The translations under genes and the position numbers were made by a program. The notes beneath the pieces were generated by a model. It ran no database searches. It was not told where the DNA came from and was given only the letters and a program-made list of their open reading frames with translations. A stretch of 53,779 nucleotides of DNA from a virus. Where the stretch lies: positions 1 through 53,779 of IMG/VR virus record IMGVR_UViG_3300012933_000343. One strand, given 5' to 3'. Positions 1-53,779 of this stretch are shown here, in pieces (position 1 is the first letter of the stretch; each line of letters opens with the position of its first letter).

Positions 1-55
1 GGCTCCTGCACAGGTGCTGCAAGGGCACGCTCATCAGCACGAACAAGGGCTTCAA
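1..55. repeat. Left copy of a 55-bp exact direct terminal repeat (identical to 53725..53779); end overlap of a circular map
   Basis: First 55 nt (ggctcctgcacaggtgctgcaagggcacgctcatcagcacgaacaagggcttcaa) are identical to the last 55 nt of the window. Confidence 0.97.
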
Positions 56-155
56 AGGCTTTTAGGTTTTCGTCACCCCCCCAAACGGTCTGGCCCATTC
101 CTGCTGGTCCAACATTTAATCCTGCCTCACGGGCCATGTCTATCGTGTCTCTCAT
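1..155 (-). CDS. Hypothetical protein, 5' part of a CDS that crosses the circular junction (continues 53724 -> 53454; 141 aa in total)
   Basis: ATG at 155..153 overlaps the stop of ORF 152..292 (ATGA). The frame stays open to base 1 and is in frame with 53454..53779 once the duplicated 55 nt are counted once (155 + 271 = 426 nt). N-terminus reads MRDTIDMAREAGLNVGPAGMGQTVWGGDENLKAFEALVRADERALAAP. Confidence 0.7.
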   Translation of the reverse strand, partial: MRDTIDMAREAGLNVGPAGMGQTVWGGDENLKAFEALVRADERALAAPVQE

Positions 156-292
156 TTCTGCCTCCTCAAACAAGTGCAAGTGAACCCGCTGCTGTCATAG
201 CCCAGGCCATGGCAGTAAGGGCAGTGCTCATCGGCCGCTGCCGGCTCAGCCAGGGCGAACAGCCAGTTCCAGAATTTAACGATGGTGGTCAT
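152..292 (-). CDS. Small Cys-rich zinc-finger protein (46 aa)
   Basis: Track ORF 152..355 trimmed to MTTIVKF... The ATG at 292..290 overlaps the upstream stop (ATGA) and the stop overlaps the next ATG. Contains CPYCHGLG (CxxCxGxG, DnaJ-type zinc-finger signature). Confidence 0.55.
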   Translation of the reverse strand: MTTIVKFWNWLFALAEPAAADEHCPYCHGLGYDSSGFTCTCLRRQK

Positions 293-573
293 GCGGCCTT
301 CCGTGCAACGATCATGGCGTCGGCGTATCGGTACTTGGCTTCTTCCCGCGACCACCGCGCCTCACGAATTCGCAGTTCTTTATTTCCGTTGCCTAAATCC
401 AATACGTACTCCTCCTTGAAGCCCTTTAAACTGTGCGCGGCAATATCATCCTCGTTCGCCTTGGCCGCAAAGTAGTCGCGCAGGGTCATGCCTTCGTAAT
501 GCCAAGTGCGTGTTCCGGTTTGTTGAGCGCTATCGGTTGGAAACACTGGCCCACCTGTTTTTATATCGCTCAT
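289..573 (-). CDS. Hypothetical early protein (94 aa)
   Basis: Track ORF 289..621 trimmed to MSDIKTGG...; aaggag SD upstream of the ATG at 573; ATGA overlaps on both sides. Confidence 0.6.
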   Translation of the reverse strand: MSDIKTGGPVFPTDSAQQTGTRTWHYEGMTLRDYFAAKANEDDIAAHSLKGFKEEYVLDLGNGNKELRIREARWSREEAKYRYADAMIVARKAA

Positions 574-938
574 GCCAACTCCTTCAACTGAGCCGCCAGC
601 TTCTCGCACTCGGCCACACAAAACTCCAGCGTTTTGACTGTGCCTCCTTCGTCAAACCTTGGCCACTTCTCGTAAATCTTGCGGTACTCGTCGCTCATCA
701 ATTCAGGGTCCTTGGCGTCGTACAAATGAGCGCAGTCAAAGCCAAACTGTGCACCGTTTCCGTATGTCAGGCCGCCGTGCACCTCCACGTCCAGATCGTC
801 GTAGTCCTTACCTGCGCAAGGGTGCCCATCTGGCACTGTGACGTAGCCGCAGCGGTGCCCCATTTCTGTCGCCAGCACCTCGGCCTCGTAGCCGGCGGCA
901 GTCGTCCACCGCTTTTCGATTTTTGGTTCTTTAATCAT
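570..938 (-). CDS. Hypothetical early protein (122 aa)
   Basis: Track ORF 570..947 trimmed to MIKEPK..., whose ATG (938..936) overlaps the stop of 935..1273. Confidence 0.6.
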   Translation of the reverse strand: MIKEPKIEKRWTTAAGYEAEVLATEMGHRCGYVTVPDGHPCAGKDYDDLDVEVHGGLTYGNGAQFGFDCAHLYDAKDPELMSDEYRKIYEKWPRFDEGGTVKTLEFCVAECEKLAAQLKELA

Positions 939-1273
939 GCTGTCCACTCCAGTGCTTGCAGTTTGCTGATGCGGTCAAGGATGGCGTTTTCACGCTGCTG
1001 GTTGTCAGCGCGGACTTTTTGCAGCTGCGCGTTTAAGCCATCGAGCTCCTTGGCGACAAGCTCTTCGCGAGGGTAAAACGTGACGGTGATGCTGGCCGTG
1101 CCAACCTGAACCCATCCATCGGTGTCGCTCATATCGTGGTTGATGTACGTCAGCGCGCTGGCGGCTTCGTCTAATTCGCCTTCTTTGATTGTGTGCAGGA
1201 TGTGGTCAATATCGCTCCACTGGCTGGTTGTCCAAGCCTTTGTGGTGCCAGTGAATGTGATCGGTGTGTTCAT
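935..1273 (-). CDS. Hypothetical early protein (112 aa)
   Basis: Track ORF; SD (aaggag) upstream of the ATG at 1273; ATGA overlap with the upstream ORF. Confidence 0.65.
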   Translation of the reverse strand: MNTPITFTGTTKAWTTSQWSDIDHILHTIKEGELDEAASALTYINHDMSDTDGWVQVGTASITVTFYPREELVAKELDGLNAQLQKVRADNQQRENAILDRISKLQALEWTA

Positions 1274-1659
1274 GCTTTCTCCTTGGTTTCAGGTTTAAGT
1301 GCTTCTTTCCACGTCAGCGCCTCAACGCTGGTCATGTCGGTCCATTTCAATGCGCGCGCAGTGGCCAGCGTATAGGTGTTCTTCCAGTCCGTGCTGGCTT
1401 CGGCCCACACCGCTTGCGCCTTGGCAATCGCTGCAGGCTTGGACCTGGCCACCACGTTGTAGAGCCTCAGCCACTCGCCCGTCTTGCGGTGCTGGCCAAA
1501 CACGGCCCACTTCGGTGAAGGCTTGGCAGGCCGCGTTTTTTGCTTGCCTGTGCCCTTGCAGCCAAAGCAGGTGGTGCCGTGCAGCAGATTGAAAGAGTAC
1601 CGACCCGTGCCGTTGCAACGTGTGCAGGTGTAGGTCTGGCGCTCGGCGACGTCGCTCAT
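1270..1659 (-). CDS. Zinc-finger protein with two CxxCxGxG motifs (129 aa)
   Basis: Track ORF; N-terminus contains CTRCNGTG and CFGCKGTG (DnaJ-type Zn-finger repeats); SD ggagg upstream; ATGA overlaps. Confidence 0.65.
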   Translation of the reverse strand: MSDVAERQTYTCTRCNGTGRYSFNLLHGTTCFGCKGTGKQKTRPAKPSPKWAVFGQHRKTGEWLRLYNVVARSKPAAIAKAQAVWAEASTDWKNTYTLATARALKWTDMTSVEALTWKEALKPETKEKA

Positions 1660-1910
1660 GCCTGCCTCCGGCTTTCGTAAGCCTCGTCCAGGCTGCGCGG
1701 CGTGCGCAGGGGGAAAGGCAGCACCAGGCTTGAAATTTTGCCGTCTGGAATTGGCGCGGCCAGTTTGCCGCCCTGCGTTGCCATCACCCAGCGGTCACCG
1801 AGCTGGCGCAGGCTGCGCACCCACTTGCGAATATTGGCGCGTTGCGTGGCGCGGTCGGCGTGGCCAACGCACCAGATGCGGCGGGCGGTTTTTAGGATTG
1901 TCGTGTTCAT
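1656..1910 (-). CDS. Hypothetical early protein (84 aa)
   Basis: Track ORF 1656..1988 trimmed to MNTTILK... (aaggag SD; the ATG overlaps the stop of 1907..2116). Confidence 0.55.
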   Translation of the reverse strand: MNTTILKTARRIWCVGHADRATQRANIRKWVRSLRQLGDRWVMATQGGKLAAPIPDGKISSLVLPFPLRTPRSLDEAYESRRQA

Positions 1911-2116
1911 GCTTGCTCCTTGGTGTTGGCGTTGTGATCGCAGATACTGCACGGCTCGTTGGTGTCGCTGCCGTGGCGGTGTGTGCACCAGCAGCAGGGC
2001 TCAACAAATCCGGTGCGCGGAATGTCAGGGTTGAAATGGTTGCGGCGGACCTGCGGAAACTGCCAGCCTGCAAATGAGGCCAGCGCTTGCTGCATGATTG
2101 GGTGGAGGTGGGTCAT
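1907..2116 (-). CDS. Cys-rich hypothetical protein (69 aa)
   Basis: Track ORF; CCWC...CSIC cysteine pairs; SD aggag upstream; ATGA overlaps. Confidence 0.6.
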   Translation of the reverse strand: MTHLHPIMQQALASFAGWQFPQVRRNHFNPDIPRTGFVEPCCWCTHRHGSDTNEPCSICDHNANTKEQA

Positions 2117-2283
2117 GCTTCGCTCCTGCTTTGCTGGCCGGCCTGGTAGGCGGCCAAGAGCGCCGCCTTGATCGATGCGACGTTGAGGTCGTGAAAATCA
2201 AGCCGGTCACTGTTTCTGGTTTCCAGCGTTTCCAGGCCCAAGGCCTGCTTGGCGATCTGGTCGAGTATTTGCGTGGTGGTCAT
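2113..2283 (-). CDS. Hypothetical early protein (56 aa)
   Basis: Track ORF 2113..2352 trimmed to MTTTQILD... (SD gaagga; the ATG overlaps the stop of 2280..). Confidence 0.5.
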   Translation of the reverse strand: MTTTQILDQIAKQALGLETLETRNSDRLDFHDLNVASIKAALLAAYQAGQQSRSEA

Positions 2284-2486
2284 GCTGCTTCCTTCTTGGC
2301 AGCCTGGCGCTGCAGGAAGGCAAACAGTTTGCTGCTGGCGCACCGGGTGCAACGTTGCTCAGTGGGCTCGCCGGCAAACTCGCTGAACTTTTCTGTGATG
2401 TGCTCGCCGCGCAAGCTGCCGCCGGAGCGACCGGACTGGCAAGTTGGACCGTAATGAACGGTGTGTTGAAGGTGGACTTTTCTCAT
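2280..2486 (-). CDS. First gene of the leftward operon; small Cys-containing protein (68 aa, or 82 aa if it starts at 2528)
   Basis: Track ORF 2280..2528. The internal ATG at 2486 has a ggagag SD, the ATG at 2528 has none. Contains C...CTRC. Confidence 0.5.
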   Translation of the reverse strand: MRKVHLQHTVHYGPTCQSGRSGGSLRGEHITEKFSEFAGEPTEQRCTRCASSKLFAFLQRQAAKKEAA

Positions 2487-2528
2487 AAGGCTCTCCGGTT
2501 GGTGTTGCGATAACTCCATCATGCTCAT

Positions 2529-2613
2529 GTTTTAAGTGGGCTGCAAGTGGTTAACGTGGGTTTATTCAAGATATTTTTAAGCCAGTGTTGCTTTTTACGC
2601 TACACTCCCCGGC
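2529..2613. promoter_or_regulatory. Divergent early control region between the leftward and rightward operons
   Basis: 85-bp AT-richer gap between divergent ORFs. AAGTGG at 2534-2539 and 2545-2550 plus ACGTGG at 2554-2559, at 9-11 bp phasing. TACACT at 2601-2606 ends 7 nt before the ATG at 2614, which has no SD. Confidence 0.5.
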
Positions 2614-2880
2614 ATGACCGCAGAAACCAAAGACCCCGTGCTGGAAACCCCAGCAGATAAGTGCATTGACGCCTTCGGTGGCGTGCGCGCGCTTGCTCGC
2701 GCTTTGGAGCGAAACCCCAGCTCAGTTGTGCGCTGGCGCAAGCCCAAAGATGAGGGCGGGAGCGCGGGTGCCGTGCCGTCCAGCCTGCAGGGCCGAATCC
2801 TGGCCATGGCCCAAGAGCGAGGCTTGCACTTGACCGCCGAGGACATGATCTTGCGCACAGCGAAGGACTGGTCCTTGTAA
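2614..2880 (+). CDS. Cro/YdaS-like helix-turn-helix DNA-binding regulator (88 aa)
   Basis: Track ORF. CIDAFGGVRALARALERNPSSVVRWRK matches the YdaS/Cro-type HTH pattern. It is the first gene of the rightward unit, next to the divergent gap. Confidence 0.7.
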   Translation: MTAETKDPVLETPADKCIDAFGGVRALARALERNPSSVVRWRKPKDEGGSAGAVPSSLQGRILAMAQERGLHLTAEDMILRTAKDWSL

Positions 2881-3071
2881 TGGTCGCCGACCGGATGCTG
2901 CTGTCCGTGATCTCGCACACGCGATATGAGCTGCCGCGCGACATTGCCAGCCGCGTCGGCCTGCGCCGCGTCAACGCCTCCCTTGGCCGCTTGGTGCGCT
3001 GCGGATTGCTTGAGCGTGTGCCAGGGCCGACCTGCTTTTTGTACCGTTCAAAACAAGCGAGGATTGCGTGA
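2880..3071 (+). CDS. Small winged-helix-like DNA-binding protein (63 aa)
   Basis: Track ORF; LPRDIASRVGLRRVNASLGRLVRCGLLERV resembles a wHTH recognition helix plus wing; start overlaps the upstream stop (TAATG). Confidence 0.45.
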   Translation: MVADRMLLSVISHTRYELPRDIASRVGLRRVNASLGRLVRCGLLERVPGPTCFLYRSKQARIA

Positions 3072-3295
3072 AAGCAACGCCGCAAAAATCACCTCAGAAA
3101 TACGGTTGCTATAACCGCCCAGAGTATCGCAAGATGCTACCCGTGCAAGACGGCTGGTGGCTTGATGGCCAGACCCGAGTGGCCAAGATGACGCCCAGCC
3201 CGTTTCGCATGTCGCCCGAGTGCCAGTACACCCACACCGCGCTCGGCCAGTCAGATCACAAGTGTGTGGGGTGCAAACATAAAACGGAGGGCTGA
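3068..3295 (+). CDS. Hypothetical protein (75 aa)
   Basis: Track ORF; GTG start overlapping the upstream stop (GTGA); C-terminal CVGC. Confidence 0.45.
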   Translation: MKATPQKSPQKYGCYNRPEYRKMLPVQDGWWLDGQTRVAKMTPSPFRMSPECQYTHTALGQSDHKCVGCKHKTEG

Positions 3296-3436
3296 ATGAG
3301 CCAACCCGAGAAAAAACAACAGCCACCAATCAGGTGGCCATTTCCACCCGCCACCGGCCCCGTCCCTTGGACGCCCGGCCAGCTGCGCGCCTACCAACAG
3401 CAGCAACGTGAGCAAGTCGGGGAGGCACCATGGTGA
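3296..3436 (+). CDS. Small Pro/Gln-rich hypothetical protein (46 aa, below the track cutoff)
   Basis: Hand translation: MSQPEKKQQPPIRWPFPPATGPVPWTPGQLRAYQQQQREQVGEAPW. ATG directly follows the upstream TGA, with a ggaggg SD upstream. It fills an otherwise 135-nt gap. Confidence 0.4.
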   Translation: MSQPEKKQQPPIRWPFPPATGPVPWTPGQLRAYQQQQREQVGEAPW

Positions 3437-3936
3437 GCACTGAAAACACCGCCTGCAAACACGACTGGCATTTCCTGCCTGGCACAGATCGACTGCGCTG
3501 CATCCGCTGCAACACGGAGACCGGACCCAGCACGCCGGAGCAGCTCGCGCAAGCCATGCTGCGCGACGTTATCACCATGGGCAGTGCTTGGAGTCAAAAC
3601 GGCAAGCGCATCGACCCAACAGAGGTGTATGCCGTGCCTGCGGGGCTCGCGCAAGAATTCAAGTTCCACAACGCACAGCCCAACAGCATCAAGTTTTACA
3701 ACGGTGCTCCTGACAACACCGAAGTCCTGCGCATTTCCAAAGACGGCATCTGGGCCAACCCGGATGTGCCTGCAGACGATGCTGCGCAAGCCGTGCTGCG
3801 AGCAATAGACGGCCACATCAAGCAGATGGTCGATCGTGTGCGGCGTGAGGAGCGCGAGGCGTGTGCACGAATCGCGGAGACATCGCCTGATCGTTACCAC
3901 GCGGCCTCCGCCATCCGCGCCCGGAGCAACTCATGA
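3430..3936 (+). CDS. Hypothetical protein (168 aa)
   Basis: Track ORF; ggggagg SD; N-terminal C..H...CIRC cluster. Confidence 0.6.
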   Translation: MVSTENTACKHDWHFLPGTDRLRCIRCNTETGPSTPEQLAQAMLRDVITMGSAWSQNGKRIDPTEVYAVPAGLAQEFKFHNAQPNSIKFYNGAPDNTEVLRISKDGIWANPDVPADDAAQAVLRAIDGHIKQMVDRVRREEREACARIAETSPDRYHAASAIRARSNS

Positions 3937-4088
3937 ACTACCACGGCGCAATCACCCAAGCACTGGTCGACGAGCTTTTGGCCGTCGTCCACAAATACGA
4001 CCAGACCATGCTGCTACCCACCGCGCTTGGTTGCCTTGATTTGGTCAAGGCACAGCTGATTCAGGATCACCAGGAGGACGAGGAGTGA
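3933..4088 (+). CDS. Small hypothetical protein (51 aa, below the track cutoff)
   Basis: Hand translation: MNYHGAITQALVDELLAVVHKYDQTMLLPTALGCLDLVKAQLIQDHQEDEE. ATGA overlap with the upstream stop and GTGA overlap with the helicase start. It fills the gap exactly. Confidence 0.45.
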   Translation: MNYHGAITQALVDELLAVVHKYDQTMLLPTALGCLDLVKAQLIQDHQEDEE

Positions 4089-5500
4089 TCACCCCCCGCC
4101 CCCGACAAGCAAAAGCCATCGAGGACCTGCGCACCGCTTACCGCCAGGGCTTGAAGGCTCCGGTCCTGATTGCCCCCACCGGGTTTGGCAAGAGCGCAAC
4201 CGCGATCTGCATGATTCAAAGCGCGCTCGACAAAGGCAAGCGCGTCTGGTTCATCGCCCACCTCAAGGAAATCCTGAACGACACCAGCGGACGGCTGACC
4301 GAGGCGGGCATCCCGCACGGTTGGATCGCCTCTGGCCGCGACGGCAATCACCGCCTGCCCGTGCAGGTGGCCATGGTGCAAACGCTGGTGCGCCGCCTGG
4401 ACCGGTACCAACCGCCGGACCTGATCATTGTGGACGAGGCGCACCTGGCTGTGGCCAACACTTACCAGCAGATTTTTGAGTGGGCTGGCGCTGGGCCCAA
4501 GCACACACGCTCGGGTGGCTCGCACTTGCTGCACCTCACAGCCACACCCACACGGCTCGACGGCCGGGGCATGGGAGAGGTCGCCGACATTCTGGTGCCA
4601 ACCTGCAGCACGCAAGACCTGATCGACGAGGGGCTGCTTGCGCCCATTCGCTACTACGCGCCCAGCGAGCCGGACCTGTCCGGTGTGCACACCGTGGCCG
4701 GCGACTTCAACCAAGGCGAGCTGGCCGCTGCGATGGACAAGCCCGTCATCACCGGCAGCGCTGTTCAGCACTACCGCAAGTTGGCCGACGGTCGCCCGGC
4801 TGTGGCGTTTTGCGTGACCGTGGAGCACGCCACCAACGTGGCCGAGCAATTCAAGCAGGCCGGCTACCGTGCGGTGGCCATCAGCGGCGAGTCCGACACC
4901 GTTGCGCGCGATGCAGCGCTACAGGGCTTGCGAGACGGCAGTCTGGACGTGGTCTGCAACTGCGCCCTGTGGGTTGCCGGCGTCGATGCGCCAACCATCG
5001 GGTGCATCATTTTGCTCACGCCCACGCAGTCCGTGGTCAAGCACCTGCAGTCAATCGGCCGGGGCCTGCGCACACACCCGGGCAAGACCGAGTGCATCGT
5101 GCTCGACCACGCGGGCAACGTCAAGCGCCACGGGCTGCCCACCGAGCCACGCGAGTGGACGCTGGATGCGGTGGAGAAAAAGAAGAACGCCAAGAAGTCC
5201 GAGGTTCCGGTGAAAACCTGCCCCGTGTGCTTTGCCACCGTTGTTAGTGTGGTCACCGACTGCCAGTGTGGTCACCACTTCGAGGCCGTGGGCCGAAAGA
5301 TCAACGAGGTCGATGGTGATCTGAAAGAGATCACGGCCGCAGCCAAGGCTCAGGCAGTTCAAGACCGCAAACGCGAGCAGGGAAGGTCGCAAACCGAGGC
5401 CGACCTGATTCGCATCGGCTATTCCCGAGGCATGAAACGTCCAGAGCTTTGGGCGCGCCACGTGCTCCGCGCCCGAGCCGCCAAGGAGGCACAGAAATGA
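4085..5500 (+). CDS. Superfamily-2 DEAD/DEAH-box DNA helicase (471 aa) with a C-terminal zinc ribbon
   Basis: Walker A APTGFGKS, DEAH box (IIVDEAHL), later SF2 motifs (TATP, HAGN), CPVC...C.CGH ribbon; aggagg SD before the GTG start. Confidence 0.85.
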   Translation: MITPRPRQAKAIEDLRTAYRQGLKAPVLIAPTGFGKSATAICMIQSALDKGKRVWFIAHLKEILNDTSGRLTEAGIPHGWIASGRDGNHRLPVQVAMVQTLVRRLDRYQPPDLIIVDEAHLAVANTYQQIFEWAGAGPKHTRSGGSHLLHLTATPTRLDGRGMGEVADILVPTCSTQDLIDEGLLAPIRYYAPSEPDLSGVHTVAGDFNQGELAAAMDKPVITGSAVQHYRKLADGRPAVAFCVTVEHATNVAEQFKQAGYRAVAISGESDTVARDAALQGLRDGSLDVVCNCALWVAGVDAPTIGCIILLTPTQSVVKHLQSIGRGLRTHPGKTECIVLDHAGNVKRHGLPTEPREWTLDAVEKKKNAKKSEVPVKTCPVCFATVVSVVTDCQCGHHFEAVGRKINEVDGDLKEITAAAKAQAVQDRKREQGRSQTEADLIRIGYSRGMKRPELWARHVLRARAAKEAQK

Positions 5501-6126
5501 AAGTATTGATTGCTTGTGAATATTCAGCTCGTGTGCGCGACGCATTCAGACGCAAAGGGCATGACGCTTGGTCTTGCGATCTTCGGGAATGCGAGGGTGA
5601 CCCAGCGTTTCACATTCAAGGCGATGCGCTTGACCAGCTTCAGCCCGGAAGATGGGATCTGCTGATCGGCCACCCTTATTGCACATACAACACTCTTGCT
5701 GGCATCCGCTGGATGTACCACCCAGAGGACACGCATCTTCCAGCCGAGCAGCGCCGACGCCACCCCAGTTATCCAAATCGCATGGAGGATTTTCTCGAAG
5801 GCGTGCGGTTTTTCAACGCACTGAAGAACGCGCCCGTTCCGCTTATTGCGCTTGAAAACTCTCAGCCTCACGGATTGGCGATGCAGCACATTGGGCGCTA
5901 CGATCAAATTGTCCAGCCATGGATGTTTGGAGACCCTTACACCAAGGCAGCTGCGCTGTGGCTTAAGGGGTTGCCCAAGCTGGTCGCAACAAACCAAAAA
6001 AGCGACTACACAAAGATCATTGCAGCTTGTCACCTCATGCCACCCGGGCCGGAACGTGAAAAAGAGCGAAGTCGAACTCATCTTGGGATTGCTGAGGCCA
6101 TGGCAGAGCAGTGGGGTGGGTTATGA
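5497..6126 (+). CDS. Short DNA (cytosine-5) methyltransferase-like protein (209 aa)
   Basis: Track ORF trimmed to MKVLIACEYSARVRDAF... (ATGA overlap). The pattern LIACEYS (motif I-like), GHPYCTY (motif IV-like, Cys retained) and IALENS (ENV-like) matches a short phage C5-MTase-like family as I remember it. Confidence 0.5.
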   Translation: MKVLIACEYSARVRDAFRRKGHDAWSCDLRECEGDPAFHIQGDALDQLQPGRWDLLIGHPYCTYNTLAGIRWMYHPEDTHLPAEQRRRHPSYPNRMEDFLEGVRFFNALKNAPVPLIALENSQPHGLAMQHIGRYDQIVQPWMFGDPYTKAAALWLKGLPKLVATNQKSDYTKIIAACHLMPPGPEREKERSRTHLGIAEAMAEQWGGL

Positions 6127-6401
6127 CCTGCCCCGCATGCGCCCACCCCCGCGTCACACTGATCGACGGTACCGAGACCTGCACCTGGTCCGAGGCCTGG
6201 CGTTCTGAGACCGAAGCTCGCCACGTGCTGGCCATGCCTGGCAAGTATGAACGGCGCGAATACCTGCACGGCCGTGAGGAGGCGGGCAAGATCGTCAAGC
6301 GCGGCGTGTTTCAGGTCAGGGGCGAGGCTGCATGCCTGCAGCTTGAGGCCCAGGTGCGCAAGGTCTGGGAGCATGGCCGGAAACAACCGGGGGAAAAATG
6401 A
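6123..6401 (+). CDS. Hypothetical protein (92 aa)
   Basis: Track ORF 6111..6401 trimmed to MTCPACAHP... (ATGA overlap); N-terminal CPAC...C. Confidence 0.55.
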   Translation: MTCPACAHPRVTLIDGTETCTWSEAWRSETEARHVLAMPGKYERREYLHGREEAGKIVKRGVFQVRGEAACLQLEAQVRKVWEHGRKQPGEK

Positions 6402-6733
6402 ACCCGAAAATTCCACCCCCACTAAGTGAGGCCGATTTAATGCGGCAAATCATGGTGGCGCTCTCGGCCGACGGGCACTTTGTAACCAGGGCCAACGTGG
6501 GGTTGTTTTTCACCGCCGACGGCAGGCCCATCAAAACAGGTCTGCCCAAGGGGTTTTCGGATTTGTTTGGCCACCGACAGTGGGACTGCCGGGCTTTTTA
6601 CCTTGAGGTGAAAACCGCCAAGGGCCGTGCGTCTCCGGAGCAGCTGGCCTTCATCGCCGCCATGCAAAAGCGCGGCGCGCTGGCGGCAATCGTTCGGTCG
6701 GTGGAGGATGCCAGGCGGGCGCTTGAAGGTTGA
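6398..6733 (+). CDS. VRR-NUC domain nuclease (111 aa)
   Basis: GFSDLFG ... YLEVKTAKGRASPEQLAFI matches the D...(D/E)xK VRR-NUC core; ATGA overlap with the upstream ORF. Confidence 0.8.
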   Translation: MNPKIPPPLSEADLMRQIMVALSADGHFVTRANVGLFFTADGRPIKTGLPKGFSDLFGHRQWDCRAFYLEVKTAKGRASPEQLAFIAAMQKRGALAAIVRSVEDARRALEG

Positions 6734-6953
6734 TGGTGGCCCCGCTATACCTGGGCTCGGCAGCATTGATCGACCCTTGGCGGCGCTATCCCGGGTTCAT
6801 CCGCTTCTCTGGTATCTGCCTTCACGTTGTTGGGTGCCAAGAACCCTCAGCATTGCCCTCACCATCACGGCTGCGGACTGTTGGGCGTTTCCGGCGTTTC
6901 AGCCACTTTATCCTTTCAGAGCTGTGTACGAAACAGCCAGTCCGCATGCGTGA

Positions 6954-7039
6954 TGGTGGATGCCCAGGGACTCGAACCCCGCCGCCTTTTGGGCCACAGA
7001 TTTACAGTCTGCTGCGGTCGCCAGCGCCGCCCGGCATCC
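6954..7039 (-). tRNA. tRNA-Tyr: tRNA-Tyr (anticodon GTA), class II with long variable arm, CCA encoded
   Basis: Hand-folded reverse complement: acceptor GGATGCC/GGCATCC, D stem GCGG/CCGC, anticodon stem GCAGA/TCTGT with loop CTGTAAA, 14-nt variable arm, T arm CGGGG-TTCGAGT-CCCTG, discriminator A, CCA. The anticodon arm is nearly identical to E. coli tRNA-Tyr. Confidence 0.85.
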
Positions 7040-7156
7040 AGATTGACACCCCACCGGCCTGTTTTCGCCGAGTTACTTGAACTCCAAATCGGTGAGGTGT
7101 CAGGCTTAATCGTACCACAACCGTTGGGTTTTTCCGCACATTTATTTGACCCGCTG

Positions 7157-7187
7157 TTGCTTTTTTCCGCACCGCACCCTTTATACT
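7157..7187 (+). promoter_or_regulatory. Possible sigma70-like promoter upstream of the primase-helicase gene
   Basis: TTGCTT (7157-7162) - 19 nt - TATACT (7182-7187), with two TTTTTCCGCAC direct repeats (7129-7139, 7162-7172) nearby. The spacer is longer than optimal. Confidence 0.25.
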
Positions 7188-7284
7188 TTCGGTGGGGCTC
7201 GATCCGGTTAGCTACCGGGTGACACATGGCCTGACCCTGGCGAGGGCTGCCCCACCTTTTATTCGCCATCAACAAAAGCCAGGC

Positions 7285-9873
7285 ATGACGGACACAAAAA
7301 CAACAGGGCAGAGGGACCCCATTTCCCTTGAGACAGCGGAGCGCATGCTCTCGTTTGTTCGCGGTGTTGATGACCGCGAGACCTGGGTGAAGATGGCATT
7401 CATCCTCAAAGAAGAATTCGGCGAGCCCGCCTTTGACGCGTGGGACGCCTGGAGCCAGCAGGGCTCAAACTACAAACCAATCGACGCCCGCGACGTCTGG
7501 AAATCGTGCAAGCCCGGTGGCAGCTCCAAACGCGCCACCATCGGCACGCTGATCGCCCTAGCCAAAGAGGGCGGCTATAAATCCACCGCCCAAGACCGCA
7601 AGCCGGTCGACCACGAGGAGCGCCAGCGCCGGATCGCAGAGCGCGAGGCCCGCATGGCTGCCGAGGAGGCGCAGGCCAAAATTGATCGCGACGCCGCCGC
7701 CACCCGCGCGGCCGAGATGTGGGCCCGGGCCACGGTGGTCACCAGCCACCCTTATGCGCAGCGCAAACTGATCGAGCCCGATGGCGCTCGCATGCTGGGC
7801 GACGAGCTGCTTATTCCGCTGCGCCACGGGCCCGGCGCACTGGTCGGCCTCCAACGCATCAAGTCCGACGGCACCAAGTTGTTTCTCAAGGGCACGCCCT
7901 CGGGCGGTGCTTACACGGTGCTGGGCAAGCCCAACAAGCAGGGCACCATCGTGATCGCCGAGGGCTGGGCCACTGCCTGCTCCATCCGGCAGGCCACCGA
8001 GCACTGCGTGGTGGTCGCCTTCAACAGCGGCAACCTCCTGCCGGTCGCCCGCAAGATCCGCGCGGCCATGCCCGAGGCCCGCATGATCATTGCGGCCGAC
8101 GACGACTTCCAGACCAAAGGCAACCCCGGCATCACCGACGCCCGCAAAACGGCGATCGATGTCAACGCCCTGCTGGCCATCCCGGTTTGGTCCTCCGAGC
8201 GCGGGTCCGGTACCGACTTCAACGATCTGCACCTGGCCGATGGCTTGATCGCGGTCGAGGACTGCATCATGAGGGCCGACCCACCGGTTTCGCCCGATCC
8301 ACCACCGCAGCCGCCCGAGCCAACACCGGACCCAACGCCGGACCCAACGGACGACACCCCACCTTGGGACGACCACTCCGGCGACGGGCCACCGGACGAC
8401 ATTCCGCCCGACGATTACAGCGACCCGTCCCCACCGGACTCGGACGACGAGCGGATGATCTTCTCATCCTCGCCCATGAAAACCGCCAGCCTGTTCCACG
8501 ACACGCTGCCCGAGAAGGGCCGCATCCTGCACTGGCGCGGCGAGTTCTACAGCTGGGACGCCACGCGGTATGTCACCCGGGACCGGGTCTACATCGACCA
8601 GCGCCTCTACCACTTCATGGCCAAGTGTGTGACGCTCAAGGTCCACCCCAAGACCGGCGCGTCCGAGACGGTGGCCTTCAACCCGAAGTCCTCCACGGTC
8701 AACGACGTGGCCCACGCCCTGCGCGCGGTCTGCTACGCCGACCTGCCCGAGCCGCAGGTTTGGATTGACGACAAGCCTGGCGACGTTGCGGCCCATGAGA
8801 TCGTGGCCTTCAAAAACGGCTTCCTGCACCACCCAAGTCGGGAGCTGCTGCCCTCCACCGATCGCCTGTTTTGCACCTCGGCGCTGGACTTCAACTTCAC
8901 GCCCGAGGCCCCGCCGCCCACCGAATGGCTCAAATTCCTGCACAGCCTCTGGCCCGACGACCCCGAGTCGATCACCACGCTGGCCGAGATGTTTGGCTAC
9001 CTGCTGACCGACGACACCAGCCAACAAAAGATGTTCATGCTGATCGGCCCACCGCGCTGCGGCAAGGGCACCATCCTGCGCATCTTGGAAGCACTGGTCG
9101 GATACGCCAACCGGGTCAGCCCAAGCCTGGCGTCCCTGGGCACCCAGTTCGGCCTGCAGCCCCTGATTGGCAAGCGCCTGGCCATGATCTCCGACGCCCG
9201 CCTCTCCGGCCGCGCCGATCAGCAGCCCATCGTGGAAAACCTGCTGCGCATCTCCGGCGAGGACACCATCACGATTGACCGCAAGAACATGACCGCTTGG
9301 TCCGGCAAGATGGCCATCCGCTTTGTGCTCGCCTCCAACGAGCTGCCCGCCTTTTCGGACGCCTCGGCAGCGCTGGCCAACCGCTTCTTGCCCTTCAAGT
9401 TCAACACCAGCTTCCTGGGCAAAGAGGACCATGGCCTCACCGCCCGCCTGCTCAAAGAGCTGCCCGGCATCGTGATCTGGGCCCTCGACGGGCTTGGCCG
9501 TTTGAACCAGCGCGGCTACTTCCAACGCCCCACATCAGCCGACGAGCTGGCCGCCGACTTGGTCGATCAGACCAGCCCGATCCGGTCCTTTGTGCAAGAG
9601 ATGTGCATAGTTGGAGAGATCTACCAAGCCGACCGCGACGAGCTTTTCAAGGCTTGGAAGACCTGGTGCGAGGCTCAGGGCCGCGACCACGCGGGCACCA
9701 AAGTGTCGTTTGGCCGCCAGCTTTCAGCCGCCTTCCCTGGCATCAAGCGCAGTCAGCCTCGCGGAAATGGCACAGGATCATCCGGCGCCAACGAGCCTTC
9801 TGGCACAAGATTGAACCTTTACACGGGCATTCGGATGCGCCATGACTGGGAGGCAGACCATGAGCCTTTCTGA
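7285..9873 (+). CDS. Bifunctional DNA primase / SF3 replicative helicase (Toprim + P4/D5-type), 862 aa
   Basis: Track ORF 7192..9873 trimmed to MTDTKTTG... The N-terminal WVKMAFILKEEFG...FDAWDAWS resembles a primase C-terminal (PriCT-like) motif. Toprim signature IVIAEGWATACSI ... IIAADDD. Pro/Asp-rich linker. Walker A GPPRCGKGT and Walker B AMISDAR of P4-family helicases. Confidence 0.85.
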   Translation: MTDTKTTGQRDPISLETAERMLSFVRGVDDRETWVKMAFILKEEFGEPAFDAWDAWSQQGSNYKPIDARDVWKSCKPGGSSKRATIGTLIALAKEGGYKSTAQDRKPVDHEERQRRIAEREARMAAEEAQAKIDRDAAATRAAEMWARATVVTSHPYAQRKLIEPDGARMLGDELLIPLRHGPGALVGLQRIKSDGTKLFLKGTPSGGAYTVLGKPNKQGTIVIAEGWATACSIRQATEHCVVVAFNSGNLLPVARKIRAAMPEARMIIAADDDFQTKGNPGITDARKTAIDVNALLAIPVWSSERGSGTDFNDLHLADGLIAVEDCIMRADPPVSPDPPPQPPEPTPDPTPDPTDDTPPWDDHSGDGPPDDIPPDDYSDPSPPDSDDERMIFSSSPMKTASLFHDTLPEKGRILHWRGEFYSWDATRYVTRDRVYIDQRLYHFMAKCVTLKVHPKTGASETVAFNPKSSTVNDVAHALRAVCYADLPEPQVWIDDKPGDVAAHEIVAFKNGFLHHPSRELLPSTDRLFCTSALDFNFTPEAPPPTEWLKFLHSLWPDDPESITTLAEMFGYLLTDDTSQQKMFMLIGPPRCGKGTILRILEALVGYANRVSPSLASLGTQFGLQPLIGKRLAMISDARLSGRADQQPIVENLLRISGEDTITIDRKNMTAWSGKMAIRFVLASNELPAFSDASAALANRFLPFKFNTSFLGKEDHGLTARLLKELPGIVIWALDGLGRLNQRGYFQRPTSADELAADLVDQTSPIRSFVQEMCIVGEIYQADRDELFKAWKTWCEAQGRDHAGTKVSFGRQLSAAFPGIKRSQPRGNGTGSSGANEPSGTRLNLYTGIRMRHDWEADHEPF

Positions 9874-10100
9874 TTTTTGCCATTTGGCACAACTTAAAGG
9901 TGTGCCAGCACAACCTGGCACGACTTTTTTTAACCCCAAAAAACCTTTGCAACCCTTTGAATTCATTGGTTTTTTTGACTTTGGCACAACCTTGCACAAG
10001 ATAAAACGTATACCACTACATGTGCATGCACACACACGCACGCAAGAAACATATAGACGGGGTGAGGTTTTCTCCTGTTCCACCCGTGCCACCTGTGCCA
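9768..10100. repeat. Cluster of eight TGGCAC(A)/(T)GTGCCA motifs plus an A/T-rich tract; candidate replication origin or iteron/operator array
   Basis: TGGCAC at 9768, 9801, 9885, 9916 and 9982; GTGCCA at 9902, 10086 and 10095. An 11-bp TTTGGCACAAC repeat occurs at 9883-9893 and 9980-9990. A perfect inverted repeat TGGCACA-N9-TGTGCCA lies at 9885-9907. A6 and T7 tracts lie at 9936-9976. Confidence 0.6.
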
Positions 10101-10124
10101 AAGATTTTTTTATACAATAAAAGA

Positions 10125-10331
10125 ATGAAAACCAAAAATGAATCACTCCAACGAGGTCGTCCTTCAAAACACCCGTTTAGGGAACTTGATGTTGGTCAGT
10201 CCTTTCCCGTTCCTTTGAACGCTCAGGAATCCGTCAGGCGCCTTGCTTGGCGTCGAGGATTGGAGCTCAGTCGATCCTTCAGCGTTCGCAAACAACCCGA
10301 TGGCACGTTTCTGTGCACGCGCGTTGCATAA
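10125..10331 (+). CDS. Hypothetical basic protein (68 aa)
   Basis: Track ORF 10020..10331 trimmed to MKTKNESLQRGRPSK... The upstream part of the track ORF covers the AT-rich repeat region. Confidence 0.5.
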   Translation: MKTKNESLQRGRPSKHPFRELDVGQSFPVPLNAQESVRRLAWRRGLELSRSFSVRKQPDGTFLCTRVA

Positions 10332-10356
10332 TCCCCACCACCACCCAAGGCCCCCC

Positions 10357-11715
10357 ATGACCAAATCCACCACGGAAATCGCAGCCGAAAAACTTACCGG
10401 AAACCCTGCCGACAAAATCGAGCAGTGGAGCATCGACAAACTTATCCCCTACGCGCGCAACAGCCGCACGCACTCAGACGAGCAGGTCGGACAAATCGCC
10501 GCCTCGATCAAAGAGTGGGGCTGGACCACTCCAATCCTGGTCGATGAGAACGGCGGCATCATTGCCGGACACGGCCGCACGATGGCCGCACAGCGCCTCA
10601 AAATGACCACGGTCCCTGTCATGGTCGCCACAGGCTGGTCCGAGGCCAAAAAGATGGCCTACATCATTGCCGACAACCGCCTTGCCTTAAACGCCGGGTG
10701 GGACAACGAGATGCTCGCCACCGAGTTCAAAGACCTGCTCGACCTCGGCTTCGACGTCAGCCTCACAGGCTTTTCCGAGGAGGAGATCGACGCCTTGATG
10801 CCACTGGAGCTGGAAGAAGGCCTCACGGACCCCGACGACGCGCCCGAGGCCCCGGTCAACCCAGTCACGGTCCAAGGCGACGTTTGGGTGCTCGGCAAAC
10901 ACCGGCTCTTGTGCGGCGACAGCACCAGCATGGACGACTTGGCCAAGCTGTGCGAAAACCAAGCCGTCGACATGTGGCTGACCGACCCACCCTACAACGT
11001 GGCCTATGAGGGCGGCACCAAAGAGAAGCTGACCATCAAAAACGACGAGATGGGCGACGATCAGTTCCGCCAGTTTCTGCGCGACGCTTACACCGCTGCC
11101 GACTCGGTCATGAAATCCGGCGCGGTTTTCTACATTTGGCACGCTGACTCCGAGGGTTACAACTTCCGGGGCGCTGCCAAGGACGCCGGCTGGACTGTGC
11201 GCCAGTGCTTGATCTGGAAGAAGTCCTCCCTCGTCATGGGCCGCCAGGATTACCACTGGAAGCATGAGCCCTGCCTCTACGGCTGGAAAGACGGCGCGGG
11301 CCACCTCTGGGCTGCCGACCGCAAGCAGACCACCATCCTCGAGTTCGACAAACCCACCCGCAACGGCGAGCACCCGACCATGAAGCCCGTGGCCCTGTTC
11401 GAGTACCAGCTGCTCAACAACACCAAGGGCGGCGACATCGTTTTGGACTCGTTTGGCGGCTCCGGCACCACCCTGATCGCCGCCGAGAAAAACGGCCGAG
11501 TTGCACGGTTGATGGAGTTGGAACCAAAATACTGCGACGTGATCGTGACCCGGTGGCAGCAATTCACCGGCAAGCACGCCCACCTGGAGGCCGACGGTCG
11601 GTCCTTCACCGAGGTGATGGGCGAGCGCAGCCCCAACAGCCTGATCGGCAGCGAGATCGGCAAGGCTGACAAGCCCAAGGTTGAGAAGGCCAAACCTGCA
11701 AAATCGGCCGATTGA
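10357..11715 (+). CDS. ParB-like nuclease domain fused to a beta-class N6A/N4C DNA methyltransferase (452 aa)
   Basis: Track ORF trimmed to MTKSTTEI... N-terminal ParB/Srx pattern (IDKLIPYARNSRTH ... IIAGHGR), then DPPY (LTDPPYNV) preceding the SAM motif VLDSFGGSGTT. Confidence 0.85.
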   Translation: MTKSTTEIAAEKLTGNPADKIEQWSIDKLIPYARNSRTHSDEQVGQIAASIKEWGWTTPILVDENGGIIAGHGRTMAAQRLKMTTVPVMVATGWSEAKKMAYIIADNRLALNAGWDNEMLATEFKDLLDLGFDVSLTGFSEEEIDALMPLELEEGLTDPDDAPEAPVNPVTVQGDVWVLGKHRLLCGDSTSMDDLAKLCENQAVDMWLTDPPYNVAYEGGTKEKLTIKNDEMGDDQFRQFLRDAYTAADSVMKSGAVFYIWHADSEGYNFRGAAKDAGWTVRQCLIWKKSSLVMGRQDYHWKHEPCLYGWKDGAGHLWAADRKQTTILEFDKPTRNGEHPTMKPVALFEYQLLNNTKGGDIVLDSFGGSGTTLIAAEKNGRVARLMELEPKYCDVIVTRWQQFTGKHAHLEADGRSFTEVMGERSPNSLIGSEIGKADKPKVEKAKPAKSAD

Positions 11716-11756
11716 TGACAAAAACAGACCGAATCACTGTCAAAAAGGAGAGATTC

Positions 11757-12224
11757 ATGACAAAAACGACTGAAAAACCGGTTGTAAAAAAGACCGGCAA
11801 AAATGGCGGTGCTCGCGATGGGGCTGGTCGCAACCCATTTGAGCCCACAGAAACCGAGCGCAAGCAAGTGGAGGCTCTGTCGGGCTACGGCCTTCCCCTT
11901 GAGCAGATCGCTGTGCTGGTGCGCAAAAGCATCAGTGTGGAAACCCTGACGACTCACTTCAAAGAGGAGCTGATCAGCGGCAAGGCCAAGGCCAACAGCC
12001 AGGTCGGCCGCACTCTTTACCAGAAGGCGACGGGCGGCGACACCACAGCCATGATCTGGTGGACCAAAACCCAGATGAAGTGGTCCGAGACGCAGAAGGT
12101 CGAGCACACCGGCAAAGACGGCGGCGCGATCGCCCTGTCCAGCGTGGACTTGAAAGGCTTGAACGACAACGAGCTGGCGCAGATGCAAGCGTTGTTGCAA
12201 AAAGCCAACGGGGGTGAGGAATGA
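11757..12224 (+). CDS. terS: Terminase small subunit (155 aa)
   Basis: Track ORF trimmed to MTKTTEK... (aaaggag SD). GAGRNPFEPTETERKQVEALSGYGLPLEQIAVLV...TL..HF..EL..GKAKAN...TLYQKA..GDTTAMIWWTKTQMKW is a typical HTH-type TerS pattern. Located two small ORFs upstream of TerL. Confidence 0.75.
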   Translation: MTKTTEKPVVKKTGKNGGARDGAGRNPFEPTETERKQVEALSGYGLPLEQIAVLVRKSISVETLTTHFKEELISGKAKANSQVGRTLYQKATGGDTTAMIWWTKTQMKWSETQKVEHTGKDGGAIALSSVDLKGLNDNELAQMQALLQKANGGEE

Positions 12225-12529
12225 GCGCCAGCGAACCCATGGACCCGTTCTTCACCACGATGAAAATCCGCGCCTGCGAAGGCGACGCCGCCGGCCAGCT
12301 CTTGCTTGAGGCTTACGGCAAGCAGCAGGTGCAAGCAGCCATGGCCCAGATTGCACCCCGCATTCAGGCCGCCATCGAGCAGTCCGCACTGGACGCGGCC
12401 GTTGCCGAGCGCCAGCGCATCATCGAATGGATGCGCAACGACGACGGCGCAGGCATGAGCGCCAAGGAGTACGCCGACATTTTGGCCATGGGCATCCCAA
12501 CAACACAACCAACCGAGACCCCGCAATGA
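12221..12529 (+). CDS. Hypothetical protein (102 aa)
   Basis: Track ORF; ATGA overlap with TerS. Confidence 0.55.
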   Translation: MSASEPMDPFFTTMKIRACEGDAAGQLLLEAYGKQQVQAAMAQIAPRIQAAIEQSALDAAVAERQRIIEWMRNDDGAGMSAKEYADILAMGIPTTQPTETPQ

Positions 12530-12801
12530 ACAAACCCACCCTTCCCGAGTCCCCCCTGCCCGCCCTGCTGGACCACGACGGTCGCTTTCAGGCCTTGTTC
12601 CCCGAGGACCTGGTGCGCCAGCACGGCGAGGACATGATTGCCTTTGAGCGCGCCCGCATCATTGCCCTGCTGGACACGTTTGCCGTTCAATGCCAAAAGC
12701 AGGCCGAGGCCATGAGCGAGACGGGCCACGCCGATCAACGGCTGGTCAACGCCCAGCACGATGCCGTGCGCCTGCTGCAAGAGGCGATAAACGCCGCATG
12801 A
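12526..12801 (+). CDS. Hypothetical protein (91 aa)
   Basis: Track ORF 12427..12801 trimmed to MNKPTLPES... (ATGA overlap). Confidence 0.55.
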   Translation: MNKPTLPESPLPALLDHDGRFQALFPEDLVRQHGEDMIAFERARIIALLDTFAVQCQKQAEAMSETGHADQRLVNAQHDAVRLLQEAINAA

Positions 12802-12995
12802 CTGCCTCAGCGGCTTACCCGGGCGATGAAGACGTGTTTTGCCATTTGGTCCCGATCGGGGACTTTAAGGAGCATGAGCTATCGCGCGCTTGCTGGTGCC
12901 ACCCACGCCCCGACGAGCAAGTGCCAGAGGTGATGGTCCACAACGCCATGGACCAGCGCGAGCGGCTTGAGCGCGGGGAGATTTACATCCAATGA
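12798..12995 (+). CDS. Hypothetical protein (65 aa)
   Basis: Track ORF 12690..12995 trimmed to MTASAAYPG... (ATGA overlaps on both sides); C..H...C.CH cluster. Confidence 0.5.
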   Translation: MTASAAYPGDEDVFCHLVPIGDFKEHELSRACWCHPRPDEQVPEVMVHNAMDQRERLERGEIYIQ

Positions 12996-14569
12996 GCGCG
13001 CCCGTTTCGCCAGCCGTCATGCTGGACATGATCTCCAAGGAGCAAGCTCGCCGCAGGGCGGGCGCTTCGCTCTACGAGTTCGTCAAGCAGTCTTGGCACG
13101 TCATGGAGCCCGGCGTCCCGTTCGTCCCGAGCTGGCACATCGAGGAGATCTGCGAGCACCTGGAGGCTGTAAGCTGCGGCGACATTCAGCGGCTGCTGAT
13201 CAACATCCCGCCGCGCCACTCCAAGTCCACCATCGTCTCGGTGGCCTGGTGCGCCTGGGAGTGGATCGCCAATCCAGAGCAGAAGTTCTTGGCCGCGTCG
13301 TACTCGGGCACGCTGTCCATCCGGGACAACTTGAAGGCCCGTCGCCTGATCCAGTCGCCTTGGTACCAGGACCGCTTTGGGCATATGTTCAACCTTGCGG
13401 GCGACCAAAACGCCAAGCAGCGCTTCGAGAACGACTGCACCGGCTACCGAATCGCCACCTCGGTGGGCGGTACCGCAACGGGTGAGGGCGGCTCGCGTTT
13501 GATCCTTGACGACCCGCACGGCGCGCAGGACGCGCAGTCCGAGACCATGCGAGAGACCGCGCTCGAGTGGTTCGACATGGTCTGGTCGACCCGGCTGAAC
13601 AACCCCAAGACCGACGCCATGGTCACCGTCATGCAGCGCCTGCATGAGAAGGACATCAGCGGTCACATCCTGAACGACATCGGCGGCTGGGAGCACATCT
13701 GCATCCCTGCCGAGTGGGACGGCAAGAAGCGCAGCACGGTGCTCGGCTCCTACGACCCGCGCACGGTCAAGGGCGAGCTGATCTGTCCGGACCGATTCGG
13801 TGAGGCCGAGATCACCAAGCTCAAGCAACTGCTGGGCACCTACGGCTCGTCTGGCCAGCTGCAGCAGGACCCGTCTCCCACCGAGGGCGGCATCTTGGCC
13901 ACCAAGCACTTTCAGCTTTGGCAGTCGGTTACCCGCCTGCCGCAGTTCGAGTACATCCTGCAAAGCTACGACACCGCGTTCACCGAGCGCACCACGGGCG
14001 ACCCGACCGCCTGCACCGTCTGGGGCGTGTTCTCGCACCGAGGCCTGCGCAACGCGATGCTGCTGGACGCCTGGGACGAGCACCTGTCTTACCCGGACCT
14101 GCGCGCCCGCGTCATCCGGGACTGGACGTCGCAGTACGGCGCGGACGCCAGCCCCAAGGCGGGGATGCCGACCAAGGGCAGGCGGCCCGACCGTTTGCTG
14201 GTCGAGGCGAAGGCCTCGGGGCAGTCGCTGCTGCAGGACCTGCGGTTGGCCAAAGTCCCGGCCGTTGGCTACAATCCCGGGCAAGCGGACAAGGTTTCGC
14301 GGGCGCACCAGGCAGCGCCAACGCTGGAGCTGGGGTTGTTGTGGATTCCCGAGTCCACCAAAAACCCCGGGCAGCCAGTCAGTTGGGCGGCCACCTTTCT
14401 GAAGCAGATCGCCAAGTTCCCTGTCGCAGAGCACGATGACTACGTGGACACCTTCACCCAGGCAGTCATTTTTCTGAAAAACGATGGCTGGTTCGAGCTG
14501 CCGCAAGCAAGCGACGCGGACGAGCCAAGACCGTACAAGAAGGAAAGGTCGAATCCTTATGCCGCCTGA
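12992..14569 (+). CDS. terL: Terminase large subunit (525 aa)
   Basis: ATPase centre LLINIPPRHSKST (Walker A-like) and LILDDPH (Walker B), followed by a nuclease half; size and position after TerS fit. Confidence 0.9.
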   Translation: MSAPVSPAVMLDMISKEQARRRAGASLYEFVKQSWHVMEPGVPFVPSWHIEEICEHLEAVSCGDIQRLLINIPPRHSKSTIVSVAWCAWEWIANPEQKFLAASYSGTLSIRDNLKARRLIQSPWYQDRFGHMFNLAGDQNAKQRFENDCTGYRIATSVGGTATGEGGSRLILDDPHGAQDAQSETMRETALEWFDMVWSTRLNNPKTDAMVTVMQRLHEKDISGHILNDIGGWEHICIPAEWDGKKRSTVLGSYDPRTVKGELICPDRFGEAEITKLKQLLGTYGSSGQLQQDPSPTEGGILATKHFQLWQSVTRLPQFEYILQSYDTAFTERTTGDPTACTVWGVFSHRGLRNAMLLDAWDEHLSYPDLRARVIRDWTSQYGADASPKAGMPTKGRRPDRLLVEAKASGQSLLQDLRLAKVPAVGYNPGQADKVSRAHQAAPTLELGLLWIPESTKNPGQPVSWAATFLKQIAKFPVAEHDDYVDTFTQAVIFLKNDGWFELPQASDADEPRPYKKERSNPYAA

Positions 14570-16895
14570 CACCCCGTCAATTTTTTCTGTCTCGCCGTAC
14601 TCGCGCGCAATTGCACGCGAAATGTACCCGGGACAGCGCGGCCAAAACGACCAACAAGACGCAGCCAGGCACATGCTGGCCGCTGGCACGATGGCGCGCA
14701 AGTACGGCCCAAGAGTTGCCGAGCTGGCGGGCAAGGCGCACGAATACGTCGAGTCGCCACTTAAGGCAATGATGATGATGCTGGGCCGTGGCCAGATGCC
14801 ACCGGACTACGAGCAAGACCTGCACAACAACGCGCTGGGAATCGAGATGGCCAATCGCGCCCAGTCCCAGCGTGATTTGGAGGACTTGGTCCAATCGATG
14901 GCTGAGCGATCGGCAACCTCGCAAACACAGGGTCGCCCCTGGGTGAACAAAGCAAAGGGCGGCGCAGTGACCGCCCCAAGGAGTGCCAATATGGCTGACG
15001 ATTTAAACCGCCCGTTCATCGGCTACCGCTCCGCTGGTCGCCGCCCCGAGTCCCAGCAAGACCGCCGTGCCTCCGCCGACGCTCCGCTGGCTGCGCTGCG
15101 CGGGATGGTGTCCGGTGTGCTTGGCGCTCCCGGCGACATCGAGTCGCTGATCCGCATGCTGCCCGGTCTGTCCGAGCAGACTGTGCTGCCGACCAGCGAG
15201 GATGTGCGCGGCCGTTTGCCTGGACGCTCTCTGGAGTCGACACCGGTGGGCCGAGCCGCAACGGAGCTTGGCACGCTTGGCGGCGGTTTCTACACTGGCC
15301 CAGGCTCCCCATTGCGCGCCGTCGCTGCGCTTCCGTCGGCGGTGTCGCGCGCTGGGCGTGACTTTGCGTTGTCCGCAGGTCAGCCTGCCGTGAACGTGGT
15401 TAAGCCTAATGGTGCGCGATCACTGACCGAGATGTTTTCGAAGTATGCAGCACCAGAATCAACCGGCAAACAGGCCGCACCAGGCTCGCACGCTGGATTA
15501 TTTAACCAATGGTTGACGGAGCAACCAGAGGATGCAATCACCGCAATCAATCGCAACATTTTTTCACGCAAGAGCGGCCCAAAATACGACTACGAGCTTC
15601 GCATGATGCCGATTGAAAAAGCAAAACCCACCCAGGTTGGCGAAAATTACCTTAACGATTCAAGTCGTTACACAGCCAAAGAACTCAAGACAAAAGATAT
15701 CTACAGCATTCATCGTACAAACGATGCGCTGCCAATCATCCTTGACGAGGCTGGCAACATTTCCGACGGTAACCACCGGCACGCGGCAGCCGTCCTTAAT
15801 GGCGAGAATGTCATCCCGGCTTTGGTGCCTGTTGGGGAAGGCAGCGGAAAAGTTATTAACCTACCTTCAAATGTTGATAAGCCCGGATTCTCCCAAGGCG
15901 GCCAGGTTCGCGGCTACGCCGAGGGCGGAATCGTCAGCAGTATTGATCCGCCAGCTCGCGGCTACGACTGGCAAGCAATTGCCGATGCGGCCAAAGTCTC
16001 GGGCTTGCCAATCTCCAGCTTCATGTCAAGAAATTGGGACAAAATAATGGGCGGGATGTACAACTTGGCCCCAGCTCCCGTTGTTCAGGTCCCAACCACA
16101 ACCACGCCAAACAACAGCAATTACAGCGGCGGCAGTGATGGGGATTCAACAGGAAACAATTTTGGTTTGGATGGCATCGGCCTAAATACTGGTGGCCTTA
16201 ACACGAGCGGAATTCAAGGCGTTGTCAGCCAGGCCATGATGGACGCCGCTCAAATCGCAATTGGCCAAGTGGCCAATGCCATAAGCACGCCAAACACCCC
16301 ATCTCAACAAGCGGCGATTAGCGTTTCAGACTTGGGGGTAGCGTTGGATGGGACAACGGGCCCAAGCTCAGCAACGGGCATCGGTGTGGGTAGTACTGCC
16401 GGAATTAACGCCATGGACGCCATGAGCGACGCAGCCTCGGCGGCAGGTAACGGTGGCACCGCCGGTGGTGTTTCCGGTGTTGGTGTTGGCAGCTCGGACG
16501 GCGTAAACGGAATGGATGCATCCAGCGACGCAGCCTCGGCGGCATCAAGCGACGGCGACGCAGCCTCGGCTGACGGCGACGGAGGTTCGAGCTCCGGAAC
16601 TGGCGACGGTGGCGGTTCAAGCGCGGGAGACGGCGGTGGCTCAGGTGATGGCGGAGGTAGTTCGGGAGGGGATGGTGGCGGCGATGGCGGAGGCGGCGAT
16701 GGCGGAGGTTGGGCAAAAGGCGGTCAAATCAAACTGAGAAACTTGGATAAAAAATACGCCAAATCATTAACAAAGCGAAAAACCAAGTTTTTTGCAGGCG
16801 GCCAAGTAAGTGGTGCGAATTTCCCCACATACGACTTCGACCCGGATAGAATCGACGCAATTGTGGGCGAGCTCCACGCAATGAACGCAGGCTGA
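14559..16895 (+). CDS. Large virion-module protein with a central ParB/sulfiredoxin-like domain and a Gly/Asp/Ser-rich C-terminus (778 aa)
   Basis: Track ORF 14484..16895 trimmed to MPPDTPSIF... ParB/Srx pattern IEKAKPTQVG ... PIILDEAGNISDGNHRHAAAVLNGENVIPALV at about 15603-15835. N-terminal D..RH ... HE ... DLHNN..G motif series. GDS low-complexity tail at 16380-16715. Five x-G-G-x-[VI] motifs. Confidence 0.6.
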   Translation: MPPDTPSIFSVSPYSRAIAREMYPGQRGQNDQQDAARHMLAAGTMARKYGPRVAELAGKAHEYVESPLKAMMMMLGRGQMPPDYEQDLHNNALGIEMANRAQSQRDLEDLVQSMAERSATSQTQGRPWVNKAKGGAVTAPRSANMADDLNRPFIGYRSAGRRPESQQDRRASADAPLAALRGMVSGVLGAPGDIESLIRMLPGLSEQTVLPTSEDVRGRLPGRSLESTPVGRAATELGTLGGGFYTGPGSPLRAVAALPSAVSRAGRDFALSAGQPAVNVVKPNGARSLTEMFSKYAAPESTGKQAAPGSHAGLFNQWLTEQPEDAITAINRNIFSRKSGPKYDYELRMMPIEKAKPTQVGENYLNDSSRYTAKELKTKDIYSIHRTNDALPIILDEAGNISDGNHRHAAAVLNGENVIPALVPVGEGSGKVINLPSNVDKPGFSQGGQVRGYAEGGIVSSIDPPARGYDWQAIADAAKVSGLPISSFMSRNWDKIMGGMYNLAPAPVVQVPTTTTPNNSNYSGGSDGDSTGNNFGLDGIGLNTGGLNTSGIQGVVSQAMMDAAQIAIGQVANAISTPNTPSQQAAISVSDLGVALDGTTGPSSATGIGVGSTAGINAMDAMSDAASAAGNGGTAGGVSGVGVGSSDGVNGMDASSDAASAASSDGDAASADGDGGSSSGTGDGGGSSAGDGGGSGDGGGSSGGDGGGDGGGGDGGGWAKGGQIKLRNLDKKYAKSLTKRKTKFFAGGQVSGANFPTYDFDPDRIDAIVGELHAMNAG
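16380..16715 (+). repeat. Coding low-complexity / imperfect tandem repeat (Gly-Asp-Ser-Ala rich)
   Basis: agcgacgcagcctcggcggca occurs at 16425 and 16524 (99-bp offset), a third partial copy at 16557, then (GAT/GAC)GG(C/T)GG(n) runs encoding GDGGGSS...GDGGGDGGGGDGGG. Confidence 0.8.
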
Positions 16896-16900
16896 ACAAT

Positions 16901-19426
16901 ATGGCAGATCAACTCTTGAACGACGGCGAAGACGAGAATCCATCTGACGACGCACAGCGCGGCGAGTCTGTCTCGCTCCCTGGCGACGACGAGATGGACA
17001 TCCACGACACTGATGACGGCGGCGCGATGGTTCGCATCGGCGACGACCGAGATGTGGTGGACAAGAAGGCCCACTTCGCCAACATTGTGGAAGAGGTCGA
17101 CCAAGGCATGCTGGACGACGCCGTGGTGGACTTGATCGACAAGATCGAGCGCGACAAAGACGCTCGCTCCAAGCGCGACAAGCTCTACGAAGAAGGCCTG
17201 CGCCGCACGGGCCTCGGCGACGACGCCCCCGGTGGAGCTCAGTTCTCGGGCGCGAACAAGGTTGTGCACCCCATGCTGGTCGAGGCCTGCGTTGACTTCA
17301 GCGCCCGCTTCATGAAAGAGGTGTTCCCGCCTTCTGGCCCCGTGAAGTCCAAAGTGCTGGGCACCGTGGATAAGGAAAAGCTGGACAGGTCGCGCCGCAA
17401 GACCGATTTCATGAACTGGCAGACCACCGAGCAAATGCCCGAGTTCCGTGGCGAGCTCGAGCAGCTCTCGACGCAGCTGCCCTTGGGTGGCGGCCAGTAC
17501 CTCAAGCTCATGTGGTCGCCCCAGTGGCGTCGCCCCACCTCCGAGTTCATCGCCATCGATGACATGTACCTGCCGTTTGCGGCCACTAACTTTTACTCTG
17601 CCGAGCGCAAAACGCACGTGCAGTACGTGACCAAGGCTGAGTTCAACCGCCGCGCCAAGGCTGGCATGTACATCGACGTGGACCTGGGCTCACCCGATCA
17701 GATCGATTTCAGCCGCGCGACCAAGGCCAACGACAAGATCGAGGGCCGCGAGGACACCAGCTACAACGAGGACGGGTTGCGCACGATCTTTGAGATTTAC
17801 ACGCATCTGGACTTTGGTGACGGCATGGAGCCGTACATCATCAGCATCGACAAGTCCACGCGCCAGGCGCTGAGCTTGTATCGCAACTGGGAGCCAGAGG
17901 ACAATCGCCGCCGCGAGCTGGAGTGGATTGTCGAGTTCCCGTTTGTGCCATGGCGCGGTGCGTACCCGATTGGCTTGACCCACATGATCGGCGGCCTGTC
18001 TGGCGCGGCCACCGGCGCTTTGCGTGCATTGCTGGACTCGGCCCACATCCAAAACATCCCCACGCTCTTGAAACTAAAGGGCGGCCCTGGCGGGCAGACG
18101 ATCAACCTGCAGCCGACCGAGGTGGTCGAGATCGAGGGCGGCGCGCTTGTTGACGACATTCGCAAGCTGGCCATGGCGCTGCCGTTCAACGGCCCGTCCC
18201 CCACGCTGTTCCAGCTGCTCGGCTTCTTGGTCGATGCTGGCAAGGGCGTCGTGCAGACCTCGTTCGAGAAGCTGGCCGATCAAAACGCCAACGCACCTGT
18301 CGGTACCACGCTGGCGCTGATCGAGCAGGGCATGGTGGTTTTCAGCTCCATTCACTCGCGCTTGCACAACTCGATGGAGCGGGTGTTCAAAATCCTGCAC
18401 CGCATCAACAGCGCATACTTGACCGAAGAGGACATCAAAGCGGATGCCGCCGGCCTTGACGTCAAGCCAGAGGACTTCGACGGTCCGATGGACGTGATTC
18501 CGGTCAGCGACCCCGCCATCTTCAGCGAGGCTCAGCGTTTTGCCCAGGTCACGGCCGTGCAGCAACGTTCAGCGATGTTGCCGCAGATGTACGACGCGCG
18601 CAAGGTTGAGGAGATGTTCCTGCGCAACCTGAAGCTCAACCCTGGCGACGTGCTCAACCCACAGCCGGGCGAGGACGATGTTGACCCGGTAAGTGAAAAC
18701 GTGGCCGCATCGCTTGGCCGCCCTGTTTTTGTTCTGCCAAAGCAGGACCACATCGCGCACATCCAAACGCACCTGGCGTTTTTGAAGTCGCCTTTGTTTG
18801 GCTCAAACCCGGCCGTGGTGAAAACCTACCTGTACCCGATGGCTCAGCACCTGCGCGATCACTTGCTGAACTTCTACCTCACGCAAGCTCATGAGGCCGT
18901 TCAGCGTGCCGAGTCCGAGGGTTTGATCACGGACGAGGCCAGCCAGCAGGTGAAGGTGATTGTTCGCGTGCAGCAGGTCATCGAGCAGCAAATGGCGCAG
19001 TTCGCCCAAGAGCTGGCCCAGATCGACCAGGCCGCCCAGCAGTTTGCGCCTCAGCCGCCGCAGATGCCGCAGGACAAGAGCCTGGAAGTTGCCCAGATCA
19101 ACGCTCAGGTGCGTCAGGCCGACAGCCAGCAGCGCGCTCAGTCCGATGCCGCACGCTTGCAAGTCGAACAGGCCAAGCTCTCGCAAAAGCAGCAGGCAGA
19201 CCAGCAAGCCTTGGCCGACAAGCAGCAAGCGCGCATGGAAGAAATGCAGGTCGCTCAGTTGCAAGAGGCCATGGAGAACGAGCGAACAGCCGCCGAGATC
19301 GACGCGCGTTTGCAAATGAACTCGGACGACAACGCCACGGCCATGCGCCTGGCGGCCGCAGAGATTGCCTCCGGCGAAAAGGTCGCCGTGAGCACAGGCA
19401 CGGGCATCAACCCGGGCACACGTTAA
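16901..19426 (+). CDS. Portal protein (841 aa), probable
   Basis: Large ORF downstream of TerL; acidic N-terminus; long Gln-rich coiled-coil C-terminus reminiscent of a P22-type portal barrel. Assigned from position and size, not from a diagnostic motif. Confidence 0.6.
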   Translation: MADQLLNDGEDENPSDDAQRGESVSLPGDDEMDIHDTDDGGAMVRIGDDRDVVDKKAHFANIVEEVDQGMLDDAVVDLIDKIERDKDARSKRDKLYEEGLRRTGLGDDAPGGAQFSGANKVVHPMLVEACVDFSARFMKEVFPPSGPVKSKVLGTVDKEKLDRSRRKTDFMNWQTTEQMPEFRGELEQLSTQLPLGGGQYLKLMWSPQWRRPTSEFIAIDDMYLPFAATNFYSAERKTHVQYVTKAEFNRRAKAGMYIDVDLGSPDQIDFSRATKANDKIEGREDTSYNEDGLRTIFEIYTHLDFGDGMEPYIISIDKSTRQALSLYRNWEPEDNRRRELEWIVEFPFVPWRGAYPIGLTHMIGGLSGAATGALRALLDSAHIQNIPTLLKLKGGPGGQTINLQPTEVVEIEGGALVDDIRKLAMALPFNGPSPTLFQLLGFLVDAGKGVVQTSFEKLADQNANAPVGTTLALIEQGMVVFSSIHSRLHNSMERVFKILHRINSAYLTEEDIKADAAGLDVKPEDFDGPMDVIPVSDPAIFSEAQRFAQVTAVQQRSAMLPQMYDARKVEEMFLRNLKLNPGDVLNPQPGEDDVDPVSENVAASLGRPVFVLPKQDHIAHIQTHLAFLKSPLFGSNPAVVKTYLYPMAQHLRDHLLNFYLTQAHEAVQRAESEGLITDEASQQVKVIVRVQQVIEQQMAQFAQELAQIDQAAQQFAPQPPQMPQDKSLEVAQINAQVRQADSQQRAQSDAARLQVEQAKLSQKQQADQQALADKQQARMEEMQVAQLQEAMENERTAAEIDARLQMNSDDNATAMRLAAAEIASGEKVAVSTGTGINPGTR

Positions 19427-19445
19427 TTTTTACAAGGAGCATCCC

Positions 19446-19583
19446 ATGAGCGACAAACCCACCCAAGGTACCGTGCCAATGAATGGCGCACTGGTCAAGC
19501 AACACCACCGCATGGCTGCCGGTCAGCCCGTGACCGGCCAGACAACGCCGGCCGCCCCATCGATGCCAAAGACCCCTGCCTGA
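19446..19583 (+). CDS. Small hypothetical protein (45 aa, below the track cutoff)
   Basis: Hand translation: MSDKPTQGTVPMNGALVKQHHRMAAGQPVTGQTTPAAPSMPKTPA. aaggag SD 7 nt upstream. The stop overlaps the next ATG (TGATG). Confidence 0.5.
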   Translation: MSDKPTQGTVPMNGALVKQHHRMAAGQPVTGQTTPAAPSMPKTPA

Positions 19584-19780
19584 TGGCCGTCGAGGACCGC
19601 CTGCTCGGAAAGCTCAAAGCTGACCAGCAGGCTTTTGCGTTTGAGGCTCTTAAACGCCCGGTCGAGCGTGACGCTTTCGAGTACGGATACAGAGTGGGCA
19701 TGGTTGCTGGATACGAAGCAGCCATCAAAGCCCTGCTTGATCTTCTGAACGACGAGCGCCACGGCGACCGAGACCTGTGA
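19583..19780 (+). CDS. Hypothetical protein (65 aa)
   Basis: Track ORF; start coupled to the upstream small ORF. Confidence 0.55.
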   Translation: MAVEDRLLGKLKADQQAFAFEALKRPVERDAFEYGYRVGMVAGYEAAIKALLDLLNDERHGDRDL

Positions 19781-19835
19781 TTTGCACGGGTCTGTGAGAT
19801 TTTTTTGATGGCAGCCGTTGTGGCTGCCGAAACAA

Positions 19836-19851
19836 CTGCTGAAAGGAGCAG
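19836..19851 (+). promoter_or_regulatory. SD-containing RNA hairpin (CTGCT-GAAAGG-AGCAG) 3 nt upstream of the ATG at 19855
   Basis: 5-bp stem with the SD AAGGAG spanning loop and 3' arm; one of three sites with the same loop and compensatory stem changes. Confidence 0.5.
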
Positions 19852-19854
19852 AGC

Positions 19855-20250
19855 ATGAGCGAAGCATTGATCGAGGCTTTTCCGGATGCCGACCCAGGCA
19901 TCACCCCATTTGGAAGCCGTGTCTTGGTGCAAATCCGAAGCCCCAAGAGCAAGACCGCCTCTGGCATCATTCTTGACAGCGGCTCCCGCGACACCGAAAA
20001 GTGGAACACGCAAGTGGCCAAGGTGATCAACGTCGGCGCGCTGGCCTTCAAGAACCGAAACACCATGGACTCCTGGCCAGAGGGCAGCTGGTGCAAGCCG
20101 GGCGATTACGTTCGTGTGGCCAAGTACGGCGGCGATCGCTGGGAGGTTCCCATGCCCAACGGCGAGTCCGCCCTTTTCGTGATCTTCAACGATCTGGACA
20201 TCATTGGCCAGGTGACCGGCGACCCGCTGGCCATTCGTGCGTTCATCTGA
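19855..20250 (+). CDS. GroES/Cpn10-like co-chaperonin (131 aa)
   Basis: ITPFGSRVLVQIRSPKSKTASGIILDSG...AKVINVG ... GDYVRVAKYGG ... FVIFNDLDIIGQV aligns by eye with E. coli GroES (IRPLHDRVIVKR.EVETKSAGGIVLTGS ... GDIVIFNDGYG ... ESDILAIV). Confidence 0.7.
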   Translation: MSEALIEAFPDADPGITPFGSRVLVQIRSPKSKTASGIILDSGSRDTEKWNTQVAKVINVGALAFKNRNTMDSWPEGSWCKPGDYVRVAKYGGDRWEVPMPNGESALFVIFNDLDIIGQVTGDPLAIRAFI

Positions 20251-20261
20251 GGAGCGGCACC

Positions 20262-20678
20262 ATGAACCACGAACAGATCGCCCGCGTTTGCCATGAAGTC
20301 AACCGCGCTTATTGCGAAGCCCTGGGCGACATGAGTCAGCCAGCCTGGAAAGATGCACCGCAGTGGCAGCGCGACAGCGCCATGATGGGCGTCAAACTCC
20401 ACAGCGACAACAACGTCGGCCCCGAGGCCAGCCACGAGAGTTGGATGGCGCAGAAGGTTTCCGAGGGTTGGGTGTACGGCCCCACCAAAGACCCCAAGGC
20501 CAAGACGCACCACTGCATCGTGCCATTTGACACGCTGCCCCGCGAGCAGCAAGCCAAGGACTTCATCTTCCGCGCTGTGGTGCACGCTTTGCGTCCAGTG
20601 GCACCTGCTGAAGACGACTTCCCTCTTGGCAAAGCCTGCGACCTCTCCGGCGAAGGCAATTGCGAAGCCTGCCAATAA
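20262..20678 (+). CDS. RyR (ryanodine-receptor repeat) domain protein (138 aa)
   Basis: Track ORF 20001..20678 trimmed to MNHEQIARV... SHESWMAQKVSEGWVYGPTKDPKAKTHHCIVPFDTLPREQQAKD matches the HE.W...GW.YG....K.HP.LVP...L....K..D RyR signature. C-terminal C-x7-C-x2-C. Confidence 0.8.
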   Translation: MNHEQIARVCHEVNRAYCEALGDMSQPAWKDAPQWQRDSAMMGVKLHSDNNVGPEASHESWMAQKVSEGWVYGPTKDPKAKTHHCIVPFDTLPREQQAKDFIFRAVVHALRPVAPAEDDFPLGKACDLSGEGNCEACQ

Positions 20679-20683
20679 CCCCC

Positions 20684-20699
20684 CAGCTGAAAGGAGCTG
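20684..20699 (+). promoter_or_regulatory. SD-containing RNA hairpin (CAGCT-GAAAGG-AGCTG) 3 nt upstream of the ATG at 20703
   Basis: Same architecture as 19836..19851, with covarying outer stem pairs. Confidence 0.5.
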
Positions 20700-20702
20700 A
20701 AA

Positions 20703-21677
20703 ATGCCAATTCTGAAAGAAGACGACGAGCGTCCCGACAATGAGGAAATTGTCATCGTTGAGGACAAGCCCCGTGCCGAAGATCAAGACGACGACCGGCG
20801 CTTAAGCGAGAACGAAGACGACGACGCCCCGGGCGACAGCAACGATCCCGAGCGCAAGGCCATCCAAGAGCGACGCCGACTGGAAAAGATCGAGCGCAAG
20901 AAGCGCCGCGACGAGGCCATCAGCCGCGACAAGCTGGAGCTGAGTTTCCTGCGCAAGCGCAACGACGAGCTCGAGCGCCGCATCGGCAGCGTTGAGCAGC
21001 GCACGCACCAAGCCGACCTGTCTCAGTTCGACGCCCAAATCAACGGCGCTCGTCAAGAGGCAGAGATGGCTGAGCGCGTGATTGCTAAGGCCGTGGCGGC
21101 TGGCAACGGTGAGGACGTGACGCAGGCGATGCGGTACCGCGACCAAGCCATGCAAAAGGCGCAACAGTTGGCGTTTGCAAAGCAGCAAGCAGCCCAGCAG
21201 CGCCAGACAAAGCCAGCGGACGGCATGGACGACATGACCATGCACTACGCCAAGGAGTTCATTCAGGACAACCCTTGGTATGACATGCAGGGCAAGGACG
21301 AGGACAGCGCAATCGTGCTGGCCATCGACGGTGCTTTGATGCGCGAGGGCTTCAAGCCCGACAGCGAAGAGTACTGGGACGAGCTGCGCGACCGCGCCGC
21401 CCGCCGTTTGCCCGAGCGTTTCAAGCAGACCGAGCGTCGCAACGACCACGGCGAAGAGCGCGCAGCCCGCGAAGAGCCGCGCCAGCAACGCCAGACCCGT
21501 GGTGGCCCAACGATCGGCTCTGGTCGTGAGCACGCTCCAACATCGACCCGCACTGAGGTTTATGTGAGCCCCGAGCGAAAGCAGGCATTGATTGATGCTG
21601 GCGTTTGGGACGATCCTGTTTTGCGTCAAAAATACGTGAAACGCTACGCCGAATATGACCGCAATAATCGGGCTTGA
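20703..21677 (+). CDS. Scaffolding protein, probable (324 aa)
   Basis: Highly charged, coiled-coil-prone sequence (acidic N-terminus, RRRLEKIERKKRRDE..., Q/A-rich middle) between portal and capsid genes. Confidence 0.55.
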   Translation: MPILKEDDERPDNEEIVIVEDKPRAEDQDDDRRLSENEDDDAPGDSNDPERKAIQERRRLEKIERKKRRDEAISRDKLELSFLRKRNDELERRIGSVEQRTHQADLSQFDAQINGARQEAEMAERVIAKAVAAGNGEDVTQAMRYRDQAMQKAQQLAFAKQQAAQQRQTKPADGMDDMTMHYAKEFIQDNPWYDMQGKDEDSAIVLAIDGALMREGFKPDSEEYWDELRDRAARRLPERFKQTERRNDHGEERAAREEPRQQRQTRGGPTIGSGREHAPTSTRTEVYVSPERKQALIDAGVWDDPVLRQKYVKRYAEYDRNNRA

Positions 21678-21706
21678 TTGTTTTTTAAAAATCGCAAGCC
21701 TATAAT
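21678..21706 (+). promoter_or_regulatory. Sigma70-like promoter candidate (TTGTTT-N17-TATAAT)
   Basis: A perfect -10 hexamer at 21701-21706 lies in the 58-nt gap before 21736. The -10 is followed by TTCCCC, as at two other late intergenic sites. Confidence 0.4.
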
Positions 21707-21714
21707 TTCCCCAA

Positions 21715-21730
21715 TCGCTGAAAGGAGCGA
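21715..21730 (+). promoter_or_regulatory. SD-containing RNA hairpin (TCGCT-GAAAGG-AGCGA) 5 nt upstream of the ATG at 21736
   Basis: Third copy of the GCTGAAAGGAGC hairpin, with compensatory outer pairs. Confidence 0.5.
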
Positions 21731-21735
21731 GAAAA

Positions 21736-22266
21736 ATGTCCGATGAACGCTTAAAGAAATCTGCTGGTGACAACCGTGAGAGCCGTGCGATGGTAGATCG
21801 CGCCGCAACTGAATCACGTGCCTTGTCCGATGACGAGCGGGTTGAAATGTTCCGACAGCAGTTTCACCAGTCCTCTCTTCCGGACTTGCCGAAACTTGAT
21901 GGCTGGCACACGTGCTGGCTGACCACAACCAACCCAAGAGACTCCATCCACATGAGAATGCGGCTGGGTTATGAGCCACTGAAGCCTGAGGATGTTCCAG
22001 GCTGGGAATATGTCACCCTGAAGACGGGCGACTGGACTGGCTTTATTGGGGTGAACGAGATGCTCGCTTTCAAACTCCCGATCAGCTTGTACGAAAAGTA
22101 CATGCAGGAAGCTCACCACGACGCGCCGATGCGCGAAGAGGAAAAGCTCACCGACACCGCTGATTTCATGGAGCAACAAGCTCGCGCTTCTGGTTCACGC
22201 ATGGATGCGGGTGATGGCATGACGGAAATTGGACAACGCAGGGACGCTCGTTTTGAGCTGACCTGA
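21736..22266 (+). CDS. Head-module hypothetical protein (176 aa)
   Basis: Track ORF with a strong SD; located between scaffold-like and decoration-like genes; no recognisable protease motif. Confidence 0.6.
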   Translation: MSDERLKKSAGDNRESRAMVDRAATESRALSDDERVEMFRQQFHQSSLPDLPKLDGWHTCWLTTTNPRDSIHMRMRLGYEPLKPEDVPGWEYVTLKTGDWTGFIGVNEMLAFKLPISLYEKYMQEAHHDAPMREEEKLTDTADFMEQQARASGSRMDAGDGMTEIGQRRDARFELT

Positions 22267-22306
22267 TTTTCTGGTTCATTCATCAATCCCTCAAGGAGAA
22301 CGCTAA

Positions 22307-22900
22307 ATGTCCTCGACAAGCGCACCTTTTGGCTTTCGCGCCTCTTACCACAACAGTGGTCAGATGCGTCCCAAAGCCTACACCGTAGCGAGCACCTACG
22401 CCGCCAACATTTTCTCGGGCGACCCCGTGAAGTTGACCGACGCTGGTGTTATTCAACTGGGCACCTCTGACGGCACCCGTTCCGGCACTACAGACGGCAT
22501 TACCCTCCTGGGTATCTTCGCTGGCTGCCAGTACCTGGACGCGACCGGCAAGCCCACCATCAGCCCCTTCTGGCCAAGCGGCACCACAGGCACTGAAATC
22601 ACTGCCTGGGTGTTTGATGATCCAGAAACGCTGTTCGATGTGCAGTACAACAACCCCTCCGCTGGTACCACCGTGCAAACGGCTGTCGGCGAAGAGTGCG
22701 ACTGGACTGTTGCCTCGCCTGGTGGCTCAACCCAAACGGGCCTGAGCAACACCTACCTCACCGCCATCCAGTCGACTTCTGGCCAGTTCCAGATCACCGG
22801 CTTCGGATACAACATCAACGACTCGCTGACTGACGCTTATGTCACGGCCACTGTTCGCATCAACGAACACGCCTACAAAGCAGCGGTCAACAGCATCTAA
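22307..22900 (+). CDS. Head decoration-like / capsid accessory protein (197 aa)
   Basis: Track ORF, aaggag SD, Gly/Thr-rich beta-type sequence immediately upstream of the major capsid gene (the lambda gpD position). Confidence 0.45.
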   Translation: MSSTSAPFGFRASYHNSGQMRPKAYTVASTYAANIFSGDPVKLTDAGVIQLGTSDGTRSGTTDGITLLGIFAGCQYLDATGKPTISPFWPSGTTGTEITAWVFDDPETLFDVQYNNPSAGTTVQTAVGEECDWTVASPGGSTQTGLSNTYLTAIQSTSGQFQITGFGYNINDSLTDAYVTATVRINEHAYKAAVNSI

Positions 22901-22913
22901 GGAGGGCTGAAAC

Positions 22914-23828
22914 ATGGCAACCCCAATGCGCAGTACGGACTTCCGTTCCGTAGTCGAGCCCATCCTGAACGAAGTGTTCGATGGTGTTTATGAGCAACGT
23001 GCCGACGAGTGGAAACAAGTGTTCCGCGAGCAAAAAGGCATCCCACGCAACTACCATGAAGAGCCCGTCTTGTACGGCTTCGGCGCAGCTCCTGAGCTGC
23101 CCGACGGCATGGCAGTGACGTACCAGTCCGGCGGCGTGCTGTTCTTGCAGCGCTACCTGTACAAGGTGTACGGCTTGGCCTTTGCTTTGACCAAAGTTTT
23201 GGTTGAAGACGGCGACCACATCCGTATCGGCCAGACTTACGCCAAGCACTTGGCTCAGTCGCTGATCGAGACCAAAGAGACCCTGGCTGCCAACATCTTG
23301 AACCGTGCATTCAACGGCGCGTACACAGGTGGCGACGGCGTGGCTCTGGTTTCCACGGCTCACCCCATCGTCAACGGCACGTTCAGCAACCAGCTGTCCA
23401 CCGCCGCTGCCCTGTCGCAGACGTCCCTCGAGCAGATGCTGATTCAGATTCGCAATGCTGTGGACAACAACGGCAAGCGCATCCGCCTGACACCCAAGAA
23501 GATCGTCACCGGTCCTTCCAACGTGTTCTCGGCTGAAGTGCTGCTGAAGTCCGTGCTGCGCACTGGCACCGCTGACAACGACATCAACCCTGTGAAATCG
23601 ATGGGCTTGCTGGCCGAAGGCCAGGCCAACTTGTCGCGTATCACTTCCACCACAGCCTGGTGGGTTCAGACCGACGCTCCCGAAGGTCTGAAACTGTTGA
23701 TGCGTCGCGGCCTGGAGAAATCCATGGAAGGCGACTTCGAAACCGACAGCATGCGTTACAAGGCCACAGAGCGTTACGTTCTGGGCTGGACTGACCCACG
23801 CGGCGTGTTCGGCACATCCGGCATCTGA
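22914..23828 (+). CDS. Major capsid protein (304 aa)
   Basis: Track ORF, aaggag SD, followed by the strongest terminator in the window. Size and position are typical of HK97-fold capsid proteins. C-terminal ...TTAWWVQTD...Y pattern. Confidence 0.75.
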   Translation: MATPMRSTDFRSVVEPILNEVFDGVYEQRADEWKQVFREQKGIPRNYHEEPVLYGFGAAPELPDGMAVTYQSGGVLFLQRYLYKVYGLAFALTKVLVEDGDHIRIGQTYAKHLAQSLIETKETLAANILNRAFNGAYTGGDGVALVSTAHPIVNGTFSNQLSTAAALSQTSLEQMLIQIRNAVDNNGKRIRLTPKKIVTGPSNVFSAEVLLKSVLRTGTADNDINPVKSMGLLAEGQANLSRITSTTAWWVQTDAPEGLKLLMRRGLEKSMEGDFETDSMRYKATERYVLGWTDPRGVFGTSGI

Positions 23829-23862
23829 CGCGGACTTAACGGGCTTCGGTCCAATCCAAAAA

Positions 23863-23887
23863 GGGGGCTTCGGCCCCCTTTTCTTTT
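23863..23887 (+). terminator. Rho-independent terminator after the major capsid gene
   Basis: GGGGGC-ttcg-GCCCCC stem-loop followed by TTTTCTTTT. Confidence 0.85.
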
Positions 23888-24517
23888 GTTGGCACACCCT
23901 TTAAAATTGGGCCAAAAGGGTTGTTTATGCCATACAAAATCGACGTAGTTGGAATATACAAAATCGTTAACAAGGCCACGGGGCATTGCTACGTTGGCCA
24001 ATCTCAATATGTCAAAAAAAGGCTTAAAGAGCATTTCAGGCTGCTTCGTTTAAACAAGCACCCAAACGGGCACTTGCAAAATTCTTACAACAAATACGGG
24101 CTTGAGAATTTTTACGGCTCAATTGAAATTGAGTGCGATAGCACCGTTGATTTAGACCAGCTTGAGGAGATGTTTATTTCTGGGGCTGCTTGGTTTGATC
24201 AACCCACTGTTTACAACATTGCTGATTTTGCTAAAGCTCCAATGCGTGGAAAAACGCATAGTGCCGAGGTAAGAATGCGAATCAGCGCAGGAAGAAACGC
24301 AACAACATTTGACTACAGAAGTCCGGAATATCGGGAAACTTTGTCAAGAGCGCAAATGGCACGCTTTCATTCAGACCAAAAATTTATGGCAAAAGTAAAG
24401 TTTATATTGGACAATTCCGACCTGTCATATGCTGAGCGTGGAAGACGTCTTGGTGCCGACACAAGCTCAGTGCGAAGGATTGCGCTGAGGTATCAACATC
24501 TCAAAGGAGTACCGTAA
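23888..24517 (+). mobile_element. Free-standing homing-endonuclease gene cassette (GIY-YIG) inserted between the capsid terminator and the next structural gene
   Basis: The segment is markedly AT-richer than its surroundings (hand counts of 35-48% GC per 60 nt against about 60% around it). It starts right after the terminator and ends with TAATG overlapping the next gene. Confidence 0.6.
23927..24517 (+). CDS. GIY-YIG family homing endonuclease (196 aa)
   Basis: VGIYKIVNKATGHCYVGQS...RLKEH...N..LQNSYNKYG..NF (GIY-YIG core), followed by NUMOD-like HSAEVRMRISAGR. Confidence 0.88.
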   Translation: MPYKIDVVGIYKIVNKATGHCYVGQSQYVKKRLKEHFRLLRLNKHPNGHLQNSYNKYGLENFYGSIEIECDSTVDLDQLEEMFISGAAWFDQPTVYNIADFAKAPMRGKTHSAEVRMRISAGRNATTFDYRSPEYRETLSRAQMARFHSDQKFMAKVKFILDNSDLSYAERGRRLGADTSSVRRIALRYQHLKGVP

Positions 24518-24888
24518 TGGCTCAAACTCGATTTTCCGGCCCCGTTGCGTCTGATAACGGCTTTATCGGCACAGTCACCGGCAACGTCACGGGCGACGTT
24601 ATTGCCACCAACCAAGCCCTGTCTGGCGCTGGCGCTGTCAATTTGACAGACATGCTCACCAGCCTGACAAGCACTGGCTCAGCCCAGGCGCTCACGTTGG
24701 CCAACGGTACTTTGGGTCAACTCAAAATCATCAGCCACGTTGTGGACGGCGGCTCCGCTGTGCTGACGCCCACCACCAAGATTGGCTTTACGACCATCAC
24801 GTTCACCGGTGTTGGCGAGTCCGCCATGCTGGTGTACACCGCTGCTGGCTGGGCCATCGTTGCTTTGAACGGCGCTGTTGCGGCCTAA
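24517..24888 (+). CDS. Virion structural protein, hypothetical (123 aa)
   Basis: Track ORF; Gly/Thr/Ala-rich beta-type sequence in the head-tail module. Confidence 0.55.
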   Translation: MAQTRFSGPVASDNGFIGTVTGNVTGDVIATNQALSGAGAVNLTDMLTSLTSTGSAQALTLANGTLGQLKIISHVVDGGSAVLTPTTKIGFTTITFTGVGESAMLVYTAAGWAIVALNGAVAA

Positions 24889-24894
24889 TTCAAA

Positions 24895-24916
24895 CCGGGG
24901 CCTTGACTGGCCCCGG
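24895..24916 (+). terminator. Stable GC hairpin after 24517..24888 (possible terminator or mRNA stabiliser; no U-tract)
   Basis: CCGGGGCC-ttgact-GGCCCCGG, a perfect 8-bp stem 7 nt after the stop. Confidence 0.3.
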
Positions 24917-24942
24917 CTCCATCATTCAAACAGGAGCGCAAC

Positions 24943-25356
24943 ATGGCTGACGCAGTAACTTCTCAAACAATCCTTGACGGTGAGCGCCTGTTCATCGGCA
25001 AGTTCACCAACATCAGCGACGGCACCGGTGAAACGGGGGCCCTCAAGATCGACGTGTCCACACTGGCCCCTAGTGCATCGGGCAACGCCTGCAACGGCAT
25101 CAAGATCAACAAGATTTGGGCTCAGACTTTTGGCATGTCTGTGGATATCCTATGGGATGCCACGACCGATCTGCTGTGCGAGACCATTCCCGAGAATCAG
25201 TTTTACTTGATGGACTACAGCTCGTTTGGTGGTTTTCCAAACAACGCTGGCGCAGGCAAGACTGGCGACGTGCTGTTTTCAACTGTGGGGGCGGCATCGG
25301 GCGACCGGTACACCATCACCATTGAAGGCATCAAAACCTACAATGTCCCAGCTTAA
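24943..25356 (+). CDS. Virion structural protein, hypothetical (137 aa)
   Basis: Track ORF; caggag SD. Confidence 0.55.
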   Translation: MADAVTSQTILDGERLFIGKFTNISDGTGETGALKIDVSTLAPSASGNACNGIKINKIWAQTFGMSVDILWDATTDLLCETIPENQFYLMDYSSFGGFPNNAGAGKTGDVLFSTVGAASGDRYTITIEGIKTYNVPA

Positions 25357-25380
25357 CACTGGGCGCAAAGGTAAATCGTC

Positions 25381-25623
25381 ATGGAGATGATGCTTTGGAA
25401 TGTGGCCCTCAGTGCAATTGTGGCGGTCATGGGATTTTTGCTTAAGAGCAAGTTTGACGAGCTGGATCGGTTGAGTATTTTGCTCAACCGCACCCGCGAA
25501 GAGGTCGCTCGAGACCACATCACTCGCGCCGAGTTCAGGGCGGACATGCAACAACTGCTTGATCGGTTTGACCGAATTGAGCGCAAGATCGACAATTTAA
25601 AAGGTCATCCCGAACGGGAATGA
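25381..25623 (+). CDS. Small membrane-anchored coiled-coil protein (80 aa)
   Basis: Track ORF; N-terminal hydrophobic helix (LWNVALSAIVAVMGFLL) followed by a charged helical segment. Confidence 0.5.
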   Translation: MEMMLWNVALSAIVAVMGFLLKSKFDELDRLSILLNRTREEVARDHITRAEFRADMQQLLDRFDRIERKIDNLKGHPERE

Positions 25624-25634
25624 AGGAGCGCATC

Positions 25635-26162
25635 ATGGGCTGCACATACGTCAAAGAGTTCGACTTCGGAACCAAAAAAGCCGATGGCGGCGTGGTGAAA
25701 TACGCCAAGGGTGGCAAGGTTCAAAACCCTGGCATGCTGGCCGACAACAGCAATCTGGGCATCAAAGGCAACAAGAACCCTGGCATCAAAGGCGCAAAGC
25801 CTGTGGCTCCAGACCTGCCCACACTGAAGCTGGCCAAGGGCGGCGCTTGCAAGTCCGCCTACGCAGAGGGTGGCAAGGTCCACAGCGATGCGGCGATGGA
25901 CAAGAAAAGCATGGTCAAAGCTGTGCACAAGCATGAGAAAGCGCTGCACAAGGGCGAGCCTTTGACCAAGCTGGCCAAGGGCGGCAAGGTTCCACGCGTT
26001 GAGGCTATGGAAAAGCGCGAGATGGCCGAGACTCCAAGCATGCGCCGCGAGTCGGCCATGAGCAGCCGCAAGGTGCAAGCTCCCGTGCGCAAAATGGTCC
26101 CCGTCTCTCCCCGTGAGCCGATGTTGGCCATGAAAAAAGGCGGTAAAGCCTCGATGTGCTGA
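25635..26162 (+). CDS. Lys-rich basic protein with repeated A-K-G-G-K-V motifs (175 aa); possible internal or DNA-associated virion protein
   Basis: Track ORF 25620..26162 trimmed to MGCTYVKEF... (aaggag SD 6 nt upstream). Motifs ADGGVV, YAKGGKV, LAKGGAC, YAEGGKV, LAKGGKV, MKKGGKA. Confidence 0.55.
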   Translation: MGCTYVKEFDFGTKKADGGVVKYAKGGKVQNPGMLADNSNLGIKGNKNPGIKGAKPVAPDLPTLKLAKGGACKSAYAEGGKVHSDAAMDKKSMVKAVHKHEKALHKGEPLTKLAKGGKVPRVEAMEKREMAETPSMRRESAMSSRKVQAPVRKMVPVSPREPMLAMKKGGKASMC

Positions 26163-26176
26163 TCAGTGTGAGCAAG

Positions 26177-26195
26177 GCGGCAGGTTTGCCGCTTT
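26177..26195 (+). terminator. Weak intrinsic terminator candidate
   Basis: GCGGCA-ggtt-TGCCGC followed by TTT, 15 nt after the stop at 26162. Confidence 0.3.
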
Positions 26196-26215
26196 GCGTC
26201 CTCTTGATCTACAAT
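26186..26215 (+). promoter_or_regulatory. Promoter candidate (TTGCCG-N18-TACAAT) with a TTCCC downstream motif
   Basis: Lies in the 117-nt gap before 26280. The -10-like TACAATTCCCAA resembles TATAATTTCCCC (21701) and TATAATTCCCGC (33009). Confidence 0.3.
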
Positions 26216-26279
26216 TCCCAAAACCCTCAAAAGGGCACGCTGGAACGGCGGCCATCTGACGACCCAACACGGAGTTAGC

Positions 26280-27272
26280 ATGGCCTTTTCCGGCAGCATA
26301 AGCAACACGACATTCAATGCACTGAAGGTGGTCGATACCGCCTTTCGTCGTTGCCGCCTGCCAGCGCAAGCGATCACAGCGGAAATGCAAAGCTACGCGC
26401 TTGAAGCCCTGTATTTGCTGCTGAGCGACCTGGCCAACACCAAGACCCCGAGCTGGTGCATTGAGCGCCAGATTTACCCGTTCTACGAGGGGCAGCCCAT
26501 CGTTACGCTGACGAACGGCACCGTTGAGGTGTTGAACGCAAACCTGCGCACGCTGCAGGAGCTGACCGGCACCACCGTGGCGCTGTCCCAGAGCTACACG
26601 GTGGACTTCACGGACCAGGATGGCGGCGTGGGTACCGTCAACACCGTGGGCGTGAAATGGCTTGGTGCTGCCGTGGACTTGACATTCCAGACCTCGCGCG
26701 ACGGAATCATCTGGGCCACCGTTGGCACGCAAACAACCGAGGCATCTTCTGGCGAGTGGACATGGACGGACGTTGTGCCTGCGCTGGCCAAAGAGTTCTT
26801 CCGCATCACCAGCACCGCGCCGATGCTTCTCGAGGAGGTTTACCTGGGCACGCTGCCGCAGGAAATCCCCATGGGCCCTTTGAACCGCGACACCTATGTG
26901 GCGCAAAGCAACAAGGTGTTCTTGGGCCGTCCGCTGACTTACTGGTTCCAGCGCGACCTGCCTCAGCCCGTGATGAACTTGTGGCCAAGCCCGAATCTGG
27001 CGGCCGAGCACCAGCAGCTGATTGTGTGGCGTCACCGCCACATCATGGACACGCAAAACCTGCGCCAAGACGTCGAGGTGCCTCAGCGTTGGCTTGAGGC
27101 GATCGTGGCGGGCTTGGCCTCGCGCGTCGCCGCCGAGACTCCGTCGGTGGACCCATCGCTGGTCGGCATGCTGGACCAGAAGTGGTACCTTGCGCGTCAG
27201 GCTGCGTGGGACGGCGACAACGACGGCTCGCCAACGTACATTAACCCCGGCATCGGCTGCTACACGAAGTAA
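26280..27272 (+). CDS. Virion structural protein (330 aa), possibly head-tail adaptor or tail component
   Basis: Track ORF; position after the head genes and before the fibres; no diagnostic motif. Confidence 0.45.
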   Translation: MAFSGSISNTTFNALKVVDTAFRRCRLPAQAITAEMQSYALEALYLLLSDLANTKTPSWCIERQIYPFYEGQPIVTLTNGTVEVLNANLRTLQELTGTTVALSQSYTVDFTDQDGGVGTVNTVGVKWLGAAVDLTFQTSRDGIIWATVGTQTTEASSGEWTWTDVVPALAKEFFRITSTAPMLLEEVYLGTLPQEIPMGPLNRDTYVAQSNKVFLGRPLTYWFQRDLPQPVMNLWPSPNLAAEHQQLIVWRHRHIMDTQNLRQDVEVPQRWLEAIVAGLASRVAAETPSVDPSLVGMLDQKWYLARQAAWDGDNDGSPTYINPGIGCYTK

Positions 27273-27275
27273 GAC

Positions 27276-27584
27276 ATGCCGCGCTTTATTGACCCCACCG
27301 GCGAGCCAACCTACGGGATTGGCATTTGCGCGCGTTGCTCGCGCAAGTTTCGGCTGGCTGAGCTGCGCCCGGACCCAAACTACCCGGCGTTGATGGTCTG
27401 CGATGAGGACACGGACGACTATGACCCTTATCGACTGGCCCCGCGCAAGGAAGACCAGATTGTTTTGCCGTTTGTGCGGCCCGATGTTCCCGTGACAACC
27501 AGCCCTTCCGGCGTGATCACGCAAGACGGGTCGCGTTTTGTTGTGACTGAAGATGGGCAGCGGTTCATCTACATCGTGGATTAA
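27276..27584 (+). CDS. Virion-module hypothetical protein (102 aa)
   Basis: Track ORF; contains CARC and an acidic CDEDTDDYDPY segment. Confidence 0.5.
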   Translation: MPRFIDPTGEPTYGIGICARCSRKFRLAELRPDPNYPALMVCDEDTDDYDPYRLAPRKEDQIVLPFVRPDVPVTTSPSGVITQDGSRFVVTEDGQRFIYIVD

Positions 27585-27587
27585 AAA

Positions 27588-30221
27588 ATGGCAACCGTTC
27601 CATCAAACCTCATTCCGGTCAGCATCACGCAGCTTCCCGTTCCTGTAACGCCCGCCTCGGAAGACACGCTGCTGGTTGGCGTCTACCAGGGCGTGACCTA
27701 CAAAATCCGCGCCGGTGACCTGTTGCAGGTGGCCGGTGTTCCTTTGAGCCGCCAGGTGATCGCTGGCACGGGGCTTACGGGCGGAGGTGCGCTGTCCGCA
27801 AACGTGACCCTGTCGGTTGCCCCGGGCGGCATCGGCACCGCGCAGTTGGCCAGCTCTGGCGTGACGCCTGGTGTGTATGGCGACGGCTCGAATGTGCCGC
27901 AGCTCACCGTTGACGCCACCGGCCGCGTGATGGCTGCGACGTCGGTGCCGATCTCGATTTCAGGCTACGTGCCTACCAGCCGCGAGGTGATCGCTGGAAA
28001 CGGCCTGACCGGCGGTGGCCCGTTATCCTCGAACGTCACGCTTGCTGTGAATTACGGCGGCACGCCGCTGGCCGGTACCGGCTCGGGCTCCGCAGGCGCG
28101 GCGCTGACCCTCTCGCGCTCGGACCACCGCCACCCAGCGGTTGATCTGGCCGACCAAACGCAGATCGATGGCATCTTGCCGATCGACCAAGGCGGTACAA
28201 GCCGGAGCCTCACGATGCAGCCTGGCGCTGTCGTTTGGTCCGGTGGTGATGGTCTCTACGTTGGCACGGCGGGTGTGAGTGGTCAGGTGCTGGTGTCGGG
28301 CGGTACCGGCGCACCCACATGGGGCTCGGCGCTTGTGGTGTCCCCGCAGATTGCAAACTCTGTTTTTGCCGGCCCAACAAGCGGCAGCTCAGCAGACCCG
28401 ACATTTCGCACGCTGGTGAATGCCGATCTTCCCGCCTCGGGCGTGGTGGCCGCAACTTATGGCTCCGGCTCTTTGGTGCCTGTCCTGGTTGTGAACAGTA
28501 AGGGTGTGGTGACCAGCGCCAGCAGCACGGCCGTGACGCCCGCTTGGTCCAACGTGACCGGAACGCCCACCACGATTGCTGGGTACGGGATTGTTGACGG
28601 CGTGACGCTGACCGGCGCTCAGACGCTGACCAATAAGACGCTCGGATCAGGCTCAACTTGGAATGGTGATGCGGTGGCTATCTCCTACGGCGGCACCGGA
28701 GCAACTACAGCCTCGGGTGCTCGCACGAATCTTGGCCTCGGCACTATGGCCGTTCAGAACGCCAACTCAGTGGCCGTGACCGGCGGGGCGATTGACGGCA
28801 CAACCGTTGGCGCTACGACGGCGGCTGCGGGCAAGTTCACCACCATTAACGCCACCGGGCGCACAACGCTGCCCGCTTCAACTTCAGGGTTAACGCCTTT
28901 GAATATTGCTGTGGGAGCCACACCCTCAGCACCTGTGGACGGTGACATCTGGGTGGAGGCGAACGGCCTGTTTGCGCATACTGCGGGTTTCACAAACCAG
29001 CTTGACGTGGACACCAATATGTCGGGTGTGCTCAGCATGCCCGGCATCACCATTACCGGGAGTGGCGCAACTTTTAATGCCACCTCGGTGCAGGCGTTTT
29101 TGTTTTCCACCGCAACTTTCACTGGGGATTTTCGCAAGTTCACAATTCCCGCCGCCACTGGATTGGCGTTGGCAGATCAAACAACCACCTACTTGGTTGT
29201 CAAATACAACGGCGGCAGTCCTGTTTTTGATGTCACGCTTAACGTGGCCGACATCAACGGCTCTGATGTGGCGGGAGCAGCGTTGTTGTTCCGCAACGGC
29301 ACAGAGGTGCATCACCAATCGGTGAACTGGGGCCTAGCCCCCGCGAGCCGTAACAACAGACGCCTGATTCAGACCCGACGGTATGAACGGGGTATGGGTT
29401 TGTCTTTGGGCGAGTCAACAGGCAGGGTCATTACTTTGACCTCTGGCGTGATCTGGTACGGGGTGACTGAATACCTTGAAACTGCGCAGACCTCCGCCTC
29501 TAACAACACCGAGTTTTGGTATCACGTGGCGGGCGTTTGGACCAAGTCGGTCGTTTCCGTTTACAACAACAGTCAATACGACAACGGCACAAACCTGGTG
29601 ACGCTGTCGGGAGCGGGTACTCAGTATGCGGTGAACTGGGTGTACCGCTACATTGATGGTGACGCGCTGCCCAAGCTGGCATATGTGCTAGGCGGGGGTA
29701 ACTACAACCTGGCCCAGGCGGTAGCCTCGGGCTCACCCGCTCCGCCCGCTATTTTGTCTCAGATGGCGATTTTGGTCGGGCGCATCATTGTTGCGCAGGG
29801 TGCGTCCACCGCTACGCAGATTGACTCCGCATTCACGCAGGTTTTTGCTGGAACTACGGTCACCGATCACAACGATTTGTCAAGCCTGCAAGGCGGCACC
29901 GTTGACGAGTACTACCACCTGACTTCTGCCGAATACACCGGCACGGGTGCGGGCGTGTTTGTGCGTGCGAGCTCTCCTGTGCTGGTCACGCCCAACTTGG
30001 GCACTCCGAGCGCGCTGGTCGGCACCAACATCACCGGAACCGCGTCAGCTTTGACCGCTGGCAAGGCCACCAACCTGGCCGGCGGCGCGGCTTCTCAGAT
30101 TGCGTATCAGACCGGTGCAGGCGCAACCGGGTTCATTGCCAACGGCACGGCGGGGCAGGTGCTCACGTCGGCGGGCGCAGGCACACCAGTGTGGTCGGGT
30201 ATTTCCGGCGGCACGTTTTAA
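27588..30221 (+). CDS. Tail fibre / tail spike-like protein (877 aa)
   Basis: Repeated fibre motifs (QVIAGTGLTGGGALSANVTLSV / EVIAGNGLTGGGPLSSNVTLAV; VTPGVYGDGSNVPQLTVDATGRVMAAT / VVAATYGSGSLVPVLVVNSKGVVTSAS), YGGTGATTASGARTNLGLG, and C-terminal HNDLSSLQGGTVDEYYHLTSAEY. Confidence 0.8.
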   Translation: MATVPSNLIPVSITQLPVPVTPASEDTLLVGVYQGVTYKIRAGDLLQVAGVPLSRQVIAGTGLTGGGALSANVTLSVAPGGIGTAQLASSGVTPGVYGDGSNVPQLTVDATGRVMAATSVPISISGYVPTSREVIAGNGLTGGGPLSSNVTLAVNYGGTPLAGTGSGSAGAALTLSRSDHRHPAVDLADQTQIDGILPIDQGGTSRSLTMQPGAVVWSGGDGLYVGTAGVSGQVLVSGGTGAPTWGSALVVSPQIANSVFAGPTSGSSADPTFRTLVNADLPASGVVAATYGSGSLVPVLVVNSKGVVTSASSTAVTPAWSNVTGTPTTIAGYGIVDGVTLTGAQTLTNKTLGSGSTWNGDAVAISYGGTGATTASGARTNLGLGTMAVQNANSVAVTGGAIDGTTVGATTAAAGKFTTINATGRTTLPASTSGLTPLNIAVGATPSAPVDGDIWVEANGLFAHTAGFTNQLDVDTNMSGVLSMPGITITGSGATFNATSVQAFLFSTATFTGDFRKFTIPAATGLALADQTTTYLVVKYNGGSPVFDVTLNVADINGSDVAGAALLFRNGTEVHHQSVNWGLAPASRNNRRLIQTRRYERGMGLSLGESTGRVITLTSGVIWYGVTEYLETAQTSASNNTEFWYHVAGVWTKSVVSVYNNSQYDNGTNLVTLSGAGTQYAVNWVYRYIDGDALPKLAYVLGGGNYNLAQAVASGSPAPPAILSQMAILVGRIIVAQGASTATQIDSAFTQVFAGTTVTDHNDLSSLQGGTVDEYYHLTSAEYTGTGAGVFVRASSPVLVTPNLGTPSALVGTNITGTASALTAGKATNLAGGAASQIAYQTGAGATGFIANGTAGQVLTSAGAGTPVWSGISGGTF

Positions 30222-30239
30222 ATTTTCAGAGGAAAAACC

Positions 30240-31436
30240 ATGTCACAAGCAGGCTTCACACCCATCCAGCTCTACTACTCGAGCACCGCCTTTGCTGCGC
30301 CATCCGCTGGCAACTTGGCTAATGGCGAGTTGGCGCTGAACATCACGGACGGCAAGTTGTTCTACAAGGACAACGGCGGCTCGGTTCAGGTGCTGGCCAC
30401 CAAGGCTGGCGCGAACGGCGACGTGGTGGGTCCTGGCAGCTCAACGGACAACGCTCTGGTGCGCTTCGATACAACAACGGGCAAGCTGGTGCAAAACTCG
30501 GTGGGCATCTTGAGCGATGCGGGGGTGCTTACCGGCCTGACCGGGCTGACGTCGTCTGGCTCGATCACGTTCTCATCGTTGACCTCTGGCCGTGTGCCCT
30601 ACGCCACAACCGCTGGTCTGTTGACTGACGACGCGGACCTGACGTTTGATGGCACCACCCTCGCTGCGGGCGGGTTCTCTACTGGGGGCTCCGTCACTCT
30701 CACAGGCGGCACAGCCAACGGTGTGGCCTACCTCAACGGCTCCAAAGTACTGACCACTGGTAGTGCGCTGACGTTTGATGGAACGAATTTTGGTGTTGGT
30801 GCATCACCTTTGTCTGGTATCAAAGCATATTTTGCATCTCAGTCAGGAAATAACACGGTACGTTTGGACTGCGGGCCGGGCGGCGCTTCAACTTCAGATT
30901 TAACTTTTGGTGCATATGGTTTTTCCGCAGTGGCTGGTCTTCGTTTTGAGGATGCAAATGCACTTCTGCGCATGTATGGGGATGCCACTCGTGCACTCGC
31001 ATTTAATGCAAACGGCTCCGAACAAATGCGCCTGACCAGCACAGGTCTGGGTATTGGGACGAGTTCACCTGCCGTTAAATTGGATGTGGTGGGGGCAATT
31101 AGTTCTACTGGAAATATCAGATCGAACGGCAAAGCCTATATTGCGTCAAATGGAACAATCAATTGGGGCACTACTGGTGCAGATGGCATCTTGTCGTGGG
31201 ACGCCTCAAAAGTTTTGATTTACGGACTTGCCGGTAAGGCTATTGAGTTTGGAACCAATAACGCTTTTGCCGCCACCATTGACACCGCAGGCAACCTCGG
31301 AGTGGGGGTTACTTCACCCGGAGACAAGCTGGAAATAGGAGGTGCCGGTGCCGGGATTATTTTGGCGAGTCCCAATGGAACCCGTTACCGAATCACAGTA
31401 AGCAATCTTGGTGTTTTAATCGTTGCTGCCGCATGA
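30240..31436 (+). CDS. Tail fibre protein 2 (398 aa) with a compositionally distinct C-terminal half
   Basis: N-terminus TPIQLYYSSTAFAAPSAGNLANGELALNITDGKLFYKDNGG is a common fibre anchor motif. MRLTSTGLGIGTSSPAVKLDVVG is also a fibre motif. GC drops from about 30780 to the stop. Confidence 0.8.
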   Translation: MSQAGFTPIQLYYSSTAFAAPSAGNLANGELALNITDGKLFYKDNGGSVQVLATKAGANGDVVGPGSSTDNALVRFDTTTGKLVQNSVGILSDAGVLTGLTGLTSSGSITFSSLTSGRVPYATTAGLLTDDADLTFDGTTLAAGGFSTGGSVTLTGGTANGVAYLNGSKVLTTGSALTFDGTNFGVGASPLSGIKAYFASQSGNNTVRLDCGPGGASTSDLTFGAYGFSAVAGLRFEDANALLRMYGDATRALAFNANGSEQMRLTSTGLGIGTSSPAVKLDVVGAISSTGNIRSNGKAYIASNGTINWGTTGADGILSWDASKVLIYGLAGKAIEFGTNNAFAATIDTAGNLGVGVTSPGDKLEIGGAGAGIILASPNGTRYRITVSNLGVLIVAAA

Positions 31437-31687
31437 TTGAGCAAGTTCTCACCCGCCTGAACAACATCCCCGCAGACAAGGTGGCTCACTTTGCTGCCGG
31501 GGCCATCCTGTTCGCTGTCGCGTTACCATTCCTTGGCGCTCAGTACGCACTGACCCTTGCGGTCATTGCAGGGTTTGTCAAAGAACTCTACGACGCACTG
31601 AACAAGGAAAATCACACCCCCGACATCTGGGACGCTCTGGTCACTTCGGCTGGCGGCGTTCTGGGGTATTTCTGCACTCTTTTTTAA
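31433..31687 (+). CDS. Small membrane protein (84 aa), possible holin or antiholin-class protein
   Basis: Track ORF; two to three hydrophobic helices (HFAAGAILFAVALPFLGAQYALTLAVIAGFV, SAGGVLGYFCTLF); lies upstream of the lysis genes. Confidence 0.45.
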   Translation: MIEQVLTRLNNIPADKVAHFAAGAILFAVALPFLGAQYALTLAVIAGFVKELYDALNKENHTPDIWDALVTSAGGVLGYFCTLF

Positions 31688-31696
31688 GGAACCACC

Positions 31697-32008
31697 ATGA
31701 CTACATTCAATTGGACCATCACGCAATGTGACCGCTTGACCTCAGACAACTTCATCACCACAGCGCACTGGACAGCCACCGCCGTGGATGGCGACTACAC
31801 CGCGTCCATTTACTCGACCTGCACCTTCTCCAAGCCCGAATCCAATGTGGACCTGACGCCCTACGATGAAGTGACGGAGCAAGACGTGCTGGGCTGGTGC
31901 TGGGCTGACGGCGTGGACAAAAACGCCACCGAAGCGGCGCTGGCGCAAAACATCTACCTGCAGAAAAACCCCGTGGTGGCCGCTGGCGTGCCTTGGGGAA
32001 ACCAATGA
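31697..32008 (+). CDS. Hypothetical protein (103 aa)
   Basis: Track ORF between fibre and holin genes. Confidence 0.5.
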   Translation: MTTFNWTITQCDRLTSDNFITTAHWTATAVDGDYTASIYSTCTFSKPESNVDLTPYDEVTEQDVLGWCWADGVDKNATEAALAQNIYLQKNPVVAAGVPWGNQ

Positions 32009-32469
32009 ACCTGAGTGACCTGAACCCATTGGCCGCGATTGGCGGCAAACTGATCGATCGTTTCTTGCCTGACCCAGCGGCCGCAGCAGCCGCAAAGCAA
32101 GAGCTGGCACAGATGCAGGAGAACGGCGAGCTGGCGCGGATGGCCAACGAGACCAAGGTGCTGGAGATTGCCAACGCCAACACCGACAGCGCTCGGAACA
32201 TGAACGCCACAGTGCAAGAGTCCGTCAACGCATCGTGGTTGGCCAAAAACACCGCCTACGCGCTCGACATTGGGATTGTTGCGGCCACCATTTTTTTGGC
32301 TTGGTTTGCCTTCATTAAAGGCGTTCCGGAAGCCAACAAAGAACTTGTTTACATGGCGCTTGGCTCTCTCATCACCATGTCTGGTACGGTTTTGAACTTC
32401 CACCGTGGAAGTTCTCAAGGCTCCAAGGATAAGGGTAGTGAAATCCAAAAACTGAAGGACACGAAATGA
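32005..32469 (+). CDS. Holin, 3-TM GTA-release type (154 aa)
   Basis: Track ORF trimmed to MNLSDLNPLAAIGGKLIDRFLPDP... (ATGA overlap). The N-terminal IGGKLIDRF.PDP motif and C-terminal hydrophobic helices match the 'holin of 3TMs for gene-transfer release' family as I recall it. It is directly coupled to the endolysin. Confidence 0.7.
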   Translation: MNLSDLNPLAAIGGKLIDRFLPDPAAAAAAKQELAQMQENGELARMANETKVLEIANANTDSARNMNATVQESVNASWLAKNTAYALDIGIVAATIFLAWFAFIKGVPEANKELVYMALGSLITMSGTVLNFHRGSSQGSKDKGSEIQKLKDTK

Positions 32470-32978
32470 AAGCTAACTTCGACTCCGCGCTGAAAGCCGT
32501 TTTGCACCACGAAGGCGGCTTTGTGAACCATCCCGCCGACCCAGGCGGCATGACCAACCTTGGTGTGACCAAGAAGGTCTGGGAGGAGTGGCTCGGCCAC
32601 CCTGTTGACGAGAAAGCCATGCGTGCGCTGACACCTGAGATTGTGGGCCCAATGTACAAGGCCAAGTACTGGGACAAGATAAAAGGCGACGAGCTGCCGG
32701 CTGGTGTGGACTACGCCGTTTTTGACGCCGCCGTCAACAGCGGTCCAGGCCGTGCGGCAAAGTGGTTGCAGGCTTGCGTTGGCGTTGAGCCCGATGGCGG
32801 TATTGGCCCCAAGACGCTGGCTGCCGTGGCATCTTTTGACCCTGCCAACTTGGTTGAGGACTACGGCAAGCGCCGCCTGTCGTTTTTGATGGACTTGCAG
32901 AACTGGGACACATTTGGCAAAGGCTGGAGCCGTCGCGTCACAGAGGTGGCGTCCGTGGCCGGCAACATGACCGCCTGA
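32466..32978 (+). CDS. Endolysin: glycoside hydrolase family 108 muramidase with a PG_binding_3 domain (170 aa)
   Basis: LHHEGGFVNHPADPGGMTNLGVT (GH108 catalytic EGG.. motif) and ...PDGGIGPKTLAAV... (peptidoglycan-binding domain). Confidence 0.92.
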   Translation: MKANFDSALKAVLHHEGGFVNHPADPGGMTNLGVTKKVWEEWLGHPVDEKAMRALTPEIVGPMYKAKYWDKIKGDELPAGVDYAVFDAAVNSGPGRAAKWLQACVGVEPDGGIGPKTLAAVASFDPANLVEDYGKRRLSFLMDLQNWDTFGKGWSRRVTEVASVAGNMTA

Positions 32979-32985
32979 CGCCTGT

Positions 32986-33014
32986 TTCCCAAAATGTTCG
33001 CCGAGCCCTATAAT
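32986..33014 (+). promoter_or_regulatory. Promoter candidate with a perfect TATAAT (33009-33014) and a weak -35
   Basis: Lies in the 90-nt gap after the endolysin; -10 context TATAATTCCCGC is shared with the sites at 21701 and 26210. Confidence 0.3.
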
Positions 33015-33068
33015 TCCCGCAACAACGCGCCAGCTGGACCAGCGGCTTCATAACCATTTGGAGTCCCC

Positions 33069-33698
33069 ATGTACACGATGACGTACAGCAGCTTGCTGGA
33101 AGATGTGCGCCGCTACCTTGAGCGGGGCTTTACCGCTGAGAGCGACCAGATCGTTTATGAGCAGCTGCCGCGCCTGGTCACACTGGGCGAGCGCCGCATC
33201 TCTCGTGAGCTCAAGATTCAGGGCTTCATTCGCGCCGTTCAAACCCCACTGCAAATTGGCCTTGCCACCTACCGCAAGCCCGACCGTTGGCGCGACACGA
33301 TCAGTATGACGCTGGACGGACAGCCGATTTTTGCCCGCGCCTATGAGTATTGCCGAAGCTACTGGCCGGACGAGGCCGAGACGGCTGTTCCGCAGTTTTA
33401 TGCGGACTACGACTACAACCACTGGCTGATCACGCCAACGCCTATTGCTGCGCAGACGCTTGAGGTTCTCTACTACGAGCAGCCGCGCTTTTTGGGCGAG
33501 GACTTCCAGACCAACTGGCTGACCGAGTACGCGCCCGACTTGCTGCTGTACGCCACATTGCTGGAGGCCACGCCGTTCCTGAAGAATGACGGGCGCATCG
33601 GCACCTGGCAACAGATGTACGACCGCGCGGCCCAGGCGCTCAACGGCGAGGACCTCAAGAAAATCATGGACCGAAGCGCCCAAAGGACTGAAGCATGA
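33069..33698 (+). CDS. Virion structural protein (209 aa), possibly adaptor or tail-associated
   Basis: Track ORF; coupled (ATGA) to the following fibre-like gene. Confidence 0.45.
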   Translation: MYTMTYSSLLEDVRRYLERGFTAESDQIVYEQLPRLVTLGERRISRELKIQGFIRAVQTPLQIGLATYRKPDRWRDTISMTLDGQPIFARAYEYCRSYWPDEAETAVPQFYADYDYNHWLITPTPIAAQTLEVLYYEQPRFLGEDFQTNWLTEYAPDLLLYATLLEATPFLKNDGRIGTWQQMYDRAAQALNGEDLKKIMDRSAQRTEA

Positions 33699-34894
33699 CC
33701 ACATACACCGACGTTTTCGGTGGGGCGAACATTTACCCCAGCGAGATTGATTTCAGCTCGACGGCCTTGGCGGCCGACATTACGCTGAGCTGGCCCGACG
33801 AGACCTCGACAAGCTCAAACCTGGCCACCAAAATCATGGACGTCACACCGGCGTCCGCAGGCCTGTCCATCACACTGCCGCCCGCGAACGGTACCGGCAC
33901 CGGTCAAACCATCCTGTTTAACAACCGTGGCGCATCGACGTTCACGGTCAAAAACGCAGCCGGCACCCAAATTGTCACCGTGGCGTCCGGCACGCTGTGG
34001 CAGGTCTACCTGACAGACAACAGCACTGCGGCCGGAACATGGGTTGCTCTCCAGTACGGCGCAACAACATCCACGGTCAACGCCTCCTCGCTTGCCGGCA
34101 ACGGTATTGTGGCCACCGGAACGCTGCTCTCGCAGTCCGTTCCCGTCACTGAGTTCAACAGCAACTACAGCGCAGGCGTTCAAGACCGAGCGCGCATGTT
34201 TGTCTGGACTGGCGCTGGCGGAACACTGACGCTTCCGGCTCCCACCACCGTCGGAAACGACTGGTTTTGCTACTTGCGCAACTCGGGGTCTGGCGCGATC
34301 GTGGCCGACCCAGCGGGCACCGTTTTCATTGACGGCAGCACAACACTGTCTTTCCAGCCTGGCGAGTCGGCCATCATCGTCTCGGACGGCATCAACTACT
34401 ACACGATTGGCTTTGGCCAGTCCGCCACCTTCGCATTTGACTACACCTCGATCAACGTGTCCGGTACCGGAAACTACACGCTGACCGGTACCGAGCTCAA
34501 CCGCATCGCCTATGGATTCACTGGAACGCTGACGGGCAACCGAAACATCATCGTTCCGGCCACAGTGCAGCAGTATTGGGTGAACAACGAGACCACGGGC
34601 GCGTACAACTTTACGGTCAAGACGTCTTCTGGCGCTGGTGTGCTTGTTGCCTCTGGCTCGCGCTCCATCTTGTACTGCGACGGCACCGATGTGGTCAACG
34701 CCGATACGGGCGGCCTGGCTGTTCCCATCCAAGTGTCCGACGGCGGCACTGGCGCGACAACGGCAGGGGCGGCTCGCATCAACCTTGGAGCAACGGCTGT
34801 GGGTGATGCGGTGTTTACCGCCGCCACTGGCGCGGCCGCTTATGCCGCACTGGGCGTTGCGCCATCTGGCGTGGTGGTGGGCGGGACTTTCTGA
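33695..34894 (+). CDS. Tail fibre-like protein with three internal beta-domain repeats (399 aa)
   Basis: Three related segments (ITLPPANGTGTGQTILFNNRGASTFTVKNAAG... / LTLPAPTTVGNDWFCYLRNSGSGAIVADPAG... / IIVPATVQQYWVNNETTGAYNFTVKTSSG...). C-terminal SDGGTGATTAGAARINLGA matches the fibre motif in 27588..30221. Confidence 0.6.
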   Translation: MTTYTDVFGGANIYPSEIDFSSTALAADITLSWPDETSTSSNLATKIMDVTPASAGLSITLPPANGTGTGQTILFNNRGASTFTVKNAAGTQIVTVASGTLWQVYLTDNSTAAGTWVALQYGATTSTVNASSLAGNGIVATGTLLSQSVPVTEFNSNYSAGVQDRARMFVWTGAGGTLTLPAPTTVGNDWFCYLRNSGSGAIVADPAGTVFIDGSTTLSFQPGESAIIVSDGINYYTIGFGQSATFAFDYTSINVSGTGNYTLTGTELNRIAYGFTGTLTGNRNIIVPATVQQYWVNNETTGAYNFTVKTSSGAGVLVASGSRSILYCDGTDVVNADTGGLAVPIQVSDGGTGATTAGAARINLGATAVGDAVFTAATGAAAYAALGVAPSGVVVGGTF

Positions 34895-36723
34895 TGCCAA
34901 CGCAAATCCTCAAGTCTCAGCCTGGCATAAAGCGAGACGGTACCAAGTTTGATGGCGACTTCTATGTCGACGGACAGTGGGTGCGGTTTCAACGTGGCCT
35001 GCCGCGCAAGATTGGCGGGTACCGCTCAATCTCCAAGTACCTGACAGAGATTTCACGCGGCTTCATGAGCTTCACGCAGCAACTGTTGCAATACTGCCAC
35101 AGCGGAGGACCAAGCACGCTTGAGCGCTTCACGATCGACGCCAGCAAGAACGCCAGCCTGATCACCAGCCGCACACCTGTGGCTGTGGCAGCGACAGGCA
35201 CGGTCACGCTGACCGGCGGCGCATCTGGCTCTGTGAACGGCATCACCGTGAACGGCGTGCAGATCATGTCCGGCGCGGTGTCCTTCACGACAGACCTGGA
35301 CACCACGGCTGCGGCTGTGGCGACAAACATCAACCTGCACACATCGAGCCCTGATTACAGCGCCGTGGCCGTTGGTTCGGTGATCACCATCACGGCAGTG
35401 ACGGCTGGCGTGGCCACAAACGGATATGCGGTTGTCGCAGCCACAACTGTGATCACGGCCACGGAAACCGACATGGTTGGCGGCTCTGACGCGCTGACGG
35501 CCTCGGATGCCAACAAGTGGATGTTTCAGGCGGTGTTTGATTCATCGACCGCTTACAACGCGCTGCTTGCTCACGTCTCGCCCAACGGACGCTGCTTGTG
35601 CAACGACGTGGGTGGGCAGATTTTCTACGGCGATTTGCTGGGCACCGCACCTTTGAAGAGCGTGCAACTTCCCGCTGGGGCTAACGTGACGGGCGGCATC
35701 GTGGCGCTGCACCCCTACCTGTTTTACTACGGCACAGCTGGAATCATCGGCTGGTCCGTAGCTGGCGAGCCAACCGACCTGACCGGCTCTGGATCAGGTA
35801 TCGCCCGTGTGTGGAGCCAAAAGATCGTCAAAGGCATGCCTTTGCGTGCTGGCTCTGGCTCTGCTCCGGCTGGAATCTTCTGGGCCTACGACGCGGTTAT
35901 TCGTGCCACATTCAGCGGTGGCGCTACGGTGTTCCAGTTTGACACGATCGCCACCGACACATCCATCATGTCGGCAGACTCGGTGGTGGACTACGACGGC
36001 GTGTTCTTCTGGGCTGGCGTGGACCGGTTTTTTATGTTCAACGGTGTGGTGCGCGATGTACCCAACCAGATGAACATCAACTACTTCCTCGAAGGCCTGA
36101 ACCCCCAGCAGCACAGCAAGGTGTTTGCTTGGAAGGTGCCGCGATTTGGTGAAATTTGGTGGGCTTATCCCAAGGGCGACGCCACTGAATGCACGCACGC
36201 CGTGATCTACAACGTGCGCGAGAACACTTGGTACGACACTGCGCTGCCGGTGGTAGGCCGCTCGGCTGGCGGATACAACAACGCATTCATGGCTCCCATC
36301 CTGGTGGATGCTGTGCCAACGGCCAGCGGCTACCGCACCTGGGTGCATGAGCAGGGCGTGGACGAGATCGACGGCACGCTGGCCGCCCCCATCCAGTCTT
36401 ACTTTGAGACCTCCGACCTGTCCTCGATCGTTCAGGGCCAAGACGGCTATCTGCGCATCAGCACCATCGAGCCGGACTTTGTGCAAAAGGGCCCAATGAC
36501 CGTGCAGATCACCGGCCGTGCCAACGCGCGCGCACCCGAGGTGACGAGCTCAATCTTCACATTCCCCGAGCAAGCCAACCTGCCTTACGAGCAGATCGTG
36601 ATGCTCAAAGAGCAGCGCCGCGAGTTGCGTGCGCGCTTTGAGTCCAACGCGCTGTACGGCGACTACCAGATGGGCCAGATCATTGCGCACATCGAGTCTG
36701 GCGACAGGACGGTGCTGGGATGA
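34894..36723 (+). CDS. Large tail protein (609 aa), possibly nozzle or tail-tubular type
   Basis: Track ORF; start overlaps the upstream stop. The N-terminal QPGIKRDGTKFDGDFYVDGQWVRFQRGLPRKIGGY pattern recalls podovirus tail proteins (memory only). Confidence 0.45.
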   Translation: MPTQILKSQPGIKRDGTKFDGDFYVDGQWVRFQRGLPRKIGGYRSISKYLTEISRGFMSFTQQLLQYCHSGGPSTLERFTIDASKNASLITSRTPVAVAATGTVTLTGGASGSVNGITVNGVQIMSGAVSFTTDLDTTAAAVATNINLHTSSPDYSAVAVGSVITITAVTAGVATNGYAVVAATTVITATETDMVGGSDALTASDANKWMFQAVFDSSTAYNALLAHVSPNGRCLCNDVGGQIFYGDLLGTAPLKSVQLPAGANVTGGIVALHPYLFYYGTAGIIGWSVAGEPTDLTGSGSGIARVWSQKIVKGMPLRAGSGSAPAGIFWAYDAVIRATFSGGATVFQFDTIATDTSIMSADSVVDYDGVFFWAGVDRFFMFNGVVRDVPNQMNINYFLEGLNPQQHSKVFAWKVPRFGEIWWAYPKGDATECTHAVIYNVRENTWYDTALPVVGRSAGGYNNAFMAPILVDAVPTASGYRTWVHEQGVDEIDGTLAAPIQSYFETSDLSSIVQGQDGYLRISTIEPDFVQKGPMTVQITGRANARAPEVTSSIFTFPEQANLPYEQIVMLKEQRRELRARFESNALYGDYQMGQIIAHIESGDRTVLG

Positions 36724-36947
36724 TCATCACGATGCCAACCGGTATGGAGCTGCTTGACTGGGCGTCTCAGATCATCATCGACCTGGATGCCTACGGCTCC
36801 TTTGGTCGTTTGGACGACGCAAGCCACTGGCAGGACTGGGGCATGCAGTTTTTGAACAACACAACGATCGGCCGCAATTTGCCGATTCCTTACGGATTTA
36901 CTGACTGGCGAGAATGGGCAGAGCGTTTGGTGGGCTCGTTGTCATGA
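36720..36947 (+). CDS. Hypothetical protein (75 aa)
   Basis: Track ORF; ATGA overlaps on both sides. Confidence 0.5.
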   Translation: MIITMPTGMELLDWASQIIIDLDAYGSFGRLDDASHWQDWGMQFLNNTTIGRNLPIPYGFTDWREWAERLVGSLS

Positions 36948-37387
36948 AATACATCGGAACTCAACGCGAGAATGAGGCGATTGAATGGGCCAAAAATGTG
37001 CTCAACATCGAAGGCCCGACTGGTTTTTGCCGTGCATTGTCTGCAGTTGATGCCGCCGGGGAATTTGTTTTTGTTGTGGTGCTTTCAAACTTCACAGAGA
37101 CAAACGTGGACATGCACACTTCCGCCAAGCCTGGTGCCAAATGGGCCACGCCGCGCGCTGCCGTTGAGATGTTTCGAGGCGTTTTTGGGTATGCTTTTGA
37201 TCATTTCCAGGTGCAACGCGTGACAGGCCTGGTGCGTGCAAAAAACACAGCTGCTCGTCATTTTGACGAGCACATTGGATTTCAGCTCGAGGGCGTGATG
37301 CGCCGGGCTTTTAAGGACGACGATCTTTGCGTTTACGGTTTCTTGCGCGAGGATTACATTTCACACAGATGGAATCGGAGTAAATAA
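36944..37387 (+). CDS. GNAT-family N-acetyltransferase (147 aa)
   Basis: Track ORF 36914..37387 trimmed to MKYIGTQRE... RVTGLVRAKNTAARHFDEHIGFQLEGVMRRAF...D..VYGFLREDY matches the RimJ/RimL-type GNAT core (motif A plus the C-terminal beta strands). Confidence 0.7.
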   Translation: MKYIGTQRENEAIEWAKNVLNIEGPTGFCRALSAVDAAGEFVFVVVLSNFTETNVDMHTSAKPGAKWATPRAAVEMFRGVFGYAFDHFQVQRVTGLVRAKNTAARHFDEHIGFQLEGVMRRAFKDDDLCVYGFLREDYISHRWNRSK

Positions 37388-39297
37388 TGGACAAACAAAC
37401 AATCATGGCGCTGGCGGCCAACAACCCTCAAGTCGCGCAAGCCGCAGACATCATTGAGGCCCGAATTTCCAACATGCCCGGCATCACCGAAGAGATGATT
37501 GACCAGTTGGTGGCCACCCTTGAGTACGTGCTGCAAAACCCGCAAAAGTACCCAGAGGTTCGCGAGGCCGCCATTCAAGCTGGTTTTGGCTCAGAGCAAG
37601 ATTTCCCCGCTGAGTTTGACCCAACGCTGATTGTCTCCATGCTGGTGGCGTTGTACGAAGTTCAAGCTCGTTACCAAGGGGGGCAGTCGCAGGCATTTGC
37701 CCGGGGCGGTCTTGCCCAGGCCGCCAGCCGAGTTGCTGCAGCTGGCCGTGGTGGTGACAGCATGTTGGCACACATCAATCCGCGAGAAGCAGCCATGCTG
37801 GCGCGTATGGGCGGCAGCGGTACCGTCAATCCAACCACAGGCTTGGTTGAGTTCAAAGGAGGCATCGGCAAACTTATTGCTGCTGTTGCTCCTATAGCGT
37901 TGTCGATTTTGGCTCCAGGCATCGGTACCGCAATCGGCGGCTTTATTTCTGGCGGCGCGTTGGCTGGAACTGCGGCCAGCATGCTTGGCGGCGCAGCGAT
38001 CGGTGGCCTGTCCTCTGCTGCCGCAGGCGGTGATCCACTGAAGGGCGCGCTCGGCGGCGCGTTGGGGGCAGGCGCTGGCGGTGCCCTTGGTGGTGCTATC
38101 GGCGATGCAACCGGCATGACGCTGAGCAACACGGCGCAAAACGTGCTGGGCAGCTCTTTGATTGGCGGCGCTCAGAGTGCGGCCAGCGGGGGCGACTTCC
38201 TAACCGGCGCTGTGCAAGGCGGTGTCGGCGGCTATGCTGGCAGCGCGCTTTCTGGGGCTGCTGGGGGCTTTGATGGCAAGCTCGGCGCTGGGTTGCAGAC
38301 CGCAGGCCAGCAGTTTGGCAACGCGCTGACCATGGGGGCTGATGCAAAGCAGGCGCTCACGCAAGGAGCGCTTTCTGGCTTGGCTGCGGCTTATGCCGCC
38401 CCATCGGCACCAGCGCCAAAGTCAATCTACGACATCACGCCCGCCGAGACTGGCGGTATTGGCCTAAAGGCACCGTCCGACCTGGTGATCGAGGGCTTGA
38501 AAGTTCCTCATGTCAACACAACTAGCATGCCAGAAAGCGGCCTCAGCACAAATTACAGCCTGACCGGTGGAAACACGCCAACGTTCAGTGGGCCCGACAG
38601 CTTCACGCCGGATTACTCGCTGGCTGGACCATCAATGACTGACTCGGCATCTGCTGAGCCTTACACTGGAACAGGCCTCAAAGCATCCCCGCTGAACACG
38701 ATTGCGGCGCAAACAACTGACGCGACCTCTTTGGTGCCCAAAGCACCAGCAGGAACGGCCAACAAGGGATTCAGCCTTGGCAACGCCGCATCAATGCTGC
38801 CTTTGCTCAGCATGTTTGGCAGCGCGCAGACGCCGGAAGAAGTGCAGCAAGTTGTGGCCGGTATGACGCCCGAGCAGCAGGAATACTTCAACCGTCCGAT
38901 GCGAAGCTGGAACTGGGACACACTCAGCGCGGCGGCAAAAATGCAAAACCTGCCCGTCGGTAGCTACATTGCTCGCAACTGGGACAAGGTTGGCGGCGGC
39001 ATGTATGACCAGTCAACTGAAGAGCCTAAGGCCTTTGCCCGTGGCGGCGCTTTGACCCGATTGGCCCGTGGCGGCGGCTCTGGCCGTGATGACACCATCA
39101 ACGCCAAGCTGTCGGACGGAGAGTACGTGATGGACGCCGAGACCGTGGCGCTGTTGGGCGATGGCTCAACGGATGCAGGGGCTCGCCGTTTGGACGAGAT
39201 GCGGGCTAAAATCCGTCAACACAAAGGCAAATCGATGGCCCGGGGCAAGTTCAGCGCGAACGCCAAATCGCCGTTGGCATATTTGAAAGGCGCTTAA
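37387..39297 (+). CDS. Internal virion / ejection-type protein with a Gly-rich membrane segment (636 aa)
   Basis: Long Gly/Ala hydrophobic stretch (GKLIAAVAPIALSILAPGIGTAIGGFISGGALAGTAASMLGGAAIGG...). Motifs FARGG (twice), LARGG, DSMLAHINPREAAMLARMGGSGTVNPTTGLVEF and LSDGEYVMDAETV. Position in a block of four large late ORFs. Confidence 0.55.
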   Translation: MDKQTIMALAANNPQVAQAADIIEARISNMPGITEEMIDQLVATLEYVLQNPQKYPEVREAAIQAGFGSEQDFPAEFDPTLIVSMLVALYEVQARYQGGQSQAFARGGLAQAASRVAAAGRGGDSMLAHINPREAAMLARMGGSGTVNPTTGLVEFKGGIGKLIAAVAPIALSILAPGIGTAIGGFISGGALAGTAASMLGGAAIGGLSSAAAGGDPLKGALGGALGAGAGGALGGAIGDATGMTLSNTAQNVLGSSLIGGAQSAASGGDFLTGAVQGGVGGYAGSALSGAAGGFDGKLGAGLQTAGQQFGNALTMGADAKQALTQGALSGLAAAYAAPSAPAPKSIYDITPAETGGIGLKAPSDLVIEGLKVPHVNTTSMPESGLSTNYSLTGGNTPTFSGPDSFTPDYSLAGPSMTDSASAEPYTGTGLKASPLNTIAAQTTDATSLVPKAPAGTANKGFSLGNAASMLPLLSMFGSAQTPEEVQQVVAGMTPEQQEYFNRPMRSWNWDTLSAAAKMQNLPVGSYIARNWDKVGGGMYDQSTEEPKAFARGGALTRLARGGGSGRDDTINAKLSDGEYVMDAETVALLGDGSTDAGARRLDEMRAKIRQHKGKSMARGKFSANAKSPLAYLKGA

Positions 39298-39298
39298 C

Positions 39299-41227
39299 AT
39301 GCCCAGCTTGTTCCAGGGTGACCCCCAAAAAGCGACGTCTTACGTCACCAGCACCACCGAGACACCGAAGTGGCTGCAAGATGCGATTTACAACCAAATC
39401 TACCAGTCCACCAACGTGGCCAACACGCCGTTTACGCCTTACGGCGGGACGCTGGTGGCCGGTGCAACCCCGCAGCAAAAGCAGGCCTACGACGCGGTAA
39501 GCGCCAACTTTGGGGCATTTCAGCCGGCCCTGGCAAAAGCGCAAGAGGGCGTGCAAGCACTGTCAACTGCGCCTGGCGGTATGGCGGCGGCATCGCCTTA
39601 CATGACGCAGGCCGCAGGCATGAGCCCACTGCAGGCCGCGCAGCCTTTGCTGTCGCAGGCCACAAGCACAAGCGGCGTTAACGCGGCGCAGCCTTACCTT
39701 GCGCAACAAGCTGGACAGCTTGGTGCGATTGATTACGGCGCAGCCGGTTCGGCTTTGTCGCCCTACGTGCAACAAGCCATCCAAAGCAGCGGTGTTGGCG
39801 CGGCATCGCCATATTTGAACCAGCAGGCGGCGGCTCTTGGTGGCGTTGACACTGGTGCCGGTGCTCGCACGCTCTCTCCGTATGTGCAAGAAGCGATGCA
39901 GACAAGCGGCGTCGGCGCGGCGTCTCCGTATATTTCGCAAGCGGCTTCGCAGCTTTCAGGCGTTGACACCGGTGCCGGTGCTCGCGCGCTCTCGCCGTAT
40001 GTGCAGGCCAGCCTTGAGGGCTCTGGCCTGACCGCTGCGGCCCCGTACATGCAGCAGGCTGCACAAACATCTGCACAGGATATTGGGCAGTTCTTCAACC
40101 CCTACACGGAGTCGGTGACCAACCAGATCGCCAAGCTCGGTGCGCGCAACCTTTCAGAAAACTTGCTGCCTGCGGTGTCGGACTCTTTCATTCGCGCCGG
40201 CCAATTCGGCGGCACGCGCATGGGCGAGTTTGGCAGCCGTGCATTGCGCGACACGCAAGAGTCCGTCATTGGCCAGCAGTCGCAGGCTTTGCAAGCTGGC
40301 TACGGCCAAGCGTTGTCCGCCGCTCAGCAAGAATCAGCTCGCCAAGCGCAACTGGCATCTACCGCTGGCAGCCTGGGCACAGCTCAGCAGCAAGCCATCA
40401 TGGCCGGAGGCCAAGCTCTTAGCTCCGCTCAACAGCAGGCCGCCCAACAAGAGATGGCGCGCGCAGGACAGACAGCACAACTTGGCCAGCAGTTGGGTGG
40501 CCTTACTCAAGCCCAACAGCAGGCCATCCTGTCCGGCGGCCAGGCGCTCAGCGCTGCTCAGCAACAGGCCGCTCAACAGGAAATGGCGCGCGCACAGGGC
40601 TTGGGCCAAGTGGGCTCTCAGCTTGGCCAACTCACGCAGGCACAGCAGCAGGCAATCCTGTCTGGTGGCCAGGCCTTGTCGTCTGCCGAGCAGCAGGAAA
40701 TTTCCCAGCGGTTGTCCGGTGCGGGTCAGGTTGGCCAAATCGGCGCTCAGCTTGGCGGTTTGACGCAAGCTCAGCAACAAGCCCTCATGAGCGCGGCTCA
40801 ACAAACGGGCTCGCTTACCGGACAGCAGCAGCAGTTGCTGGCGACTCTGGGTTCCCAATCCGGTCAGCTTACAGGTGCAGACCTGCAGCGCCAGCAGTCG
40901 GCGTTGCAGCAGATGGCGGCCATGGCCCAGCAGGGTCAGCAGATGCGAACAACCGATGTGGCTGCACTGGAGGCCGCAGGGTCTGCCCAGCAAACACAGG
41001 CGCAGCGCGAGGCCGACGCAAAGTACCAGCAGTACATGCTCGAGCAGCAGTACCCCAAGTCGCAGCTCGACTGGTTGTCCACTCAGGTTCGCGGCATGGC
41101 CCCCAACGTGCAGTCGTCCACCACGCAGGGCACAACAAGCACCGGGGCATCTTACTCGGCGTCTCCGTTGCAGCAATTGGCAACCGGACTGTCGGCATCT
41201 GCCGGTCTGAGCAAGCTGCTCGGCTAA
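39299..41227 (+). CDS. Gln/Ala-rich repeat protein, internal virion / ejection-type (642 aa)
   Basis: Two families of in-frame tandem repeats (39-aa units with SPY(V/L/I)QQA motifs; 43-aa units GGQALS.AQQQAAQQEMARA...LGGLTQAQQQAILS). Confidence 0.55.
   Translation: MPSLFQGDPQKATSYVTSTTETPKWLQDAIYNQIYQSTNVANTPFTPYGGTLVAGATPQQKQAYDAVSANFGAFQPALAKAQEGVQALSTAPGGMAAASPYMTQAAGMSPLQAAQPLLSQATSTSGVNAAQPYLAQQAGQLGAIDYGAAGSALSPYVQQAIQSSGVGAASPYLNQQAAALGGVDTGAGARTLSPYVQEAMQTSGVGAASPYISQAASQLSGVDTGAGARALSPYVQASLEGSGLTAAAPYMQQAAQTSAQDIGQFFNPYTESVTNQIAKLGARNLSENLLPAVSDSFIRAGQFGGTRMGEFGSRALRDTQESVIGQQSQALQAGYGQALSAAQQESARQAQLASTAGSLGTAQQQAIMAGGQALSSAQQQAAQQEMARAGQTAQLGQQLGGLTQAQQQAILSGGQALSAAQQQAAQQEMARAQGLGQVGSQLGQLTQAQQQAILSGGQALSSAEQQEISQRLSGAGQVGQIGAQLGGLTQAQQQALMSAAQQTGSLTGQQQQLLATLGSQSGQLTGADLQRQQSALQQMAAMAQQGQQMRTTDVAALEAAGSAQQTQAQREADAKYQQYMLEQQYPKSQLDWLSTQVRGMAPNVQSSTTQGTTSTGASYSASPLQQLATGLSASAGLSKLLG
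39671..40060 (+). repeat. 117-bp (39-aa) in-frame tandem repeats, about 3.3 copies
   Basis: Units start at 39671, 39788, 39905 and 40022 (partial). The 50-mers starting at 39842 and 39959 differ at only a few positions. Confidence 0.85.
40277..40792 (+). repeat. 129-bp (43-aa) in-frame tandem repeats, 4 copies
   Basis: Units start at 40277, 40406, 40535 and 40664. Conserved cores ggccaggc.ct.agc.c.gc.cagcaacaggc and ct.ac.ca.gc.cagca.ca.gc. Confidence 0.85.
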
Positions 41228-41245
41228 AAATCCCAGGAGAAAAAC

Positions 41246-42547
41246 ATGGCATCGATTTACGACCTGGCCTCAAACTACGGAATGACGGACGAGATGGGAA
41301 ACTCTCTACCCGTCCAAGAGGCTCAATCAGCGCCTGCGGCCGTTGCTTCAGCGCCAGTTTCCGCTCCCTTTGCTGCACTTTCTGCAGCACCTGCCGCTGC
41401 TCCTTTTGGCCTTCCCACAAGTGACCGCAATCAGGCGCTCATGTCCATGCTGGGTAAGTATTTTCCACAGGGCGACGAGTATGGCGCTGAGTTGAAGGCT
41501 GCGCGTGCCACGATGACCAAAGAGTCTGAGGCTTTCAACAATCTTTTGCAAACAGCCATCAACCAGCCGCAGGAATCGGGCCCAAGCAAGGCTGAGATGT
41601 ATTTCCGCTTGGCTGCCGCTTTTGGTGCACCAACCAAGACCGGCAACTTCATGGAGTCGCTGGGCAAGGCTGGCGAGGCCGCAGCCGTCATGAACAAGGA
41701 GCAACGCGAGTCGGCAACCGCTGAGCGCGCTCGCAAGTTGCAGTTGGGCCTTGAGGCCCAAAAGCTGCGCATGACCGGTGCCAAAGAGGACCTGACAACG
41801 TTGCGTCAACTGGCATCTGAGGGCATGAAAGACAAGCGCACGATCGCCACTGAGCTGATCAAAGACTATGTGAAGTCCGGGCAGCCAGAGTCGGCCGCTG
41901 GAAAGCAGGCCAAAGACGAAGGGCTTGTTCCTGGCTCTGCGGAGTTTCAAGCTCGGGTGGCAAAGATCGCCGAAAACAACGTCAGCCAGCAGCTCGACAG
42001 GATTAATGCCACGCTGGCCAACGTGTCCGTGGCGCAGGCCAATCAGGCGTTGGCTCAGCAGAAGTTCAATTTCCAAGAGCAGCAAGCCACCAAGCTGACC
42101 CCTGCCGAGGTTAAGTTGAAGTCTGAGGCCGAGGAAGCGCTGACTGGACTGGACTCATCTATCACTTCTTTGCAGAAGGCTTACAAGCTCAATCCAAATA
42201 CGTTTGACGCTTCATTGATGAACAAAGCCCAGCGCAAATTGCTGGAAGAAACAGGCTCTAAAGACCCCAAGGTGCAAAACACACGGGAAATGGAAAACCT
42301 GCTCAGCTCCGGTGCGGTTGAAAAACTTAAAGCGTCGTTTGGTGGAAACCCAACCGAGGGCGAGCGAGACATTTTGCTGAGCCTGGAAGGCTTGGGTGCC
42401 AAGAGCATTGAAGAGCGCGGCAAGATCATGAAAAACACGTACATCAAGCTCAAAGCTGTGCGTGCCGCTCGTCAGAAGCGCCTCAATGAAATCAGCTCTG
42501 GTTTGTACCGCAACACTGGTGAAGTCGACACTGGGGGACTTGAATAA
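41246..42547 (+). CDS. Internal virion / ejection-type protein (433 aa)
   Basis: Track ORF; caggag SD; helical, Ala/Lys/Gln-rich; part of the block of large late ORFs. Confidence 0.5.
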   Translation: MASIYDLASNYGMTDEMGNSLPVQEAQSAPAAVASAPVSAPFAALSAAPAAAPFGLPTSDRNQALMSMLGKYFPQGDEYGAELKAARATMTKESEAFNNLLQTAINQPQESGPSKAEMYFRLAAAFGAPTKTGNFMESLGKAGEAAAVMNKEQRESATAERARKLQLGLEAQKLRMTGAKEDLTTLRQLASEGMKDKRTIATELIKDYVKSGQPESAAGKQAKDEGLVPGSAEFQARVAKIAENNVSQQLDRINATLANVSVAQANQALAQQKFNFQEQQATKLTPAEVKLKSEAEEALTGLDSSITSLQKAYKLNPNTFDASLMNKAQRKLLEETGSKDPKVQNTREMENLLSSGAVEKLKASFGGNPTEGERDILLSLEGLGAKSIEERGKIMKNTYIKLKAVRAARQKRLNEISSGLYRNTGEVDTGGLE

Positions 42548-44562
42548 TGGCCGATCAACTCACCGGCGCTGCACGCGCATTTCTTGGCCAAGGCCTGGGC
42601 ATGGGCTGGGGCGACGAGGGCGAGGCCTGGCTTCGCTCCAAACTTGGCGACAAGCCTTATGAGCAGGCGTTGAATCAGATCCGCCAAGAGTATGCGCAGT
42701 ATTCCAAGGAATCGCCCGTGGCATCCACCGCCGCAGAGTTTGCCGGCAGCATGGCTCCGGCGGTTGGCATGATGTTTGTGCCCAGCGCGCAGGCAGCAGG
42801 TGCCGCACAGGCGGCGCGCTCGACAGGTGGGGCCCTTGCCCGCTTGGCAGGCCTTGGCGCGGCCACCGGGGCGGTGTCGGGTGCTGGGTCGGCCACAGAG
42901 GGCGACCGGACAAGCGGGGCCGTGACGGGAGCAACACTTGGCACAATTCTTGGTCTTGGTGTGCCGGTCGGACTGCGCAGCGCCAAGGGCGCGGGTTCTT
43001 GGCTGCGCGAGCGGCTGGCACCCAGCGAGGCCGGTGCTAAACAGCGCGCCGAGCAGATGCTTTACGACGCCGTTGTAAAGCGCTCAAAGATGACGCCTCA
43101 GCAAATGGAAGCCGCCATGAACAAAGACCGCGCCATGGGGGTGCCGTCCGTCTTGGCTAATTTAAGCCCAGCGACGGCCCGCCTGACGCGCGGTGTTGCC
43201 AAAGTTGGCAGCGAAGGCGCGGACACCATTGAGGATGTTCTTGGCAAGCAAAAATTTGGTGCACGTGAGCGCGCCTACTCGCAGGTAAAAAAAGGCCTAC
43301 AGCCTGGCGACTATTACGCCGATGAGGCGAATCTGGTAAAAGATTTGCGCAGCCGAGCACAGACCGTTTATGACGACGCTTATGCCCACGGCGATGTGGA
43401 TGACCCGCGCATTGTTGAGGCGCTGAAGAACCCGCAGTTTCAGGCGTTTTTCCAGAAAGCGCGCAGCATTGCCGACACAGAGGCAACGGCCGCCAAGTTG
43501 CGCGGCGAGGACCCCAGCCGCTTTGCGCTGCCTGAGATTTACAAGCCCACCGGAAAATTCACTGAGTCCGGTGCCGAGGTTTTGGAGCTGACCAAGCTGC
43601 CCGACGTGCGCACGCTGGACTACATCAAACGCGGCATCGATGCCAGCATTGATTCTGGTTTCCGGGGCCAAGGCATGTCCACGGCAGAGGCCAGCGCCCT
43701 GCGCAGCCTGCGTAAAGAGTTTGTAAATGCAATTGACGAGAACGTGCCAGCCTACCGCGCGGCCCGCCAAGAATACGCTGGCGACATGGAAGTGATCGAC
43801 GCCATGCGCGCAGGCATGAACGATTTTGGCAAGCTCGACCATGAGCAGGTGATCGACATGCTATCCAAGATGGGCAAGGCTGAAAAAACAGCTTTTCGCA
43901 CTGGCGTTGCCCGCGATCTGTATGCAACCGTCATGCGCCCATCCAACGAGCCAGACGCTGCACGCCGCATCATTGGAAGCCCAGAAATGCAGCTTAAGCT
44001 GCAGCCGCTGTTTGATGATCCTGCGCAGTTCAATTTGTTCAAAAACGCACTTGAACGCGAGTCGGTTTTATTTAAAAACGCATCCCGAATTTTGGGCGGT
44101 TCCGACACAGCTGAAAACCTGGCGATTAAGGAAAGTTTGTCAGGCAGCGGGTCGTTATTTGACGCATTGGACCGGGCGGCAACAGGGGGAAATTTCACCA
44201 ACTCGCTGGCAGGCCTCGCCCTTACAGCGCTCAGCAAGGGCCAGATGGCATCAAGAACTGCCGATAAACTGTCAGATATGCTTATGGCCAAAGACCCAGC
44301 CGAAGTGGCTGCCGTGGTCAGGTATTTGGAGCAGCACGCAGCGGGCCTGGCACCCAAGGCCGTCCAATCAACAGCCGCAGAGCGCGGCGCGGTCATGGGC
44401 AGCACGTCCACCGTTTGGCCCGCCCCACAAGTTGAGTCCGGTCAGCGCGGCGGCATGGGCGGCGACATTGAACAAGACATCCGGACCGACGAGGCGTTTC
44501 CAGCGTCGGCACCTGGTCCGGATATTGAGTCGGATATTGAGGCGGACCTCAAGCCGAAATGA
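42547..44562 (+). CDS. Internal virion / ejection-type protein (671 aa)
   Basis: Track ORF; start overlaps the upstream stop (TAATG); N-terminal Gly/Ala hydrophobic region; last gene of the rightward unit. Confidence 0.5.
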   Translation: MADQLTGAARAFLGQGLGMGWGDEGEAWLRSKLGDKPYEQALNQIRQEYAQYSKESPVASTAAEFAGSMAPAVGMMFVPSAQAAGAAQAARSTGGALARLAGLGAATGAVSGAGSATEGDRTSGAVTGATLGTILGLGVPVGLRSAKGAGSWLRERLAPSEAGAKQRAEQMLYDAVVKRSKMTPQQMEAAMNKDRAMGVPSVLANLSPATARLTRGVAKVGSEGADTIEDVLGKQKFGARERAYSQVKKGLQPGDYYADEANLVKDLRSRAQTVYDDAYAHGDVDDPRIVEALKNPQFQAFFQKARSIADTEATAAKLRGEDPSRFALPEIYKPTGKFTESGAEVLELTKLPDVRTLDYIKRGIDASIDSGFRGQGMSTAEASALRSLRKEFVNAIDENVPAYRAARQEYAGDMEVIDAMRAGMNDFGKLDHEQVIDMLSKMGKAEKTAFRTGVARDLYATVMRPSNEPDAARRIIGSPEMQLKLQPLFDDPAQFNLFKNALERESVLFKNASRILGGSDTAENLAIKESLSGSGSLFDALDRAATGGNFTNSLAGLALTALSKGQMASRTADKLSDMLMAKDPAEVAAVVRYLEQHAAGLAPKAVQSTAAERGAVMGSTSTVWPAPQVESGQRGGMGGDIEQDIRTDEAFPASAPGPDIESDIEADLKPK

Positions 44563-44594
44563 GCAGTTGTCTCCTGTTCCTATTGGGAACCTTG

Positions 44595-44621
44595 CCCCGC
44601 CCTAACCCGGCGGGGTTTTTT
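44595..44621 (+). terminator. Rho-independent terminator closing the rightward (late) transcription unit
   Basis: CCCCGCC-ctaaccc-GGCGGGG followed by TTTTTT, 33 nt after the stop at 44562. Confidence 0.8.
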
Positions 44622-44759
44622 GTTGACCATGTGTTTTCTTGGGCGCAACTGCGGGCCCGACTTTCGCCCAGAATATTGCTGGCAACCATTTAATGTGCCG
44701 TTCTGGTGGAAGGTGTATTTTTAATACATACCGCACGCCAAAAAGTTTTATGCTCAGTC

Positions 44760-45014
44760 TCATGTGTTTTTCTCAATTAGCTTGGCTTCGATGGCGTCCA
44801 TCACATCGCGCCCAGAGTAGCCGTCAACATCGCCATGCGGGTCTGCGTTTCCTATGGTGTACCAAATGTGATCGCGCTCTTCATCCGTCAGCCCGACCCA
44901 CGGCTTTCGATGCTCAGCCTCACGCTCCAGCCGCTCATTGCGCGCCCGCAACAAACGGTTCTCGCGGTCCAGCTCGGCGACCAGCATGTCGAGGTTTTGT
45001 TCGTCTGGTGTCAT
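44760..45014 (-). CDS. Hypothetical protein (84 aa) with a C-terminal WVGLTDEE...KLIEKNT module
   Basis: Track ORF 44760..45071 trimmed to MTPDEQN... (ATGA overlap). Coiled-coil N-terminus. The C-terminal module is paralogous to that of 52856..53338. Confidence 0.55.
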   Translation of the reverse strand: MTPDEQNLDMLVAELDRENRLLRARNERLEREAEHRKPWVGLTDEERDHIWYTIGNADPHGDVDGYSGRDVMDAIEAKLIEKNT

Positions 45015-45460
45015 GCTTTTTCCCCCCACATAAGTTTGCGCCAAGCGCGGTAGATGGTTGTGCCACGCCACCAGATTCCAGCGAGCGCGGGCATGTTGAC
45101 GTGCGTGACTTGGCCTCCACCGGAGATCTGCACCAGCGGCTCAAACTTGGGCCCACGAACCTCCAGCTTGAAGGCTGGTGGTGATGTGCCGATGCCAAGG
45201 ATTCCAGTCGTGGAAAGCCGCATCGTGGCAGGGCCGCGACCAAACGCGGTGTCAAGGCTGTTCAGGTGCCTTGCGCACATCTCGGCCCACTCTTGCGTCT
45301 GGAAGATGTACCCATCTGCGCCGCCGATTGACAGCATGCCGTCGGCGCTCAAGCGCATGGCTTCGCGGGGCGTGTAGTAGACCTCCCAGTGGTCGTCTAC
45401 ATGCTCGGCAATCCAGCCTTGCGACCAGCTGTTGGGGTTTGAAAACCAAATGTGTGTCAT
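45011..45460 (-). CDS. Hypothetical protein (149 aa) carrying a tail-fibre-type motif
   Basis: Track ORF; MRLSTTGILGIGTSPPAFKLEV resembles MRLTSTGLGIGTSSPAVKLDV in fibre gene 30240..31436. Confidence 0.55.
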   Translation of the reverse strand: MTHIWFSNPNSWSQGWIAEHVDDHWEVYYTPREAMRLSADGMLSIGGADGYIFQTQEWAEMCARHLNSLDTAFGRGPATMRLSTTGILGIGTSPPAFKLEVRGPKFEPLVQISGGGQVTHVNMPALAGIWWRGTTIYRAWRKLMWGEKA

Positions 45461-45978
45461 AGCTCCATAACCTCCACATCGTGCGGCTTTTTCTTGCCCG
45501 CGAGTATTTCGTGAATGCGCCGCTCGGTTTCCCGGTGCGCTTTAATCATGGTCCTGGCAGGCAGGACTTCGAGCAGGTCTCTGTAATCGGCCAGCACGCC
45601 GCGAACTGCTTGGATGCCTGCGCCGTCCAATCGAATGTTTCCACCGGACTTGTGGCGTTTGCCTGCCATGGCCATGGCCGTCACAGCGTCCTGCAGCAAG
45701 CCAGAGGCGTCGGTGATTTCGACAGGGTCACCATCGCAGTCAAGCCACGGGCCGTTGTTGACCAGCGTCTCCATGATGTTGACCGCGTCGCTGACCACGC
45801 GCCAGTCGTCGGTGGTGGGCACCGGTGCTTTCTCCATGGCCTCAAGACCTTGGTGCATGCGTGTGAGCTGGTGCCTGCGCAGGTGCTCGGCCAACGGAAC
45901 GCTGGGGCTGGCCAGTACAACGTCAAAAAGGGTGTAGCGGTAGACGTAGACCGTCCGCTTAAGTTTTTGTTTTTTCAT
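45457..45978 (-). CDS. Hypothetical protein (173 aa)
   Basis: Track ORF 45457..46071 trimmed to MKKQKLKRT... (ATGA overlaps on both sides). Confidence 0.55.
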   Translation of the reverse strand: MKKQKLKRTVYVYRYTLFDVVLASPSVPLAEHLRRHQLTRMHQGLEAMEKAPVPTTDDWRVVSDAVNIMETLVNNGPWLDCDGDPVEITDASGLLQDAVTAMAMAGKRHKSGGNIRLDGAGIQAVRGVLADYRDLLEVLPARTMIKAHRETERRIHEILAGKKKPHDVEVMEL

Positions 45979-46214
45979 GGTCCGGCGATTTTTTGTGCGG
46001 CTCGGTGCAGCCGCGCGTTGAACCAGCGCCTGATCGCATAGCTGCGCACCAGGCTGATGATGGTGAACCAAGCCCCGATGGCCAGGTTATCCGACAGCGG
46101 CAGGTGAATGCCAAACATCGGGAAAATTGCAAGCTGGCTGGCCAGCGCCACGCCGTAGCCGATCACCACGTTAAACATGGACTCGATCAACGATGCAGTG
46201 CGGGACTGGTTCAT
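45975..46214 (-). CDS. Small integral membrane protein (79 aa)
   Basis: Track ORF 45975..46310 trimmed to MNQSRTASLIESMFNVVIGYGVALASQLAIFP... Two hydrophobic helices and a basic tail (RSYAIRRWFNARL), a pattern common in small phage membrane proteins. Confidence 0.55.
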   Translation of the reverse strand: MNQSRTASLIESMFNVVIGYGVALASQLAIFPMFGIHLPLSDNLAIGAWFTIISLVRSYAIRRWFNARLHRAAQKIAGP

Positions 46215-46330
46215 TTCAGCAAAGCCATGATGAAATAAAAACCAAACAAAACACCGTTCATCCAGTGCTTTCCGATCCAAGAAGCCAAGAACACGTTGCT
46301 GGTCAGCCAAAGAATCTGATACTCAGTCAT
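46211..46330 (-). CDS. Very small membrane protein (39 aa)
   Basis: Internal start of track ORF 46211..46435: MTEYQILWLTSNVFLASWIGKHWMNGVLFGFYFIMALLK. ATGA overlaps on both sides. Confidence 0.45.
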   Translation of the reverse strand: MTEYQILWLTSNVFLASWIGKHWMNGVLFGFYFIMALLK

Positions 46331-46635
46331 TTGTTTGGCTCCAATAATTTCTTGACATCTTCGTACACGTCGTTCCGCGCGTGGTTGTCGGCCTCTTGCA
46401 CGGTCCAGCCTGCGTAGCGCATCTCGTTTTCGCAACGTTGCAGCAGCTCATGCATCTCGCGCAAGCAGTCTGCAGCCTTGCCATGCAAAGGCACCTGCAT
46501 GGTTTTTTCCAGCATGGTGGCAAGGCGCAAAGGCTTTGGGAGTTGACTCGCGCGCATCAGCTCTGCGGTGTCTTCTTCACTGGCATACAGGTCGAAATAA
46601 TCGTCAGCTTTTTGAAATGTGGGCGAAATACTCAT
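46327..46635 (-). CDS. Hypothetical protein (102 aa)
   Basis: Track ORF; aaggagaaaag SD; ATGA overlaps. Confidence 0.6.
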   Translation of the reverse strand: MSISPTFQKADDYFDLYASEEDTAELMRASQLPKPLRLATMLEKTMQVPLHGKAADCLREMHELLQRCENEMRYAGWTVQEADNHARNDVYEDVKKLLEPNK

Positions 46636-46838
46636 GTCTTTTCTCCTTTCGCGTCCTCAAACATCCAGTCCTCGACGTCTTGCAGTCGGTATCGGACGGG
46701 GCTGCGGTGCTGGCCACCAAGTTTCAGAAACTTTGGCCCGTGGTTTTTAAGCCGCCAGTTTTCCAGTGTTCCGGTGCTGACTTGCAGCAGATCTGCCACT
46801 TGCTGCGGCGTGAGCAGCTGGTTTTCAAACTTCTCCAT
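46632..46838 (-). CDS. Excisionase/AlpA-type (MerR-like) helix-turn-helix DNA-binding protein (68 aa)
   Basis: Track ORF trimmed to MEKFENQLLTPQQVADLLQVSTGTLENWR... (ggagag SD). LTPQQVADLLQVS..TL..WR is the HTH_17-type pattern. Confidence 0.65.
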   Translation of the reverse strand: MEKFENQLLTPQQVADLLQVSTGTLENWRLKNHGPKFLKLGGQHRSPVRYRLQDVEDWMFEDAKGEKT

Positions 46839-46879
46839 ATTGCTCTCCAGGTGGGCCGCTCGAAAGCGGCCCGGGGTTA

Positions 46880-47077
46880 TCACTCGGCAGCGGGCGTGGT
46901 CTCTGCGGCAGGCGTTGCCACTGGGATGTTTTGCGCCTCAGCTTGCGCCTTGGCCTGGCTCTCCAGGTTGTTCAAGAGCACCCAAGCGTTTGTCTTGGTG
47001 GGCAGGTCGCCCAAAATGGCCTGCAGGAAGTTGAACTCGCTGACGGTCAGCTTAAGGTTGATGGTTTGTTCGTTCAT
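46880..47077 (-). CDS. Hypothetical protein (65 aa)
   Basis: Track ORF. Confidence 0.5.
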   Translation of the reverse strand: MNEQTINLKLTVSEFNFLQAILGDLPTKTNAWVLLNNLESQAKAQAEAQNIPVATPAAETTPAAE

Positions 47078-47084
47078 GGTTTTC

Positions 47085-47894
47085 TCACTTAGGTTGGTAT
47101 GTGCCCAAAAGCACAGGGGTTGTTTTTACTGTTGCACGAACCAGATCGGCCAGCTCGTTTGCCATTTCCTCTTCGTGCTGCTCCAGATTCTGGACACGCA
47201 AAGTGATGGTGGGTTTTTCGTTGCCGGTGCGAATGCCAAGGCGCAGCACAAACAAGCGCGATGACAGGCCGTGGTACGGCACGGTTTCGAAGTAAACCAA
47301 GGTGGGCAGCGGCTCAGTGCTGGTCGCTTGGATGCTTTCAAAAGCGCTGCGGCTGGCGGCGTGCTGCTTCTCGGTGTTCTCCATCTTGCGCATGGACTCA
47401 ATGCTCACCTTTCGAACAGCGGCGATGGCTTTGGCTGGCGAAATGGTGCCCTCGTCGTTGAAACAGGACACCATGCTGGGCCAGTCCTCCAAAAACTCGG
47501 CGATCGTTTGCTGGCTGTGGGCTTGGCCTCCCGACACCGTAAGCATGGCCTGAAATGCAGCCGTGCGGCGAGCCTCAAGCACGGCCAGGTTGTCGGCTTG
47601 GCCCGGATCTTCTGGTACCCCAAGGTTCAGGACCGCTGTGGCCGACATGGCGTCGGCGTTGACAAACACCGTGGCTCCGATCTCGGCGTGTGCTTCCACG
47701 TAGTTGGCAAAGTCTAGCAGCGCGTTGGTCTTCATCACACCGATGGCGCGGCGGCGATTGGTCTGGTGTTTTTCCAGGTCATGCAGCCGAAAGTTTTCTG
47801 GCAGCGCGGTCACAAAAGGTGCGCGGACATTGTTGTTGGCGGCGGTGATGGCCTCTGACAGTTGCAGGGCCTCGATGGCGTCTTTGTCGATCAT
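47085..47894 (-). CDS. DUF2303 / YfdQ-like protein (269 aa)
   Basis: Track ORF; aaggag SD. Overall pattern and position next to the RecT/exonuclease genes are as in YfdQ-family prophage proteins (assignment from memory of the family, moderate certainty). Confidence 0.6.
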   Translation of the reverse strand: MIDKDAIEALQLSEAITAANNNVRAPFVTALPENFRLHDLEKHQTNRRRAIGVMKTNALLDFANYVEAHAEIGATVFVNADAMSATAVLNLGVPEDPGQADNLAVLEARRTAAFQAMLTVSGGQAHSQQTIAEFLEDWPSMVSCFNDEGTISPAKAIAAVRKVSIESMRKMENTEKQHAASRSAFESIQATSTEPLPTLVYFETVPYHGLSSRLFVLRLGIRTGNEKPTITLRVQNLEQHEEEMANELADLVRATVKTTPVLLGTYQPK

Positions 47895-47903
47895 GTCAGC
47901 TCC

Positions 47904-48260
47904 TTAGACCAGCTCACCCTGCTTGCCCATCAGCGAAGGCTGAGCGAGCGAGAGAGCGCCGTACTTGCCAACGTGCAGGACGGTGGCGCGTTTTTCTTCT
48001 TCACCAGACTTGCCGTCCAGCGTGGGCTTGACAAACTTGAGCGTGTGCTCGCAGCGCACCTGGCCGGTACCGGGAATCTGCGAAAAGGACAGCTTGATGT
48101 TGACCTCGCCGACCTTGTCGTGGTCGGTACAAGCTGCGGCCACTTGGGACAGTGCGATCGAGAGCTTGCGCTCAAAGATGCCGCCGTCCAGATCGGTGAA
48201 GAACTCGGACACGTCTGTTGCGGCTGCAACGCTGATGGGGGATGGTTTGTTGTCGCTCAT
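47904..48260 (-). CDS. Hypothetical protein (118 aa)
   Basis: Track ORF; aggag SD. Confidence 0.6.
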   Translation of the reverse strand: MSDNKPSPISVAAATDVSEFFTDLDGGIFERKLSIALSQVAAACTDHDKVGEVNIKLSFSQIPGTGQVRCEHTLKFVKPTLDGKSGEEEKRATVLHVGKYGALSLAQPSLMGKQGELV

Positions 48261-48275
48261 GAAATGCTCCTGGGT

Positions 48276-48482
48276 TTAAATTGCGTCTGCGTTGTCGTTG
48301 TTGGCAACACGCTCGATGGGCACACCGGCCTCGACATAATCGCCGACGTCAGCAGTGCTGGGGTTCTCAATCACAAAGCGGTCCTTGACCAGGTGGCGCA
48401 GCACTTGGGCTTTGCTGCCTGCGCGCACAAGGCGAATGGTGTCGCTGCCGACTTCGCGGATGAGGTAAATGCGGTATTCCAT
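48276..48482 (-). CDS. Hypothetical protein (68 aa)
   Basis: Track ORF; aagga SD. Confidence 0.55.
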   Translation of the reverse strand: MEYRIYLIREVGSDTIRLVRAGSKAQVLRHLVKDRFVIENPSTADVGDYVEAGVPIERVANNDNADAI

Positions 48483-48491
48483 GAGAGGTCC

Positions 48492-48641
48492 TTAGAAACA
48501 GTTGGTTGTGCAGTTGCTGCCGTAGCAGCAGGTTGTGCAAGTGACAATTCGTCCGTTTTGCATGATGGTGTGGGTTGTGCATGCAGCCCAAGTGGTTGTG
48601 GCAACGGCGGCAAGCCAAATTGCAATTAATGTTTTCTTCAT
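48492..48641 (-). CDS. Small secreted (or lipid-anchored) Cys/Thr-rich peptide precursor (49 aa; below the track cutoff)
   Basis: Hand translation: MKKTLIAIWLAAVATTTWAACTTHTIMQNGRIVTCTTCCYGSNCTTNCF. aggaga SD 6 nt upstream. N-terminal KK + hydrophobic signal peptide ending TWA-AC. Six Cys in the C-terminal 29 residues. Preceded by a 97-nt untranslated gap. Confidence 0.55.
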   Translation of the reverse strand: MKKTLIAIWLAAVATTTWAACTTHTIMQNGRIVTCTTCCYGSNCTTNCF

Positions 48642-48738
48642 GAAGTTCTCCTGTGAGTAAAAAAGGTGGGCCTACTCGCTGCGTCTGACCTCGGACCGTA
48701 TGAGATCGTCGCACCAGCATCCGCTTTCGGCCCGTAAA

Positions 48739-49602
48739 TCAGATGGGGCTGTCGTGCTCTTCGGCTGGTTGCTGGCCAGCCGCATTGGTGGTTGGCATGT
48801 CGATCACGCCGTCGTCATCGCGCGGCGAATCGTGCCAGTGCTGCTCATCGGCCGGCGCTGGGGCCTGTTCCGCGACCTTTTGCAAGCGACTAGGGCGCTT
48901 GGCAGCCGATGGCGCTTCAGGCGCTTGTGCGGCCTCTGGCGCGGTTTGCTCGGGCATGAACAGCTCGTCGTCCTCTTTGATCATGCCGTCGATGTCGGTG
49001 GACAGCGGCAAGCGCTTGCTGTGGCGTCGCACCACGGTCTTTTTAGCCATCTCGGCAAAGTCGGTCTGCCATGGGCCTGAGTTGCCCGAGCGGCTGCGGG
49101 CTCGGATGGCGTTGACGTCCTCGACGCTCATCACCTCGCGGGATTTTTCACCATCCTTCATGGTGACGATGGAGTAGACCGCGATCAGCTTGCCCCGGTT
49201 GGAGAGCGAAGGCTTGTGCGTGATGTGCTCCTCATCGCCCAGGCAAAAATCAAAAGCGTCGTGTTCGTAGACCGCCTGCACCGACCAGGTGCTGATCTCG
49301 CCCGAGTTGCGCACCAGCTTCATGATGCCGGCAACCATTGGCATGAACTGCGCTTGGTTTTTGAAGGTGACGATTGCGCCCTCGCGGCCGTCGGGCAGCA
49401 GGCCCATCTGGCTGGCGCGCATGGCCGATGCAAACAGCGTGCGGCGATCAGCATCCAGCAGGGAGGGCGTCATCTGCACAGCGGTCATCACGACGCGCAC
49501 AAATCGCGCCGGGTCCACGTGCTTAGGAAGGGCGGCCGCAAACTGCGGCTGCATGGCGGTCAGCTGGTTTCTGACCTGGTCGACAACGGTAAGTTGGCTC
49601 AT
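48739..49602 (-). CDS. recT: RecT-family single-strand annealing recombinase (287 aa)
   Basis: Typical RecT N-terminal and core pattern (...FAAALPKHVDPARFVRVVMTAV...SLL..D..TL..A....A..GL.PDG.EG.IV.F...Q.MP...G...L...SGEI......AVYE.D.F...); aggaga SD. Confidence 0.9.
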   Translation of the reverse strand: MSQLTVVDQVRNQLTAMQPQFAAALPKHVDPARFVRVVMTAVQMTPSLLDADRRTLFASAMRASQMGLLPDGREGAIVTFKNQAQFMPMVAGIMKLVRNSGEISTWSVQAVYEHDAFDFCLGDEEHITHKPSLSNRGKLIAVYSIVTMKDGEKSREVMSVEDVNAIRARSRSGNSGPWQTDFAEMAKKTVVRRHSKRLPLSTDIDGMIKEDDELFMPEQTAPEAAQAPEAPSAAKRPSRLQKVAEQAPAPADEQHWHDSPRDDDGVIDMPTTNAAGQQPAEEHDSPI

Positions 49603-49638
49603 ATTTTCTCCTGTACTCCGGCCAGTTCAGCCAGACTT

Positions 49639-49657
49639 AAAACCGGTGGCCGACCGG
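49639..49657 (-). terminator. Weak hairpin plus U4 between the exonuclease and recT (attenuator or terminator candidate)
   Basis: Minus strand reads CCGGT-cggcc-ACCGG-TTTT within the 88-nt exo-recT gap. Confidence 0.25.
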
Positions 49658-49690
49658 CGGCGGTGTTGCTTGTTTTCAAACAGTGTACCA

Positions 49691-50644
49691 TCACTTAGTG
49701 GGCTTGCGTGGGTTTATTCGTAAATTTCTGAAGCCTTTACGCCCACCGTAGGATGTGCCCACCATGTTCTCCGTGATCAGCGTTGGGGGCGTCTCTGCCT
49801 GCATGGCGGCGCTGACCGTCCAAGCGCCGGTGAGCACCTTCTCGGCGTCCGCGATGTGCTTGAAAATTTCGGCCTTGGCCACGTCTTTGTCGTCCTTGGC
49901 GTTGGCCTCGTCGGCTGCGGCTTTTTTGTACCGCTTAATCAGATCGGCCAGCACATCGTCACTGCTGGCGTCCAGCACCTTGCCGGGCTTGGCGTACTGG
50001 TTCAAGCGGATCAGCACCTCGGCATCGCCTGGCATCACTGGGTCGGGCTCTTCGCCTGCGTCCACCGTGCGCCAGAAGTCGGCCACCTTGGCTTTGATCG
50101 CGGCGATCACATCCTCGTCGCGCAGGCGCTCGATCACCACACCTCTGTTGCCGCCGATGAATGCGCCGATGAATGCGCGCTTGAAACCCGACACAGCCAT
50201 CTGGTGCTGGACTTGCAGCTCAATGTGAATTGGGGCCTCTACTGAGCCATCTTCGTGCTCCAGCCATCCATCTCGAAACGCCAAGTAATCCACGTTTTTA
50301 ATTTCCAGATGGACGGGCTCTCCAAGGCTTGTGATCACAAAATCAAAGCTCGAACCCATGCGTAAATCAGGATTCCTGAAATACTCCTTCATCGGTTTAA
50401 TCTCCCAGCCTTGCTCTTCTGCAATGCCATAAGCAATTGCCGCTTCCAGCCGGTTTCCCCATGCCATTCGATCATTTGTTTTGAACTCTGGAACAATCCC
50501 GGTGCGCTTGCGGTGCCAAAGATCAAAATGTGTCATGTAAGGGCTTTCGCCAAACAAGCATGCCGATTCGGTGGATGTCACGTCTAGCTTGCGCATGGCA
50601 AGCCAGTGTTCTTGGTTGCTGGGTACGATAATTTCAGTGGTCAT
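49691..50644 (-). CDS. YqaJ-type (lambda Exo-like) recombination exonuclease with a C-terminal extension (317 aa)
   Basis: Track ORF 49691..50752 trimmed to MTTEIIVPSNQEHWLAMRKLDVTSTESACLFGESPY... (ATGA overlap). YqaJ N-terminal signature plus the D...E.K nuclease core (LEIKNV). About 100 extra C-terminal residues. Confidence 0.8.
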   Translation of the reverse strand: MTTEIIVPSNQEHWLAMRKLDVTSTESACLFGESPYMTHFDLWHRKRTGIVPEFKTNDRMAWGNRLEAAIAYGIAEEQGWEIKPMKEYFRNPDLRMGSSFDFVITSLGEPVHLEIKNVDYLAFRDGWLEHEDGSVEAPIHIELQVQHQMAVSGFKRAFIGAFIGGNRGVVIERLRDEDVIAAIKAKVADFWRTVDAGEEPDPVMPGDAEVLIRLNQYAKPGKVLDASSDDVLADLIKRYKKAAADEANAKDDKDVAKAEIFKHIADAEKVLTGAWTVSAAMQAETPPTLITENMVGTSYGGRKGFRNLRINPRKPTK

Positions 50645-51090
50645 GCGGCTCTCCTTGCGCGTTGTGCGTCCATCCTGCATTGGTGGCAATAGCGTCGGCC
50701 ATCTGGCCGGATTCGAAGGTTCTCGCCAGTCAGGCTGTGGCCACGCTGGCATTCTGTTTGCGATCCTCGGCGATATGCGTCGCCTCGTTTTTTGGAAATC
50801 ATGTCCTGCATGTTTTTGCTGTGCGTACCTGAAAACAAGTGATCAGGGTTGCAGCAACTTGGCACATCACAGTGGTGGCAAATCTCTTGGCCTGGCGGTA
50901 TCTCGCCGACAAAGTGTTGGAATGAAACTCGGTGCGTGTACACCATTCGAGCGTTCCCTGCCTCGGTGTAGCCGCTACCAATCAAGCCATAACCACCGCG
51001 AGCTGTTGTGCCTGTCCAGATCCAGCAGCCAGAAAATGGCACGCGCTGAATCTTGTCAAGCAATCGATCAATCACTGGTCTTTTTTTCAT
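50641..51090 (-). CDS. HNH endonuclease (149 aa)
   Basis: Track ORF 50641..51165 trimmed to MKKRPVIDRL... (ggagg SD). GYGLIG...YTHRVSF......G..ICHHCDVPSCCNPDHLF.GTH..N is the classic phage HNH pattern; C-terminal CQRGH...YCHQC. Confidence 0.88.
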   Translation of the reverse strand: MKKRPVIDRLLDKIQRVPFSGCWIWTGTTARGGYGLIGSGYTEAGNARMVYTHRVSFQHFVGEIPPGQEICHHCDVPSCCNPDHLFSGTHSKNMQDMISKKRGDAYRRGSQTECQRGHSLTGENLRIRPDGRRYCHQCRMDAQRARRAA

Positions 51091-51289
51091 GCTTACCTCC
51101 AAACAAAGCCAGCCCTGCCGCCTCTGGGAACCGCGCCCCGTGCGCAGCCACCATGTTGGCGTCAATCACCTCGTTGAAGCCATCACACGGCGCGATCCAA
51201 AAACCCTGCTCGCCGTCGTCTTGCGTTGCGGCCACGATACCGATCAGGCCCTTGCCGCTGCTAAACCATAAAACTTTGTGGATTTTCAT
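51068..51289 (-). CDS. Hypothetical protein (73 aa)
   Basis: Track ORF; its 3' end overlaps the HNH start by 23 nt. Confidence 0.5.
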   Translation of the reverse strand: MKIHKVLWFSSGKGLIGIVAATQDDGEQGFWIAPCDGFNEVIDANMVAAHGARFPEAAGLALFGGKHEKKTSD

Positions 51290-51633
51290 GCTTGTTCTCC
51301 GGTGGCGTTTTTGATGGCACCGTGTAGCTGCCCCATCACAATCATGGTTGGTGTCATGTCTTTGGAAAGCACGTATCCACTACTTGTTGCTTTCACTGGA
51401 ACAGGTTGGTCACCAATAAATCTCACGGCAACTTCGCAGGCTTTCACTAGCTGGTCGTGCGCGTTCCAACGTCGCTGCATTTCTATGAGGATTTCCGCCT
51501 GCTTGGCGATGGTGTGCTCGCCGTTGACAAGCAGGGCCAGCAGCCACTTGTCGTCGGCTTGGTTGATCAGCGAGTAGCTGTTGGCCTCGCTGTTTGCGCG
51601 AAAACAAATCCGGACTGGTAGGTGTTCTTTCAT
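51286..51633 (-). CDS. Hypothetical protein (115 aa)
   Basis: Track ORF; ATGA overlaps. Confidence 0.55.
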   Translation of the reverse strand: MKEHLPVRICFRANSEANSYSLINQADDKWLLALLVNGEHTIAKQAEILIEMQRRWNAHDQLVKACEVAVRFIGDQPVPVKATSSGYVLSKDMTPTMIVMGQLHGAIKNATGEQA

Positions 51634-51872
51634 GGTTGTTCTCCGGTTGGTTCGGCAACCCGAATGCCGCTGTCGTATGGTTGAAGCGCGTCGCGCAAAA
51701 GGTCTGCATGGGCAATAAGCAACTCCACCAATTCGTCGCTTGTCCTTGCACCGTATAAGTTGGCATGATTTGCCGCGCGCTCAACGGATTCGCGCCGCTT
51801 TCCCAGCACCAATCCTCTGCGAACGGCCATTTCGTTAAAACGCCGCTCATCTTCTTGTGTCCAGTTGTTCAT
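51630..51872 (-). CDS. Hypothetical protein (80 aa)
   Basis: Track ORF; ATGA overlaps. Confidence 0.55.
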   Translation of the reverse strand: MNNWTQEDERRFNEMAVRRGLVLGKRRESVERAANHANLYGARTSDELVELLIAHADLLRDALQPYDSGIRVAEPTGEQP

Positions 51873-52168
51873 GCTGCCACTCCGGTTGCTTTGGCGATGG
51901 CGGCGTGAAGGGTATCAATGCGCTTGTCGTAGCGTGGCATGTGACCAGAAAGCGCAAGCAGAATCTTTCCAACTTTTGCGTCGCGGTCGTTGTCCCAATG
52001 GTCATGCGCTTGGTTTGCCAGCTTGACGACTTCTTGCAAAGACTCCAGCAATTCAGCATTGACTGAGTGCAAGCGGCGCAGTTCGGCGGCAGCTCGATTG
52101 TTGACATTAATAAGCTCGGGGTGTTTATCAGACAACTCCAATGCGTTAGCCAGTTCAAGTGTGTTCAT
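51869..52168 (-). CDS. Hypothetical protein (99 aa)
   Basis: Track ORF; aaggagcaac SD. Confidence 0.55.
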   Translation of the reverse strand: MNTLELANALELSDKHPELINVNNRAAAELRRLHSVNAELLESLQEVVKLANQAHDHWDNDRDAKVGKILLALSGHMPRYDKRIDTLHAAIAKATGVAA

Positions 52169-52205
52169 AAGTTGCTCCTTTCAGCTTCCGTTCACGTTTA
52201 AAAAA

Positions 52206-52346
52206 TCACAAGACGATGTTCGCTCTCCAAGAGAAAACATCAAGTCCTGTTATCAAAATACCCAGCAAAAATACAACACATTCAGCGATAAAAATACCGC
52301 GCTCAGATTGCGTTGGGATAGGCTTGGCGGGGCCTGTGTATTTCAT
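52206..52346 (-). CDS. Small membrane protein (46 aa)
   Basis: Internal start of track ORF 52206..52544: MKYTGPAKPIPTQSERGIFIAECVVFLLGILITGLDVFSWRANIVL. Strong aaggagg SD; one TM helix. Confidence 0.5.
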   Translation of the reverse strand: MKYTGPAKPIPTQSERGIFIAECVVFLLGILITGLDVFSWRANIVL

Positions 52347-52477
52347 GCGGCCTCCTTGGCAAACTGGCGGCCTTGCAAAAACAAGCCCCAGCACCTGGCG
52401 CAAATCCAGCGCTTTGGAGTCATCTGGACGCCACCCTCGGGCACGCGTGGGCGGTCGCAGTCGTGGCAGTGGTTCAT
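52343..52477 (-). CDS. Small zinc-ribbon protein (44 aa; below the track cutoff)
   Basis: Hand translation: MNHCHDCDRPRVPEGGVQMTPKRWICARCWGLFLQGRQFAKEAA (CxxC...CxxC). ATGA overlaps on both sides fill the gap exactly. Confidence 0.5.
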   Translation of the reverse strand: MNHCHDCDRPRVPEGGVQMTPKRWICARCWGLFLQGRQFAKEAA

Positions 52478-52665
52478 GTGTTCTCCAGAAGGCTGATCGG
52501 CATGTGATGGCAGGCTTTGTCGCGGCTGCTGGACGCGGCCACAAACGACTGCCTGAAAGGGTGGTTTTCCTGCTTAGGGTGGTCCATCCACCGGCGGCAG
52601 TTTTGGCATTTCTCGCACACCACAGCAGGCAGGCAGCGGCTGTAATCGAATGGGAGGGGGGTCAT
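52474..52665 (-). CDS. Small Cys-rich protein (63 aa)
   Basis: Track ORF 52474..52701 trimmed to MTPLPFDYSRCLPAVVCEKCQNCRRW... (ATGA overlap). Confidence 0.5.
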   Translation of the reverse strand: MTPLPFDYSRCLPAVVCEKCQNCRRWMDHPKQENHPFRQSFVAASSSRDKACHHMPISLLENT

Positions 52666-52859
52666 GCTTGCACCTTTGGGATGTCGCGCCATGTTCCGCA
52701 CACTGGTCTAAACATATCGCCACACACCTCCTTGCCGTCCGGGTGCTCCCAAAACTGCTGAAGGATATTTACCGTGCGTGCGGTGCAGTGAGTGGCGTGG
52801 CGTTCCACAATCTCTTGGCGCTCAACGAAGCGCAGGTATAGGGTTGGTATAGGTGTCAT
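52662..52859 (-). CDS. Hypothetical protein (65 aa)
   Basis: Track ORF 52662..52892 trimmed to MTPIPTLYLRF... (aaggagaag SD; ATGA overlap). Confidence 0.5.
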   Translation of the reverse strand: MTPIPTLYLRFVERQEIVERHATHCTARTVNILQQFWEHPDGKEVCGDMFRPVCGTWRDIPKVQA

Positions 52860-53338
52860 GTGTTCTTCTCCTTGAGTTTGGTGTTCATCCATTCAACCAG
52901 CTCGTCTGTTGTCCATTCGGATTCTTTTATCCACTGTTTCTCATCATCCGTCAGCCCAACCCATTGCCGCTGTGCTGCGGGTGGGGTGATAAGCATGGCG
53001 CGGAGTTCGGCTTTTGCTTGCTCTGCGTCTTCAAGCCCATTGCCAGAGTCAAAGCGCCCACCGACAAGTGACCAAGCCGATGCAAAGACTTGCGCTTGCT
53101 CCATCACGGAATCAATCCACGCCGCAGGCTCCTGCACAACAGGTGCTGGCTGTGCGGGTGTGCCGAGAGCCAGAACCTGTGTCAAAAGTTCTTTTGCGGC
53201 GGCTGGGCGCATCCACGGGTCAAGTAATGCAATTTGCGCATTGCTGGGCTCCTGCACAGGTGCTGCTCGGTCAAACAACTCAGGCAGTCGCTTGTACAGC
53301 ATTTCAATCAGTTCTTTGGTTGTTGGATGAACTTTCAT
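52856..53338 (-). CDS. Hypothetical protein (160 aa) with APVQEP-type linkers and a C-terminal WVGLTDDE...KLKEKNT module
   Basis: Track ORF; the C-terminal module is paralogous to 44760..45014. Confidence 0.6.
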   Translation of the reverse strand: MKVHPTTKELIEMLYKRLPELFDRAAPVQEPSNAQIALLDPWMRPAAAKELLTQVLALGTPAQPAPVVQEPAAWIDSVMEQAQVFASAWSLVGGRFDSGNGLEDAEQAKAELRAMLITPPAAQRQWVGLTDDEKQWIKESEWTTDELVEWMNTKLKEKNT

Positions 53339-53457
53339 GGCTTGCCTTTCAAAATAACGCAGTAACCGTCACCTTCTGGTGTTGTCCCGCAAACCTCTTG
53401 CAGTGGTACGGCGCAACCAGTCAGAACAAGTGCGGCGGCGAGAATGAGTTTGTTCAT
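53335..53457 (-). CDS. Small lipoprotein (40 aa; below the track cutoff)
   Basis: Hand translation: MNKLILAAALVLTGCAVPLQEVCGTTPEGDGYCVILKGKP. Canonical lipobox L-T-G-C after a short hydrophobic signal. ATGA overlaps on both sides. Confidence 0.6.
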   Translation of the reverse strand: MNKLILAAALVLTGCAVPLQEVCGTTPEGDGYCVILKGKP

Positions 53458-53779
53458 GGCTTGCCTTTCGTGGGTGCGGCGGCGAGCATGGCCCCGTAGC
53501 ACTCAATGGCTGCAACAATCAGGGCGCGGTCGTACCCACGGAGGCGAAGGTCTGCTACGCCCGCATCTAGCATTTCGGGTGTCGGCTTTACCGGAACCAG
53601 CCTCCACCCTTCGGGCACGGCTGGCTGTGCTGAGGGTGGGGTAGCGAGTTTGCAAAGAGGGTGATGATCGCCGGGTGCGCAAAGCGGCTTCCCGCAAGAC
53701 AACGGCATTCCCATGCTATCAATGGGCTCCTGCACAGGTGCTGCAAGGGCACGCTCATCAGCACGAACAAGGGCTTCAA
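53454..53779 (-). CDS. 3' part of the junction-spanning CDS (see 1..155)
   Basis: The track ORF 53454..53735 starts at a GTG, but the frame is open upstream to the window edge and continues in frame into 56..155 after circular closure. Contains PEGWRLVPVKPTPEMLDAG, a motif common in small phage proteins. Confidence 0.7.
   Translation of the reverse strand, partial: EALVRADERALAAPVQEPIDSMGMPLSCGKPLCAPGDHHPLCKLATPPSAQPAVPEGWRLVPVKPTPEMLDAGVADLRLRGYDRALIVAAIECYGAMLAAAPTKGKP
53725..53779. repeat. Right copy of the 55-bp exact terminal repeat (identical to 1..55)
   Basis: Verbatim identity with bases 1-55. Confidence 0.97.

Follow-up and report, generated by a model that had tools for sequence, protein, structure and literature searches.

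A widespread accessory gene of uncultured phages encodes a 49-residue mini-protein, predicted to be exported by Sec and folded as a disulfide-rich beta-sheet

A 49-codon open reading frame (ORF) in the early region of an uncultured phage is, with virtual certainty, a real gene, and comparison with its relatives places it in a large, unnamed and almost phage-only family that evolves under strong purifying selection. It sits in the genome as an accessory cassette, and its product is predicted to be the precursor of a secreted, cysteine-rich peptide. We strongly infer that this precursor is translated, exported through the Sec pathway, cleaved by signal peptidase I (SPase I) and folded oxidatively into a rigid 3-kDa sheet that needs no phage partner. 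An explanation that joins these steps to an action of the peptide on the host envelope has, in our judgement, about an even chance of being right as a whole.

The stretch of DNA analysed here (the window) is an IMG/VR virus record, complete at 53,779 bp and carrying direct terminal repeats (DTR); its genes include a helicase, a primase, a terminase, a ParB-methyltransferase fusion and a Mu Gam-like protein. The mini-protein gene occupies positions 48492..48641 on the minus strand (49 codons plus TAA; ATG at 48639-48641, stop at 48492-48494), which confirms an ORF, together with its translation, that an initial annotation of the sequence had pointed out as missing from the gene track. The same annotation credited it with a good Shine-Dalgarno (SD) sequence, AGGAGA, at a spacing of 6 nt; the motif is present (48647..48652, minus strand), but it ends 5 nt before the ATG, and 6 nt is reached only from the GGAG core. 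Upstream, across a gap of 97 nt (48642..48738), lies recT, encoding a single-stranded DNA annealing protein (48739..49602, minus strand; PF03837, E 1.6e-43), and beyond it a YqaJ-type exonuclease gene (49691..50752). Downstream on the same strand is p68 (48276..48482), which directly follows recT in most relatives; its 68-residue product matched no family, and 25 viral loci encode relatives of it at 73-100% identity. After p68, and likewise on the minus strand, come genes for a 118-residue protein (p118), a DUF2303 protein and an HTH_17 protein. The long leftward early operon that contains the YqaJ and RecT genes also encodes a 160-residue protein (52856-53338, minus strand) matching a PHROG of Mu Gam-like end-protection or host-nuclease-inhibitor proteins. 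The GC content of the ORF, measured at 0.48 against 0.59 for the window, bears out the earlier estimate of about 49% versus about 60%. Part of this deficit stems from amino-acid composition, since the codon usage of the neighbouring genes would give the same protein an expected GC of 0.55; GC3 is low nevertheless, at 0.56 compared with 0.66-0.79 in five neighbouring genes.

Conservation of the reading frame in relatives had been set as a test of the ORF, and the substitution pattern among 66 distinct gapless relatives of 150 nt points clearly to purifying selection, with pS at 0.69, pN at 0.19 and a dN/dS of about 0.12. Synonymous sites in the mini-protein frame are saturated and non-synonymous change is low, the variable columns at codon positions 1, 2 and 3 numbering 25, 29 and 48, respectively. 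The frame is open in 80/80 fetched viral loci, and all 59 distinct upstream contexts present an ATG start preceded, 4-20 nt upstream, by an SD core (GGAG, GAGG or AGGA). The other five frames, by comparison, carry stops in 35-66 of the 66 distinct relatives. These data bear directly on the possibility that the real gene is one of the overlapping ORFs, or that the region is non-coding. Three such ORFs exceed the mini-protein ORF in length (48367..48720 and 48371..48625 on the minus strand, and 47862..48629 on the plus strand), but long spurious ORFs are expected at 59% GC, and these three are interrupted by stops in 45/66, 66/66 and 35/66 distinct relatives, respectively. They also cross the p68 gene and an indel border present in most relatives, and variation clusters at third positions of the 49-codon frame. 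The two minus-strand ORFs had been named at the outset as possible alternative genes and can be dismissed; on these comparisons the overlapping-ORF or non-coding reading is effectively excluded, with a negligible probability.

A word-indexed search of 5.8 billion proteins returned 38 clusters of relatives at 90% identity, nearly all exactly 49 residues long and 63-92% identical, none of which carries a name. An exhaustive profile search of 1.84 billion representatives extended the family to 242 clusters at 50% identity (E<=0.001); almost all members are 45-60 residues long, the few longer ones being upstream read-through of the same small ORF, and no fused forms occur among these clusters. In IMG/VR, at least 548 contigs encode relatives. 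The mature part matched no family in Pfam (E<=0.01), PHROGs or NCBIfam, so that none of the protein-family libraries searched contains the family; a profile search of PDB sequences gave a chance match alone (E 4.5), and our searches found no published description of it. A small exported accessory phage protein is in itself a known kind of gene; it is the present architecture and family that are new to the searched libraries.

Among 50,697 phage records searched by tblastn, no cultured phage carries a relative, and the only matches are in two metagenome-assembled phages from one Florida spring, so no host can be named from isolates. In one of these records (MW202462.1, L086; 817-1059) the depositor annotates a 243-nt ORF on the opposite strand across the mini-protein homologue, which is itself unannotated; the other GenBank record lists only a hypothetical protein under the match. 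Across 185,579 bacterial species genomes, a relative was found on one 1.6-kb contig of a metagenome-assembled genome alone, which we treat as a binned phage fragment. Small phage genes are missed systematically, and this 49-codon gene ranks among the more widely distributed accessory genes in uncultured phages, mostly from fresh water; even with a modest role, the family merits a name and a Pfam or PHROGs model for annotation.

Codons 1-19 (48585..48641, minus strand) encode a predicted signal peptide that opens with Met-Lys-Lys, continues with a hydrophobic stretch of some 15 residues and closes with Thr-Trp-Ala, a small-x-Ala site for SPase I. The initial description of a Lys-Lys plus hydrophobic signal sequence holds for the family: although the first 19 residues vary in sequence, their Sec-signal features are retained. 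Conservation of Lys2 and Lys3 reaches at least 90%, and 203/209 sequences have a net charge of +1 or +2 over the first six residues; the median length up to Ala19 is 19 residues, and the most hydrophobic 10-residue stretch has a Kyte-Doolittle mean of 2.64 in the median case and of 1.63 at the lowest. The weak matches obtained in NCBIfam all fall on signal peptides of exported proteins. Ala19 is found in 221 of the 234 distinct sequences, whereas the residue that follows it varies (A 84, S 62, N 20, T 12, G 10, Q 9, E 9, R 8, D 7); in 229/230 sequences the first Cys is preceded, at a distance of 0-4 residues, by a site that obeys the -3/-1 rule, the distance being exactly one residue in 190. 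Because Ala19 is kept while both the next residue and the spacing to the Cys vary, cleavage by SPase I is favoured and a conserved lipoprotein disfavoured, and on these sequence features the precursor is very probably exported by Sec and cut after Ala19.

The initial annotation had allowed that the same site might act as a relaxed lipobox with Cys21, but comparison across the family does not support this suggestion. The N-terminal segment would in that case escape SPase I and either carry a lipid on Cys21 or act as a membrane anchor, leaving the Cys-rich part in the periplasm. Thr-Trp-Ala-Ala-Cys in the window does fit a loose PROSITE-like lipobox, as do the corresponding residues of 103/230 relatives, one weak NCBIfam match falls on a lipoprotein signal (YgdI/YgdR, E 0.48), and the phage exclusion proteins Llp and Cor are lipoproteins. 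The strict lipobox [LVI][ASTVI][GAS]C, however, is present in only 10/230; the -1 residue lies outside A, G and S in 32% of the 230 (N, T, Q, E, R, D, Y, H, K, F or V in 74), and the spacing from the Ala site to the Cys ranges from 0 to 4 residues, as in Ala-Glu-Tyr-Arg-Cys. Moreover, Cys21 co-varies with Cys38 as a disulfide partner, and a stable membrane anchor would be expected to have a longer hydrophobic core than the roughly 15 residues present here. We accordingly attach little weight to a lipidated or anchored form and continue with a peptide released by SPase I.

The mature peptide of 30 residues, Ala20-Phe49 (48495..48584, minus strand), matches the Cys/Thr-rich peptide of 28-30 residues originally proposed to follow the signal, and has six Cys that are invariant apart from the losses considered below, with the spacing C-x13-C-x2-CC-x4-C-x3-C. 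The count of six Cys in 29 residues given for the window was right, but from Cys21 onwards there are eight Thr, not nine. Thr23, Thr25, Thr36, Thr37, Thr46, Gly30, Gly41 and Arg/Lys31 are near-invariant, the two Gly lying one in each turn, and positions 26, 40 and 49 are often aromatic. AlphaFold2, run on the mature part alone with a 115-row alignment, returned a mean pLDDT of 93.9 and three strands (mature residues 2-9, 12-21 and 24-29); the whole precursor gave a pLDDT of 80, its signal peptide being helical and the three strands recurring.

The disulfide pattern was read from covariation and strand register. All six Cys are kept in 223 of the 234 distinct sequences, and the exceptions are mostly paired: C21 and C38 are lost together in four sequences and C39 and C44 in another four, unpaired loss being seen in only three. 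The sequences lacking C39 and C44 are not each other's nearest relatives, so this loss probably had more than one origin; those lacking C21 and C38 may be a single clade and one evolutionary event. It is exactly at the two hairpin tips that loops differ in length among relatives. If the turns comprise two residues each, 29-30 and 41-42, the strand boundaries of the model suggest a register in which the cross-strand partners would be 21/38, 35/48 and 39/44, and the two observed paired losses, C21-C38 and C39-C44, match the partners implied by the AlphaFold strand boundaries. Covariation and strand register together make it probable that the peptide is a three-stranded antiparallel sheet pinned by C21-C38, C35-C48 and C39-C44. 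In terms of the model, we read it as a beta-meander with disulfides 1-3, 2-6 and 4-5, without a hydrophobic core and with conserved Thr on both faces; we also strongly infer that the hairpin tip, Asn/Asp/Gly-Gly-Arg/Lys, is conserved. Metal binding by Cys and His was considered and rejected, as the Cys act as disulfide pairs and many members have Gln, Asn, Thr or Tyr in place of His24. Prediction of a homodimer of the mature peptide scored 0.03, which speaks neither for nor against a dimer.

Structure searches did not place this fold in a named family. The best matches of the mature peptide (VIA Z 3.8; Foldseek against the PDB, E 0.45) are generic three-stranded meanders inside larger proteins, those of the whole precursor reach Z<=3.3, and the ESM Atlas, queried by shape and by features, yielded only generic meanders or the family's own unnamed clusters. 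The arrangement of the Thr residues raises the idea that a flat, Thr-rich sheet binds a polymer, such as peptidoglycan glycan strands, LPS sugars or ice-like water, and so alters the wall or envelope during infection. The Thr-x-Thr pairs, one on each of three adjacent strands, are reminiscent of insect antifreeze proteins: Thr23/Thr25, Thr34/Thr36 and Thr45/(Asn or Thr)47 are conserved and would share one face in the predicted register, a row formed by Thr22, Thr37 and Thr46 would occupy the other, aromatic residues are common at the positions noted above, and the habitat is mainly fresh water. The available surface, on the other hand, consists of three short, twisted antiparallel strands and is far smaller than the faces with which known proteins bind ice or carbohydrate; sequence searches matched no lectin, hevein, LysM or antifreeze family, and the structural matches are those same generic meanders, with Z<=3.8. 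Polymer binding is for these reasons an improbable account of the peptide.

Several known groups of small disulfide-rich or modified peptides resemble the mini-protein without, on our evidence, including it. Heat-stable enterotoxins, as generally known, share with it a signal peptide, a tiny mature part, six Cys including an adjacent Cys-Cys, a C-terminal aromatic residue and, presumably, oxidation in the periplasm; the mini-protein differs in its lack of a pro-region, its Cys spacing and its predicted beta-sheet, as opposed to a compact turn structure. Membership in that group was rejected, there being no Pfam match at E<=0.01 and the predicted connectivity being 1-3, 2-6, 4-5 versus 1-4, 2-5, 3-6. 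Defensins are likewise peptides of about 30 residues with three antiparallel strands and three disulfides, but alpha- and beta-defensins differ from the predicted connectivity, the mini-protein is near neutral and not cationic, and structure searches with it returned no defensin. A precursor of a ribosomally synthesised and modified peptide (lanthipeptide or SCIFF/ranthipeptide) was also rejected: the neighbouring genes serve recombination, replication or regulation, the precursor begins with a Sec signal, and the Cys-rich core has no NCBIfam match. No maturase gene (LanM, LanB, LanC or radical SAM) lies beside the mini-protein gene in the contexts examined.

Comparison of the recT-p68 region across relatives indicates that the mini-protein gene is an accessory insertion. 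Among the 25 p68-bearing loci, 23 fetched relatives encode both RecT and p68, and only four of these carry the gene, whereas in 15 gene-less relatives p68 follows recT after a spacer of 97-151 nt with the same SD. An alignment of four carriers and four gene-less relatives delimits a segment of about 159 nt (48489..48647, minus strand) that is missing in close relatives and comprises the ORF and a second SD-like GGA that now precedes p68; in the gene-less sequences the conserved spacer and CAGGAG lead directly into the p68 start. The borders of the segment are clean, with an ambiguity of a few nucleotides, both lying in SD-like AGGA(G), and the AGGAGA at 48647..48652 that stands before the mini-protein ATG in the window serves p68 in gene-less relatives. 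A metatranscriptome contig that joins 48483 to 48659 with 19 other letters between them represents the same gene-less junction. These alignments show the gene to be an accessory cassette whose borders lie in what appears to be SD-like microhomology. Since gene-less relatives keep the same spacer, the 97-nt gap is the old recT-p68 leader and not a private regulatory region; the gap noted initially is thus correct in length, but it is a pre-existing spacer and not a property of the ORF.

The description of the gene as moron-like holds in part. As in phage morons, it is inserted between genes that are adjacent in most relatives, has a lower GC3 than its neighbours and recurs in many unrelated phage backbones, as would a horizontally moving accessory gene; its low GC3 and the GC of family loci (median 0.46, range 0.40-0.63) fit an import from lower-GC phages. 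Unlike morons, it has no promoter or terminator of its own that we could detect: a simple, weak consensus scan gave no sigma-70-like site flanking the ORF or in the 97-nt gap, and no flanking terminator. Instead it uses the SD and leader of the gene that it displaced, and in other phages it is translationally coupled to the upstream gene by an ATGA overlap. Other inserts, of about 660-1100 nt, occupy the recT-p68 site in four relatives (L090, L093, L097 and L107, at the position equivalent to 48483-48740 of the window), which marks the junction as an insertion hot spot. In L093 the insert is a coding-like, Gly-rich and highly repetitive sequence that immediately precedes the peptide gene.

Outside this locus the gene occurs in quite different surroundings. 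Only the two closest of the 80 fetched loci share RecT, p68, p118 and the DUF2303 protein with the window, so no neighbour in the window is a conserved partner. In the other 78 loci the gene is found in two main arrangements: in one, the gene follows a Cro-like gene (PF14549) with an ATGA overlap and precedes a DUF1376/O-like replication initiator; in the other, it follows Erf and a small gene and precedes a winged-helix protein gene and MazG. In L083 it lies after a Sak4-like AAA_24/DUF669 pair, in a phage that also has an integrase, and in L085, a 26-kb contig, it lies at 6001-6156 between a PDDEXK exonuclease and an Erf annealing protein, splitting what is normally a two-gene recombination unit. 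All examined contexts place the gene in an early recombination, replication or regulation region, and none provides a constant partner beside it. An association with tRNA genes was rejected: the 58 related loci hold no tRNA, and the only one in the window, a tRNA-Tyr (6954-7039, minus strand), is 41 kb away.

The nearest cultured relatives of the window's RecT belong to Burkholderia and Ralstonia phages, which makes a betaproteobacterial host a reasonable guess. Most of the sequencing runs with words in common with the region are freshwater metagenomes, the best holders sharing at most 0.27 of the sampled words. No tyrosine integrase was found in the window genome, which is probably that of a virulent or non-integrating phage of a betaproteobacterium, and the DTR together with this absence mean that a lysogen setting may not apply to it. 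The early-operon position, the missing tyrosine integrase and the rarity of the family in bacterial genomes make expression during lytic infection likely. The RNA record consists of one short contig (48470-48584) from one metatranscriptome library, and contigs from RNA libraries may derive from DNA.

Taken with the predicted processing, these features suggest a course of events in which the mini-protein would be made early in lytic infection, the precursor would be exported via Sec and cut after Ala19 by SPase I, and the 30-residue product would fold in the oxidising periplasm with its three cross-strand disulfides. The folded peptide would then act alone, binding a conserved component of the envelope in the periplasm. 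Because nearly its entire surface is strongly conserved, the whole peptide may be a binding surface for a host component conserved across genera, a reading also suggested by its spread over phages of very different GC, its presumed early expression and its delivery to the periplasm. On these grounds we lean slightly towards an envelope-targeting effector of some kind; no homology in Pfam, PHROGs, NCBIfam or the PDB links the peptide to a target. The most likely effect would be to block adsorption or DNA entry by competing phages, or re-adsorption of progeny, as T4 Sp and Imm and T5 Llp do; this specific role in exclusion, receptor blocking or entry blocking is proposed by analogy and is tentative.

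The analogy rests on a well-known set of proteins. T5 Llp and phi80/HK022 Cor are phage receptor-blocking proteins and T4 Sp and Imm are early superinfection-exclusion proteins; all four are small, exported and non-essential early or accessory products that act in the envelope of the infected cell without a phage partner, and the mini-protein gene resembles theirs in being early-positioned and accessory. Llp and Cor, however, are roughly 60-70-residue lipoproteins and Imm and Sp have membrane anchors, whereas the mini-protein has no conserved lipobox, a mature part of 30 residues and three predicted disulfides, and it shows no sequence or PHROG relation to any of them. To our knowledge, exclusion proteins of the envelope type are lipoproteins or membrane proteins and not soluble 3-kDa peptides, which counts against exclusion. 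It is conceivable, although we hold this with considerable reserve, that the family represents a new effector class: a soluble, Sec-exported, triple-disulfide beta-sheet mini-protein that phages of many freshwater bacteria would exchange and would deliver to the periplasm early in infection, where it would plug or mask some widely conserved machine of the envelope, for example a receptor, the route of DNA entry, or a protein of outer-membrane assembly or transport. The existence of a periplasmic gatekeeper mechanism is illustrated by HxsA, which is described as the processed periplasmic effector of the bacterial HXS defence, stopping phage DNA entry (PMC13128918). [quoted passage not shown]

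A soluble, disulfide-stabilised 3-kDa peptide would suit an extracellular, post-lysis role equally well, and the peptide might act outside its producer, freed at lysis or through an outer-membrane channel, either as a signal between infections or on neighbouring cells in the manner of a bacteriocin or toxin. Its very small size, three predicted disulfides and near-neutral charge (net 0 or +1 in 208/234 sequences) are typical of stable extracellular peptides, and Sec-exported triple-disulfide peptides that leave Gram-negative cells exist, heat-stable enterotoxins being a generally known example. In many phages, moreover, the gene lies directly between the Cro-like gene and the replication initiator, the slot that the lysis-lysogeny regulator cII occupies in lambda. 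These points are offset by the lack of a receptor-like or transporter gene accompanying the peptide gene across contexts, by the quick dilution that a released peptide would undergo in open fresh water, the main habitat, and by the lack of similarity to known bacteriocin, pheromone or enterotoxin families, and we regard an action outside the producer as unlikely.

Should the preferred reading hold and the peptide block an envelope component, it would represent a new mechanism of phage-phage competition and provide a natural ligand, a stable peptide of very small size, for a conserved target in the Gram-negative envelope; if the new-class reading were true, that ligand would be a natural peptide inhibitor of such a target. 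The family also has a confidently predicted fold and a disulfide map obtained from sequence covariation.

The leader that the gene now uses is a conserved, RNA-like element. Downstream of recT, the spacer at 48659..48734 (minus strand) can form an outer stem, CGGGCC/GGCCC, with a middle of variable length, followed by a run of six T. Its consensus comprises 14 pairs, five of them with compensatory changes, and the outer stem shows compensatory G-C to C-G swaps in several relatives. The fold of the single sequence is no better than that of shuffled sequences (z -0.16), and no Rfam family was matched in the spacer region. The structured spacer is also present in gene-less relatives and hence predates the peptide gene; possible roles are those of a terminator or an attenuator separating recT from the early genes further downstream.
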